Shown: positions 1 to 64,000, numbered from the stretch's first letter. The stretch is 64,000 bases of DNA from an uncultured cyanobacterium (GCA_963706595.1 OY970166.1:3616001-3680000), one strand, 5' to 3'. Notes: generated by a model from the letters alone, not told the origin. Numbers and translations are program-made.

Positions 1-1806
1 ACAGGTTCTTCATTAAAAACAAATATTTTGCTGCGTTTTCGGGCTGATATTGCAGAATCTCCCCGACGTAACCTGAATCTTTCTTTGGTAATTGACCGTT
101 CCGGCTCTATGGCGGGTGGTGCTTTGCATCACGCACTTAAAGCGGCTGAGTCTGTGGTGGATCAACTGGAATCAAATGATATTCTCTCAGTGGTGGTTTA
201 CGATGATGAAGTGAATACCGTTATTTCACCTCAACCGGTAACTGACAAGTCAGAACTGAAAAAATCCATTCGCAAAGTCAGAGCCGGCGGTATTACTAAC
301 TTATCAGGGGGTTGGCTCAAAGGTTGCGAATATGTCAAAGCGCAACTTGATTCCCAAAAAATCAACCGTGTGCTTTTACTTACCGATGGTCACGCCAATA
401 TGGGCATTATAGACCCCAAAATACTGACGGCGACATCAGCAAAAAAAGCTGAGGAAGGTATCACTACAACTACATTAGGTTTTGCTCAAGGTTTCAATGA
501 AGATTTGTTAATTGGTATGGCGAGAGCAGCCAATGGTAATTTCTATTTTATTCAAAGCATTGACGATGCAACGGAAGTTTTTAGCATTGAGTTAGACAGT
601 CTCAGAGCCGTGGTAGGTCAAAATCTGACAGTAACTCTGGAATTAGCTGATGGTGTTAGCCTCGTAGATACTTTGAGTTTATCTACAGTTAGTCACAACG
701 AAGCTGGTCAAGCTGTGATTAGTTTGGGCGAACTTTACGAAGGGGAAGATAAACTTTTGGGGTTGAGTCTGGATATCTCCTCAGCACCAGTTGGTAATTT
801 ACCTGTAATGAAGCTGCATTACAGCGCTGATGTTGTCCAAGATAACGTGATTCAAAGTGTGTCAGGTACAGCCGATGTCTTCGCTAAAGTTGGTACTATT
901 GAGGAAGCTGCGGCTGCGTCTTCTAGTGGTGTTATCCTGGAACTGAGTCGCCTGACTATTGCTAAAGCTAAAGAAATTGCCCTTGATTTAGCTGAACATG
1001 GCAGACATGAAGAAGCTGAACAAACTCTGCGGGTATTAGTGAAAGACCTTCAGGATAAAGGTTTAAATGAGAATTTTGAAATTGCGGAAGAGATAGATCA
1101 GCTAGAGTATTTCGCTGGTAGAATTGCTCAAAAAGCTTTGGGTAATGCTGGACGTAAAGAAATGCGAGACCAAAGTTACCAGACAATGACGCGCAATCGC
1201 AGCGATTTAGCGGGACGTGGTGTGACTGCTGGCGATGAAGTCTATGCAATTCCGGTGGTGAATGAAGTCGGTTCTGGGGTGGAACTGCAATGTATTCGGG
1301 AAGGTGGTAAATTGCGGGTTAAAGTTGTCTCTGAGGGTTACGATACTAGTAAAAATGTCCAGTTTCCGCGAGCAATACGGGCTGAAGGCGCACGTTATAT
1401 TGTAGAAGGTTTGGAACTTTCTAGCGATCGCACTTTCTACCGTGTCCAGGGAGACATTACTCGTTTTGCTCAAGCAGGTGTCGCAGATACTTTTGTTGAC
1501 CGTAGAACTACGCAACGAGTTAGCACAGGTAAAGCTTCCAAAGGTCCCGCTAGTGCTGCTGACTTGGAAACAACTGACACTATAGACAATCAGGTTTTAG
1601 TGCAGTGTGTCAAAGATGGTGGTAAACTCAGAGCCAGGGTGGTTTCTGATGGTTATGAACCGGATTGGAATATGCGCTTTCCTCGTTCGGTACGGGAAGA
1701 AGGAATGCTTTACGTTGTTGATGAAGTGAAGACAGCGCCTGATGGTAAGTCTTATATTGCTTGTGGGGATATTAAGCGGTTTGTCCAACCTACGATTAAT
1801 AATTAA
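1..1806 (+). CDS. VWA (von Willebrand A) domain protein with duplicated C-terminal module; 5' end probably outside the window
   Basis: MIDAS motif DRSGS, T(N)LSGG and LLTDG. Frame is open from base 1 (the track starts it at TTG 28). Two similar C-terminal repeats (CxxxGGKLR..VS.GY...N..FPR..R.EG..Y.V). Confidence 0.85.
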   Translation, partial: TGSSLKTNILLRFRADIAESPRRNLNLSLVIDRSGSMAGGALHHALKAAESVVDQLESNDILSVVVYDDEVNTVISPQPVTDKSELKKSIRKVRAGGITNLSGGWLKGCEYVKAQLDSQKINRVLLLTDGHANMGIIDPKILTATSAKKAEEGITTTTLGFAQGFNEDLLIGMARAANGNFYFIQSIDDATEVFSIELDSLRAVVGQNLTVTLELADGVSLVDTLSLSTVSHNEAGQAVISLGELYEGEDKLLGLSLDISSAPVGNLPVMKLHYSADVVQDNVIQSVSGTADVFAKVGTIEEAAAASSSGVILELSRLTIAKAKEIALDLAEHGRHEEAEQTLRVLVKDLQDKGLNENFEIAEEIDQLEYFAGRIAQKALGNAGRKEMRDQSYQTMTRNRSDLAGRGVTAGDEVYAIPVVNEVGSGVELQCIREGGKLRVKVVSEGYDTSKNVQFPRAIRAEGARYIVEGLELSSDRTFYRVQGDITRFAQAGVADTFVDRRTTQRVSTGKASKGPASAADLETTDTIDNQVLVQCVKDGGKLRARVVSDGYEPDWNMRFPRSVREEGMLYVVDEVKTAPDGKSYIACGDIKRFVQPTINN

Positions 1807-1850
1807 AAATTAAAGCGTTGCATAAATGCGAGATGATTTTATGCAATGCT

Positions 1851-1995
1851 TAATTACGAATTACGAATTACGAATTATAGCGGTTATCAGTTAAGTGAGA
1901 TACAAGAACCCCACCCCCAACCCCCTCCCCGCAAGCGAGGAGGAGGCTATGATGTACTTCATTGAAGTGGATACCGCTATACGAATTACGAATTA
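1851..1995. repeat. STRR heptamer array (AATTACG) interrupted by a MITE-like element
   Basis: AATTACG units on both sides of 1878-1979. Confidence 0.8.
1878..1979. mobile_element. ~102-bp MITE-like element with TAGCGGT...ACCGCTA ends and TA duplication
   Basis: Imperfect terminal inverted repeats, TA at 1876-1877 and 1980-1981, and a near-identical 5' part at ~12173-12246. Confidence 0.65.
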
Positions 1996-2694
1996 TTAGA
2001 CTTCAATTAATGGATGATAGTCGTCTGGGTTAGTGAAACCTGCTATCCAGGCGGCTGCTTGATGACAATTTCTGATATGAGGGGGAACGCGTAAAATATG
2101 AATGTGTCCTGTGGATGGACAGGTGACTTTTAAAACGATGAATGGTTCGTCATCTTCAAAGGGAATGTAAATCAGTTGACGTTCTCCACCTGCATCTTGA
2201 TCGCGATCGCGCACCAAACCCCCCACTTGCTGCAATAATGTTTCATATCCCAAACGCTCAATCAAGACACGGCGTAACTCAACATTCTCAATATTAAGAA
2301 TATCTTGTCCTGTAATCGAGTCTGATGCAAAAGCAATGTCATCTGTTACCCGGACTCCTCGCCAGCGTAGAATAAAACCATGTCCCGCAGGTAAACTGGT
2401 AATTCCACTTCCAGCTAATTCAATTCCATGAGTGACGTGTAAACCTGGGGGAAGGGTGGTTAAGTTTATACAGTCGCTAATATCGAGACTTTCACAAGTG
2501 AGATTTTCCGGTAAATTGTAAATATCCGATGCGCTGCTTAAATTCAAATTACCCAAGACACGCATCCCATCCCAGGCGCGATGTGCCAAAATGAGTTTTC
2601 TAGCAGTTTCAGGCGATACAGGCTCATGTCTGGCTTGGGAGGGCTGTTTAACGGGCTTTTTGGGGATACGCCCCTTTGACATCATATTCAGCAT
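1996..2694 (-). CDS. DUF6745-like protein with N-terminal LRR-like segment
   Basis: LRR-like L..LP..L repeats; C-terminal I+N+E+RR..IE..G.. and VTCPSTG.....VPP....C.QA.AW..G. Confidence 0.7.
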   Translation of the reverse strand: MLNMMSKGRIPKKPVKQPSQARHEPVSPETARKLILAHRAWDGMRVLGNLNLSSASDIYNLPENLTCESLDISDCINLTTLPPGLHVTHGIELAGSGITSLPAGHGFILRWRGVRVTDDIAFASDSITGQDILNIENVELRRVLIERLGYETLLQQVGGLVRDRDQDAGGERQLIYIPFEDDEPFIVLKVTCPSTGHIHILRVPPHIRNCHQAAAWIAGFTNPDDYHPLIEV

Positions 2695-2993
2695 TAGTCC
2701 TCTACCTCTACATAAGCATCAGGACGGTATTCCCGTTGTTTCCAAACTCGATAAAACCCTTGGGGTAATTCAATGGCGCGATGTTCTTCATGTATTAAGG
2801 TTGCACTGGATGCTTTGACTTCTAAAAAAAGTTCACTACCATCTACCCACAATTGTACTGCTTGGGTTTGCTGAATGCGGTGGCTATGTCCGGTAACTTC
2901 ACCGTGTGCGAGAGTCGCACCTGTACGCTTCTGCACACCTGCGGGTAAAGCCGGAATTTTGCTGATGAGAACGTCGCCATGTCTGTAAAGCAT
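2694..2993 (-). CDS. conserved small protein (RHGDV / LAHGEVTGHSH / HEEH), usual partner of DUF6745 genes
   Basis: His-rich motifs; stop overlaps the next gene's start, suggesting coupling. Confidence 0.7.
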   Translation of the reverse strand: MLYRHGDVLISKIPALPAGVQKRTGATLAHGEVTGHSHRIQQTQAVQLWVDGSELFLEVKASSATLIHEEHRAIELPQGFYRVWKQREYRPDAYVEVED

Positions 2994-3115
2994 ATCAGTT
3001 TGGGGTTTATTTCACGCAGAGGCGCAGAGAGTTGGAGAGTTTGCTTGACATTACATTTATACTCGCTTAATTTTAAACAAACTAACCTAAATTAACTACG
3101 TAAAAGTCTGTAATT

Positions 3116-3856
3116 ATGAATAATCCAGATTTTTTTAATGATCAACTTCTCGAAAAATTCATTGAAACATTTTATGGCTACGGTAATTTGCAAGGAAAGT
3201 ATTGGTTTATCGGAATGGAAGAATCAGGAGGAGACTTTAAAGAGATTGAAAACAGAATCAATATATGGAGTCAGAGAGGACAAAAGGAAATAGAAGATGT
3301 TGCAGAATATCATATAGCTCTCGGATATGGGGAAAGTTTTCAACCAGGTGCAAAATTACAACCAACTTGGAAGAAATTAATTCGCATTGTATTAAGTGCC
3401 AAAAAAAATGAAAATATTAATACAGAAGATGTTCGTACATATCAAATAAATGAATTAGGTAGAATAGGTAAAGAAACTTGTTTATTAGAATTACTGCCTT
3501 TACCTTCACCCTCTCTCAATCATTAGATATATAAGGATCATACTCAGCTAAGTTATTTAACCGACAGAAATCAGTATGAAAAGCATTGTCTAGAAAACCG
3601 CATCAATACAATTAGTGAGAAAATCAAAGAACATCAACCTAAAGCAGTTGTGTTTTATGGAACTGGATATGAATATTTTTGGAGAAAAATCACACAACAA
3701 ATAACAAACGTTGAATTTTTACTAACTTCAGAAGGTTTCTTAACCTGTAGAAACAGTCAAACCATATTTGTGATATCTCAACATCCTGTAGCTTGGGGTT
3801 CAACAAATGAATACTTCCATAAAATTGGTAAATTTCTTGCTACTAACCCAGCCTAA
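3116..3856 (+). pseudogene. hypothetical (possibly uracil-DNA-glycosylase-superfamily) gene with one in-frame TAG
   Basis: ORFs 3116-3526 and 3650-3856 share a frame and the sequence between them is open after TAG 3524-3526; motifs WFIGMEE, ELLPLPSP and HP. Confidence 0.75.
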
Positions 3857-3906
3857 AATCCCAAACTTCTCTTCCTTTGCGACTTTGCGCCTTTGCGCGA
3901 AATAAA

Positions 3907-5661
3907 TCATTGATTAAACCACTCAACAACACCCTCAGCCAAAACCCTCGCTAACTTCCCTTGTTCCTGAGAATCCATCGCCAACTCAAAATCATCAGGG
4001 TTACTCATAAAACCCAACTCCAATAAAACCGATGGCGCAGAATGGGGACGAGTCAGCGCTAAATTATTCCAATACACCCCAAAAGAAGACCTACCCAAAT
4101 TTTGCACTAAGCGATTTTGCAATAACACCGCTAAACTATGCGCTTGGGGATGATACCAATAACTGCTAACTCCCTTGGTCTTTTCTGCATCGCCATCATC
4201 AGCCAAAAATCGATAATGAAAAGTCAGTGACATCGCAGGTTGATTTTGAGCTATCATTTTCTGACGTTCCACCAAAGACAAATCCCGGTCATCTTCCCTA
4301 GCCATTACCACTGTTGCACCTCGTCGCCGCAATTCATCCCGCAACAGTTTTGTAACTACCAAATTTAAATCTTTCGCTAAATATCCTGTTGGACCTGCTG
4401 CGCCTAATTCTTCACCACCATGTCCGGCGTTCAGCAGAATTTTTACCCCAGATAAAGGTTGTGGTTGTCTGCGGGAAATAACCGGAGAATGACGCAAACT
4501 CAAAACTAAGCTTGTATTTCGGTATTGCAGGTTATATCCCCACTGTTGGTCTTTTGTGAGGTTAAAAGTATATTGCACCTTGCCAGGAGCTATTTGCTGC
4601 CAATCTAGACGAGAAATTAAAGGGTTATCATCGAGGCGAATTGTGTCTGTTTGGGCAGTGGTGTTATGCAAAGTCAGGGTAAAAGTTTTATCCCCCTGTT
4701 CTATACTGACGGGGACAGGAACTTGCAGAGGAAAGACGATTTCTGTTGTTTTCGGTAATTCCCGCGAAATTATACTGCGAATCTTCGAGTGTGGTGGAAT
4801 TGCGCCTGGAATCATCCGAGTTTCTTGACGATGAATCCAGCCTCCGTAGTCTAAACGCAACCAATCACCTTCTTTACCTGTAACAGATGCTCTCACACCT
4901 TGGGGTAAAGGCGTTAACCGTGAATCAGTGGTACTTGGACCTGTGCGCGCCACACCAGCTTCGGCTATGATTTCGACTACTGGGAGTTTGGCTGGTAAAA
5001 GAGTTTGAATCTGACCAGAACTGAATTGAGTTATGGTTTGATTATTGAGAGTTAATTGAAATTCCGGTTTTCCCCCTGCTTCTAATCTTCCTAATGTCGT
5101 GCATCCCTGATATTTACCTGGGACAATTTGAGTAATAGGTTGATTTTTACCATCTATATATATGGCTGAATTACTGGGTAGAGATATTTGTTTTGGTTGC
5201 GGTGATAGTTTAACAGTTTGCTCTCCCAATCTTACGCTTAAATTAGCATTGGGAGAAGCTACGGCACTAAAACAAATTTCTTCTCCTGTTAAACGGGAAA
5301 TGTCAACTTTAGGAGTCAGGGAATCTTTGACAAAGGCTAATCCTTGGGGTATTTTTGGTTGAGAATCAACTCTAGTTACCAGCTTCTGAATTTCTTGATT
5401 TTGGTAACTTACAGTAAACAGATTTTCTCCCAACTGTAAGGGAAAGCTAGGGGCGAAATGTCCAGATTTACCGCGCTTAATGGGTTGATTATTTATTAAA
5501 ACTTGTCCCGTTGGTGGTGCAGTTCCCAGGAGGAATATTTTATCTGTATTAGTTTCGTGATTCGCTGGCGGATAAACCACTTTTAGCGTGTTTTCTTGCG
5601 CCCAAACTACAGTGGGAGTTGTCAGAGAACCGAGAATGATTAATCCTAAAAGCGATCGCAT
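3907..5661 (-). CDS. N-acetylmuramoyl-L-alanine amidase paralog (Amidase_3), degenerate active site
   Basis: Signal peptide, SH3-like region, NAGHGG...SVLLELGF; tandem paralog of 5760-7604. Confidence 0.85.
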   Translation of the reverse strand: MRSLLGLIILGSLTTPTVVWAQENTLKVVYPPANHETNTDKIFLLGTAPPTGQVLINNQPIKRGKSGHFAPSFPLQLGENLFTVSYQNQEIQKLVTRVDSQPKIPQGLAFVKDSLTPKVDISRLTGEEICFSAVASPNANLSVRLGEQTVKLSPQPKQISLPSNSAIYIDGKNQPITQIVPGKYQGCTTLGRLEAGGKPEFQLTLNNQTITQFSSGQIQTLLPAKLPVVEIIAEAGVARTGPSTTDSRLTPLPQGVRASVTGKEGDWLRLDYGGWIHRQETRMIPGAIPPHSKIRSIISRELPKTTEIVFPLQVPVPVSIEQGDKTFTLTLHNTTAQTDTIRLDDNPLISRLDWQQIAPGKVQYTFNLTKDQQWGYNLQYRNTSLVLSLRHSPVISRRQPQPLSGVKILLNAGHGGEELGAAGPTGYLAKDLNLVVTKLLRDELRRRGATVVMAREDDRDLSLVERQKMIAQNQPAMSLTFHYRFLADDGDAEKTKGVSSYWYHPQAHSLAVLLQNRLVQNLGRSSFGVYWNNLALTRPHSAPSVLLELGFMSNPDDFELAMDSQEQGKLARVLAEGVVEWFNQ

Positions 5662-5759
5662 GATGGAAATGTTTTGGTGGGTAAACCTTCAAGGTGGGTT
5701 ACGACGATACAAACCTTTTCAAGAAAATATAATTGATCGCCGTCTAACCCACCCTACTT

Positions 5760-7604
5760 CTAAAGACTCGTTTTAAACCACTCTACAACACCCTCAGCCA
5801 AGGCTTTTGCTAATTTTTTCTGTTCTTGGGAATTTGTCAGCCATTCAAACTCTTCGGGGTTAATCATAAAACCCAACTCCAATAAAACTGATGGCGCAGA
5901 ATGGGGACGTGTGAGGGCGAGGTTGTTCCAAAATACGCCATAAGAAGGTCGATTTAGCTTTTTCACCAGATAATTCTGCATAAATATAGCTAAGTTATGA
6001 GCTTGGGGATGATACCAGAAAGTGCCGATTCCCTTGGTATTCTCCGCATCACCACTATCGGGTAAAGCATTGTAATGTACGGAAAGTGCGATCGCGGGTG
6101 CTTCTCTGTCTATCATGGCCATGCGATCGCCTAAAGAAACATCAATATCAGTCTCCCTCGTCATGACAACTGTCGCCCCTCGATTCACCAATTCATCGCG
6201 GAATAACTTGGATACAACTAAATTAACTTCTTTTTCTGGATATCCAGTCGGACCCACTGCACCAGATTCTTTGCCACCATGCCCAGGATCGAGTAGAATC
6301 TTAATACCAGATAGCGGTTTTCGTCTTTCCCCTCCCATTGTTGGCGGATGACGCAAAGCCAATACCAGGGTTGTATCTTCGTATCTCAGCTTATAACCCC
6401 ACTGTTGAGCATTTTTGAGGTTAAAAGTGTATTGAGCCTGACCTGGAACCACCTGCTGCCAATCTAGACGAGAAATTAAAGGGTCATCATCCAGGCGAAT
6501 TGTGTCTGTTTGGGCAGTAGTGTTGTAAAGTGTGAGAGTGAAATTATCATCGCTCTGTTGCACACTCACAGGTACTGGAACTTGTAGCGGAAAAACCATT
6601 TCCGTTGTACTAGGAAGCCGACGATATCCCACACTACGAATAGTTGTGCGTGGCGGAATCGCACCTGGTAAAACGCGAGTTTCCCGACTATTAATCCAAC
6701 CGCCATATTCCAGGCGCAACCATTCACCTTCGCGCCCTGTTACTGATGCTTGTGTGCCTTTGGGGAGTGGGGTGAGTCGGGAATAATCTGTACTAGGACC
6801 TGTCCGTGCTACCCCTGCATCTGCTACCACCTCCGCAACTTGTAAGTTTGCAGGTGAGAGAATTTGAATTTTGCCAATTCCTGATTTTGTTATAGTCTGG
6901 CCGTTAAGTGTTAGTTGAAATTCTGGTTTCCCCAAATCTCTACTCTGGGCAACAGAAATGATGTTATTACCAGAGGTAGGAGAAACAGGCTGTTCTACTG
7001 TAGTACAACCCTCATACTTTCCTGGGGTAAACTGGGCAGTAGGCTGGTTACTTCCTGTGAGGGCTGCCGAATTACTTGGTAGACTTACCTGCTGAGGTTG
7101 GGGTGCAAGAGAAATAGTTTGATTTGCCAGATTGACAGATACACTGGCATTAGGGGAAGCGATCGCACTAAAACAAATCAATTCTCCCGGTAGTCTGGCT
7201 ATGTCGGCTGCTGGAATCAGAGAATCTTGAGCAAAGCCTAACCCTAGCGGTAACTCAGGCTGTGTCCCCAGCCTTGTCACCTGAATTTCTCGTTCTTGGT
7301 TTTGATGACGTACAGTAAAGAGGTTTTCTCCCAACTGCAAAGGAAAACTCGGAGCAAAATGACCGGCTTGACTGCGGTTAATTGGCTTACCATTGATCAG
7401 AACCTGTCCATCAGGTGGTGCTGTGCCAATCAAGAAGATTTTTTCCGCCCTTGTCTGGTGGTTGTTTGGGGGATAAACAACTAAAAGTGATGATACTGCC
7501 AATGCGACTACAGAGGAGGTAACGATAAACCCTAATATTAGTAATCCTAGAAGTTTTTTCACGATAACGGCACAAAAGTTTTTACCACAGTGACTGTGGC
7601 ACAA
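5760..7604 (-). CDS. N-acetylmuramoyl-L-alanine amidase (Amidase_3); real start probably GTG at 7562
   Basis: DPGHGG, EK, SVHYNA and LLELGF motifs intact; N-terminal signal peptide. Confidence 0.9.
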   Translation of the reverse strand: MCHSHCGKNFCAVIVKKLLGLLILGFIVTSSVVALAVSSLLVVYPPNNHQTRAEKIFLIGTAPPDGQVLINGKPINRSQAGHFAPSFPLQLGENLFTVRHQNQEREIQVTRLGTQPELPLGLGFAQDSLIPAADIARLPGELICFSAIASPNASVSVNLANQTISLAPQPQQVSLPSNSAALTGSNQPTAQFTPGKYEGCTTVEQPVSPTSGNNIISVAQSRDLGKPEFQLTLNGQTITKSGIGKIQILSPANLQVAEVVADAGVARTGPSTDYSRLTPLPKGTQASVTGREGEWLRLEYGGWINSRETRVLPGAIPPRTTIRSVGYRRLPSTTEMVFPLQVPVPVSVQQSDDNFTLTLYNTTAQTDTIRLDDDPLISRLDWQQVVPGQAQYTFNLKNAQQWGYKLRYEDTTLVLALRHPPTMGGERRKPLSGIKILLDPGHGGKESGAVGPTGYPEKEVNLVVSKLFRDELVNRGATVVMTRETDIDVSLGDRMAMIDREAPAIALSVHYNALPDSGDAENTKGIGTFWYHPQAHNLAIFMQNYLVKKLNRPSYGVFWNNLALTRPHSAPSVLLELGFMINPEEFEWLTNSQEQKKLAKALAEGVVEWFKTSL

Positions 7605-7622
7605 TTACGGGATGTTTTTTGA

Positions 7623-9290
<1,668 letters not shown>

Positions 9291-9423
9291 ACAATTCAAA
9301 ACTCAAGAAAATCAGTTTTTTGAGTTTTGAAACAGCCCATAGCAACATCCTTTTAGGACTTGAGGCTATTGTTAGTTATATGTTGGGTGCATCATTCTTA
9401 AAATTCAAACTCAAGGAGATGTT

Positions 9424-9846
9424 GTGGGGTACTGGGTGAAAATCCTTTACGATAGGAACAAATATATAGTTAACTTTGACCGTATTAATGCTTTTTCTTT
9501 TGAAAAAAACGGCAGGGTGACATTTTGGTTGCCTGATGGAGCTATTCCTATTGTCCTTAATCCGCAGAATAATTTACAAGAATATCAAAAAGTTTTAGAA
9601 TATATAGAATATGTTACAGGCTTAGAGTTGGAGCATTCTCAGTGGGTCAAAATTAATTATGACCAAAAAGAATATATAATTAATCTCACCTGTATTAGTT
9701 CTTTTTGTCAAGAAGCTAATGGCAGAATAACATTTTGGCTACCTGATGTTACTAGCCCTATTATTATTAACTCCGTCAGTCATCCCGAATCATATCAAAA
9801 AATCTTAAAATTTGTCCATAAATCAACCGGATATTCCTTGTATTAA
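9424..9846 (+). CDS. hypothetical protein made of two tandem ~70-aa repeats
   Basis: WVKI.YD...YI.N...I..F..E.NGR.TFWLPD...PI occurs twice; AAGGAG upstream of GTG. Confidence 0.75.
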   Translation: MGYWVKILYDRNKYIVNFDRINAFSFEKNGRVTFWLPDGAIPIVLNPQNNLQEYQKVLEYIEYVTGLELEHSQWVKINYDQKEYIINLTCISSFCQEANGRITFWLPDVTSPIIINSVSHPESYQKILKFVHKSTGYSLY

Positions 9847-10150
9847 AAACTGGGAAGCGGGAATTCTTAAAGAGGCGATTAATTGCCTCTTTAACTGTAT
9901 TCATGCCGAGATGATCAAAGTTTTACTCCAACTAACCTTGAGTGTGATCAGCGATCAGGTTATTATCTGTATGTAGCTTGATTCGGGAAAATTACCATCA
10001 GTAGTAGATGTTTGCGGAATCGTGTCATATCCCCTTGATTACTTCATTAAACTTGGACAAACTCAAGCTTTAAGCCCCTGAAACAAATCACGGCTTTGAC
10101 AAGTTGGGGTGCAAGTGGAATCTTCCTGCTTATACTGTTGGAGAAATTAA

Positions 10151-11065
10151 ATGTTCCGTTCAAAAGTAACTAAAACTGCTACATTGCTTCTAGGCATTCT
10201 TACCTTTAGCTATATTTCTAATTTGTCAATCAATCAGCAAACCCTCAAACTGCAATCGGCGCAAGCTAGCAGTGGACACTGTGGACCAAATGACGATCCC
10301 GCCGGCACTGCTGCAACCAAGTTTTTCTTATTTCCTTATGGCAAAACCTTTGATCCTGGCTGTAAGCAACACGATATTTGTTATGCCACGTTGAAACAAA
10401 CAGGTAAAACCAAAGAACGCTGCGAAACAGAATTTCGCCAGAATCTCTACAAAGTTTGCGAAGATCGCTCTCTCTGGCAAAAAGTCAGTCAGGACTTGTT
10501 TGGTTCACTCACTAATCCAAAGCTATGGGGTGGAATTGCCATGACTGGCCCTTGTAAGCGTCAAGCCGATTACGCTTATTGGGCAGTGAGTCAATTTGGT
10601 CAAAAAGCCTTGGGGGAACAAGCTATTCACAGTTTAAAAGTTGTTGGCGTTAGGGCTAATCGCATTTATGATCGCTGGAGTGATGATGAACTTAAGGTAT
10701 GTGTCAAAGTCCGCAACGACGGCAACTTGGCCACAGAGTGGGATCTTGTATTGCTGGATAAAAAAGGCGCGATTGTAGATACTGAGCCGGACACCTACGA
10801 GCGTAATATCAAAGTAGGTCAAACCGACGAAGAATGTGTCAGCACTAGGGGAAGCAGGTATTCTATTTCCGATTTGGGAGCAAATGCCAAAGTAGTCGTG
10901 CGTATGGATGATCACCCAGGCGTGGCACCATTCACGATTTTGACGACAATCTCAGTGTCAACTGCACGCAAACGTGATCAATTCACACCTGTAGCCAACG
11001 ATCATCAGAGCCGAATGGACGGATACAAAAAGTTAGAGCAGATCAAGTCCCGGTCTAGCAGGTAG
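10151..11065 (+). CDS. secreted protein with phospholipase A2-like domain and Ig/CARDB-like C-terminal domain
   Basis: Signal peptide; CGP...FDPGCKQHDICY (PLA2 His-Asp motif); V.V.N.G beta-sandwich-like region. Confidence 0.6.
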   Translation: MFRSKVTKTATLLLGILTFSYISNLSINQQTLKLQSAQASSGHCGPNDDPAGTAATKFFLFPYGKTFDPGCKQHDICYATLKQTGKTKERCETEFRQNLYKVCEDRSLWQKVSQDLFGSLTNPKLWGGIAMTGPCKRQADYAYWAVSQFGQKALGEQAIHSLKVVGVRANRIYDRWSDDELKVCVKVRNDGNLATEWDLVLLDKKGAIVDTEPDTYERNIKVGQTDEECVSTRGSRYSISDLGANAKVVVRMDDHPGVAPFTILTTISVSTARKRDQFTPVANDHQSRMDGYKKLEQIKSRSSR

Positions 11066-11168
11066 CTTTATAATTAAAAATTTCCACAGATTTCGATTTA
11101 TATTCCAGGTAATTCTGGAAGGCGACTAAAATTGAAAGATAGGAGAATTTACCCAAAAATATTAAAGC

Positions 11169-12164
11169 TTGATTTCTATGACTTGGTTGTTGCCGGCGCT
11201 GGGATTTCTGTTCACACTACTGATAGTCAGCATCGTCTTGTATCTCATCACTACTCGCCGTTATCAATCATCTAACTCCGTAGCCAATTCCTATGACCAA
11301 TGGACTGAAGACGGTATTTTGGAGTTTTATTGGGGCGAACATATCCACTTAGGTTATTATGGTTCGCCGCCACAAAAGCAGGATTTTCTCGCAGCTAAAT
11401 CCGACTTTGTGCATGAAATGGTGCGTTGGGGTGGTTTAGATGAATTACCCCGTGGTACTACCGTTTTAGATGTTGGCTGTGGAATTGGGGGTAGCAGTCG
11501 CATTTTAGCAGAGGATTACGGGTTTGCAGTCACAGGTATTACCATCAGCCCCCAACAAGTCCAACGCGCCCAGCAGTTAACTTCTGAGGAACTTGATGTG
11601 CAGTTCCTGGTGGATGATGCGATGGCACTTTCTTTCCCAGATGCTAGTTTTGATGTGGTTTGGTCGATTGAAGCTGGTCCACACATGCCAGATAAAGCCA
11701 TTTTTGCTAGAGAGTTGATGCGGGTGTTAAAACCCGGTGGAGTGCTGGTTTTAGCGGATTGGAATCAGAGAGATGACCGCCAAATTCCCCTAAATTTTTG
11801 GGAGAAACCCGTCATGAGGCAACTACTAGACCAGTGGTCTCATCCCGCTTTTTCCAGTATAGAAGGCTTTTCTGAGCTTTTGGCAGCGACGGGATTTGTC
11901 GAGGGGAAAGTGATAACCGCAGATTGGACTCAACAAACACTGCCTTCTTGGTTAGATTCTATCTGGCAAGGAGTGATTCGACCAGAGGGATTAGTGCGTT
12001 TTGGTTTATTTGGTTTGATTAAATCTCTCCGGGAAGTACCCACTCTCCTATTGATGCGGCTGGCATTCGGTACGGGACTCTGCCGATTTGGAATGTTTCG
12101 CGCTAAAAGAGCTAATTTATGGACAAAATCAACTCAGGAGACAGTTGCTGTGGAAACTGTTTAA
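11169..12164 (+). CDS. SAM-dependent methyltransferase, MPBQ/MSBQ (tocopherol/plastoquinone) type
   Basis: WGEHIHLGYY, LDVGCGIGGS, EAGPHMPDK; N-terminal TM segment. Confidence 0.85.
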   Translation: MISMTWLLPALGFLFTLLIVSIVLYLITTRRYQSSNSVANSYDQWTEDGILEFYWGEHIHLGYYGSPPQKQDFLAAKSDFVHEMVRWGGLDELPRGTTVLDVGCGIGGSSRILAEDYGFAVTGITISPQQVQRAQQLTSEELDVQFLVDDAMALSFPDASFDVVWSIEAGPHMPDKAIFARELMRVLKPGGVLVLADWNQRDDRQIPLNFWEKPVMRQLLDQWSHPAFSSIEGFSELLAATGFVEGKVITADWTQQTLPSWLDSIWQGVIRPEGLVRFGLFGLIKSLREVPTLLLMRLAFGTGLCRFGMFRAKRANLWTKSTQETVAVETV

Positions 12165-12290
12165 AGTTTGTATAGCGGTTATCAGTTAAGTGATATACAA
12201 GAACCCCACCCCCAACCCCCAACCCGCAAGCGAGGAGGGGGCTATTGAAGGAGTGAGCTTCCCGCCGCATTTGGTGATTTGCATCACAAT

Positions 12291-13187
12291 TTAATGCCTC
12301 AAATGATGATGCCAAGCCAATTTTGCTGCACCCACCATTCCTGCTGAATTGCCTAATTTTGCTGGTAATATTTGTAAGCCTGTGCGAGATGTAGGCATGA
12401 CTCGCTGTTCAATTTCGGCTTTTAGGGCGGGGAAAAAATACTCAAAGCTTGCACTAATACCGCCACCCAGAATAATCGCTTCTGGGGTTAAGACGTAAAT
12501 TAAACTAGTTAAACCAATACCTAAGTTCTTACCATATTCTTGCCAAAAAGTCAATGCTTCTATGTCTCCATTTGCGGCGAGTGCGCCTAATTCGGCGGGT
12601 TCTTTGCCAGTGCGGCGACGAATTGCGGTGATGGAAGCATACTGTTCTAAAGAACCGGAATTGCCACTTTTACATCTAGGTCCGTCGGGGTTCAAGGTAA
12701 TTAAACCCAGTTCCCCGGCTGCGCCTTGATGTCCGACAAATAGTTTGCCATCGAAAATAATCGCACCACCCACACCAGTTCCCAAGGTCAACAAAATCAG
12801 ATTTTGAACGTGGCTACCAGCACCCAACCAAGCTTCTGCTAATCCTGCACAGTTAGCATCGTTGGCAATAACGGTGGGTTTTCCTGTTTTGGCTTCTAAC
12901 CAGTCTGCTAAAGGCACATTTTGCCATCCTGGTAAGTTGATGGCGATTTGGGCAATGCGTCCGGTTTTATCGGCTGGACCTGGAGTACCCACACCAATGG
13001 CTACAGCTTGATTATAGGGGTCAATTTGCGCGATCGCATCTACCATCACAGCTAGAACTGCTTCTGGTGTCGATGGTTGGGGAGTTGCTACAGTCAAAGA
13101 TTGTAAGCAAGTACCATCCGGGTTGAACCGTCCCAGCTTTATCGCTGTTCCCCCCACATCAATTCCAATTAATTGTGTATTAACCAC
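12291..13187 (-). CDS. ROK family sugar kinase
   Basis: GIDVGGT, NDANCAGLAE, LGTGVGG, GELG. Confidence 0.92.
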   Translation of the reverse strand: MVNTQLIGIDVGGTAIKLGRFNPDGTCLQSLTVATPQPSTPEAVLAVMVDAIAQIDPYNQAVAIGVGTPGPADKTGRIAQIAINLPGWQNVPLADWLEAKTGKPTVIANDANCAGLAEAWLGAGSHVQNLILLTLGTGVGGAIIFDGKLFVGHQGAAGELGLITLNPDGPRCKSGNSGSLEQYASITAIRRRTGKEPAELGALAANGDIEALTFWQEYGKNLGIGLTSLIYVLTPEAIILGGGISASFEYFFPALKAEIEQRVMPTSRTGLQILPAKLGNSAGMVGAAKLAWHHHLRH

Positions 13188-13319
13188 CTGAAAAAATATA
13201 AGACAGACCTAACCGTTTCACTAAATCAAATACAGAACCTCACCCCCAACCCCTCTCCTTATCAAGGAGAGGGGAGAATACAAATGGTATTAGATTTTTT
13301 GGGTTTTGTTGCCCAAAAA

Positions 13320-13493
13320 TTATGATTTTTCAGTTTCTTTGACCATAACCTGTGAACTCGTCACCATTGCAGAATTAACACTCAATGGTAATTGCCAAGC
13401 TGTCATAGGAGTACCCCGTAACAAGCCGGACAAAGCAACGGATAACATAAACCCACCAGTAGCAGCCGCAATTAAAGAAATATTATCTTTCAC
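13320..13493 (-). CDS. small membrane-anchored hypothetical protein (57 aa), not in the ORF track
   Basis: GTG-start ORF MKDNISLIAAATGGFMLSVALSGLLRGTP...KETEKS with a purine-rich upstream region and a hydrophobic N-terminus. Confidence 0.55.
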   Translation of the reverse strand: MKDNISLIAAATGGFMLSVALSGLLRGTPMTAWQLPLSVNSAMVTSSQVMVKETEKS

Positions 13494-13621
13494 TCTACTC
13501 TCTCTGTAATAACTTCAAAGATATTTAGACGCAAAAACAGCAATTTAGATGCAATTAATGGCGAGTCTCAATCACCCACCATACACCTTGATAACTGATA
13601 ATTGATAACTGATAACTGAAT

Positions 13622-14545
13622 TTATTTCCGCATTCTATTCTCGCGCCGTAATCGAGGATTGACAAATTCATTTAACCCCTCACCCAGTAATGATAACCCT
13701 ACTACCATCAATGTCATTGCTAAACCAGGAAACAAGGTTGTCCACCAAATGCCTGTGGGTAAGGCTTCTAGGGCTTGTCTGAGGTCGTGTCCCCATTCTG
13801 GCACTTCTTCGGGAAGTCCTAGCCCCAAAAAGCCTAAACCGCCTAAGACTAAAATTGCATCGGCGGCATTCAGGGTAAATAATACGGGTACACTTTGAAT
13901 GACGTTAAAAAATAGATAGCGAGATAGTACCACCCAAGTAGAAGCACCCATGGCTTGAGCCGCTTCAATAAATACTTCTGTTTTGACGCTTACCGTGTGA
14001 TTACGGACAACGCGATAATATTGGGGAACGTAGGCAATGCTAATGGCGATCGCCGCATTGAAAATTCCCCGCCCTACCACAAAAGCCAGTGTCACTGACA
14101 GCAGCAGCCCTGGTAAGGTGTAGATACTGTCCATGAGAAACAGCAACAGCTTATCTAATTTACCGCCTAAATATCCACTCACCATTCCCAACGGCACACC
14201 AATAAACATACTCAAGGCTGTAGCTAAAATGACTACTTGTAGTGCAGCCTGAACACCAAACAATGTGCGAGAAAATACATCATGTCCCAGGCGACTTGTG
14301 CCAAACCAATATTTAGCTGATGGTGGTTCTTGAATGGGGTTAGATAGGAACTCTCTGGGGTTTTGCAGCCATCCCCAAGCTTGAAACACGGGAGCGAAGA
14401 AGGCTAGGAAGAGGAAAAATAGGGTAATGGCTATCCCAATTAGCATTAATTTTTGGGAAAGGTTGGGATTTTGAGCAAAACGTAAAAATGTCGGTAGCTG
14501 ACGTTTAGTCATGGCCATGAGCGATCGCCTAAAGCAAGATACCAT
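13622..14545 (-). CDS. ABC transporter permease (DppC/OppC type)
   Basis: FGTSRLGHDVFSR, EAA motif FIEAAQAMGAS, multiple TM segments. Confidence 0.9.
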   Translation of the reverse strand: MVSCFRRSLMAMTKRQLPTFLRFAQNPNLSQKLMLIGIAITLFFLFLAFFAPVFQAWGWLQNPREFLSNPIQEPPSAKYWFGTSRLGHDVFSRTLFGVQAALQVVILATALSMFIGVPLGMVSGYLGGKLDKLLLFLMDSIYTLPGLLLSVTLAFVVGRGIFNAAIAISIAYVPQYYRVVRNHTVSVKTEVFIEAAQAMGASTWVVLSRYLFFNVIQSVPVLFTLNAADAILVLGGLGFLGLGLPEEVPEWGHDLRQALEALPTGIWWTTLFPGLAMTLMVVGLSLLGEGLNEFVNPRLRRENRMRK

Positions 14546-14660
14546 TCTACACAGTCAGTCCATATTGCCATACCTTTGGTGAAAGTGGCGATCGCCTCAG
14601 TTGTTTTCTGAACTCAAGCGGCTGTAATATTAGCATCAGAAGATTCTGGGAATAAATTCT

Positions 14661-15500
14661 ATGCAAATTAGCCTGAAAACAAGGATCTTGAACTACTTTC
14701 AGTCCCTAAAAACATATCGTTGCTTAAAGACAGATAGGTTTTATTGGTTACTTCTATTTTCATCTACATTGTTACTCAGTACCTCTGATACAGTGGTAGC
14801 AATTGTAGCGCCTCAACAAATTGCCCAAGTCATTCCCAGGGCTAGTATTAACCGTCCTACCCTCAAACTTGGTAGTCAAGGAGAAAGAGTATCAGAACTT
14901 CAAGCAGCTTTAAAACTTTTGGGCTTTTATTCAGGTGCAGTGGATGGTATCTACAAAGAAGACACAGCCAGCGCTGTTTCTCGGTTCAAGCAAGCAGTTA
15001 ATTTGAATCCAGATGGGATTGTTGATGCTAGCACTTGGCAACGACTATTCCCCACAGAGCCAATAATTACTCCAAATATCTCTTCGCCTAACCCGCCTTC
15101 TAACTTGACCTCAAGTTTTCCTGTTCCCACCCAAACCACCCAAACTCCAAGGGTTACGAGTCCTCAACCTCAACCAAGACCAACTCCAAGGGCTACAAGT
15201 CCTCAACCCCAGCCAAGACCGACCTCGCCGCCCTCCAGACCATCCACTACACCTGCTGGACAAATCCCTGGTGTTCAATATACCTCCCAAGGATTGCCGA
15301 TTTTACGTTTAGGAATGTTTAATGCGGAAGTGAGAAAGCTGCAAGAACGACTCAAACAGCTTGGTTTTCTGACTGGTAATGTAGATGGAGATTTTGGACT
15401 GATGACTGAAGCAGCAGTCAAAGCTGCACAACAGCGCTATGGTTTAGAGGCTGACGGTGTAGTTGGTGGTGCTACCTGGGAAGCATTAGGACGAAGATAG
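14661..15500 (+). CDS. peptidoglycan-binding domain protein (two PG_binding_1 domains, Pro/Thr linker)
   Basis: L..G..G..V..LQ..L..LGF..G.VDG.....T..AV..(F/A)....L..DG.V...TW twice. Confidence 0.85.
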   Translation: MQISLKTRILNYFQSLKTYRCLKTDRFYWLLLFSSTLLLSTSDTVVAIVAPQQIAQVIPRASINRPTLKLGSQGERVSELQAALKLLGFYSGAVDGIYKEDTASAVSRFKQAVNLNPDGIVDASTWQRLFPTEPIITPNISSPNPPSNLTSSFPVPTQTTQTPRVTSPQPQPRPTPRATSPQPQPRPTSPPSRPSTTPAGQIPGVQYTSQGLPILRLGMFNAEVRKLQERLKQLGFLTGNVDGDFGLMTEAAVKAAQQRYGLEADGVVGGATWEALGRR

Positions 15501-15520
15501 CTAATTTCTCCAAAAAACTG

Positions 15521-15874
15521 ATGAAACACTTTTTGCTAACTTGGCTGGGTACTGCGGTGGCTTTGCTGATTACCGCTAACGTTGTTCCTGGATTTTTTGT
15601 CAGGGATTTTGTCGCTGCTTTAGTCGCTGTAGCAATTATTGGCTTGGTAAATGCGTTTATTCGCCCAATTTTCAGCATTTTAGCGTTTCCAATTACCTTA
15701 ATTACCTTTGGTTTATTTACATTTGTCATCAATGCTTTAACTCTTTGGCTAGCAAGTAACCTCACTCCTGGTTACGGTTTTGAAATTCAAGGATTCTTAC
15801 CTGCCTTAGTGGGTTCAATTGTGCTAACAATTGTTTCTAGTCTAATTAGCTATTTTCTCAAAGTTATTTTGTAA
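15521..15874 (+). CDS. YvlD/DUF360 ('phage holin family') membrane protein
   Basis: Four TM segments; GLVNAFIRPI..P....TFGLF..VINAL. Confidence 0.85.
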   Translation: MKHFLLTWLGTAVALLITANVVPGFFVRDFVAALVAVAIIGLVNAFIRPIFSILAFPITLITFGLFTFVINALTLWLASNLTPGYGFEIQGFLPALVGSIVLTIVSSLISYFLKVIL

Positions 15875-16300
15875 CACGGCAACAGCTATTGTCACCGTCC
15901 CTGGTTCTCCCTGTAAGCGAAAAATGTGTTTAGGAACTAATAATCTGATTTCTAGCTCTTGCTTTCTAGTTAAAGATGGGGTGATGTGGGAGACGGCGAG
16001 AATAGCAGCCGCTTCAGCTACGCTGGGAGTTCCCACGGTTTTTCCCGCGATTTTGGCAGGGTTGGGGACAGATACAGTAGACAAAATCTCTGCGGGAAAG
16101 ATTTTTAAGGAAAAATTGCGTAGACAGCAAAGTTCTATTAAACCCACTTCTGAAGCTTTAGTATCGATGGTAGCAAGACCCGCGATCGCATTTTCGTTGA
16201 GTTGATGGTCTTGAAATACTTTTTGTATTGCCGTTAACATCAATTTCCCTGAACTACCCTTTTGACAACCAATTCCTACCCATAAATTTTGTGGCTGCAT
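15842..16300 (-). CDS. cobalamin biosynthesis protein (CbiG C-terminal/CobE-like)
   Basis: VGIGC, ATIDTKA.E.GL, GTPSVAEAAA. Confidence 0.85.
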   Translation of the reverse strand: MQPQNLWVGIGCQKGSSGKLMLTAIQKVFQDHQLNENAIAGLATIDTKASEVGLIELCCLRNFSLKIFPAEILSTVSVPNPAKIAGKTVGTPSVAEAAAILAVSHITPSLTRKQELEIRLLVPKHIFRLQGEPGTVTIAVAVLQNNFEKIAN

Positions 16301-16688
16301 AATTCATCCGTCTTTTTCTGAGCTAATAACCTCAAGAATTGCCTAAAAATACCAGCAATATTAGCTTAAATAAACCTTGCATTTGACGAGTCTATTATAA
16401 TACCTGGAAACTGCTCTTTATAATACTGTTAAACCCAATTAAACCTTATATATTTAGCTTATCTAGCACAGTAGGAAACACCAAGGTAGAAACATTTTGC
16501 CTGTTATACCTTAGTGTTTCAATTTTTTCCTTCTCCGGCGCGGCCAGTTTTTCAAAGTTGCGACGGAGTTTTGTGATCTTAATTTTTTAATAAGATATGG
16601 GACTCATATTTGATTTGTGTTTCCCACTCCCCACTCCCCACTCCCCACCTACGCAAGTAAGTTTAATAATCAAAGTGGGTTTCTATAA

Positions 16689-17984
16689 CTATTCCTGTGC
16701 GCCAGCTTTTTGCAGACTTCGCACTATATTCTTATACCCATTAAATTCTGCAATCATCAAAGCAGTATAACCGCCCCGATTTTTCAGATTTATATATGCC
16801 CCAGCTGCGAGTAATATCTGTACACATCCACCATAGCCTCCAGAGACTGCCCACATCAATGCTGTTGCCCCTGCTAAGTCCTGAAAATTCACATTTGCAC
16901 CCTTAGCCAGCAATAACCTGATTATCCCTGGGTAATTGCCTTCTGCGGCTTTAATTAAAGCTGTTTTACTATCATTCCCTAAAGTATTAGCATCAGCACC
17001 GTAATCTAGTAATATTTTTACTGTCTCTATGTGTCCCTGGGATATTGCCAGCATCAGAGGTATACCCAAAGTTGTTCTGTTGATTTTTCCACAAGAACTC
17101 AGCAATATCTCCACGATTTGGCTATATCCCTGCAATGCGGCTACAAGCATTGGTGTATCACCTAGATGATTTGAAATTTGGGGGTCTGCACCTCGGTTAA
17201 TTAACACTTGCACCAAATCCACATAACCTTCGACAGCAGCCAAATGTAGGGCAGTTTCACCATCGTTGTCTTGATGATTAATCTCCGCACTTTGATCTAG
17301 TAAAGCAGATGCGATCGCACTGTGTCCTGTGGCGGCGGCGGCCAATAGCGCAGTAATACCATCTGCATTTTTCAGGTTGACATCAGCCCCAGCTACCAGC
17401 AATGCTTGGACAACGCCCAAATGTCCCAAGTCAGATGCAATCATCAAAAGTGTTTCACCTTCTTCGTCTGGCTGATTGACATTCGTAGTGTTTTGTGATA
17501 ATAATTCGACAACTGCTGTATGACCGGATTTTACAGCCAATTTCAAAGCGCTATCATTATCTTGATCGGTGATATTTACTTCAGCGCCAGCAGCCAGTAA
17601 AACTTGCACTACATCAACATAACCTTTAAGTGCAGCAGCCATTAAAGCTGTGCTGCCATCTTCATTAATGGCATTCACATCAGCACCTCTAGATACCAAA
17701 AGCTTTATAATGTCGAGTTGATTGGTACTAGCAGCCAACATCAAAGCCGTTAAACCATAGCGTTTTCGAGGTAAGTTAATATTTGCCCCGGCATCTAATA
17801 GCGATCGCACAATTTCGGTGTAACCTAAGTTGGCAGCAAACATTAAGGCTGTAGTACCATCGCGATCGCATACGTCAACCTTAGCATCAGCGGCCAGTAG
17901 CGCACACACCCGTTTAATATCGCCACTTTTAGCAGACTTTAGCAGCAAAACATCGTTATTTTCCATGATCAATATTCCCCGCAT
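16689..17984 (-). CDS. ankyrin repeat protein
   Basis: About 12 G.TALM.AA..G..(D/E).V..LL..GA repeats. Confidence 0.95.
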   Translation of the reverse strand: MRGILIMENNDVLLLKSAKSGDIKRVCALLAADAKVDVCDRDGTTALMFAANLGYTEIVRSLLDAGANINLPRKRYGLTALMLAASTNQLDIIKLLVSRGADVNAINEDGSTALMAAALKGYVDVVQVLLAAGAEVNITDQDNDSALKLAVKSGHTAVVELLSQNTTNVNQPDEEGETLLMIASDLGHLGVVQALLVAGADVNLKNADGITALLAAAATGHSAIASALLDQSAEINHQDNDGETALHLAAVEGYVDLVQVLINRGADPQISNHLGDTPMLVAALQGYSQIVEILLSSCGKINRTTLGIPLMLAISQGHIETVKILLDYGADANTLGNDSKTALIKAAEGNYPGIIRLLLAKGANVNFQDLAGATALMWAVSGGYGGCVQILLAAGAYINLKNRGGYTALMIAEFNGYKNIVRSLQKAGAQE

Positions 17985-18055
17985 CAGCAGGTTTTGTGAG
18001 TCTAGTCCCCAAATTTAGTCTGAAATTGTTTAACCACTTTGGCAAGAGGGGAAAT

Positions 18056-18147
18056 TAATTCGTAATTCGTAATTCGTAATTCGTAATGCTCCCTTTCCTG
18101 CGGAACGCTACGCGAACGGGAGAGCTACGCTAACGTAATTCGTAATT
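18056..18147. repeat. STRR (CGTAATT)n with nested small dispersed repeat inserts
   Basis: CGTAATT units flank GC-rich GCTACGCGAAC/GCTACGCTAAC inserts. Confidence 0.65.
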
Positions 18148-18301
18148 AAGAAGGAGGATTTAATCATAAAATACACAGACCTCACCCCCAGCCCCTCTCC
18201 TTACCAAGGAGAGGGGAGACTTTGCTCCCCCACATCTTTCGCTCTTGGCAACTTTAAGCACAGAAATTAGAGTTATGCTAATTTTTATGAAGATTTAAGA
18301 A

Positions 18302-18787
18302 TTGGGCGAGAACACTATGAATCTGGAACTGTCATCGGAAGTTAAATATTGGCTAAACTTTTTTCACCCAGTCACCATGTGGGGACTATTCGCACTCTCA
18401 TTGTACGCTGCTTACTCAGGGCTACAAGTACAGCGCACCAGAAACGCTCAAGGGGATGAAAAAAAAGAACTGATTAAAGGTAAGTATAACATTAAGCACC
18501 ACCAAATGGGTTCTATACTCTTAGGTTTGATGGTGACAGGTGCTATTGGTGGTATGGCTGTTACCTACATCAATAACGGTAAGTTATTTGTCGGACCGCA
18601 TTTACTAGCTGGACTGGGAATGACTGGTCTGATTGCCTTTTCGGCTTCTTTATCTCCTTTCATGCAAAAAGGAGCAAATTGGGCGCGCGCAACTCATATT
18701 TTGCTAAATTTCGCACTTTTGGGACTGTTTACTTGGCAGGCTATTACTGGGGTGCAAATTGTCCAAAGGATTCTGACTAATGCTTAG
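18302..18787 (+). CDS. DUF4079 family membrane protein
   Basis: HP.TM, HHQMG, GPHLLAGL, H..LN conserved His pattern. Confidence 0.8.
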   Translation: MGENTMNLELSSEVKYWLNFFHPVTMWGLFALSLYAAYSGLQVQRTRNAQGDEKKELIKGKYNIKHHQMGSILLGLMVTGAIGGMAVTYINNGKLFVGPHLLAGLGMTGLIAFSASLSPFMQKGANWARATHILLNFALLGLFTWQAITGVQIVQRILTNA

Positions 18788-18837
18788 TCATTAGTTTTTA
18801 GTCATTAGCCATTGACTATTGGCTAATGACTGTTAAT

Positions 18838-19521
18838 TTAGCGCTTTTTCGGGGAATTAGGAAAGGGTATTCCCAGAGATTGATGAAAATCTGCCTGGAC
18901 TTTGCGAGTTAAGCGGCGGGATACTTGACGGACGATTTGATTAAGTAAGCGATCGCCTGTAGATTGAATCAGAGATTGGGGCAATCGTTGAATAAATTTG
19001 GGAAAGTGGAGATTAACTAACAAATCTAATTCCCATTCAATGCGTGTAATCTCACTAAAACCGTGATTCGATGTGTTCTGGACATTTTCTACCAACTGTA
19101 GCGATGCCTGATAGTCTACATCATAGCCAGGCGGATGGTAGTCAGGAACAGGGATTGTCCGAATCCGGTATATTCCTTGGTCTGGAGGTAAAAGTTCTAG
19201 ACCAATTTTTGGCTCTACGTCATAACCAAAAGAGCCAAAGCGACCGATAATTACAGCATAACCATTTTCAGCCAAGGGTTGTACTTTCATTGGTTCAGCA
19301 CAGCGCGAAAACCAGGAGGCGTGAGTTTCCAGATACTCTGCAACTGTCTCGGCTGGGGCATACATTTCCATTGAGTCGCTATAATGACCGCAAAACTTGG
19401 AGAATGACCCAAAGGTTGTTTCTGTATCAGTGTCTTCAGATTCTGTTAAACTTGACGCTACGGGCAAAACTGTTTCTTTTATATCCCAAGATTGATGTTC
19501 GCCGTTTTTTGAAAGCATCAA
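18838..19521 (-). CDS. DUF1997 family protein
   Basis: WFSRCAEPM, GRFGSFGY.VEPKIGL, TGDRLL.QIVRQVSRRLT. Confidence 0.8.
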   Translation of the reverse strand: MMLSKNGEHQSWDIKETVLPVASSLTESEDTDTETTFGSFSKFCGHYSDSMEMYAPAETVAEYLETHASWFSRCAEPMKVQPLAENGYAVIIGRFGSFGYDVEPKIGLELLPPDQGIYRIRTIPVPDYHPPGYDVDYQASLQLVENVQNTSNHGFSEITRIEWELDLLVNLHFPKFIQRLPQSLIQSTGDRLLNQIVRQVSRRLTRKVQADFHQSLGIPFPNSPKKR

Positions 19522-19699
19522 TGTGTTCCCCTATAAATTGGCTTTTGTCTATAAATTAAGAGTTCCCAACTTGCTGGTGTAGTTTACCAGTGGACTTATA
19601 TTTTTGTTGAAACCTCACAAATCTGTCTTCAACTTCATCAAATCACTAAAATTAAAGAACTAAATCATTACATATTAGTTTCCCAGGATAGTTTTTTTT

Positions 19700-20488
19700 G
19701 TGAAAATCGCTGATTTAATTACTTGGTTTGAAGCATGGGCAAATCCGGCTTGGTGTGAAAAATGGGATAATTGCGGTTGGCAAATTCAACCGGGTGTGTT
19801 AAAGGAAAAGGCGCGGGTTTTGGTTTGTTTGACACCGACTTTAGCTGTGATGCACGAAGCGATCGCTCTCAATGCTAATCTAATTTTTGCTCATCATCCA
19901 CTGATTTTTAATTCTCTTAAGTCATTATGTACTGGTGAAGCGATCGCCGAAATGGCAAGATTAGCTTTTACCCACAATATTGGCATTTACAGCGCCCACA
20001 CCAATTTTGATCAAGTACAGGATGGTACGGCTGACGTTTTAGCTCAAATTTTAGATTTGCACTCAACCACTCCCATCGTACCCACACAAGCAGGATTGGG
20101 CTATGGGCGTGTTGGTTTATTAAAGCCATTTCTGACTTTAGAAGAATTACTCGCGACCATTCAAACCCGACTCGCTGTACCTAATTTGATTTTTTCCCCC
20201 ACTGCTGACTTACAGCAGAAGATTTCACGAGTGGCTGTGTTAGGCGGTTCAGGCGCTAGTTATATTTCGGAAGTAGTCAAAACTGATGCTCAAGTTTATT
20301 TAACTTCTGATTGTAAATTCCATCAGTTTCAGGAAAGCCGCGATCGCAATTTGATTTTAATTGATGCAGGACACTATGCCACGGAACGCCCGGCTTGCGA
20401 TCGCTTAGTACAAAAATTTATAGCTTTAAACCTCGACTGGGTAAAATTGAGTCACAAAGATGAAGACTTCCGCCAATTTATTCTGTAA
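19700..20488 (+). CDS. Nif3-like dinuclear metal centre protein
   Basis: WDNCG, HHPLIF, HTNFD, DAGHYATE. Confidence 0.92.
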   Translation: MKIADLITWFEAWANPAWCEKWDNCGWQIQPGVLKEKARVLVCLTPTLAVMHEAIALNANLIFAHHPLIFNSLKSLCTGEAIAEMARLAFTHNIGIYSAHTNFDQVQDGTADVLAQILDLHSTTPIVPTQAGLGYGRVGLLKPFLTLEELLATIQTRLAVPNLIFSPTADLQQKISRVAVLGGSGASYISEVVKTDAQVYLTSDCKFHQFQESRDRNLILIDAGHYATERPACDRLVQKFIALNLDWVKLSHKDEDFRQFIL

Positions 20489-20697
20489 CACCACCGTCAA
20501 AAGAAGCAGGGGAGCAGGGAGCAAGGGAGCAAGGGAGAAGACAAAAGACAGAGCTTAATACGTAAGCGTTCAGCATTTTTGAACGCATTACATAACCAAA
20601 TTTAGAGTGATCAAGTAACCCACATAGTTTAACTTTTTGATCAGCCGATAAATTTTCTCACATTTTCCCACCCAACCATCACCTTTTTTGAGCATTC

Positions 20698-20735
20698 TGT
20701 GATTTCAATCACAAAAATAAGTGATCACAATCACC
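20698..20735. promoter_or_regulatory. tandem CRP-type binding boxes
   Basis: TGTGA-tttcaa-TCACA (20698-20713, perfect consensus) and AGTGA-tcacaa-TCACC (20720-20735). Confidence 0.55.
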
Positions 20736-20820
20736 TATTATCACTGTTTTATATCAATCAATAAAAGGAATAAATGTTCCACAATAGAATTAACAAAATT
20801 CTCACCGTACCCTAATCAAC

Positions 20821-21036
20821 ATGATTCGCACACTCGTTGAATCTGCCTTCCAAACTGGATATCTTAGTGTCGAATCTGAGGGTTTACTCCATCAAGTATT
20901 AGCCAGTAAGTGCTATAGTTCAGAGGATTTGGCAGTTCTTTCAGCTTTATATGACGCAGTTAACACAGGTAAAATTAAAAGAGAAGCATCCTCACAACTG
21001 CCGATAGAATTTCTCGGACAATCTAAAATTAAGTAA
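20821..21036 (+). CDS. small conserved cyanobacterial hypothetical protein
   Basis: IR.LV..A..TGYL...E.....L.........L..L..A...G.I pattern. Confidence 0.7.
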   Translation: MIRTLVESAFQTGYLSVESEGLLHQVLASKCYSSEDLAVLSALYDAVNTGKIKREASSQLPIEFLGQSKIK

Positions 21037-21572
21037 TTCTGCCCCTAGATTGTAGTCGCAAATTCCTGGTTTACGCACACTCACCTTCAAGTTTTCAGTG
21101 CGTCAACTCAAAACTCTTTGCCGATTGTGAGAGAAAAGCATTAAGGTTGGTCAGAGAATGAGTTAAGATCAAATACATAGGGATAAAAATAAAGCAGAGT
21201 TCCCGGACTTTCCAGCAATGCCAATGACTACAACTAAGCAAATTAAACAACCGCAATCAAAGCTTGATTTGTGGTGTTTTTTATTACATAGTTACAGAAA
21301 TACTGCTGAGGAGAATTACTGTATTGTGTGACTTCTCAAAGGTAGAGATTCGTTGAAGACCTGAAGGAGATTTTGTTACCCTTGTGCAGTAGCTGTGAGT
21401 CTGTGACTTCAAATTTCTCTAGATTTTAGCAAAAATAAGCAAGTCTATGGGTAGAATCATAAGATACAGTGATGCCTAACTGCGGAACTGATTTCTTAAA
21501 GGTGTATCTAAATGGGGTAAAACCCAAACTTTACAGGTTTAACTACGTTGTTTAAAAAGGTAGAAGCAGTAT

Positions 21573-21884
21573 ATGCTACACCGCAAGATTTATCAACTGT
21601 GTTGCGACGGGCGCGAGGTATGTGTATTCTTGCGGGACCAGCAACGCTGGATTGAACGCGCCCGCATCCTCGACATAGAGGGGGACTTAGTGACTCTACG
21701 CTATGAAACAGACGAGGAAGACGAAGTTTGTGCCTGGGAGGAAATGGTGCGTCTGGAAAGCATTGGCTCTGTAACCCAAAAGTTAGCCTCAGTGCCACGC
21801 GGTAATGCCGAATTTCTGATGACGGAAGATTGTCCAGAATCAGAGCGTATCCACAACAATTCTCCCGATTCTAATCCTGAGTAG
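21573..21884 (+). CDS. conserved cyanobacterial protein (DUF6679-like)
   Basis: MLHRKIYQLC.DGREV.VFLRDQQRWIE...WEEMVRLESIG. Confidence 0.75.
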   Translation: MLHRKIYQLCCDGREVCVFLRDQQRWIERARILDIEGDLVTLRYETDEEDEVCAWEEMVRLESIGSVTQKLASVPRGNAEFLMTEDCPESERIHNNSPDSNPE

Positions 21885-21901
21885 AGACTCAATTAACCCC
21901 A

Positions 21902-22090
21902 GTAGAGACGCGATTTATCGCGTCTTTACCAAAGATATCGCGTCTTTACCAAAGATATCGCGTCTTTACCAAAGATATCGCGTCTTTACCAAAGATATCG
22001 CGTCTTTACCAAAGATATCGCGTCTTTACCAAAGATATCGCGTCTTTACCAAAGATATCGCGTCTTTACCCAAGATATCGCGTCTTTACA
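21902..22090. repeat. 20-bp tandem repeat (CGTCTTTACCAAAGATATCG x8 plus a partial unit) attached to a REP-like palindrome
   Basis: Eight full units at 21921-22080 (one A>C variant), preceded by GTAGAGACGCGATTTATCGCGTCT. Confidence 0.95.
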
Positions 22091-22100
22091 CCAGAGGTAT

Positions 22101-23786
22101 TTAAATTGGGTTTTCATGATTGGATAAGCGTTCAAAAGCCGGACAGTAACCTTCGAGAGTCACTTTGAAGTTATATAACGGCGAAGCGGGATTCCAACAC
22201 CGTTGTCCTCTTTGGTATCGGCAACTACCACAACAGTCTATATCAGACCCGGTATAGCGATCGCCATTTTGGTGCAGCAGTTCTCTGGGAGACAATCCCC
22301 GCAATACTAATTCTTCACCCTGCCAACGAGCTTCAACTAAACCAGTATCGGCAAACTGTCGCCACCGTGGGTCATGTGTAATGGCATCAGGTAAAGTGAC
22401 TGTGATCACTGTTCCTAACTCTGTGAGTTCGCCTTCATAATTTGTTTCTGGCGGTGCTGGTTGTAAAAATGTCTCGCCAATTGGCAACTCTACTAAAGTG
22501 CCAGCAGCTGGAGAATGTACATGATAACGGTTCTGTAATTCTTCTAAGCTCGTCAAATCTGCTAAGTATGCCGGGGAACCGTGGACAAAAACGACGTGCT
22601 GGGGACGCAAATTATGAATGAGCTGAGTGGTTCCTGGTCCGTCACTATGCTGGGCGAGAAGATAACTTTCGTCTGTAGTAGTTGCTGAATATTTGGGATT
22701 AACTTTTATATCAATTTTTTCTGGTAACAGAATCACCCAAGGGCCTGTTTCCTTTTGGCAGTATTGGTTTAAATCAGCTGTGGAGTCTGTCAGCACAATA
22801 CAGGGAGACTTGCCCACTGTAGCCCGATGTTCTGGCTGCAAACGCCGCACTCGCGGACGCACTCGCTCATCCCAAAACAAAGGTTGATGGCGGGCGAAGT
22901 TCTGCACTGATGGCGGTAGGTGGGGCAGTAATTCCAGGTAAGCATCACAACCAATAGCCACAGCACCATCAACCCAGATATCTAAATCTCGTCCGGTGAA
23001 GTGGTGGTGAGAACGTAATAGCATTAACAATTCTTGCCCCAAACCTAATGCGGGTGTGGGCAGTAGTACAGAACAACGGTCTGCGATCGCGCGATTAATC
23101 CGTTCCGCTAGTTGATTTTCTTGGTTGCGGCGGTGGGGATGGCGTGATGTGCCGTAAGTACCTTCAATAATCAGTACATTTAACTCTAACCCTCGCAACT
23201 CTTCTAAACGCAAACCTTCGACGAGGCGGGAGTTAGATAAAAAGAAATCCCCTGTATACAGCAGCTTGTAAGAACGTGCTTCTGTAGTATATGTGAGTAA
23301 AATTGCTACCGCCCCTGGTAAGTGTCCGGCGGGAAATAATTCTACCACCAAACCTTCTAATATTTCTATAGGCGATCGCAACGGCAAAGCATGACAAAGC
23401 TGAGGAATTTCCTGGGGGTCAAGGTCAAGCCAATTCAGAGGTAGTAACTTACTCGTGACTTCGCTGGCATAAATAGGTAACAGAGGGAACGCCTGATGTA
23501 GTTCTAGCAATCCTCTAGCGTGATCTGGGTGGGCGTGACTAACCAAAACCACATCTGCCGGCATTGGGAACTGAGCTAACGAGGTCAGCAATGATGAAGT
23601 GTCCCTCAATCCGCAATCTAGGAGAATCCGGTGTGGTCCCATTCGGACTAATAAACACACACCCTCATCATGATGCTGGACACTATAGGGCAGACAATTT
23701 AATTGACTCACTACATCCTCAGCATCAACGCCAGAGGATGCTGACAGATTATCCCTCATGCTTTCCTCCCCTTTAACCTGAATCAT
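22101..23786 (-). CDS. MBL-fold (beta-CASP) metallohydrolase/ribonuclease
   Basis: LDCG, SHAHPDH, AGHLPG, YTGDF, EGTYG, HSD, VHG; C-terminal Cys cluster. Confidence 0.9.
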   Translation of the reverse strand: MIQVKGEESMRDNLSASSGVDAEDVVSQLNCLPYSVQHHDEGVCLLVRMGPHRILLDCGLRDTSSLLTSLAQFPMPADVVLVSHAHPDHARGLLELHQAFPLLPIYASEVTSKLLPLNWLDLDPQEIPQLCHALPLRSPIEILEGLVVELFPAGHLPGAVAILLTYTTEARSYKLLYTGDFFLSNSRLVEGLRLEELRGLELNVLIIEGTYGTSRHPHRRNQENQLAERINRAIADRCSVLLPTPALGLGQELLMLLRSHHHFTGRDLDIWVDGAVAIGCDAYLELLPHLPPSVQNFARHQPLFWDERVRPRVRRLQPEHRATVGKSPCIVLTDSTADLNQYCQKETGPWVILLPEKIDIKVNPKYSATTTDESYLLAQHSDGPGTTQLIHNLRPQHVVFVHGSPAYLADLTSLEELQNRYHVHSPAAGTLVELPIGETFLQPAPPETNYEGELTELGTVITVTLPDAITHDPRWRQFADTGLVEARWQGEELVLRGLSPRELLHQNGDRYTGSDIDCCGSCRYQRGQRCWNPASPLYNFKVTLEGYCPAFERLSNHENPI

Positions 23787-23997
23787 GATCGAAATGCCTC
23801 AAAAGCCAAGAATTATGCTAAATCTTGGTTTTTTGACTGAGGGGCAAACTTCATTTTGCGCCCCTACACCCTGATAAAGCAAATTTTTGATTGGGGAGGA
23901 CGCTGACACCAAACTCAAGCCAGTGGGGAAAATTTGGTTAACAAGAAACTCTCATCTTTGGCTTGAGAGGAGTTTGCTTCTTGCCGATTTCGTCTTT

Positions 23998-24120
23998 TTA
24001 ATGTGCAGATCCGTTACCGTGATAGTTTTCGGAATCATAAAATCCATTTTTCGTGCCAAAGAACAGGCACGCAACAGTGAATAGAACTGTTAATCCCACT
24101 AAAATCAGCTTTACATCCAT
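23998..24120 (-). CDS. ndhP: NDH-1L subunit P (40 aa), not in the ORF track
   Basis: MDVKLILVGLTVLFTVACLFFGTKNGFYDSENYHGNGSAH, with the characteristic NdhP C-terminus GFYD...YHGNGSAH. Confidence 0.9.
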   Translation of the reverse strand: MDVKLILVGLTVLFTVACLFFGTKNGFYDSENYHGNGSAH

Positions 24121-24417
24121 TTGTTTGCTGTTCCTCGCTCAAGACCTTCTTATAGTAATAGAATGCTGCCGAAATCCGGATGAATTAGCAGAAAATCTTT
24201 ACTATGGTTGGGCTGATTGAGCAATAGGTAAATTTACTACAATCAGTCAAATTGTATAACTTTTCTGTTAACCTGTCCATCCAGATCATCGGTCTGGAAC
24301 CAAGGCGAAATAAATCTTAAAAGAGGAAAAATATTTTCTAGTTTTAATTCTCAGTTGGTTTCATAAAAATGTATTTATACTGTAAATATTAACACATAAA
24401 ACTACATAAATGCTGGA

Positions 24418-25383
24418 ATGAAGCATCACATTTTAAAAGCTACGAGAGAAACTGTACATCTGGGTGGTTTCTCGGATCTACTTAAACCAGTACTCACAAT
24501 TAATTCTGGGGATACCATAGACGTGGAAACTTACACTGGTTATTACGTTTACGACAAAGCACCACCGGAGTTTCTCACACCAGAATTACTGGACATCTGC
24601 CAAAATCTCGCGTCAGAACGTAAAGTTGCGGGAGGGCCACATTTGCTCACGGGGCCAATTTATGTGCGAGATGCCGAAGCAGGTGACGTTTTGGAGGTAG
24701 AATTACAAGCGATCGCACCGAGTTTACCAGTTGGCTTTAATGCCATTCGTACAGGCTGGGGAGCTTTACCACAGCAATTTACTCAACCAATTCTGAGATT
24801 TATTCCCCTAGATTTAACTAACAATATCGCCGAATTTCCGGCTCATAGTGGCATCAAAATTCCCCTCAGACCCTTTTTTGGTATCCTGGGTGTCGCCACC
24901 CCAGAAAATTCCCGAACCTCAATTCCACCGGGTAGCTATGGTGGTAACATTGACAACCGTGAACTCCAAGCAGGTTCGCGGATATTCTTACCTGTTTTTG
25001 TTCCAGGTGGATTATTTTCTCTGGGTGATGGACATTCAGCCCAGGGAGATGGGGAAGTTAATGTCACCGCCATTGAAACTTCCATGAATGGTAGAATCAA
25101 ACTCACTCTTCGCAAGGATTTACAACTGACAACACCGATAGCTGAAACACCGACAGATATTATTACAATGGGTTTTGCTCCCACTTTAGATACAGCCTTA
25201 GAACTGGCTTTAAAAAACATGATTGCTCTGCTGGAACGTTTCACCAATTTGTCGGCGGAAGAGGCTTATGTCTTGTGTAGTTTAGCTGTAAATTTTCACA
25301 TTACTCAAGTTGTTAATAGTCCCCAAAAAGGTGTTCATGGTATGCTACCCAAGTCTATACTCGCAGAGCAAATATGTTTATAA
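24418..25383 (+). CDS. acetamidase/formamidase family protein
   Basis: HLLTGPIYV..AE.GD.L, GGNIDN, GDGHSAQGDGEV..TAIE. Confidence 0.92.
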   Translation: MKHHILKATRETVHLGGFSDLLKPVLTINSGDTIDVETYTGYYVYDKAPPEFLTPELLDICQNLASERKVAGGPHLLTGPIYVRDAEAGDVLEVELQAIAPSLPVGFNAIRTGWGALPQQFTQPILRFIPLDLTNNIAEFPAHSGIKIPLRPFFGILGVATPENSRTSIPPGSYGGNIDNRELQAGSRIFLPVFVPGGLFSLGDGHSAQGDGEVNVTAIETSMNGRIKLTLRKDLQLTTPIAETPTDIITMGFAPTLDTALELALKNMIALLERFTNLSAEEAYVLCSLAVNFHITQVVNSPQKGVHGMLPKSILAEQICL

Positions 25384-25405
25384 ATATCAATAAATAAATA
25401 TAAAT

Positions 25406-25771
25406 ATGCCTAATATAGTTATTCAAATGTTGAGCATTGGCTTGGTTGCTGGCTTGACTGGTGGGATGTTTGGCTTGGGTGGTGGTGCAATTATGGTCCC
25501 AGCAATGGTGTTGTTAGTTGGTTTAGATCAGAAATTTGCCACTGGTACTTCTATTGCCGCTCAAATTTTACCAATTGGTATTTTAGGCGCAGTAGTATAC
25601 TATCGTAACGGCAACATAAATATTAAATATGCGGCCATTATCGCTGTTGGTCTAATAATTGGTAATTTATTCGGAGCGTTATTTGCTAATCAGCCATTTA
25701 TCAGCAGTGAAATGATCAAGAAGTTGTATGGCATTTTTTTGTTACTCCTGGGTTTACGGTATTTAATTTGA
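25406..25771 (+). CDS. TauE/SafE sulfite-exporter family (half-size) membrane protein
   Basis: G..GG.FGLGGG.IMVP, A.GTS. Confidence 0.85.
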   Translation: MPNIVIQMLSIGLVAGLTGGMFGLGGGAIMVPAMVLLVGLDQKFATGTSIAAQILPIGILGAVVYYRNGNINIKYAAIIAVGLIIGNLFGALFANQPFISSEMIKKLYGIFLLLLGLRYLI

Positions 25772-25776
25772 TGTTA

Positions 25777-25986
25777 GGGAGTGGGGAGTGGGGAGTGGGG
25801 AGTGGGGATAAATAATAATTCCTGATATCATCTTCGCCTAATTAGTTATAATTCCCACCTCTGTGCAAAAAACGTAAAATCTTCTTTCCCCCTGCTCCCC
25901 TGCTCCCTGCTCCCCTGCTCCCCTGCTCCCCTGCTCCCCTGCTCCCCTGCTCCCTGCTCCCCTGCTCCCTGCTCCCTGCTCCCCTG
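25777..25986. repeat. STRR arrays (GGGGAGT)n and (CCCTGCT/CCCCTGCT)n
   Basis: Tandem 7-8-mers at 25777-25807 and ~25888-25986. Confidence 0.9.
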
Positions 25987-26065
25987 CGGCCTTAATGATA
26001 AGTCTTTCACCGAACACGATATGACTCGGCACTTTCTTGTACAGACGCGATTTATCGCGTCTCAG

Positions 26066-27343
26066 TTATTGTACTGGTTGAGTGGGTAAAGCCCCAGTTT
26101 GCACAGCCAAGTTAACATTCTGCCCATTGCGCCGCAGTCCTAAGCTCACATTTCCCCCGACTTGAGCATTTTCTACGGCTTTTTGGATACTGCTGGCTTC
26201 TGTGACTGATTGACCGTTAAGCTGTTGGATGACATCTCCGGCACGTAAACCAGCTTGAGCGGCGGGTGAGTTGGGCATGACGCGCACAATTAAGACACCT
26301 TTATCTTCATTCACCCTGACAGGGCTATTGGGGTCTGAGTTCAGACGTTCTTTGATTTGAGGTGTTATCTCTACCATCTGAATTCCTAGATAGGAATGTT
26401 GGGCTTTACCTGTAGCAATTAGTTGGTTGGAAATCCGTTGAGCTGTGTTGATGGGAATGGCGAAACCCAATCCTTGCGCTCTTTGGATAATGGCTGTATT
26501 CATCCCAATTACCTGACCACGAGCATTTAGCAAAGGTCCGCCGGAGTTACCAGGATTAATTGCTGCATCAGTTTGAATAAATTCAACTCGCTTATCAGGT
26601 GCGCCAATTTGATTACTACTGCGACCTGTGGCACTGATGATTCCTGTAGTGACTGTATTATCTAATCCTAAAGGATTACCAATGGCGATCGCCCATTCTC
26701 CGGCTTGTAGTTGGTCTGAGTTACCCACTTCTACTGTCGGTAGATTGTTGGAATTAATTTTGACCACAGCGACATCTGTTAATTCGTCAGTCCCCATCAC
26801 CTTACCTTCAAAGCTCCGCCCATCTTTGAGTATGACTCTTACTGTGTCCGCACCCGCCACGACATGGGCATTGGTGAGAATACTGCCATCTTTACTGATA
26901 ATAAAACCGGAACCAGTGCCTCGTTGGACTCGACTTTGTTGTTCTGGTAGCTGAGAGCCAAAAAATTGGCGGAAAAATGGATCGTTAAAGGCCGCAGGTA
27001 CACGACTAGTCACAGTTCGAGAAGCCTCAATCCGCACCACGGCTGGTCCAACCTTCTGGACTACCTGGGTTACGAAGTTAGCACCTGTAGCCGTTGGTAA
27101 TGGAGGGGCTGCATTGACTCTACTCACTGCTAGGTTTGATGTCCTATCAGATATCTGCTGAGAGTTTTCAGCCAAATAACCACCTGCGAATGTCATCCCT
27201 GATCCAAGCAGCACCAGTGATAAAGAGGCCGCTGTCTTTTGCCAAATTCCTTGATTTTGGGATTTGGTATGAGCTTGATTAGCTGAAATATTATTTAATG
27301 AGGAATCTCCATCATTTACTTGCTTGTTCATTGCTGCCTGCAA
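26066..27343 (-). CDS. HhoA/HhoB/HtrA family serine protease with PDZ domain
   Basis: GSGFII, TNAHVV, DVAV, GNSGGPL, C-terminal PDZ. Confidence 0.95.
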
Positions 27344-27575
27344 AAATATTTAGATGTATTACTAATAGTGTAGATATTATTTGTGACGCTTTTGTTGCAA
27401 AGGTATTGCTTATTTGTGAAATATTAGTCATTTTTGCAGTTTTATGCTTGTTAGGTGCGTTAACACGCAAGTAACCTATACAAACCTAGCCCGCCTAAGC
27501 GGGCTAAAATTATGCTTGTAGAGTGACGTTTAATTTGTCTAACCGCAAATTTGAAAGTGTTGGGCGGATTGAGTC

Positions 27576-28418
27576 TTAATAATCACCTTTGATGAGACAA
27601 CGCACAGCCTGCTCTATGTCCTCTTGTTTAATTAAAGATTCTCCCACTATCACTGCATGTGTACCAGCCTCAGCCATCAGAGACAAATCAGCATTTGTAT
27701 ATAACCCAGACTCACTGACAACCATCACACCTAAGTTTTGCAACTGCGATCGCCTTGCTGCCAACAGTTGTTGAGTAATGCTAAGATCAATGGTAAAGTC
27801 TTCTAAATTCTGGTTGTTAAACCCGATTAAGCGGATGTCATCAAGCTTGAGTACGCGGTCTAGTTCACTCAAGTTATGCACTTCCACCAAAGCATTCATC
27901 CCTAAATAGTGAATTACTCTCAGAAAATCTTGCAATTCCCGATCTGTGAGAATAGCTGCAATTAATAGTACAGCATCTGCTCCTGCTGATCGTGCTAAAT
28001 AAATTTGGCACGGGTCAATGATAAAGTCTTTGCACAACAAGGGCAATGCTACTTTTTGGCGAATTGCCCTCAAACTTTCAAAACTGCCATGAAAAAATGC
28101 TGTTTCAGTAAAAACTGAGATACAAGCAGCGCCACCTCGCTCATAAGCTTTCGCGATGGCTATGGGGTCAAAATCTGGGCGAATATTCCCATATAGTGGC
28201 GATGCTTTCTGAATTTCGGCAATTAATCCAGGTTTGTAAGGATTTTGTTGCAAAGCAGTCAAGAAATCTCGCACAGTTGGCGCAGCAGTTAACTGGCGTT
28301 GCAAAGAAGCCAACGACATCTGTTGATGCATTTGTGTTACTTCTTGCTTTTTATGCCAAACAATCTCTCTGAGCATCGGTTGCAAACGGGTATTAACAGT
28401 AGTCAGTGGGTAAATCAT
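27576..28418 (-). CDS. trpC: indole-3-glycerol-phosphate synthase paralog (degenerate catalytic residues)
   Basis: IAE..KASP, LLCKDFI, GADAVLLI, LVEVH, SESG, VGESL. Confidence 0.88.
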   Translation of the reverse strand: MIYPLTTVNTRLQPMLREIVWHKKQEVTQMHQQMSLASLQRQLTAAPTVRDFLTALQQNPYKPGLIAEIQKASPLYGNIRPDFDPIAIAKAYERGGAACISVFTETAFFHGSFESLRAIRQKVALPLLCKDFIIDPCQIYLARSAGADAVLLIAAILTDRELQDFLRVIHYLGMNALVEVHNLSELDRVLKLDDIRLIGFNNQNLEDFTIDLSITQQLLAARRSQLQNLGVMVVSESGLYTNADLSLMAEAGTHAVIVGESLIKQEDIEQAVRCLIKGDY

Positions 28419-28487
28419 TAGCTGCTATGTATCTAGAGAGAGGGTGACTCAGAAAGGATAAAAAATGAAATATTGTGCCTGTTGTTT

Positions 28488-28760
28488 TCAGAGTCGAATC
28501 CAGTTGGAGTTCATGTCAAAGACTTCCTTCTTTTCCTTGTCTTTCAACTTGGAATTTTCAACTAAGCAATTATTTTTCAGCAGTCGAATGTAGGTGCGGT
28601 AAGGTATGTAGTCTATAGGGTTATAGCCAGAAAACCGGAGAATTAATACACAAGCCCATGAATACTTGCCGGCAATAATTGCTTTGATAATTTGTTCAAT
28701 TTGTTCTGTATTAATTTTCTTAGTGCTTTGTGTATTACAACTATTATTCAGTTGATGCAT
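28488..28760 (-). CDS. HetP-family heterocyst commitment protein homolog
   Basis: [36 protein letters not shown] signature. Confidence 0.88.
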
Positions 28761-30565
28761 AGCTTTCCCTCTTTTTTAATTTGGAGTCCTACATCTAGAA
28801 TCAATTGTGATTGATGTTTTTATCTAAAATCTAAAATCATGGGACCTAGCTTTGACGGTGGTAGTATCATCCCTTGTTTGGAATTTTACTGCCAATTTAA
28901 CTGGCTTTAGCAGAAAAATTTGTGCTTATTAAAAGCTAATCACAGACATTTGTGCTGATATGTAAAAAGCATTAACAAGAATTACAAGTTGGTTGGGAAA
29001 ATAGGGGTGAATTTAACTAGTCAGCATTTTTATCTGCCTAATATATATCTAGTTAAACTAGCCCCTAGAGATAAACCGTGTTGCAGAAGCAGCTTCTTTG
29101 TTAAGCGTACTCAATTTTTCACCACAGATATATGATCAATTTTTGGATAGACTTATCTCTTCTTTCGCTCTTCCCATTTATTAATTCTCCTTAACTGTCA
29201 TACTGGCTGGCAGGATTATGCTTTAGTAATAAATTATACTTTAGTAAATTTGGTAAAATAAAAAGACAGATTTTAGGATTTTAATATATATATTGCATCT
29301 CTTTTCTAATAACAGGTAAGATTTTTGTGTAATAGCAAGTATTATATGTTGCGATCTGCCACTGTATTAAATCTCAGGGGAGTTTAATTGATTCTTATGG
29401 TAATGAGAGAAAAATTCATTTGCTTCAAAACGTTTTTTTATACATGTACTTATAGTCAATATAGTCATTTTTAAACAACAAATCCACAATATTTAGACTG
29501 ACTATGAACCTTGTAAATCTTAATGGACAAAGCTAAACAATAACAATATTTCAATAATTGATGATTATAGTCTTTAACTAAGATTATTTTCTATTTGTAT
29601 AAATAAATACTTACAAATTTAGGAATAAAAAAAATTACTGATTTAAAATCTAGTCAATGGATTACTGTTAACAAAACAAATACATCAAGCTATTAACAGC
29701 TTATAAATTTTCTGCTACATAAAATTCTTGCCATAAAAATTTTGTAATTATCAATACATTCATTCTTTACATTTTCTATTACTTTTGAGAGATGTTTTAG
29801 TAACACGTATATAAATGTAAAAAAAAAGGTATATCTCATGACAGATGACTTAGTACAATATTCTATAGTTAGATGTCTGAAGGAGTAAAATGATTAAAAC
29901 TCAATTTATAATCAGTAAATTGTTTATTTAGTCGCAATATGATATGACAAAATTATCTAAATTAAATTAGACATAATACATTTGTTTGAAATCATGTTTT
30001 AGCAAAAATATATTGTTCTAACTGTAGTATCGTCTTAACCAAACTGTTTTTAACCTAAATTAAACTTAGCACTTAGTGATATATAGGATTTTAAACTATA
30101 AGCCAAAGTGCTATTTGGTATATATATATTACCTACAAAATTCTTGGCTTCACCATCAAAAAAATGTTATTTATTTATGTAAACAAGTTTAATATTACTA
30201 ATTTAGATTGATAAAATCAGGTGAGGAATAGCAATTAACCTGAGAATATTCATAATTAAACTCATTTTTTGTAAAAGTGCCGGGTAATCAGCACTTTTAA
30301 GAAATTATGATGATCAAAACTTCGGTGACTCGATTCCCAATTGATAAAAAATAGTGAGTAGGGATATGAATGCTGGCAATTATAAATTAGCGAAATCTGA
30401 TGATTCATTAAAAGTACAGCCAGAAGCGAAGCTGAAATTTGCTCATTTACTGGTCAAATATTTTTGCTGGAAATTCCCTTTATCTACATAACTATAGATG
30501 ATTAACGCCAGGAGTTTGACTGTAATTTTGGGTGTGAGAGAAGTGATGAAGTAGTAGAGGGGAGC

Positions 30566-32098
30566 ATGTACAAGTGGACTGACGAATCAAAAAATATTCA
30601 ACAGCATTTACCACGGGAAATTGCTGAACTGAAGAAAAAGGAAGCACAGATCCAAGAATCCCTTTCTCTGCTTCATTCTATCCTGGAATCTACTGCTCAT
30701 GGTATTGTTGCAGTCAGTCTTGAAGGAGATATTCTTTGCTGTAATCAGAAATTTGTGAATATGTGGCAGATCCCAAATTCTGTGATGCTAGCCAAAAACT
30801 ATCGTCAATGCCAAGCTTTTTTGGAGAACGAACTCAAATATCCAGAAGCATATAGCCAGATTATGCGGGAAGTATCCAGTCAACCTGATTTGGAAAGCTA
30901 TGATATTTTAGAGTTAAAGGATGGGAAAATTTTTGCTCAATACTCTCAGCCTCAGTGCTTGGGCGGCAAGATTGTCGGTAGAGTATGGAGTATTTGGGAT
31001 ATTACTGAATCCCAGCGAACAGAAGAATTACCACAGTTTAATCAAGCTAGCTTGTGTACTTTAGCAGAAACGACCAACGCTAGTATTTTTGTGATTCAAG
31101 GCTTGAAGTTATCTTACATGAATCCGGCGGCGGAGGTACTGACAGGCTATACAAAAGAGGAACTACTAACTGGGTTTGATGCGCGCCAATTGTTCAAGAA
31201 CAAAAAGCGGAAGCAGGTAAATAATAAGGATTTAGAATACCAGGAAATGAAAATCCTGGAAAAAAACGGTACAGAGCGCTGGTTAGCTTGTGCAGTAGGA
31301 ATGCTTGATGAGCAAGAAACACCAGTGGAAATGATTGCAGGTATTGATATCACCGAATACAAACAAGCAGAATCAGACCTTAGCCAAACTTTAGCACAAA
31401 TCAAACAACTCAGCGAACTCAAAGCACACTTCATGTCTATGGTTTGCCATCAATTCCGCACTCCCCTAAATGTTGTTTCATTCTCCAATAGCTTACTCAA
31501 AAGACATATTCATGGATATAGAGACGAAAAAACACGACCCTTACTGGATCACATTCAATCAGGTATTGAACAGCTGACTAAGATGTTGGATGATATTCTG
31601 TTCTTCGCGAAAGCAGAAGCAGCCACAGTTAACTATGATGCTAAACCAGTGAATTTGGTTGAGTTCTGCAAGTCCCTAATTGCACAAATGCAGACAAGTG
31701 GTTGCGAGAACCGGATAAATTTTGTGAGTCAAGGTAGTTACTTAACAGCCTGTATAGATCAAAAACTGCTGGAGCCGATGATGAGGAATTTGCTTGACAA
31801 TGCCATGAAATATTCTCATGCGGGCAGCGTGATTGATTTTAAACTGTTCTGTGAGTGTGGGAAAGTAGTTTTCGAGGTTAAAGATAGGGGTATTGGCATT
31901 CCTATTGCCGATAAACAGCGATTATTTGAACCATTTTATCGAGGTAGCAATATTCATAATCTGCCCGGTACTGGACTAGGTTTATCGATTGTTAAAACCC
32001 TTGTGGACTTACACCGTGGTCACATTGCGGTGGAAAGTGAAGTTGGTGTCAGTACAACATTTACTATCATGCTACCAGCAGTCAAATCAAATTTCTGA
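30566..32098 (+). CDS. PAS-domain sensor histidine kinase (resembles the scytonemin-associated type)
   Basis: Two PAS domains, H-box CHQFRTPLN, NLLDNAMKYS, DRGIGI, GTGLGL. Confidence 0.9.
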   Translation: MYKWTDESKNIQQHLPREIAELKKKEAQIQESLSLLHSILESTAHGIVAVSLEGDILCCNQKFVNMWQIPNSVMLAKNYRQCQAFLENELKYPEAYSQIMREVSSQPDLESYDILELKDGKIFAQYSQPQCLGGKIVGRVWSIWDITESQRTEELPQFNQASLCTLAETTNASIFVIQGLKLSYMNPAAEVLTGYTKEELLTGFDARQLFKNKKRKQVNNKDLEYQEMKILEKNGTERWLACAVGMLDEQETPVEMIAGIDITEYKQAESDLSQTLAQIKQLSELKAHFMSMVCHQFRTPLNVVSFSNSLLKRHIHGYRDEKTRPLLDHIQSGIEQLTKMLDDILFFAKAEAATVNYDAKPVNLVEFCKSLIAQMQTSGCENRINFVSQGSYLTACIDQKLLEPMMRNLLDNAMKYSHAGSVIDFKLFCECGKVVFEVKDRGIGIPIADKQRLFEPFYRGSNIHNLPGTGLGLSIVKTLVDLHRGHIAVESEVGVSTTFTIMLPAVKSNF

Positions 32099-32152
32099 GT
32101 TCAGCAAAGTCTTTGTTAATTGTTTCTTGCCCAAAATTTTAGGGATAAAAAA

Positions 32153-32971
32153 ATGCTCCAAGAATCGAAAACAATACTGATAATTGAAGATCATGCTACT
32201 ACTCGCAATCTTTATGTTGCTGGTCTTGAGGCTGAAGGTTTTACCGTCATAAGTGCAGAAAATGGTCGCGTTGGTATTGAAAAAGCACAAACCTATTTAC
32301 CTGATTTGGTGGTTTGCGATATTGTCATGCCGGATATGGATGGTTATGGCGTTCTCCATCAGATGCGCCAAGATCCTCTAACTGCGATTATTCCCTTCAT
32401 TTTTCTCACAGGTAGTGACCATCAGACAGATGTTCGTAAAGGCATGGAGTTGGGCGCAGACGATTATCTGACTAAACCTTCTACTTTAGAGCAATTACTC
32501 AAGGCGATCGCGATCCGATTAGAAAAACAATCTCTTTTGCATCGCTGGTATGCGGCTAAATCTCATCAAATGCCAGAATCAGTACCCGCAAATACAACTC
32601 CATCTGTCACCTCTGAGTCCATCTTTCCCGCCAGTCGCCATCTCAAAGAAGTTTTCGACTACATTGAAGCTAATTATCATCGAGGAATTACTTTATCTAA
32701 TGTGGCTGAGGCTGTTGGTTATTCATCAGCTTACTTAACAAGTAGAGTCAGGGATAAAACAGGTCACACTGTTAATGGTTGGATTGTCAAGCGCCGCATG
32801 GCCGCAGCCTGTCTCTTATTGAGGGATAGTGACCAGACAATAGAGCAGATTGCTACAGCCCTGGGCTATCAAAATGCTTGTCATTTCTCTCGCCAGTTTC
32901 GCCAACATCACGGCATACCTCCCAAAACTTGGAGAAAAAACAATGAACTTTCTCAAGTTCTTAGCCATTAG
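32153..32971 (+). CDS. response regulator with AraC-type HTH output domain
   Basis: IIED, CDIVMP.MDG, DDYLTKP; AraC motif IA..LGY.NA.HFSRQFR..HG.PP. Confidence 0.92.
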   Translation: MLQESKTILIIEDHATTRNLYVAGLEAEGFTVISAENGRVGIEKAQTYLPDLVVCDIVMPDMDGYGVLHQMRQDPLTAIIPFIFLTGSDHQTDVRKGMELGADDYLTKPSTLEQLLKAIAIRLEKQSLLHRWYAAKSHQMPESVPANTTPSVTSESIFPASRHLKEVFDYIEANYHRGITLSNVAEAVGYSSAYLTSRVRDKTGHTVNGWIVKRRMAAACLLLRDSDQTIEQIATALGYQNACHFSRQFRQHHGIPPKTWRKNNELSQVLSH

Positions 32972-33009
32972 AAGCCGCAACATGAAAACTATGCACCTTT
33001 AGGTCGAGG

Positions 33010-33330
33010 TTAACTGTTTTTGGGCTTTGTCAATTGCTGCACCACTAATTGGATTGCCAAAGCTAACAAACCAATTGCAACTATACCAAATATTCCAGTT
33101 CCCAAAGCAACTACACCGACGACTAAAGTCCGCACAGCAGCACCAATGTTTACAGCTATGGGGTTATCTGAATGGATAGGTTTAGCCGCAAAAGTTGTGG
33201 CGATGGATATCATTAGCGAATACATCGCATATCCTAATCCTCCAGCAAATATTGCGCCCGTTATACAACGCAATGGAGTTGGCGGAACCGGATTTTGCGC
33301 TTCTGCTTCTGTTACGTTTGAATCACTCAT
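33010..33330 (-). CDS. DUF3082 family membrane protein
   Basis: TPLRC..GA, NI..AVRTLV.G...L.T.IF. Confidence 0.75.
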   Translation of the reverse strand: MSDSNVTEAEAQNPVPPTPLRCITGAIFAGGLGYAMYSLMISIATTFAAKPIHSDNPIAVNIGAAVRTLVVGVVALGTGIFGIVAIGLLALAIQLVVQQLTKPKNS

Positions 33331-33499
33331 ATCTTCTTAGTGTCTTAGGATCTTGGTGGTTAATACTAATGGTTTAAGGAAATTCGTGTGCCGAAAACCC
33401 TTGTAGAGACGTTCCATGGAACGTCTCTACACTCCTTAACCAAAAAGTATTGTCTTGGTAGTAGGTTTCGACTTCGCTCAACCCAAGGAAAAAACTTCC

Positions 33500-34453
33500 T
33501 TAAACTGATGATGCCACCTGAATGCCATCTGTAATTGTCCGCGTTACAAACAATTCTAAATCTTCATCAGGAATTGCGGCTCTCATTTGTAGTTTAACTG
33601 CTTGTGCTTGTTCTTCAGACTCCACTAGGGCAAACACTGTGGGACCAGAACCAGACATCATGGTTCCTAAAACCCCTGCTTGAGTGGCAAATAATTCTCG
33701 CAGTTGTAAAACTTGAGGATAAGCTGGTAAGACGACACGTTCTAAATCATTGTGCAGTTTTTGGGCAATTTCTCCGGCATCTTGATTCAGGATAGCTTTA
33801 ACTATTGCTCCAGAATGAACTGCGGCCGCACGCGCTGCTAAATTTTCTGTATCTTTGAGATAAGAACTGCCAAATTCTTGGCGATAGGTTTTGTACGCCC
33901 AAGCTGTGGAAACTTCCAGACTGCGATATTTTGCCAATACGAGATATATAGTATCCAAACTTGGTAAAGGGGAAAGTTGCTCACCTCTACCTGTCGCAAT
34001 CACTGTGCCACCAGCGACACAAAAGGGGACATCTGAACCCAGAGTAGCACCCAATTCTTCTAATTCGGGTTTTGTTAGTCCCAGGTTCCATAATAAATCT
34101 ATCCCCACCAAGACAGCTGCGGCATTTGTCGAACCTCCCGCCAACCCAGCCGCTACGGGAATATGCTTATTAATCGTAATTTCCACACCCCCGTATTTAG
34201 CCAAGGCTTCGGGAAATTTCGCCGCCATGAGTGCTGCGGCTCGGTATGCTAAATTACTTTTGTCTGTGGGTACTTGTGGGTGCTTGCAGTTGACGTGAAT
34301 CGTGTCAGTGCTGAGAGATTGCACATTAATTTCGTCTGCAAGATCGATAGTTTGGAGTATCATCGCTAACTCGTGATAACCATCGGGACGGTCAGTGATG
34401 ATTTCCAGATATAAGTTAATTTTAGCAGGAGCAATTAGATTGTATGAACGCAT
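33500..34453 (-). CDS. ispE: 4-diphosphocytidyl-2-C-methyl-D-erythritol kinase
   Basis: APAKINLYL, PVAAGLAGGS, GSDVPF, MSGSGP. Confidence 0.97.
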   Translation of the reverse strand: MRSYNLIAPAKINLYLEIITDRPDGYHELAMILQTIDLADEINVQSLSTDTIHVNCKHPQVPTDKSNLAYRAAALMAAKFPEALAKYGGVEITINKHIPVAAGLAGGSTNAAAVLVGIDLLWNLGLTKPELEELGATLGSDVPFCVAGGTVIATGRGEQLSPLPSLDTIYLVLAKYRSLEVSTAWAYKTYRQEFGSSYLKDTENLAARAAAVHSGAIVKAILNQDAGEIAQKLHNDLERVVLPAYPQVLQLRELFATQAGVLGTMMSGSGPTVFALVESEEQAQAVKLQMRAAIPDEDLELFVTRTITDGIQVASSV

Positions 34454-34519
34454 ATCAGTTATCAGTTATCAGTTATCAGTTATCAGGGGTCAGTTATTGG
34501 GAATCAGTTATCAGTCTGT

Positions 34520-35344
34520 TTACTGTTCACTGTTCACTGTTAACTGATTTACTAATGTTACCCATTGCTGAACGCTGAGGTCTTCGGCTCGAACTTGGGG
34601 ATTTATTTCTAATTGTTCCAGTAATTGGGTCAGGCGATCGCGTTCAACTAGAGATTGCAAATTATTTCTTAACATTTTACGTTTCGCCCCAAATCCCAGT
34701 TTGACCAAAGTCTCAAATTTGCGGGGGTTCAGTGCTGGTGTTGAAATCTGCCGGGGACGCAACCGCACAACGGCTGAATCTACCTTTGGTGGTGGGTAAA
34801 ATGCACCTGCGGGAACTGTGCAAATAAATTCACAATCAGCTAAATACTGGACACGCACACTCAACGCGCCGAAAGTTCGGGAACCAGGATTAGCATATAA
34901 CCTATCGGCTACTTCCTTCTGCACTAATAGCACGATAGAGTCAAACGGTTCGGGGTTAGGGTTGGCGATAGTCCCTAGCAACTTCTCTATAATTGGTCCT
35001 GTGATGTTGTAGGGAATATTGGCTACTACTTTGTTTTGCTTTTGAAAGTTGGGAAAGGCTGCTAACGGCGATGCTAAATCTAAGGTGAGGAAATCCCCTT
35101 GCAATAGTAAGAAGTTATCTTTTTTACCCAGTTCCTTGGCTAACTGTTTGCATAAATCAAAGTCTATTTCCACTGCTACGAGCGATCGCACCAAAGGAAG
35201 TAAACGCCGAGTTAGAATACCCGTACCCGGACCAATTTCCAGCACGCGATCGCTCTCGTGACATTCTGCTGCTTTAATAATTGCATCCAGTGCCTTTTCA
35301 CTTTTGAGCCAATGTTGAGCAAAAGACTTGCGCGGTCTAATCAT
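34520..35344 (-). CDS. rsmA: 16S rRNA m6,2A dimethyltransferase (KsgA)
   Basis: LEIGPGTG, ANIPYNIT, PPPKVDSAV. Confidence 0.97.
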   Translation of the reverse strand: MIRPRKSFAQHWLKSEKALDAIIKAAECHESDRVLEIGPGTGILTRRLLPLVRSLVAVEIDFDLCKQLAKELGKKDNFLLLQGDFLTLDLASPLAAFPNFQKQNKVVANIPYNITGPIIEKLLGTIANPNPEPFDSIVLLVQKEVADRLYANPGSRTFGALSVRVQYLADCEFICTVPAGAFYPPPKVDSAVVRLRPRQISTPALNPRKFETLVKLGFGAKRKMLRNNLQSLVERDRLTQLLEQLEINPQVRAEDLSVQQWVTLVNQLTVNSEQ

Positions 35345-35543
35345 TAATTTTCCTGAATATATCTAATTTTAAGGTTTTTTATTTAGAAGTTCCTAATCAG
35401 ATTGACTGAATATCTTGTGGAATCGGCATACTTCGACAAGCTCAGTACAAGTCTTGCCCGTCCTCATTATGCAAGTTACTGGCATGATATATGATACCAA
35501 GTCCGGTTGAATACGAAACGCGGAACCCCACCAACCCATCTAT

Positions 35544-35617
35544 TATCTCCCCTCCTCGCTTGCGGGGAGGGGTTGGGGGTGGGGTTCCATGATTGTGGTA
35601 ATCGTAACTAATTAACT
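35544..35617. repeat. dispersed ~75-bp repeat (second copy at ~39485-39557; core also inside the 1878 element and at ~12200)
   Basis: TATCTCCCCTCCTCGCTTGCGGGGAGGGG..GGGG.....GATTGTGGTAATCGTAA.TAATTAACT in both copies. Confidence 0.8.
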
Positions 35618-35702
35618 GCACATGAGATGTGAATCAAAGTTTATAGCGTTTTAGATGTATTTATGCGAAAATACCCGGTAAATACCAGCATTTTCTTGCA
35701 TC

Positions 35703-36089
35703 ATGTCATATACACCTTCAGACAGCATTTGGATTGTTACCGATGACACTCCCCAAATTTCCACTCCTAACGGTACGAAAGGCGGAACTAACAATACAAG
35801 AGGCTGGGGCGAAGAACTTCCAAAGGATACCAGCAAAGGGGTAGGAGAAGCCGTTAAGGTTAGCACTGAAAAATTAGAGCAAGAAATGACCCACTTTCTG
35901 CAAGTGGTGGGGCGCTTATTTAACCGTGCTGAACAACAAGCTAAAGTTAACTCTGGGATGCAGTTAGATGAAATTGAGTTATCGGTGGAAATTAGCGGCG
36001 AAGGTGAAGTTAAATTAATTGGCAACGGTGCAAAAGCTGGAGGAAAAGGAGCAATTAAGCTGACATTTAAACGGCAAGAATCAAAATGA
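35703..36089 (+). CDS. Pepco/Trypco-like small peptidase-associated protein
   Basis: L.EIELSVEISGEG.VKLIG.G.K.G.KGAIKLTFKR; stop is 1 bp before the caspase gene start. Confidence 0.7.
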   Translation: MSYTPSDSIWIVTDDTPQISTPNGTKGGTNNTRGWGEELPKDTSKGVGEAVKVSTEKLEQEMTHFLQVVGRLFNRAEQQAKVNSGMQLDEIELSVEISGEGEVKLIGNGAKAGGKGAIKLTFKRQESK

Positions 36090-36090
36090 G

Positions 36091-38169
36091 ATGGTAAAAA
36101 ATTGGGCGATCGCCATCGGCGTTAACCAGTATGATTATTTGCAACCGCTAAATTATGCCAAGCGGGATGCACAGTTAATCCAGCAGTATCTCCAAAATCA
36201 GGCGGGGTTTGAGCAGATATATTTTTTCTCAGATGATTCCCCTGATATTGACGGAAAATCTACTCGCCCAAACCGTGCTAACCTATTGCGAGTTTTGCGG
36301 CAAAGATTTGAACATCCGTTCATGAGTGCGGGTGATAACTTTTGGTTTTTCTTTAGTGGTCATGGCATCAGACACGCTGGACGTGATTATCTCATGCCTT
36401 GCGATGGCGACCCAGAAGATATTGAAAATACAGCAATTGCCATTAATTATGTTACTGAACGCCTGCGTCGCTGTGGTGCTGATAATGTGGTTTTGATTCT
36501 AGATGCCTGTCGTAGCTTGGCTACTCGTGGCGGGGAAGGTATTGGGCGACAAGCGGCTGAGGAAGCACGTCAACAAGGAGTTATTAGCATATTTTCCTGT
36601 AGTCCCCAGGAGTATTCTTATGAAATTGAGGCATTACAACAAGGTGCTTTTACCACAGCGTTACTAGAAGGGTTAGGAATTCAAGGTAAATGTGCCACTG
36701 TTGAAAGGTTGAACCAGTATTTAAATTCTCGTGTGCCGGAAATTGTTCATCAATATAAAAACGGCAAACAAACGCCTTATGTGATTGCCGAGCCTGTAAA
36801 TAAATCTCACCTGATTCTTGTACCCCAATATGCAACCTTAGCCGATATCGCCACACTCAAAAATGATGCTTATCAGGCAGAAGTAAACAGCAATTTTGAA
36901 CTAGCAGAACAATTATGGATGCGGGTGTTAGCTGCGGCTTCAGGGCAGGATACAGATGCAATCAAGGCTATTCAAAGAATTGCACGGTTGCCAAATAATA
37001 CTGAAGGGTTGCGAACAAATTCGGAATCTGGCAATCAAAAGAGTAGCAACAGCACAAACAGCCCTAATGACTCTAAATCGGTAGAGACTCCAAAACCATC
37101 TAAGGAAATTCTAAATAAACCTGCCAGTAAACCGATTCCAATTCCTCCTCAAAAGCAAAATTCACCAGTTCCGAAAACTCCTGATAATAGAGAGCCGAGA
37201 ATTAAAACACCCACGACTCCCAGACAGTCCACAAATTCTTCACCACAACCACCAATAATAACTAACTGGTCACGGCGGAACGTGATTAAAAGCGTTGGGT
37301 TTGCAGGTGCTGGTTTGGGTTTAGTAATTTTAGTACCGCGCCTCTGGCAATCTAATTCACAAACGGTAGATAATTCACAAGTTGTAACTGTAGATAGAAC
37401 GGGGAAAATCATAGACCGCCGTAATGTTGAAGCGAAATCTTCCATTGAAGACTTAGGGAATGGTGTCACCTTAGAAATGATGCAGATACCAAAGGGAACT
37501 TTTACAATGGGTTCACCAGCAGGGGAAGCAGAACGACTTGACGATGAAAGTCCCCAGCGTGATGTAAATGTTCCTGAGTTCTTGATGGGTAAATATCCAG
37601 TTACCCAGGCACAGTATCAAGCAATTCTGGGGACAAATCCTGCTCATTTTAAAGGTGGAAAAAGACCTGTAGAAACAGTAAGTTGGGATAATGCAGTAGA
37701 GTTTTGTGAAAAATTGAGCCAGAAGACAGGAAAAATTTATAGGCTACCCAGCGAAGCCGAATGGGAATATGCTTGTCGTGCGGGAACAACTACACCCTTT
37801 TATTTTGGTGAATCGATAACCACAGATTTAGTTAACTACAACGGTAACTATCCCTACGCCTCAGCCCCAAAAGGTGAATATCGTGAACAAACAACAGATG
37901 TAGGAAAATTTCCGCCAAACTCTTTCGGTTTGCACGATATGCATGGTAGTATATGGGAATGGTGTCAAGATACATATAATAGTAACTACCAAGGTACGCC
38001 CAAAGACGGTAGTCCGTGGTTAGATGGTAGTGATAAAAACATCAAGCTGATGCGTGGCGGTTCTTGGAGCTACGATGCTAGGACTTGCCGTTCTGCTGTT
38101 CGCTATGGAGTTACCCGCGCGAATCTGAGCAACCATGCTGGTTTTCGTGTTGTTGCGGTGGTTGCGTGA
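36091..38169 (+). CDS. caspase-like peptidase (C14) + TM + FGE-sulfatase (CLec-fold) protein; DGR target
   Basis: FFSGHG and LDACR dyad; Pro/Ser linker; TM segment; F.MGS, RLPSEAEWEYACRAG, FGLHDMHG..WEWC, RGGSW, GFRVV. Confidence 0.92.
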   Translation: MVKNWAIAIGVNQYDYLQPLNYAKRDAQLIQQYLQNQAGFEQIYFFSDDSPDIDGKSTRPNRANLLRVLRQRFEHPFMSAGDNFWFFFSGHGIRHAGRDYLMPCDGDPEDIENTAIAINYVTERLRRCGADNVVLILDACRSLATRGGEGIGRQAAEEARQQGVISIFSCSPQEYSYEIEALQQGAFTTALLEGLGIQGKCATVERLNQYLNSRVPEIVHQYKNGKQTPYVIAEPVNKSHLILVPQYATLADIATLKNDAYQAEVNSNFELAEQLWMRVLAAASGQDTDAIKAIQRIARLPNNTEGLRTNSESGNQKSSNSTNSPNDSKSVETPKPSKEILNKPASKPIPIPPQKQNSPVPKTPDNREPRIKTPTTPRQSTNSSPQPPIITNWSRRNVIKSVGFAGAGLGLVILVPRLWQSNSQTVDNSQVVTVDRTGKIIDRRNVEAKSSIEDLGNGVTLEMMQIPKGTFTMGSPAGEAERLDDESPQRDVNVPEFLMGKYPVTQAQYQAILGTNPAHFKGGKRPVETVSWDNAVEFCEKLSQKTGKIYRLPSEAEWEYACRAGTTTPFYFGESITTDLVNYNGNYPYASAPKGEYREQTTDVGKFPPNSFGLHDMHGSIWEWCQDTYNSNYQGTPKDGSPWLDGSDKNIKLMRGGSWSYDARTCRSAVRYGVTRANLSNHAGFRVVAVVA

Positions 38170-38170
38170 G
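38045..38170 (+). repeat. DGR variable region (VR)
   Basis: Ungapped match to 38340-38465 with 18 mismatches, 14 of them opposite TR adenines. Confidence 0.9.
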
Positions 38171-38339
38171 GACACTTTGCTCTTTAGCCCTCTGCACCTC
38201 TTATTCTTTTCACTTCTTTCCCTCGCCGTTAGGCGGAAAAAAGTTTTTTATCAAATATCTTGATACAAAATCTCTTTTACACTAGATTTAATCAAATTTC
38301 TCATTGAGTTGAGAATTTGAGGATGGGATAGGCACTTTT

Positions 38340-38465
38340 AGCTGCTGCGTGGAGGTTCTTGGAACAACAATGCTAGGAATTGCCGTTATGCTGTTCGCAA
38401 TAGGAATACACGCGCGAATCAGAACAACAATGTTGGTTTTCGTGTTGTCGCGGTGGTTGCGTGAG
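38340..38465 (+). ncRNA. DGR template region (TR)
   Basis: Non-coding copy of the target 3' end with 10 in-frame AAC/AAT codons, 8 of which differ in the VR. Confidence 0.88.
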
Positions 38466-38722
38466 CGCTCCCAAAGGTCAGAGCTGATAAGTGGGAATTT
38501 ATCGGGCGTACAATCGGGAGTCCAGACCTGTCCCAGCGAGGAAGGCGACGACCTACGAATATAAAACTGAGTCGGATAGCTTGGTAGGTTGCAAAACCGA
38601 AGACTTGTCCGACCCAACCAAATCTTTTCTAATTAAAGAAGAAAGCACTAGCGTTAGCTGTTAAATTTGTTAACTATTTAAAACGTTTTATCTTAACAAA
38701 ACTTAATTATCACAGTTACCAG

Positions 38723-38760
38723 ATCCCCGACTTCTTTGAGAAGTCGGGGATTTATTTATT
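38723..38760 (+). terminator. strong hairpin (REP-like or terminator) downstream of the TR region
   Basis: ATCCCCGACTTCT-ttg-AGAAGTCGGGGAT followed by a T-rich tract. Confidence 0.55.
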
Positions 38761-38965
38761 AAGTTCATAAGTAAAGTTTATTGTATTTTGAACGCAGCAT
38801 TTTCTATGGGCTGTTAGTCTTTTATTATGTGAGCAGTTAAGCAATTCTTGTCTGTCTAAGCATTTATGCCAAGTTCATCATGATTGATTAACTCTTCAGG
38901 AATCTCTCACAAATCTATATTCACTAAATACACAAATTTCCCAAGTCTTAATTACTAGCACTGTT

Positions 38966-39286
38966 ATGACTCATTACTCTCTTGATTGGATTGAAGCCTG
39001 GTGTCAAGAAAACGGCTGGACAGAATTATTTGTCGAGCGGCGCAACAACTATTGGGCTTTTCCTCCTGGATGCGTAATGCCTGAACCAATTCCCCATCAC
39101 GTCCTCAACTTAATTAAGGCTGAAAAGGGTTTCACTGTTGAGGAAAGAGTCTGGTCAGCATCAGCAGTAATTAGCACAATTGTAGCTATAATTTCTACAT
39201 TTGTATTTAAGTGTCCCATGCCATTAGTTTTTGCCTTCGCTTTTAACGCTGTGACTGTAGCTCAACTTGAAATTGAAGATGCATAG
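38966..39286 (+). CDS. conserved cyanobacterial membrane protein
   Basis: WI..WC.ENGWT.LF......WAFPPG.VMP.PIP plus a C-terminal TM segment. Confidence 0.75.
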   Translation: MTHYSLDWIEAWCQENGWTELFVERRNNYWAFPPGCVMPEPIPHHVLNLIKAEKGFTVEERVWSASAVISTIVAIISTFVFKCPMPLVFAFAFNAVTVAQLEIEDA

Positions 39287-39556
39287 CCGCAAGCCACAAG
39301 GCGGAAGTCAAAAGTTTACCCTGAGCGAAGTCGAAGGGTCAAAAGTTTTGAGTGTAGTTTTTAAGTCTTGGCGATTAGAATATTGCTACCGCAACGCCAA
39401 GGGCGAACGCATCTACACAAACGAAGTCCGCCTGCGCGGACTAAGAGAATGCTTGAAAAGTTTTGCCTGTGCAAGCCTATATCTTTATCTCCCCTCCTCG
39501 CTTGCGGGGAGGGGCTGGGGTGGGGTGGTAGATTGTGGTAATCGTAAATAATTAAC

Positions 39557-41503
39557 TTATACTTCTTTCAAATAGTAATTAAACCGTTTCCGGAGTTTTT
39601 CCACACTCATATCTTGAGTCCAGTATTCCACTAGCGCATGACCAAATGCCCAGGCGTTGCGGTCAGGTGCAGCAGAGTTTTCTAGTAGCAATGGCCAGAG
39701 AGATAGCAAATCAAAGTTGAGAGGATTAACTTTACCTGTATGCAATAGGGAAAACAGATCATAGGCCATTTGCAGTTTACCAATTACAATCGGTAACTGT
39801 TCCACAGGGATTTGCTCTGCTAGGAGATACGCCAGAGTGGGAGAACCAGTTGATACTGTGGCGATGAACTGAAGCACAGGACTTTTCAACAGAGCAGTTA
39901 GTCCTTGAGTGGTCGCCATTTGGAAGGTGTAATGGTCGATGATTTTGGCAGATGCGGCAGTACGAGCTTCTAAGTTACGCAAAAAGCGGGCTAATCGCAG
40001 TTGTTTAGCTGGGGCGATCGCATCTACAATTTGCAGAGATAGTGTTTCTACACCCCAGGCGGCTCGACCTGTTTTGATATCACTGGTAACAATTGGTAAT
40101 ACTAGATTACAGAAGTTATCCAACAGTTGGGCGCGGTATTCGGTAGCGTTGCGAATAGCAATTTCTTTGGGACGATTTCCCGATTCCCAATTGTATGGCG
40201 GTTCCCACTCGCGGATAGGACGAAGACGATCTACTTGGGTAATCACGGCGATGGTTGGTAAATCTGCAACTTCCGCCCGCATATCTTGGAGAAAATCTAC
40301 ATCCATTTGTAGGGCGGGATCAAGAGCCGGGGTAACTAACAGTAGTAAATCTGCGTTTGTAGCATAATCAAGCACCAAATTTCGCAAATCACCACCGTTC
40401 ACCTGTTCATAACCTGGGGAATCCCACAGCGTTAAACTTTCCCCGGTGGAACTTTGCCAATGATAATTTTGAATCTGATCAGTGCTGGGTAAAACATCCA
40501 CCTCTGCGAGATCAGCCTGAAATAGAGTATTAATCAAGCTGCTTTTTCCCGAACCTGTGCGCCCGACAATGAGAATATTTACAGGTTTTTGGGCAACTTC
40601 CTCGGCTGGTTCGGCTTTAGTTAAAATTTCTCGCAGGTTTTGAGTCTTAGCTGTGGGTAGAGTTGGTGTAGAAATACTGGCTTCTGCAACTGGTAATTTG
40701 CTACCACTGTAAAGTGCGATCGCCTGACGGCATAAATTCCGCAGGGCATTTTCCCGCAGTAGTTGACCTAAATTTACTAATAACTGCTGAGTTGCTTGGT
40801 TAGTATAACCCTTAGTAGCTTGCTTGGCCACTGCGACTACAGGATTAAATAGCCACTGCGCCCAATTCCATGCTTGCCAAACTTTCCGAGCCGATGGCTC
40901 AATTTTGCGATAGACTTCATAAGCTTGATAGGCTTGTCCAACGGTAATCTGATTTAGTGCTGGTGATAACTTCTGCATCCACTGATCTAAGTCATCCATC
41001 GTTCCCCGAATTAACCCGTAAGCCTGGGGTATATAAATATTCAACAGGGGATATTGAACTTGAGGATAATATATATGCGCGATCGCTGTGACTAAATCCT
41101 GGCATCTTGTCCAAAAAGTTTGCCAATCTTCCCAAATCAGGCGATCGCTTTCTGCTGCTTTGAGAATTTGTTGCAGTGCGATTTCTGCCTGTTTGATATT
41201 GTCGCTTTGGGCTGGTAGTCCTACTGGCTGATCTGCCGCAGATTCTAACTCTTCTGTGACTTCTGCCAAAGCAGCTTCTACCATATTGATTTGAGGTTTA
41301 GTCCATCTCACCAGCAGCCAGCGCCAGCCCACAAATACCAGGGTAAATATACCCCAAATCCAACTAATACCCCAGGTATGAATTTGCATCCCTGCACAGA
41401 TGAGCAAAAAAGTAATAATTAGTGCAATAGGTAATGCTAATACTACCCATTGCCACAGTTTTAATCGCAGCATTTTTTGGTGGTCCGCCCTAATTTTTGA
41501 CAC
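39557..41503 (-). CDS. membrane-anchored GTPase (Era/YcjF-like)
   Basis: GRTGSGKSS, DSPG, TQVD; two N-terminal TM segments. Confidence 0.85.
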   Translation of the reverse strand: MSKIRADHQKMLRLKLWQWVVLALPIALIITFLLICAGMQIHTWGISWIWGIFTLVFVGWRWLLVRWTKPQINMVEAALAEVTEELESAADQPVGLPAQSDNIKQAEIALQQILKAAESDRLIWEDWQTFWTRCQDLVTAIAHIYYPQVQYPLLNIYIPQAYGLIRGTMDDLDQWMQKLSPALNQITVGQAYQAYEVYRKIEPSARKVWQAWNWAQWLFNPVVAVAKQATKGYTNQATQQLLVNLGQLLRENALRNLCRQAIALYSGSKLPVAEASISTPTLPTAKTQNLREILTKAEPAEEVAQKPVNILIVGRTGSGKSSLINTLFQADLAEVDVLPSTDQIQNYHWQSSTGESLTLWDSPGYEQVNGGDLRNLVLDYATNADLLLLVTPALDPALQMDVDFLQDMRAEVADLPTIAVITQVDRLRPIREWEPPYNWESGNRPKEIAIRNATEYRAQLLDNFCNLVLPIVTSDIKTGRAAWGVETLSLQIVDAIAPAKQLRLARFLRNLEARTAASAKIIDHYTFQMATTQGLTALLKSPVLQFIATVSTGSPTLAYLLAEQIPVEQLPIVIGKLQMAYDLFSLLHTGKVNPLNFDLLSLWPLLLENSAAPDRNAWAFGHALVEYWTQDMSVEKLRKRFNYYLKEV

Positions 41504-41738
41504 TCCCTACATCTATACTAAATTTATCCTAAAAAACTTCTATGGAAAGTGAAACTCTAATCAAGACTCGGTTATCGTTTATCTGCTGCGACAATTCGAG
41601 CAAGATACCTTAAACAACATATCGGTAAAAGTAATGTTGCGGTTGCTGAAATATATATTCTACGATCTTCAGGTAGAAGGGAATCTTTCGTTTCTAAATC
41701 ACAAAAATTAATTACCTTATAAGCGGGAGCATCGGCCG

Positions 41739-41870
41739 ATGAACCGATGGATACATCCCACACACTACCAGACTCATCAAATCCACAATCGTCGAAAATA
41801 GTAACTTTTGCTCGTATTGGCGTTCGCTCTTATTCTCGAAAAGCAGATTCATCCACGTAGTGTTAAAAAA
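41739..41870 (-). pseudogene. IS4-family transposase N-terminal fragment
   Basis: Minus strand reads WMNLLFENKSERQYEQKLLFSTIVDLMSLVVCGMYPSVH, which resembles cyanobacterial IS4-type transposase N-termini (from recall). Confidence 0.5.
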
Positions 41871-41949
41871 AATCCGGGTTAATGCGGGTAGTTACTCCCT
41901 TTACGCAAAACTTTTTGAGATGGTTGACTCGATTATTAAATTAAAAAAT

Positions 41950-42210
41950 ATGATCTCCTCCGATGCTAGTTTAGAAACTAAATCACCTGACAATACAGTG
42001 CCGAAGTTTAACGTTAATGTCGAGTTTCAAATAGCAAAACTATGGCATCAGAAAGGCAAAATTGATCGGGCGATCGCTGGCTATCGCAAGGTGTTAGCGG
42101 TCAATCCCATGCACTGGTCATCCTTGCTGGCCTTAGATGAATTGTTAACGATCAAAGGAGAAGATCAAACAGCGATCGCCCTATATCGTCAAGCAATTCA
42201 AAACCTTGCA
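41950..42210 (+). pseudogene. truncated TPR protein
   Basis: TPR-like A..W.QKGKID.AIA.Y.K.L..NP and AI.LYRQAI, then runs antisense into the GT2 gene. Confidence 0.55.
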
Positions 42211-42710
42211 GTAATCGAATCGGACCAACCAACTCGGAAAAAAGCTTCCCGACGGATCAGCATCGTTCCAATGTGATAACCAGGCATGATCTCTCTGGGG
42301 ATCTGAATTTTCCGTCTAACTGTTTCATCTAAGTCAGGGCTGTAGAATTGGCGAACCTGTCCTAAAACCATATCTAAGTTCGGATTTGCGGCCAAAGCAG
42401 ACACTTGACGCGCTAGTTTATCCCCCATCCACCGATCATCCGAATCGAGAAAGGCTAAGAAATCTCCTGTTGCTAATTTAATTCCCTGATTTCGAGCTAC
42501 CGCCGCGCCTTGATTTGTTTGATAGTGATAGCGAACCAAGGGAAAACTACGGGCGATTGCTCCCCCACCGTCTGTAGAACCATCATCAACAACAATCACT
42601 TCATCCGGGGTAACGGATTGGGTGAAGATACTTTCCAGCGTCTCGACTAAATAGGCTTCCCGGTTAAAAATCGGAACTATCACACTGATTTTAGGACGGA
42701 CATTGTTCAT
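42198..42710 (-). pseudogene. glycosyltransferase family 2, C-terminally truncated
   Basis: ISVIVP.FN, VDDGSTD, ARN.G, FLDSDD; ends after FFRVG, whereas the paralog at 46959 continues about 75 aa. Confidence 0.65.
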
Positions 42711-42773
42711 TTGTTTGTCAATACTTCTTCGGTGGTATATTGGTATGATACAAGTTAAAAATTCAGCTTAATA

Positions 42774-43883
42774 GTGTCTAGTCATATTGTTAAAAATCTC
42801 TATCCTGAAACAGAATTGATTTTATCTTGCGCTCGCACTCACATATCCGATGGTCTAGCGGAGCAAATCCAGTATCAAATCCAACAGGATATAGACTGGA
42901 ATTACTTGTTATCAATGGCAGAAAAGCATCGCGTTATACCTTTGCTATACCACAGTCTTAAGGTTGTCAGCCCCCAGAAAATTCCCACGGAAATTAGCAC
43001 TAATTTAAGAATGCGCTTTTTGGGAAATACGCGAACGAATTTAATATTGACCAATGAAATGCTGCGTTTGTTAGATATTTTTGCCACAAATAATATTAAT
43101 GTTATTCCCTACAAAGGCACAATTTTATCTGCTTGTTTTTATGGTAAAACATCCTTCAGGCAGGTATGGGACATTGATATTCTCGTCGATGAAACAGATG
43201 TTTCCAAAAGTAGAGAATTATTACTATCGGAAGAATATATAATTAAAACTGGTTATGATCGAGAACAGACTTTTTACCATCCTCAGAAAAAAATAGAAGT
43301 AGATTTACACTGGGGTTTGACTCCCTATTATTTCCCGGTCAACCTAGAGTTTAAAAAACTATGGTCAAGAACAAAATCCTATCCACTTTCAGGTGTTGAG
43401 GTGAAAAGTTTCTGCCCAGAAGATTTATTGATTATCCTCTGTCTTCAAGTAGCTAAAGACTGTTGGGAAAGACGGCAACATCTGGAGCAGTTAGCTAAAG
43501 TTTGTGATATTGCAGAGTTGTTGAGAAGTTGCCCAGAATTAGACTGGTTAGATGTGATTAATGAGGCTCGTGGGCGAGGTTTAGAAAGAATACTGCACTT
43601 TGGTTTATATCTTGCCAAAACCCTTCTAGAAGCTGATATACCTGAGATTATTTGGATTGAAGTTCAAGGTGATAATTATGCGATTTCTTTAGCTTATCAA
43701 GTTTGCTCTCAATTATTTGGAGAAATCGATAATACTGTTACTAACCCTAATGATAATTCTATTTTCAATCTAAAATTTAGACTCAAACAATTAGTCTTTT
43801 ATTTGCAGATGAGAGAACGTCCTCAAGACTGGGTGAAGCATTTTCTAGTAATTGCAGGACTTACGCACAGAAGTTATCTGTGA
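42774..43883 (+). CDS. nucleotidyltransferase family protein (NTP_transf_5-like)
   Basis: DW..L...A.KH.V.PL, KG..L...Y......R...DIDILV, VDLHW, PED. Confidence 0.8.
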   Translation: MSSHIVKNLYPETELILSCARTHISDGLAEQIQYQIQQDIDWNYLLSMAEKHRVIPLLYHSLKVVSPQKIPTEISTNLRMRFLGNTRTNLILTNEMLRLLDIFATNNINVIPYKGTILSACFYGKTSFRQVWDIDILVDETDVSKSRELLLSEEYIIKTGYDREQTFYHPQKKIEVDLHWGLTPYYFPVNLEFKKLWSRTKSYPLSGVEVKSFCPEDLLIILCLQVAKDCWERRQHLEQLAKVCDIAELLRSCPELDWLDVINEARGRGLERILHFGLYLAKTLLEADIPEIIWIEVQGDNYAISLAYQVCSQLFGEIDNTVTNPNDNSIFNLKFRLKQLVFYLQMRERPQDWVKHFLVIAGLTHRSYL

Positions 43884-44151
43884 GGATAAAGTGTAGGGGT
43901 GTAAGGGTTTTACTCTTGTACATTTTTAACTTTTCATCTTCTGCCTTGTCATAACGACAATTTTTAACAACGACCTACTTAAATAAAGATTTTCAGGTTC
44001 AGAAAATAAAAGATGCAAGAAAAAAGGTAAAATAAGTAAAAATCCTTAAATCAAGGTGCATCAAGACGTACAAAAAAAAGCGACAAGATATGTTGTATTA
44101 CACCGAAGATACCCTCTATCAAATGTTAAGTAATATTTCGCCAGTGGTATC

Positions 44152-45318
44152 ATGATTTTCTGGAAAAAAAGGTCAATTTTACTCATTTCGACTTTCATAC
44201 TCCTTGGTATCAGTTTAGCTTACTTGGGCAAAGGATTTTATATGCTAGCTTTTGCTGGCAGTCAGGAGGGTGCGGGAGATTTGTTAGAACGCTGGAAAGA
44301 GCAACAGTATATTTATTTAAACACTTATCCTTATTACATGGACAGCGCAGATATCGATCCGCGATTAGGGAAAGTTATTTCGGGAGGATATCCGCCTTGG
44401 GCTTTTTTCACGGGATTTTTCATATTTCCTAATATTTCTTGGACATTAACGTGTTTCTATCAAGTTTTCTTAAATATCTTATCTCTTGGTATTTTGAGTC
44501 GATTCGCCTATCAAATAGGCTTACCGTTCGGCCAAATTTCCGCTTATTTTTTCGTTGCGTCTTGTCTAGCAATTAGTAGTCATTCTACTACGCTCGGTCT
44601 TGGTCAGTATGGCATTATCATTAATGCGTTCCTGATTAGTGTTTACTATTGTGTTCAAACGAGGAAAAATATTCTTGCTGGTATCTTCATGGGAATAGCT
44701 CTAGCCAAACCGAATATTTCTGCACCTTATATCTTAAGTCTCATTATCCATCGTCGGCTCAAACCAGTATTTATCGCTTTTGCTTATATTATTTCTGCGA
44801 CCTTTTATATCGCTTGGTTGACAAAGCTAGATTTTGTTAATGTCTTTTCCCGGTTTTTAAAGCAAATTAAATATGTAGCTGATGATGGCTTTTCAGGCAT
44901 TAATATTCTGATCAATTTGGGAATTAATCAAGAGATTGCTATTTTATTATTAATTGCGATCACAACGGGTGTAAGTATTGTGGTTTTCCAAAAACTACGA
45001 CATACCTCCCTGTTAACACTTTTCGCATCCGCATCCGTCATCGGTCGAGTATTCATCTATCATCGTGTCTATGATGATTTAATGTTAGTTTTTTTGCTAT
45101 TAGCTTTATTACAACTCGCTTTCCAAGTTCCCAATCGGTATAATATCGGTAGCGTTTTCTTGCTTGGGTTAACTCTATGGATTCCTGCGAGTCTGCAAAA
45201 TCTCATTCCTTATTGGTCTAGTTTTCAACTGTTGGTTTGGCTAAGTTTGCTATTCTACTTATTAAGTAATTCATTAACTAATAAAAGTGGAGAATCTCAG
45301 AGCAAGAGTCCATTTTAA
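44152..45318 (+). CDS. membrane glycosyltransferase, GT87/DUF2029-like
   Basis: YPP, GQ, AG....IA..KP, YHR.YD; polytopic membrane protein. Confidence 0.7.
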   Translation: MIFWKKRSILLISTFILLGISLAYLGKGFYMLAFAGSQEGAGDLLERWKEQQYIYLNTYPYYMDSADIDPRLGKVISGGYPPWAFFTGFFIFPNISWTLTCFYQVFLNILSLGILSRFAYQIGLPFGQISAYFFVASCLAISSHSTTLGLGQYGIIINAFLISVYYCVQTRKNILAGIFMGIALAKPNISAPYILSLIIHRRLKPVFIAFAYIISATFYIAWLTKLDFVNVFSRFLKQIKYVADDGFSGINILINLGINQEIAILLLIAITTGVSIVVFQKLRHTSLLTLFASASVIGRVFIYHRVYDDLMLVFLLLALLQLAFQVPNRYNIGSVFLLGLTLWIPASLQNLIPYWSSFQLLVWLSLLFYLLSNSLTNKSGESQSKSPF

Positions 45319-45444
45319 CAGCAGTTACTAACCATTATATAAAACCTACTCAAATCTACTTTGAGCAGGGAGAAAATGTAACTGAATACTGCTGTCACTT
45401 GCAACTCGCTCCAATCAACGGGTTAAATTAGGGATTCTTCTTTC

Positions 45445-45725
45445 TTTTATATGACGCAAGTGCCAATACCGCCGTCATTGAATGTATTGCTAGGGCAACT
45501 CCTTTGTTAGTCAACCCTTTATCGGCGATTGTGGAATATTTAGGAGAAAATTACCCCCTGTACTTCAATACCCTAGAGGAAGCGGCAGAAAAAGCGATGG
45601 ATCTAGAACTCCTTCGTCAAGCTACTGAATATTTAAAACACTGTGAAACCCGACAGAAACTATCTGCGGAGTATTTCCTACAAAGTTTCCAAAACAGTGA
45701 AGTATACCAACGCATCAAGCTATAG
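45445..45725 (+). pseudogene. C-terminal fragment of a glycosyltransferase-like gene
   Basis: LYDASANTAVIECIARATPLLVNPL...YLGENYPLYF with no N-terminal part or start context. Confidence 0.55.
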
Positions 45726-45783
45726 TGCGTGTGATAAAAGATTCAAGATTTGATGGAATAGAAATAGTCAGCAGGATGGGAAT

Positions 45784-46946
45784 ATGGAAACAACCAAGGA
45801 GTCCTTGTCTCAAGCGGTTGAGCAACAGATGAAACTCGCCCAAGTATGGCAAAACAGAGGAAAAATTACCCATGCGATCGCCAATTACGAAAAAGCGATT
45901 CAACTGCAACCAGATTATCTACCCCCTTATCTCCACCTCGTGCAATTACTTGTGCAAACGGGACAGACACAACAAGCCATAGATACTTACCGGCAAGGAA
46001 TAGAAACAGCGATCGCCAAAGTTTGGTTTCCGCCCCATCAAGCCAGGGAAGAGTATCGAAAAGCACTCAAACAACGGCAAGAAATCGGCCAAGCACCAAG
46101 AGTTTTACTTTATACTAATTGTCCTGGAACTTATGGAGCAGAACAAATCAGTCACGCGCTCATGCTTCGACTTGTGAACTCAGGGTATGAAGTAATCTGC
46201 GTTCAAAGTCAAGCGGATCATCATTTGATTCAAGCTAGACAAGCTCTGGGTATCGAACATATCTGGCTGAAAGATGACGCATATCAATTTGGTTATACCG
46301 TCGGCAATGCTTTGGAAGTAGCGGAAATCAATATCTTGGTATTCCCTGGGATGGGGTGGTGATCTTCACGGCTGCAAGGATGTATCCAGTTAAAGGGTAT
46401 CAACATCAGGTGGAGGCGATTAAACAACTCCGACATCTGCCAATTTGGTCACGGCTTTATTTTGTTTGGGCTGGTTCTGGAGCTTTACCAGTGCAACTGC
46501 AAGCAGATTTAGAAGCACTAGGAGTTGGTGAGCAGGTAAAATTCCTGGGAGAGCGAGCAGATATTCCAGATTTACTAGCGGCGGCAGATATTTTTTTATT
46601 GCCCTCTCACGTTGAAGGAATGCCCTTAGCAATTATGGAGGCGATGGCCAAAGGTTTGCCCGTCGTTGCCTCGGCTATCAGTGGCATTCCAGAGGAATTG
46701 GGAGATACTGGCAAACTGCTATCAGATCCAACTATCAATGCGCCAGCGACGGTACAAGAGATTGTGGAGATAATTCAGAAATGGGTTTTGGATAGCGATG
46801 TGCGTCTGCTGGCAGGACATAACTGCCAACAAAGAGCGATGGAGATGTTTCGAGAGGAAAGAATGCTAGATAGCTACGAAAAGGTAATTCAAGGGACTAT
46901 CTATCAAGAACTTTACCGAAAAACGAGCCAAAGCCCCTGGCTTTAG
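45784..46946 (+). pseudogene. TPR + glycosyltransferase family 4 gene with internal deletion and frameshift near 46328
   Basis: TPR and GT4 N-domain start (YGAEQ) in one frame; QYLGIPWDGVVIFTAAR...KG...EGMPLAIMEAMA in another; the middle of the N-domain is missing. Confidence 0.7.
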
Positions 46947-46958
46947 ACATGGGGAGTG

Positions 46959-47714
46959 TCAATCTGGTGGCTGACCGCAGTAGCTCATCCAGGAGATGGC
47001 GGGAGTATGTTTTTCTTTCCCCCTCGCCCGCATACGATCAATATGACGTTTGTATATCTTGAGCATTCCGTGATGTATCAGACCTTTTTGTTCTAAGGTC
47101 ATATTGCGATCGTGTTTTCGGTAATACAACATGACTCTAGGGATAACCAATTTATGAATATTGTTTTCCCAAGCGCGGATAAACCAATCCGTATCTTCGT
47201 TATCGTGTAGTTTGGGGTCAAATAAACCCACTTGATCAAATACCGCACGACGGTAGAGGGCGCTTCCCAAATTAATAAACTGATAGGGTTTAAAAATGGG
47301 TTGGAACTGATAAGAATTATTATCCAGAGAACCTGTTTCCATTTGCATTCGCTGGATCAATCCCTGAACAATTCCTACTTCGGGATGAGCTACTAAATAA
47401 TCGGCAAATTCGGTTAAAATTCCCTCTTCCCATAAATCATCAACATCGAGAAAGGCGATCGCTTCTCCCCGTGCGTTTTCAATCCCAAGATTGCGAGCAG
47501 CGGAAGGTCCTTGATTGGTTTGATAGATGTAGTGAATTGTATCCTGAAATTCAGCAGCGATTTCGGCAGTGCGATCAGTAGAACCATCATCGACAACAAT
47601 AATTTCCAAGGGCTGATATTTTTGCCCTTGAATATTCTCAATTGCCTGAATTAAAAATCTCTCTCCGTTATAAACCGGAAGAATAACACTGATAGATAAA
47701 TTCTCTCGTTCCAT
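46959..47714 (-). CDS. glycosyltransferase family 2
   Basis: ISVILPVYN, VDDGSTD, FLDVDD, ED.DW..R. Confidence 0.9.
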   Translation of the reverse strand: MERENLSISVILPVYNGERFLIQAIENIQGQKYQPLEIIVVDDGSTDRTAEIAAEFQDTIHYIYQTNQGPSAARNLGIENARGEAIAFLDVDDLWEEGILTEFADYLVAHPEVGIVQGLIQRMQMETGSLDNNSYQFQPIFKPYQFINLGSALYRRAVFDQVGLFDPKLHDNEDTDWFIRAWENNIHKLVIPRVMLYYRKHDRNMTLEQKGLIHHGMLKIYKRHIDRMRARGKEKHTPAISWMSYCGQPPD

Positions 47715-47791
47715 AGTATGATAAAAATATATATCCTAACTATTCTGTCTATAATAATATTAGACAAATTACCGATTTTTAAGTTTTTAAT

Positions 47792-48634
47792 TTAATCTTC
47801 AAAGAATATCGCCCAAGGGGTATTTGCAAATTTTTCTTTTAACTCAAAATAATTAGATATAGATTGAGAAAGAGGTAGGTAAGATTGTTTGACTGTAGCA
47901 GGTTTTAAATGCTCATATTCCAATTCGAGAAATTCTTGAACTCGTTTTCTTTCCCGCTCGCAATCTTCAGATAATTCTTCATAAAAAACATCTATTTTTT
48001 GATGTTTATTAAAGAATAAATCGTGTTTATTCATATTCGCTTGCGTGCCATTAAAATACTCAACACATTCTTCATAAGTTAGTGAAACTGTAACCTGCTT
48101 GGGTTCTTCGGTGATACTATCTTGATTGTTTAAGATCCATTGATCGGTTAGAAAAGCCTTTTTTAAGGACAGCAATGTTCTCAGCATATTTTTTCTTTTA
48201 AGATGAATAATTTTTATATCCTGTTGGTTTTGCAAGCAACGCCATACAGATTTTCTGTAACCTTCTCTAGCATGATAATAAAAAATTTTAAATCCTACTG
48301 CTGAAACCGATGAAGCATATTCTTTAAAAACTTCTGTTGCTAGAAATTTTTGAGGATTTTTGTTCCTCATAGCTACCAAGTGACTAGATCGAGAATCTTG
48401 CCCGTATTCGGGTCTATCCCATCCGATAGCATCAGCATCTCTGAATAATTCTCCATAAGTAATTACTTGACTGTGTGAATTTAGTAAACCGAGTAGCAAA
48501 TTCGATCCTGACCTTCCCTGTGAAACGACAACGAATTTACAATGTTGTAACCGGGTACTAAATACTTCTAAATCTCTTAATAAACTAGTTAAAAACTGAC
48601 ATCTACTTTTTATTTTTTTAAGTATTTCTCTCAT
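47792..48634 (-). CDS. sulfotransferase (Stf0-like)
   Basis: PAPS loop GRSGSNLL, GFKIFY, HLKR.N.L...LS, FYEEL. Confidence 0.8.
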   Translation of the reverse strand: MREILKKIKSRCQFLTSLLRDLEVFSTRLQHCKFVVVSQGRSGSNLLLGLLNSHSQVITYGELFRDADAIGWDRPEYGQDSRSSHLVAMRNKNPQKFLATEVFKEYASSVSAVGFKIFYYHAREGYRKSVWRCLQNQQDIKIIHLKRKNMLRTLLSLKKAFLTDQWILNNQDSITEEPKQVTVSLTYEECVEYFNGTQANMNKHDLFFNKHQKIDVFYEELSEDCERERKRVQEFLELEYEHLKPATVKQSYLPLSQSISNYFELKEKFANTPWAIFFED

Positions 48635-48651
48635 TTTTTTTCATCTCCTAA

Positions 48652-49812
48652 TTACTCTAAAAACTCTAAAATTACTCGTGGGATCTGAGTAATATCAGTG
48701 CCTAATTCCAAGGTGTAACAGGGGATTTTTTTCACCAAGCTAGACATCATTTCTAGCGTACTTTGTCCAGTGCCAGAAAGCTGGAATAGGGTACTAGGAG
48801 CGAGAGATTTAAGGGCGTGGATGGGCGTGGATTTACGCAATCTTGTATTTGGTTCTTCGGTAATTTTCGGAATTAAAATCGCTTTAAGAGGAAAGCCCAT
48901 TACAATCTTTTCAGGAAAGTTTTCTTTGAGAAAGATCAGAGCTTTTTCTTCATCTAGGCGATCGCTATTACTGACCAAAGGTGCTAATTCTGGAAACCGC
49001 TCTAGATCCTTAGCTCCCTTGAGTTTGGCGGTATTATACAGACTGTAAACATAAGGAACGGGATCGGTGGACACCAGACAGTAATCATCGCTGGCATAAG
49101 TTAGATCGGATTTTAGGCAGGCCAGAGCCGAGGTAGATTTCCCCGATCCGCCTTTTGCCGTTAGCAAAACGCCTCCATCGCTTGTTCCCACGGCTGCGGC
49201 GTGAACGTACTGGCGGTTTTGGCTGCTTGTCCACCAATTGAGGAGGGTTTGTAAAGGAGAACCCCGCTCCCAATAGGGCAGTCCATCTGCGTCTGCCAGC
49301 CAGTATAAACCGATATTTCGCTTGCTGTCTAGGGAGCTGAAAATATTTGGACCGATGTTGTAGCGGGCTTGGAAGCGATCGCTACACAACGGCTTGACAT
49401 TCTGGCGGGGATCTAAATACTCGTGCCAGTACCAGTGGAATACATTGAGGAAAGCCGGCATTAATCCGGGTAATCGAGTTTTGGTCGAGACATTATCCCA
49501 AACGCAGATTGTCAGAGAGGGCTGTTCGGTGGGTAGGACTTCCAGATGGGAAATGGCACGGGTGAGCGCGTCAGCCATATTCTGGGTTGCAAAGATCAAG
49601 CAGATGGTATAGCCGCCGATACTGAAGAAACGATCAATCGTTCCCGTTGCTTCCGTAACCCGATGAAACCAACTGTGCAACGTATCGAAAAAGGACAGGC
49701 GATCGCTTTCCGTGAAGTGCTGTAAAACTTTCTGCTGCTCCAAGTGCCACGCGAATGGCTCGACATCAACATAGCGGAACATCCAGTCTAAAGTATCCCG
49801 ATCCATCTGCAT
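48652..49812 (-). CDS. HPr kinase-like (serine kinase) protein
   Basis: VHAAAVG, Walker A KGGSGKST, SDDY. Confidence 0.8.
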   Translation of the reverse strand: MQMDRDTLDWMFRYVDVEPFAWHLEQQKVLQHFTESDRLSFFDTLHSWFHRVTEATGTIDRFFSIGGYTICLIFATQNMADALTRAISHLEVLPTEQPSLTICVWDNVSTKTRLPGLMPAFLNVFHWYWHEYLDPRQNVKPLCSDRFQARYNIGPNIFSSLDSKRNIGLYWLADADGLPYWERGSPLQTLLNWWTSSQNRQYVHAAAVGTSDGGVLLTAKGGSGKSTSALACLKSDLTYASDDYCLVSTDPVPYVYSLYNTAKLKGAKDLERFPELAPLVSNSDRLDEEKALIFLKENFPEKIVMGFPLKAILIPKITEEPNTRLRKSTPIHALKSLAPSTLFQLSGTGQSTLEMMSSLVKKIPCYTLELGTDITQIPRVILEFLE

Positions 49813-49825
49813 CCTCTTTTTAAGT

Positions 49826-50569
49826 TTAAGTTTTTTTAACTAACGCTAAATACTGTTCAACAACGGTCGTAGGTTCGCCCTCAGACTGAATCCGTCCCCG
49901 ATTTAGCCAGATTGTGCGATCGCATAGTTCTGCAATCTGATCGGTATTGTGGGAAATCAGCACCACCGCGCAACCGTTGGTTTTCATTTGGGTAATACGC
50001 TCAATACATTTCAATTGAAAAGCCTTGTCTCCGACTGACAGGTATTCGTCCACCAGCAGGATCTCTGGGTGCGTGTGAACAGCGATCGCAAACGCTAGAC
50101 GCATCCTCATTCCCGTACTATAGGTGCGAACTGGCTGGTCAATAAATTCCGATAGTTCGGCGAATGCAATGATCGCATCAAATTGCTGTCGCACCTCACG
50201 TTCTAACAATCCTGCCACGACCGCGTTCACAAATACATTATCCCGTCCGGTTAGATCGGGATGAAACCCCGCGCCGAGATCAAGGAGCGCCCCCACGCGG
50301 CCGTTAAGTATTACCTTTCCTTCCTCTGGTCGCCCAACTTTTCCCAGCAACCGCAACAGTGTAGATTTGCCCGCACCGTTGCGGCCGATTACTCCCAGCA
50401 TTTCCCCGCAACTGACTTGAAAACTCACCTCTCGCAAAGCCCAGAAGTAATCGCGGGCTTTCATTCCCCGTCCGCCGGTAAGTACTGCTTCCATGATGGT
50501 GCGGGGTTTCCCTGGAGTGTAGCACTGAAATCGCTTGCCTAAATTCCTCACAGTAATGGCTGTTTCCAT
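49826..50569 (-). CDS. polysaccharide ABC exporter ATP-binding subunit (Wzt-like)
   Basis: GRNGAGKST, YSTGMRMRL.FA, DE.LSVGD. Confidence 0.92.
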   Translation of the reverse strand: METAITVRNLGKRFQCYTPGKPRTIMEAVLTGGRGMKARDYFWALREVSFQVSCGEMLGVIGRNGAGKSTLLRLLGKVGRPEEGKVILNGRVGALLDLGAGFHPDLTGRDNVFVNAVVAGLLEREVRQQFDAIIAFAELSEFIDQPVRTYSTGMRMRLAFAIAVHTHPEILLVDEYLSVGDKAFQLKCIERITQMKTNGCAVVLISHNTDQIAELCDRTIWLNRGRIQSEGEPTTVVEQYLALVKKT

Positions 50570-51373
50570 CTATATTTTCTCCACAAAGCGATCGCTCTGG
50601 GCGATAAAGTAGCCCCGTCCGATCACAAATAGCCCTAGCGCCCCGACTCCAATACCCAGGAGCGGCAACCAATTAGGTTGAGCATCTTGCAGCAGGACTG
50701 CACGATAGGCGGATACGAGATGGGACATGGGATTGAGCCAGTACCAGAATTGATAGCGATCAGGAATCACACTGATATCGTAAAAGATCGGGGTCGCATA
50801 AAACAGAAGTTGCAACAGTACGCCGACAGTGTATTTCGTGTCGTAGAAGGAGACGCTAGTTGCTGCCAGAATATAGGACAGTCCGGCGGTGAATCCCAAT
50901 TGCAGAAGCATTAAAACAGGTAACTGCCAAATGTCTGATTGCAGCGTTACCCCATCTATGAGCAGGAAGAGGAGCAAAACGGGCAAGGCCAACACAAAAT
51001 GAATCATGTGAACGAGGATCGTCACAATCGGTAGGATGATACTGGGAAACCCCGGCTGACGGATTAATGTTGCATTAGCGTTAATTACTCCGGTTGCTTC
51101 GGTTAACGAAGCCTGAAACCAAGTCCAGACCATCAACCCACAGAACACTGACGAAGCGTAGTGGGGAATACTCAGTTTTAGCACCGAGCGAAAGACCGTG
51201 GCGAACACCAGTAGTTGTGACAAGGGGTTCAACAGTGTCCAAGCGATACCGAGAACTGATCGCTTGTACCGAACTTTCAGTTCCCGTCCGACCAATTGAT
51301 AGATAAGATCGCGCAGATGTAAAACCTCTCGCCGGGAAAGTTGAGGAAACAAACCTCTGTGGACTACCTTCAT
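50570..51373 (-). CDS. polysaccharide ABC exporter permease (Wzm-like)
   Basis: RELKVRYKRSVLG..W.LLNP, TPIFY, LNPM; ATG at 51373 overlaps the upstream stop (ATGA). Confidence 0.9.
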   Translation of the reverse strand: MKVVHRGLFPQLSRREVLHLRDLIYQLVGRELKVRYKRSVLGIAWTLLNPLSQLLVFATVFRSVLKLSIPHYASSVFCGLMVWTWFQASLTEATGVINANATLIRQPGFPSIILPIVTILVHMIHFVLALPVLLLFLLIDGVTLQSDIWQLPVLMLLQLGFTAGLSYILAATSVSFYDTKYTVGVLLQLLFYATPIFYDISVIPDRYQFWYWLNPMSHLVSAYRAVLLQDAQPNWLPLLGIGVGALGLFVIGRGYFIAQSDRFVEKI

Positions 51374-52428
51374 CGCTGGAAGTCCCCCACCAATAGCTGT
51401 TTCCATTGCTGGCGTAGTCGTAATAACTGAGCTTTGAGGAGGAGTAATTTGCGATCGCTTGCTAAGTTGTATTCCAATAGCTCGTAGTAGGATATCGCCA
51501 TCCTGTTCAAACTCGGTAGCACCCAAGTCGGTGGGGATAAATTCAGGACTTCTTGCAGTTCGCTTAATAAATACCGCAGGGGCAAAACTATTTCGTAATG
51601 TTGCGCTCGCGTTACCAACTTTACCCAACGAGCTTCTTCCGAAAGAGAATTGACGAGGGCAGCAGCATCCGCAAGCCAATAAATTGGCCTCTGTGCTTGT
51701 CGGTTGTTTTGGAGACTGAGGTGTAATAGCTGATCAATCGGATTGAGGACGAGTGTGGGAAAGTTACTGATCTCAGTAGCAATGGCATCCATCCATAGCC
51801 GCTCATCTGTGTATGACTGCGGTTCAGCTTGAAAAAGATGATTGTGTAAATAGAGGGGGACAGAGAGCGTGGTTTTCGGTGATGTAGTTTGCCATAACGT
51901 TAGGGGGGTCTTGCCAAAGCGTTCGCCTGGTTGCGGTCTATAGGAATTCGACCAACCTAGTCGTTGTAGGCTATCGAGTACCGCTAGAGTTTGGCTACAG
52001 GGTACGAACAGATCAAGCCGATCAATGGGACGATGACCATAATCCGGGTAAATGGTAGACATCAGTGCCATTTCTCCCAGCATCAGAGAACGTATACCCT
52101 CCGCCTGTAATGCTTGTAAAACTTCAACAAAAGACTGTGCTAATAATTGATTGACGTACCAAGTGCGACGGTATACCCCTTTTAGACGATTAATGTGGGG
52201 ATCTTCCACACCATGCCTCACAAGGTTAGGATAGAGCATACTTAAGAGATGGTGCGATTCGGGATCAAGAGTTTCGATATCTACCGAGTTCCGCCACTGC
52301 TGCCATGCTTCTAGGGCGGGCTGTTCTCGTAAAATCGCCGCTTTTAATAGCGATCTATGCATTTTTGATGGGGGAGATTGGGAAGGACTGCTTGCGTGGG
52401 AAACTGTCTTGGCGGGCGCAATGGTCAT
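51370..52428 (-). CDS. nucleotidyltransferase family protein (NTP_transf_5-like, degenerate motifs)
   Basis: RLKGVYRRTWY.NQ, LGE.AL....Y.D.G.RP...LDL.VP, P.DQLLH, WLAD. Confidence 0.7.
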   Translation of the reverse strand: MTIAPAKTVSHASSPSQSPPSKMHRSLLKAAILREQPALEAWQQWRNSVDIETLDPESHHLLSMLYPNLVRHGVEDPHINRLKGVYRRTWYVNQLLAQSFVEVLQALQAEGIRSLMLGEMALMSTIYPDYGHRPIDRLDLFVPCSQTLAVLDSLQRLGWSNSYRPQPGERFGKTPLTLWQTTSPKTTLSVPLYLHNHLFQAEPQSYTDERLWMDAIATEISNFPTLVLNPIDQLLHLSLQNNRQAQRPIYWLADAAALVNSLSEEARWVKLVTRAQHYEIVLPLRYLLSELQEVLNLSPPTWVLPSLNRMAISYYELLEYNLASDRKLLLLKAQLLRLRQQWKQLLVGDFQR

Positions 52429-52956
52429 CAGCTTATCGATAAATTGCTAAACAGGAAACTAAGGAGCAGGATTAGGTTTTATATCTCTAGGCAGATGTTT
52501 CAATCGCCATCAAGGCTACGGCAGATGATGTACACATTACTACCTGTGGTTGGTTTTGGCAATCAAGAAAGCAACGCCGAAGGTTTTTAAGTTGCTGGCG
52601 AGGCTGAACCGACGCAATATTTTGCAGACCTCATTTTACACAATCTTTATAAAAAATTTATTCCTAAAGATAGATACATAACTGTATTCTTGTATGGGCA
52701 GATACAGGTCTGCATTAAAGTTTATTTTTGCGTAGATAAATTAGTGCAATATGATTGAAAATTTTCAAGTTCCAGAACTGTTAATTGCGATTCTCACTTT
52801 TTACTATGATAGTAGGAGATTCCAGGCTTACTAGATTGCCGAATTATTAATATCAAACAGTTGATAATAGAATCATTCTGGTACTTTAGACAAAAGTGAT
52901 ATCTAGGAAGGACTACCCCTACAGATAATTATATTATGGATCACTAATGAATAATT

Positions 52957-54315
52957 TCATTTAAAACCCTTTGGTGACTTCTTTTGTCTCTTACCTTTGG
53001 GCTTAAATTTGTTAACTTCTGCGATGGCTTCTTGAAATAAATTATGCAGATGTATAGGCACACTGGCAATTTCTGGTAAATCTGGCTCTATAGGTTTATC
53101 GAATTCCTGCAAAAGTAAATCCAAGTTATTTGCCAGATTAAACTCTGGACGTTGTAGGAAATCTTGCAACAACTTTTCTAGTTGAATTGGATACTTTTGC
53201 GCTAAACGATGCCAAATAAAAGCATTAATACTTTTGTCTTCCAGGTAGTGGCGAATTAGTTTTTCATTACCTTCAACATTTTGCCCATCCTCATCCGAGA
53301 GAATTGCTTGCATCCTACTATAGGTTGGTAAAAACATTTGTCCCCAACGAGGATGAGAAAGAGCCGTAACTTGTTCTGCTTTTCTAAGTTCGGCAGGTAA
53401 ATCAACCTTTGGCATGACCATTTTAGTCTTGCCGGTACTCTTGTTATCTTTAAAAATTTGAGAAACTACATTGGAGTCTGCACCAACTTCTTTAGCGGCC
53501 GTTTGTATTTCTTCTTCGCTAAGGCCAGCTTCTGCTGCCATTTCCGCAAGAGATTTGGAAGAATCAATTCCTGCTTCAGCCAAACGTTTTTCAGTAATTA
53601 ACTCTTGAAATTCAGCGATTTTTTTATTTAGTTGGTATCCCGGTAATGTAATTTCATCACTGCCGAAAAAGTCTATAAACTGCTGATGATATTGCTCTAC
53701 TGATTGCCAAGCTTCCTCTAACAAGTCAGGAGCATCGCTATAAAGATTATTTTTATAGTTTTCTTTGAAATTACCAATTGCTACAGCGAGTTTTGGTTTA
53801 CCCAATTTACCCATGATTGTGTAGGGGCTAGAAAACATCCAGTAGCTATTGTCAACGGGAAAAATATGAGTTAGTAATATTTCTCCTACTTTCAAACGAG
53901 ATAATTTCTCTAAAGTTTGAGTATCGCTGGGCTTGACAATATAGTGTTTATCTGTAAGCCAGTTGGTAAACTCAAAGCCATCGGGTAGAAGATTCGTTAT
54001 GGCAAATAAGCCAATAAAACTACGATGCCAGTTTTTTAGTAAATTGTGATCCCCGGAGGCGGGGCTTTGCCCATCGCTCTCTGATAAATCTTCACAGTTT
54101 TCGATAAACAATTCTAATGGTGACTTATCACCAACTTTTCCTTCTACAAGAAAGCTATCAATGATTAAGTCTTGCTGACTACTATCTCCACTACCTTGGC
54201 GCAAATGTTCTGCTGCATAAGTTTCTAGCGCTTCTGCTAGTTCTCCTTCTGCATCTAGGACAAAATCGACTAAGGCTTGTTTTAATTCATGCGATCGTTC
54301 TAATATGGCATCCAC
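52957..54315 (-). CDS. conserved hypothetical protein
   Basis: 452-aa ORF with normal codon pattern; GKLGKPKLAVAIG.FK, HPRWGQ. Confidence 0.8.
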   Translation of the reverse strand: MDAILERSHELKQALVDFVLDAEGELAEALETYAAEHLRQGSGDSSQQDLIIDSFLVEGKVGDKSPLELFIENCEDLSESDGQSPASGDHNLLKNWHRSFIGLFAITNLLPDGFEFTNWLTDKHYIVKPSDTQTLEKLSRLKVGEILLTHIFPVDNSYWMFSSPYTIMGKLGKPKLAVAIGNFKENYKNNLYSDAPDLLEEAWQSVEQYHQQFIDFFGSDEITLPGYQLNKKIAEFQELITEKRLAEAGIDSSKSLAEMAAEAGLSEEEIQTAAKEVGADSNVVSQIFKDNKSTGKTKMVMPKVDLPAELRKAEQVTALSHPRWGQMFLPTYSRMQAILSDEDGQNVEGNEKLIRHYLEDKSINAFIWHRLAQKYPIQLEKLLQDFLQRPEFNLANNLDLLLQEFDKPIEPDLPEIASVPIHLHNLFQEAIAEVNKFKPKGKRQKKSPKGFK

Positions 54316-54486
54316 TAGTATATTTTTCGGTGCAACAGTTGCAGTTTACAGCTTTTAAGAGAGTTTTAGCATCTAACGATCGCTAGATTTTATAATTAGG
54401 AAATAAGCCCAATGAAATAAATAAACCAAGAGAGAAAAATAAAAGCCCCTTCCATGATAGAAGAGGCTTTTATGTTTGAAAGATAA

Positions 54487-54605
54487 ACCTGGCATCGAGC
54501 TATTTTTGCAGAGGGCTACCCCAAAACTATCGTCGCCGCAGCAGCATTTCACCTCTGAGTTCGGGAAGGGATCAGTGTGGTTCCACCGCGCAATAAACAC
54601 CAGGA
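54487..54605 (-). rRNA. rrf: 5S rRNA
   Basis: Minus strand TCCTGGTG...CCGAACTCAGAGGTGAAA...GATGCCAGGT. Confidence 0.95.
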
Positions 54606-54680
54606 AAAAATGGTGGGTCAGAGACCCTGAAGGCTGCACAGTAACGCGAAATAATGAGCAATTCACACAAGCAATGATCT

Positions 54681-57509
<2,829 letters not shown>

Positions 57510-57828
57510 ACTTTTTCATTGGTGTTCTTTCTGCAAACTTTTTTTCGTTCTGTTTACTTCGTTCTTTGCACCGATTTTACTCAGCACTCAGTCAAGAAGC
57601 AATCAGGACTCTAATTCGTCTGCCTGCTTTTTTTCGCGTTACTATGCAGTTTTCAAGGTTCTGGCTGGATTATTACCCAGCAGTTCGATTGTTCTATCAA
57701 TCAATTGCTGAATCTTACCCGATCTATTATTTTATCATACTGTGCTAATGACCACAAAAATTATTATATCTATTTTTTGTCTTGTCTGACAATCAACGAT
57801 ATGATTTTTTTGCGATTTTTACACAAGG

Positions 57829-57901
57829 TGGAGATTAGCGGACTCGAACCGCTGACATCCTGCTTGCAAAGCAGGCGCTCTACCAACTGAGCTAAACCCC
57901 C
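57829..57901 (-). tRNA. tRNA-Ala(TGC)
   Basis: GGGGGTTTAGCTCAG...TTTGCAA...TTCGAGT...CTCCA cloverleaf in the ITS. Confidence 0.97.
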
Positions 57902-57984
57902 ATCAGTCAGTTATCAGGTATCAGTTACCAGTTATCAGCTTTTTACTGATTACTGATTACTGTTGACTGTTAACTGATTTCAGG

Positions 57985-58058
<74 letters not shown>

Positions 58059-58180
58059 ATTATCCGAACCAAATCTATAGTTTGAAAGCTTCAACAAATA
58101 TTCGCGACCGACCTAGGAATGACCAACTCAGTATCTAATTGCAATTTGCTTTCGATGTTTGAGTGGATTCGGTCTCCCTA

Positions 58181-59668
<1,488 letters not shown>

Positions 59669-59981
59669 TGGTTTGTTTGTTTTAGCTCTTTCTTGACTAC
59701 TGTTTTTTAACTTTAGTCTCGTTATTTTATTGACTTGACGCGCAATATCTGCTGTATAATTGCTTTCAAACTATAATATTTTCAAGGTTCGGTGTGACTT
59801 CAAAACGCCGCTCTTTGGCGCTCGTCTCTCAGGCACTTATCTAATATAACGAGCGCTCCTATCTTTGTCAACTGTTTTTTCAATTTATTTTGAATCTATT
59901 TTTTTGTGCCTCTGAAAGCCTTATGGGGTAGGGATTTTAGGATATAGTATTCTTGGAAATTAAAAAGATAGTAATTAAATC

Positions 59982-60848
59982 GTGAGCAAATTTGGTGTTT
60001 TGCCGCCTTGGGTAGTTCTAGATCCTTTACTGCGTGGCTGGTTGCTGGAAGATATTGGTCGGGGCGATCGCACTACAAATAGCCTATTATCGGAAGATGT
60101 GACAGCAGGAACAGCTAAATGGGTGGCTAAAGCACCAGGGATAATTGCTGGCTTACCAGTTGCAGCTAGGGTGTTTGAGCTTTTAAATGAGAAAGTTAGT
60201 TTTGAGGTTGTTGTGGCTGACGGTACAAGATGTGAGCCGGGACAGGTAATAGCAGAAATTCATGGTTCTCTCGATGCGTTGCTGATGGGGGAACGGGTGG
60301 CGCTGAATTTGGCTATGGGTTTGAGTGGAATTTCTACGCTCACACATATATATGTAGAGCAAATAGCGGATTTACCTGCTCAGTTGGTGGATACGCGCAA
60401 GACTACGCCAGGGCTGAGACTGTTGGAGAAGTACGCGACGGCTGTAGGTGGGGCGATGAATCACCGGATGGGTTTGGATGATGCGGTGATGATTAAGGAT
60501 AATCATATTGCGGCGGCTGGGGGTATTGCAGAAGCTATTACCCGGATTCGTTCTCGGATTCCTTTTCCTCTGACTATTGAGGTGGAGACGGAAAGTTTGG
60601 AGCAGGTGAAAGCAGCTTTAGAGCATAAAGCGGATATTATTATGTTGGATAATATGCCTGTGGATATGATGCGTCAGGCTGTGGAGTTGATTCGTGAGCA
60701 GGATGGTAGGGTGAAGATTGAGGCTTCGGGAAATGTGACTTTGGAGACGATTCGCGCTGTGGCTGAGACTGGTGTTGACTATATATCTAGTAGTGCGCCG
60801 ATTACTCAGTCGAAGTGGTTGGATTTGAGTATGAGGATTATGGTTTAA
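59982..60848 (+). CDS. nadC: nicotinate-nucleotide diphosphorylase (quinolinate phosphoribosyltransferase)
   Basis: DTRKTTPG, NHRMGL.D..MIKDNH, IMLDNM, EASG. Confidence 0.97.
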   Translation: MSKFGVLPPWVVLDPLLRGWLLEDIGRGDRTTNSLLSEDVTAGTAKWVAKAPGIIAGLPVAARVFELLNEKVSFEVVVADGTRCEPGQVIAEIHGSLDALLMGERVALNLAMGLSGISTLTHIYVEQIADLPAQLVDTRKTTPGLRLLEKYATAVGGAMNHRMGLDDAVMIKDNHIAAAGGIAEAITRIRSRIPFPLTIEVETESLEQVKAALEHKADIIMLDNMPVDMMRQAVELIREQDGRVKIEASGNVTLETIRAVAETGVDYISSSAPITQSKWLDLSMRIMV

Positions 60849-61155
60849 AGTTTAGGCTCATCATCTCACTGGAAAATTGGGATCATTGGCGAGCAAGATT
60901 TATTTCACGCAGAGGCGCAGAGGCGCAGAAAAAATGAGGATTTAGAGGGTGAAGTCTCAAAATTCCGTTTATTGGTGCGGAAAGTCTATGATTGTATGTC
61001 TACGCACCAGATTTTCAGTTGTCACTTATCATAGAAGTATAAAAACTTGTTAAACTTCTCTGTAATTAGGCTGATGCCTTAAATTTTAATCATGAATTAA
61101 AGTGTAAATTAGCCTGTAAATATAACACATTTTTTTGACGCTGGAGGAAAAATAT

Positions 61156-61332
61156 ATGTCTATTAAAGATACTTCTAAATCAGTTGGTTCAGGGATTGCT
61201 ATCTCGTCATCAAAAATAGCTTTGAACGCATTCGAGAGTTATGTTGAGGATAAGCTGAATGAAAAGACGGAGAAAAAGGAGTCTAAAAATTTAAATAATA
61301 AGGTTGATGTCAATGCACCCAAATCCTTCTGA
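61156..61332 (+). CDS. small hypothetical protein
   Basis: GGAGG ribosome-binding site before ATG 61156; overlaps the start of the next gene. Confidence 0.45.
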   Translation: MSIKDTSKSVGSGIAISSSKIALNAFESYVEDKLNEKTEKKESKNLNNKVDVNAPKSF

Positions 61333-61472
61333 AATTCTCCGATTATTTTCTCATTTACAGGATCGTTTATATCATGGTGATACTGTAAAAAAAGCAATCA
61401 CTCAAATTTGTAATTATACCAGAGACACAAGTATTATTAATACGTGTCAAGTCATAGCTGAACTTCTAGAAA

Positions 61473-63056
61473 GGGACTTCCAAATAATAAATTACCCAAA
61501 AAACTTAAGAGAAAATGTTTTTTGGAGAATGATAATCATTGCTAGGGGAAGAGAAAGTGCTTGCCGTCGGCAAGCACTTTCTCTGAAAAAATCAGCATGA
61601 AAAATATCTACACTCTAAGGGCTGTAGGGTGCAGTGAAAATCAATTTATCAAAGTAATAATTTAACTATTCCTTGACCAACATTAAGTTGGCGCGCAACA
61701 GATATCAATAAACCACTTACCTAAATTCGGGAAGTGTTCAGAGTTAGAATTGGTGAGTCGCTCGATTTGTTTCTCAATTTCTGACATAGCTTGTTTAGTA
61801 AGCTTAACTCCGTTTTCGTAAGTTCGAGTTACTAATTTAACAAGAGGATGCTTACCTTTCCATGTCATATTTTGAGCAAAATTTAACGCCGTTTCTACTT
61901 CATCCAAAATACTACCATTCCAATAGTTCTCTAGGACTGCCCAAGTTCTTTCAATTGGATTGTACTTACTATGATAGGGTGGATAATAAGCTAAACGTAT
62001 GTTTAACTGATATTCCTGAGCAAACTCAATTATACGTTTCATGAACTGGGTACGTCGAGAACTGTTCTCTCCACCGTTATCTTGATTAAGAATAAGTGTT
62101 TTAATTAGAGGAAATCGCTTACTCTGTGTTTTCCAAAAGTCTACTAATACATCAACAATAAAATCACTCGTTACTTTGGATTCGGTAAAATATAAAAATA
62201 GCTCATCTAGTTCTGGAAGGAATATCCCATAAGGAGTCACAGTTGTTTTCGGATGATAATCATGGTCTTCAGTTTCAGTTGGAGTCCTGTTTTTACCACC
62301 TCGGTCAAAAGCGCCAATATTGACACGAGCTTTGGCATCAAGACTTAAACGTAAAATGCTCTTGTCATTCAAAGCCGATTGATTAACTATTGCTAATTGC
62401 TCAAAAATTGCATCCGTTTCGGGGATTTTTTTTGAGGAAGTACTTTTGCTACCCGTTTAAGTCGATAACCTAAATAATTCAATTTGATGCGAATTGTTTC
62501 TGATGTGGGTAATTCTTCATCACTATAACTAAATTTCTCTATCAACAGCTTTCTTACTTGACTTGCTGTGAGGCGTGTATATAGTCTTTGGCTTTTAAAA
62601 CTTGGGTCAGTTTGGCTTTGGGAATCAACTAATTTTTTGATATCCTCTAAAAGGTTTGGTAAATGTTCTTCTGCTTTGTAACGCCCTTTCGCCGAATAAT
62701 TATCGATACAGGTCATCCCACTAGTTAATTCTTTAATACCTTTGCGAATAGTTTTTCTATCCCATCCTAATTCTTTTTGAGCTAGTAGTTGTCCTCCGTA
62801 GCCTAAAGACATCACAGTTTGCGCTTGGAAACGCCGTCTGGCTGCACCTTTCAATTGAGTTGCTGTTTCTTTAAGCAAACTTGAGAGCGAATCAGTTAAT
62901 TCAATTGACACTCTTAGCTCCTCGAAAAATTGTACCTAACATCATTGAATTTACTACAAAAAGGGAAGTCAGGGCTACCGAACGGTAGCCCTGACTTCTC
63001 CCCTCTACAATGATTATCATTATTAGTAGTTGGGGATTTTATTCCTTGGAAGTCCC
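61473..63056 (-). mobile_element. ISAzo13-family insertion sequence (1584 bp)
   Basis: TIRs GGGACTTCCAA... (22/26 match); AAA duplication at 61470-61472 and 63057-63059; transposase ORFs inside. Confidence 0.9.
61683..62911 (-). CDS. ISAzo13 transposase split into two ORFs at an A8 run (62426-62433)
   Basis: orfA: QTDP.F.....YTRLT. orfB: SLDAK, DNGGEN, YYPPYHSKYNPIER. A -1 shift gives PQKKIPETDAIFEQL. Confidence 0.85.
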
Positions 63057-64000
63057 AAATAGAATTTGAAATAAAGTTTGAACAGGTTGATATTAATCGG
63101 CATTTTCAAGCAGTTCAAAAATTGCAAAAGCATCAGAGTTGGGTATTAGAAACATATCAAGAAATTCAAAAAAAAGTAGGTGATTATAACCGGAGATGGT
63201 CTGAACCTTTATTAAAAATAATAGATCCTCAGTTAGCCAGACTGTCACAGCTAATTATACTTCTGGACAGAGAACCTGATATTTGTGACAATAATGGAAA
63301 TGTTATCCGTCCTAATGATTTGGTTGTGTACCCTTGTAAAGATGAGAAAGATAGGTCTTATGAACACTACGGTGTAGTAAGAGCAACTCCAAATGGTTAT
63401 AGGGTTGCACATTTTTTTACAGGTGAGACAGTGAAACCAGAAGGTAAAATTGTCAGTGTGGGAATTGGATATGTCCATTTTGCTCCCCACACACCTCATT
63501 GGCTTTTTAAAGAACGTCCTGAAAAAGAGCATCCTGAAAAAGTTTCCGATATCCAAATTGAAGAGCGTATTCAGAAGTCAAAAGAAAAAATCCTCACTGC
63601 TAAAGATCCTCTCTGGAATATATTGCGCTATAACTGTGAACATTGGGCTAGAGAAATAGTCTATGGTGAACCATCATCTACACAAGCTATACGTTGAAGT
63701 GAGAAATCCAGAATATTAGACTCACATAGACGATTGTTTTATTTCATTATCTTCAGTATTAACTCTCAAATTAGGTCACTTTTGGGCTATGTTACACTAA
63801 ACTCCTCTGGTGTATGTGATTTTTTTCGTACACTAAGGCGGGCAGGATGCCCACCCCACAAGAGTTTTAGTATTAATAGCTGTATGTAACTAGATTTTAA
63901 AGCTAAAATAATTGAGCCTTTGAGAATATCTCACTATTAGGCAGGCTATAGCCTTGCACAAAAAGATAACATTTATATATGAACGCTACACAAGAACAAC

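Follow-up and report, generated by a model that had tools for sequence, protein, structure and literature searches.

Introduction

The closest described counterpart of the locus reported here is all3226 of Nostoc sp. PCC 7120, a caspase gene with one RT-less TR/VR pair, which the passage devoted to it in Vallota-Eastman et al. (2020; PMC7517822) reads as a remnant. Orthocaspase-CLec DGR targets in cyanobacteria are described in the same paper, and its supplement includes a peptidase C14-CLec remote target, BAB74925.1, which by its accession offset is presumably all3226. By its description that gene resembles ours.

In Bordetella phage BPP-1, the DGR RNA has a short upstream leader, a spacer of ~140–150 nt, a 'cPRT Stop' duplex between upstream and downstream segments, and a 9-bp Avd-binding stem with a GNRA loop, the latter reported as prevalent in cyanobacteria (bioRxiv 10.1101/2023.10.23.563531). 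A hairpin stands behind the VR (PMC3240598). All of these features have counterparts at the present locus. However, in BPP-1 both avd and brt are encoded at the locus itself and a tail fibre of the phage is the target, whereas the cassette described here has neither gene.

Remote targets and 'degenerate' DGR loci, as described for Treponema, Trichodesmium and Thiohalocapsa PB-PSB1, also have their machinery encoded elsewhere, and in multicellular bacteria they include CLec sensors joined to the effectors of conflict systems (PMC5758913, PMC10907252). A conflict-sensor model has been presented for such targets (PMC10907252). In these accounts the template of a remote VR is the RT-linked TR at a different locus, whereas our cassette appears to use its own TR and to borrow only the enzymes.

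Pepco-protease death modules form a further point of comparison. Streptomyces Pepco is a β-barrel that kills once its partner protease cleaves it, and FGE is named among the sensors fused to Pepco-linked proteases (PMC12642450). As in our locus, Pepco lies directly upstream of the protease. The differences are that the tested system is a Streptomyces trypsin-like Avs4, whereas our protease is caspase-like; that the Pepco described there has a charged C-terminal tail that is cleaved, whereas ours has a short tail and a ~45-residue N-terminal extension; and that DGRs, where that paper treats them, are tied to EACC1 and not to Pepco.

DGR surveys start from the RT (PMC7517822), and RT-less cassettes are therefore missed or dismissed as remnants. 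In a search of openly accessible papers and the main texts of bioRxiv preprints, no conserved RT-less cassette using its own template RNA was found beyond the sentence on all3226. The point of interest here is the RT-less architecture, the VR/TR pair and the caspase-CLec type of target having been published (PMC7517822). In contrast to the single case of all3226 as described there, the RT-less state is conserved across Nostocales, the structured RNA appears to be under purifying selection, and there are signs of recent use in trans. We propose that the locus is a DGR cassette of non-autonomous type, for which a mobile RT/Avd acts in trans, and that it diversifies the sensor of a probable death module and is dormant in the source strain. 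We assign this reading a probability of roughly 0.7.

The repeat pair

The window analysed is a 64,000-nucleotide stretch from an uncultured cyanobacterium (GCA_963706595.1, OY970166.1:3616001-3680000), and positions given without a genome name are counted from its first letter. The variable repeat (VR; 38045..38170, + strand) forms the 3′ end of the target gene. The template repeat (TR; 38340..38465, + strand) is offset from it by 295 nt downstream, and the two constitute the longest direct repeat within 30000-46000. They align over 126 nt without gaps and with 18 mismatches. Of these, 14 fall on adenines of the TR, where 29 of the 126 nt are A (hypergeometric P = 1.0e-7). From RGGSW to GFRV the TR contains 10 AAY codons in frame, eight of which are altered in the VR, and its theoretical capacity is up to about 10^14.5 VR peptides.

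A preliminary description, made from the sequence alone, had reported this alignment and these codon counts, and had attributed the VR to adenine-specific retrohoming. The counts were reproduced, and the 14 of 18 mismatches at TR adenines speak for that origin. However, the adenines at 38353 and 38388 are private to this TR, the VR holding the family consensus base at both, so that at least two of the 14 may reflect drift of the TR rather than retrohoming. The second copy was also rightly called non-coding: a stop a few codons before RGGSW closes its frame and no FGE domain is joined to it, which rules out a translated paralog fragment.

The locus is not a complete (autonomous) DGR: it has no RT and no Avd, neither being found within 26000-50000. 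The extent originally given, 36091..38465, does enclose both repeats, but the cassette is longer, and takes in a hairpin, a leader and a spacer RNA of ~150 nt (38466-38615), as described below. The Pepco gene upstream (35703-36089) also belongs to the module.

The target gene and its neighbour

The target gene (36091..38169, + strand; Pfam PF00656 and PF03781) encodes 692 residues, arranged as a caspase-like protease (residues 4–233), a low-complexity linker, and a C-terminal CLec/FGE-sulfatase domain (residues 462–688, PF03781), and the VR thus sits at the 3′ end of a CLec-fold gene. Motifs place the catalytic dyad at His91/Cys140, and it is present in 64 of 65 orthologs drawn from the best 80 of 256 loci. 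The CLec domain matches the Treponema variable protein 2y3c (E 2e-24). The domain matches agree with the earlier identification of a DGR template/variable pair on a CLec domain of FGE-sulfatase fold fused to a caspase.

Between the protease and the CLec domain there is a twin-arginine-like motif with a hydrophobic segment (residues ~394–416; 37270..37338, + strand; hydropathy peak 1.88), which is possibly a membrane anchor. The segment is carried by only 32 of the 65 orthologs (29 of them with RR; from the best 80 of 256 loci), and such an anchor would therefore be optional.

The preceding gene (35703..36089, + strand; PF24393, E 4e-38) encodes a 128-residue Pepco protein, a putative pore-forming death effector activated by proteolysis. 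It ends 1 nt ahead of the caspase start and so adjoins a protease with intact catalytic residues. Pepco is likewise found upstream of most orthologous caspase genes among the best 80 of 256 loci. The protein extends only ~4 residues beyond the last conserved strand. PADLOC recognises nothing in the module other than a generic caspase model.

By analogy with the systems described in the Introduction, the target probably acts as sensor-protease in a cell-death (conflict) module of the Pepco type. In the likely sequence of events, a foreign ligand binds to the variable CLec domain and the caspase becomes active, whereupon Pepco would be cleaved and the cell would die, the cleavage of Pepco and the role in defence being presumed.

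The junction and the template RNA

Immediately behind the VR is a pyrimidine tract with a GC hairpin (38171..38245, + strand; stem 38224-38235, loop GTTA; DNA fold z −2.3), which is conserved behind the VRs of both RT-less and full DGRs. By analogy with the role described in PMC3240598, the 38224-38235 structure is likely to be a homing hairpin or cruciform.

The junction that follows (38246..38339, + strand) ends in the TR leader, and lies where Avd and RT are found in complete DGRs of the same clade. These mostly have the order target, hairpin, Avd, RT, TR and spacer, while one full DGR (L024, in genome G012) has the order target, TR, spacer, Avd and RT. In local alignments, one side of the 170-nt VR-TR interval matches the post-VR hairpin and pre-Avd DNA of full DGRs, and the other side matches their last RT codons and TR leader. 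The cassette therefore looks like the product of a clean deletion of Avd and RT. A promoter-like site at 38260-38288 is at chance level (1 found vs 1.0 in shuffles).

The spacer (38466..38615, + strand) was folded as a consensus of 27 sequences. On the + strand, it contains a 9-bp stem with a GGGA loop, of the Avd-binding (GNRA) type, at 38484-38505, a short stem at 38538-38555, and a long 3′ stem at 38569-38615. Between the first two, 38527-38535 pairs with the leader at 38324-38332 (−16.3 kcal/mol). Averaged over 39 loci this leader-spacer duplex has −14.9 kcal/mol, compared to −13.7 for cross-paired and −9.8 for shuffled sequences, a locus's own pair thus being only slightly better than cross pairs.

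Compensatory changes occur at 25 of the 35 predicted pairs in the 27 sequences, which come from RT-less and RT-linked loci, and the window spacer retains 33 of the 35. Counting 33 pairs, 95.8% of cells pair, which is above all 500 shuffles and all slid controls in a test that is inflated by relatedness. The single-sequence fold is no better than shuffles (z −0.5), and the structure rests on covariation; no Rfam family matches the spacer. On this basis the TR is still embedded in an intact DGR RNA, with leader duplex, GNRA stem and 3′ stem. A 274-nt metatranscriptome contig spans 38306-38579 at depth 21 vs 4 in the gene; as contigs are unable to show expression, no weight is placed on it.

RT, Avd and template repeats in the source genome

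The source genome (G000) is a single contig of 5.57 Mb, 94% complete, from which plasmids may be missing. It has five RT matches, only one of them of DGR type (4623926-4624840, about 970 kb from the window locus), placed behind the single Avd of the genome (4624841-4625197) and a 533-residue CLec target. This RT has 304 residues, compared to 352–370 in eight full-length relatives; it matches them only to about residue 293 and is without ~60 C-terminal residues that are conserved in them. No TR or spacer follows it. In the BPP-1 structure the RT thumb contacts the template-primer and a spacer element (bioRxiv 10.1101/2023.10.23.563531), and by analogy the truncation would abolish enzyme function. 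The four other matches (two identical 557-residue ORFs, and ORFs of 748 and ~1190 residues) were rejected as DGR RTs, with at most ~27% identity to it. The preliminary description missed that its TR/VR pair on a caspase-CLec gene stands at an RT-less locus, in a genome with a single DGR RT, truncated and lacking a TR.

The ortholog of the Avd-RT locus (G000:C1:4623926-4626962, − strand) in genome G006 (L097) is truncated at a different point, its RT being cut after 128 residues and fused to a spacer remnant, and in G076 the RT match stops at residue 304. Together these cases point to repeated RT loss.

The genome holds just two TRs, both RT-less. The second belongs to a sister cassette (L007; G000:C1:4450690-4454235, − strand, with the TR/spacer part at 4450690-4451290), which has its own TR and spacer and a 1023-residue CLec target, following a 334-residue ATPase-like gene (MoxR-like by inspection). 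Here 13 of 14 TR/VR mismatches are at adenines. Over a 99-nt core, the non-A mismatches of the window VR number 2 against its own TR and 14 against the sister TR, which rules out the latter as its template, and those of the sister VR number 1 against its own TR and 13 against that of the window. The window locus is thus no remote (VR-only) target, since its VR has its own TR and both TRs of the genome are RT-less.

Several further CLec genes were noted. A kinase-CLec gene (G000:C1:3872355-3874157, − strand) has a VR with 16 adenine and 3 other mismatches to the sister TR and no hairpin behind it, and would appear to be a former remote target or a collapsed copy. Others (G000:C1:820199-820528, 1870930-1871702, 4508661-4510536 and 645826-648858) match neither TR; several are followed by a similar pyrimidine tract and hairpin, and the 1871-kb gene has a frameshift within its VR-like region.

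Given that the genome's one DGR RT is truncated and lacks a TR, ongoing diversification in the source strain is unlikely, and the cassette is probably dormant there. The window repeats carry 4 non-A mismatches over 126 nt; the TR has its private adenines at 38353 and 38388; and at 38393-38395 both repeats read GTT where the consensus TR has AAT. These details suggest that some time has passed since the last retrohoming and that drift of the TR has set in. Sequencing runs were also searched: none contains the source strain, the best sharing 0.16 of words, and the four inspected consist of contigs of relatives, which are unable to show VR variants. Seven pattern matches were found in viral contigs, none with RT, Avd or FGE.

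The state of the source strain (truncated RT, non-A mismatches, private TR changes) is what one would expect of a decaying remnant, that is, a former full DGR from which RT and Avd were removed once a good variant was fixed, leaving the TR as a functionless relic. This is the published reading of all3226 (PMC7517822), and it also fits with the lack of a full RT in most carrier genomes and the lost or broken TR of many orthologs. We nevertheless consider it unlikely. The loss of RT and Avd is ancient, as shown next, and yet TR adenines and spacer have been kept, and are 4–5 times more conserved than synonymous sites. In addition, VRs have been re-diversified between sister taxa and between near-identical RT-less copies in one genome (G002).

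The ortholog family across Nostocales

A DNA search gave matches in 29 of 41 genomes (the source genome and 40 relatives). Orthologs were defined as the best 80 of 256 loci matching the caspase domain, which avoids selecting on the feature being tested. The Pepco-caspase-CLec gene recurs across Nostocales, and many of these orthologs adjoin ksgA, as does the window locus. No RT or Avd was found in the fetched DNA of the best 80 of the 256 orthologous loci, which implies that their loss is ancient.

Among these best 80 of 256, 27 have VR, TR and spacer, one has kept its TR but not the spacer, 25 are collapsed, their VR running straight into the spacer, 12 retain just the VR, two have a displaced spacer, and 13 have no VR. 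The TR is therefore kept in 28 of 80, and is absent from 39 of the 67 that bear a CLec domain. Mapped on the caspase tree, the collapsed state requires 18 changes, and strong branches force at least 13 of these. Loss of the TR by VR-TR recombination thus recurs, while intact cassettes still persist across the tree. An assembly artefact is unlikely to lie behind the collapsed loci, which are present in complete genomes (L149, L189). In one collapsed kinase-CLec gene (L051/L099:3925-4023) the C-terminus is an unmutated TR with 11 in-frame AAY codons, the crossover having fallen at the repeat's 5′ end.

The spacer is kept at the 25 collapsed loci, and many genomes that give no RT match still conserve the RNA. 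TR RNAs are reported as very abundant in Nostoc punctiforme and Trichodesmium (PMC12691664, PMC6596454). It could be argued from this that the TR-spacer RNA is maintained for a function independent of RT, as a small RNA, antisense regulator or decoy, with diversification being incidental. However, the features that are conserved (AAY adenines, GNRA stem, leader duplex) are the ones that RT and Avd bind or copy, and the spacers at collapsed loci, some of which are truncated, may simply be recent. We regard a second function as very unlikely.

The module is found behind varied N-terminal domains (caspase, kinase and vWA-like), and therefore does move. The TR+spacer state is unclustered on the caspase tree (65 of 500 shuffles are as low), and RT is rare among carriers. 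These three observations would suit a model in which diversification takes place in a few RT-bearing lineages, and VR alleles or TR-spacer blocks are then spread by homologous recombination, which would keep the TRs alike. Against it, the distance between leader+spacer sequences tracks caspase distance, and VRs carry private alleles of their own TR, as quantified below; and action of the RT in trans would still be required somewhere. Such spread seems to us quite unlikely as the main explanation, and a cassette inherited in place and served in trans is preferred.

Selection on the template and use of the variable repeat

Conservation was analysed on loci picked by their spacer, which are biased by that selection, and then again on loci picked by their caspase domain; since these sets share loci, neither is independent of the other. 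Adenine bias is present in each of the 30 RT-less VR/TR pairs examined (P ≤ 2e-3), and seven have no non-A mismatch at all. In 23 ungapped TRs (22 of the 27 TR+spacer orthologs plus the window, five being dropped because of indels or decay), the adenine columns differ by 0.064 vs 0.352 at 4-fold sites of the caspase. With adjacent CLec codons as the neutral control, the values are 0.069 vs 0.327 (29 pairs; L046 dropped because of a VR indel). The adenine columns of the VR are saturated, with a difference of about 0.65 whatever the distance, and all 55 VR peptides recovered from the caspase-picked orthologs (best 80 of 256) are distinct. The TR adenines cannot be preserved by conversion from the VR.

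Leader and spacer diverge at 0.27 times the synonymous rate, and their distance tracks that of the caspase (Mantel rho 0.63, P 0.0005; both for 21 loci), a pattern as would be expected for vertical inheritance under purifying selection. In the spacer-picked loci, the VR shares 113 of 138 lineage-specific non-A alleles of its own TR.

Sister orthologs at a 4-fold distance of only 0.03–0.05 already have saturated VRs (0.72, 0.76). L151 and L159, whose TRs have deletions, hold a VR common to both, with an adenine-column difference of 0.04, and this pair serves as a natural negative control.

The clearest case is G002, which has two RT-less copies 338 kb apart. Their TRs are identical, and in the 600 nt preceding the VR they differ at 2 positions, and yet their VRs differ at 21 positions, all at TR adenines. 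One copy has lost its spacer, so both VRs were probably templated by the TR of the other. G002 has two full-length RTs, both more than 1 Mb away. The intact RT-linked TR of this genome has 26 non-A mismatches to either VR and is thereby ruled out as template.

It may be added that some TRs (L062:3829-3927, L150, and the window at 38393-38395) have VR-type codons at former AAY sites that match their own VR, which suggests VR-to-TR back-conversion or self-homing.

Occurrence of the RT and a proposed model for the cassette

Among 81 genomes in which the spacer or the caspase gene occurs, only 12 (6/41 + 6/40) have a full-length RT of the same clade; many of the 81 are drafts or bins, where plasmids can be lost. 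In G020 (4 contigs, 99% complete) the cassette is intact, and neither RT nor Avd gave a match. Across the carriers, presence of RT shows no association with retention or integrity of the TR: RT-positive genomes include collapsed and VR-only loci, and L175 is RT-positive yet has 4 non-A mismatches. Avd copies with stops are frequent among relatives, and broken Avd and RT fragments are common. RTs of the same clade (67–72% identity) occur on six cyanobacterial plasmids, of which the two inspected carry Avd and CLec targets. The simplest fit would be that gain and loss of the enzyme pair outpace decay of the cassette.

The anatomy of the cassette, its adenine specificity, the RNA structure, the conservation, the collapse and the RT truncation are all evident from the sequences. 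We infer in addition that the RT is used in trans and supplied episodically by mobile elements. In the proposed mechanism, Avd and RT were deleted, with the target, VR, homing hairpin and complete DGR RNA (leader, TR and spacer) remaining. A same-clade RT/Avd elsewhere in the cell, on chromosome or plasmid, would bind the cassette's own RNA, the RT would copy the TR with adenine errors, and the cDNA would rewrite the CLec binding surface. Since RT and Avd come and go, diversification would be episodic. VR-TR recombination would delete the TR and lock the VR for good.

More tentatively, and at somewhat less than an even chance, we hypothesise that Nostocales vertically inherit such non-autonomous mini-DGRs, which await a transient and often plasmid-borne RT/Avd. 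Hypermutation of the sensor in a Pepco-caspase suicide module would be switched on by the visitor and off for good by VR-TR collapse, making this a host-domesticated cassette for episodic adaptive immunity that is invisible to RT-anchored surveys.

If such cassettes do function in trans, filamentous cyanobacteria have a far larger DGR-diversified repertoire than has been counted. A single RT would then serve a number of different templates, and the timing of hypermutation in a lineage would be set by whether it gains or loses a mobile RT. One scaffold bears 55 distinct natural VR alleles (from the best 80 of 256 loci), coupled to a protease and to a Pepco effector with a known killing read-out, so that the ligands of cellular CLec sensors become directly testable.

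Small dispersed repeats flank the module. They comprise a 75-nt repeat pair at 35543-35617 and 39485-39557, a weak CRISPR-DR28-like match, under the Rfam threshold, at 39420-39443, a 15-bp inverted repeat at 38721-38753, and TCAGTTA tandem repeats at 34455-34515.
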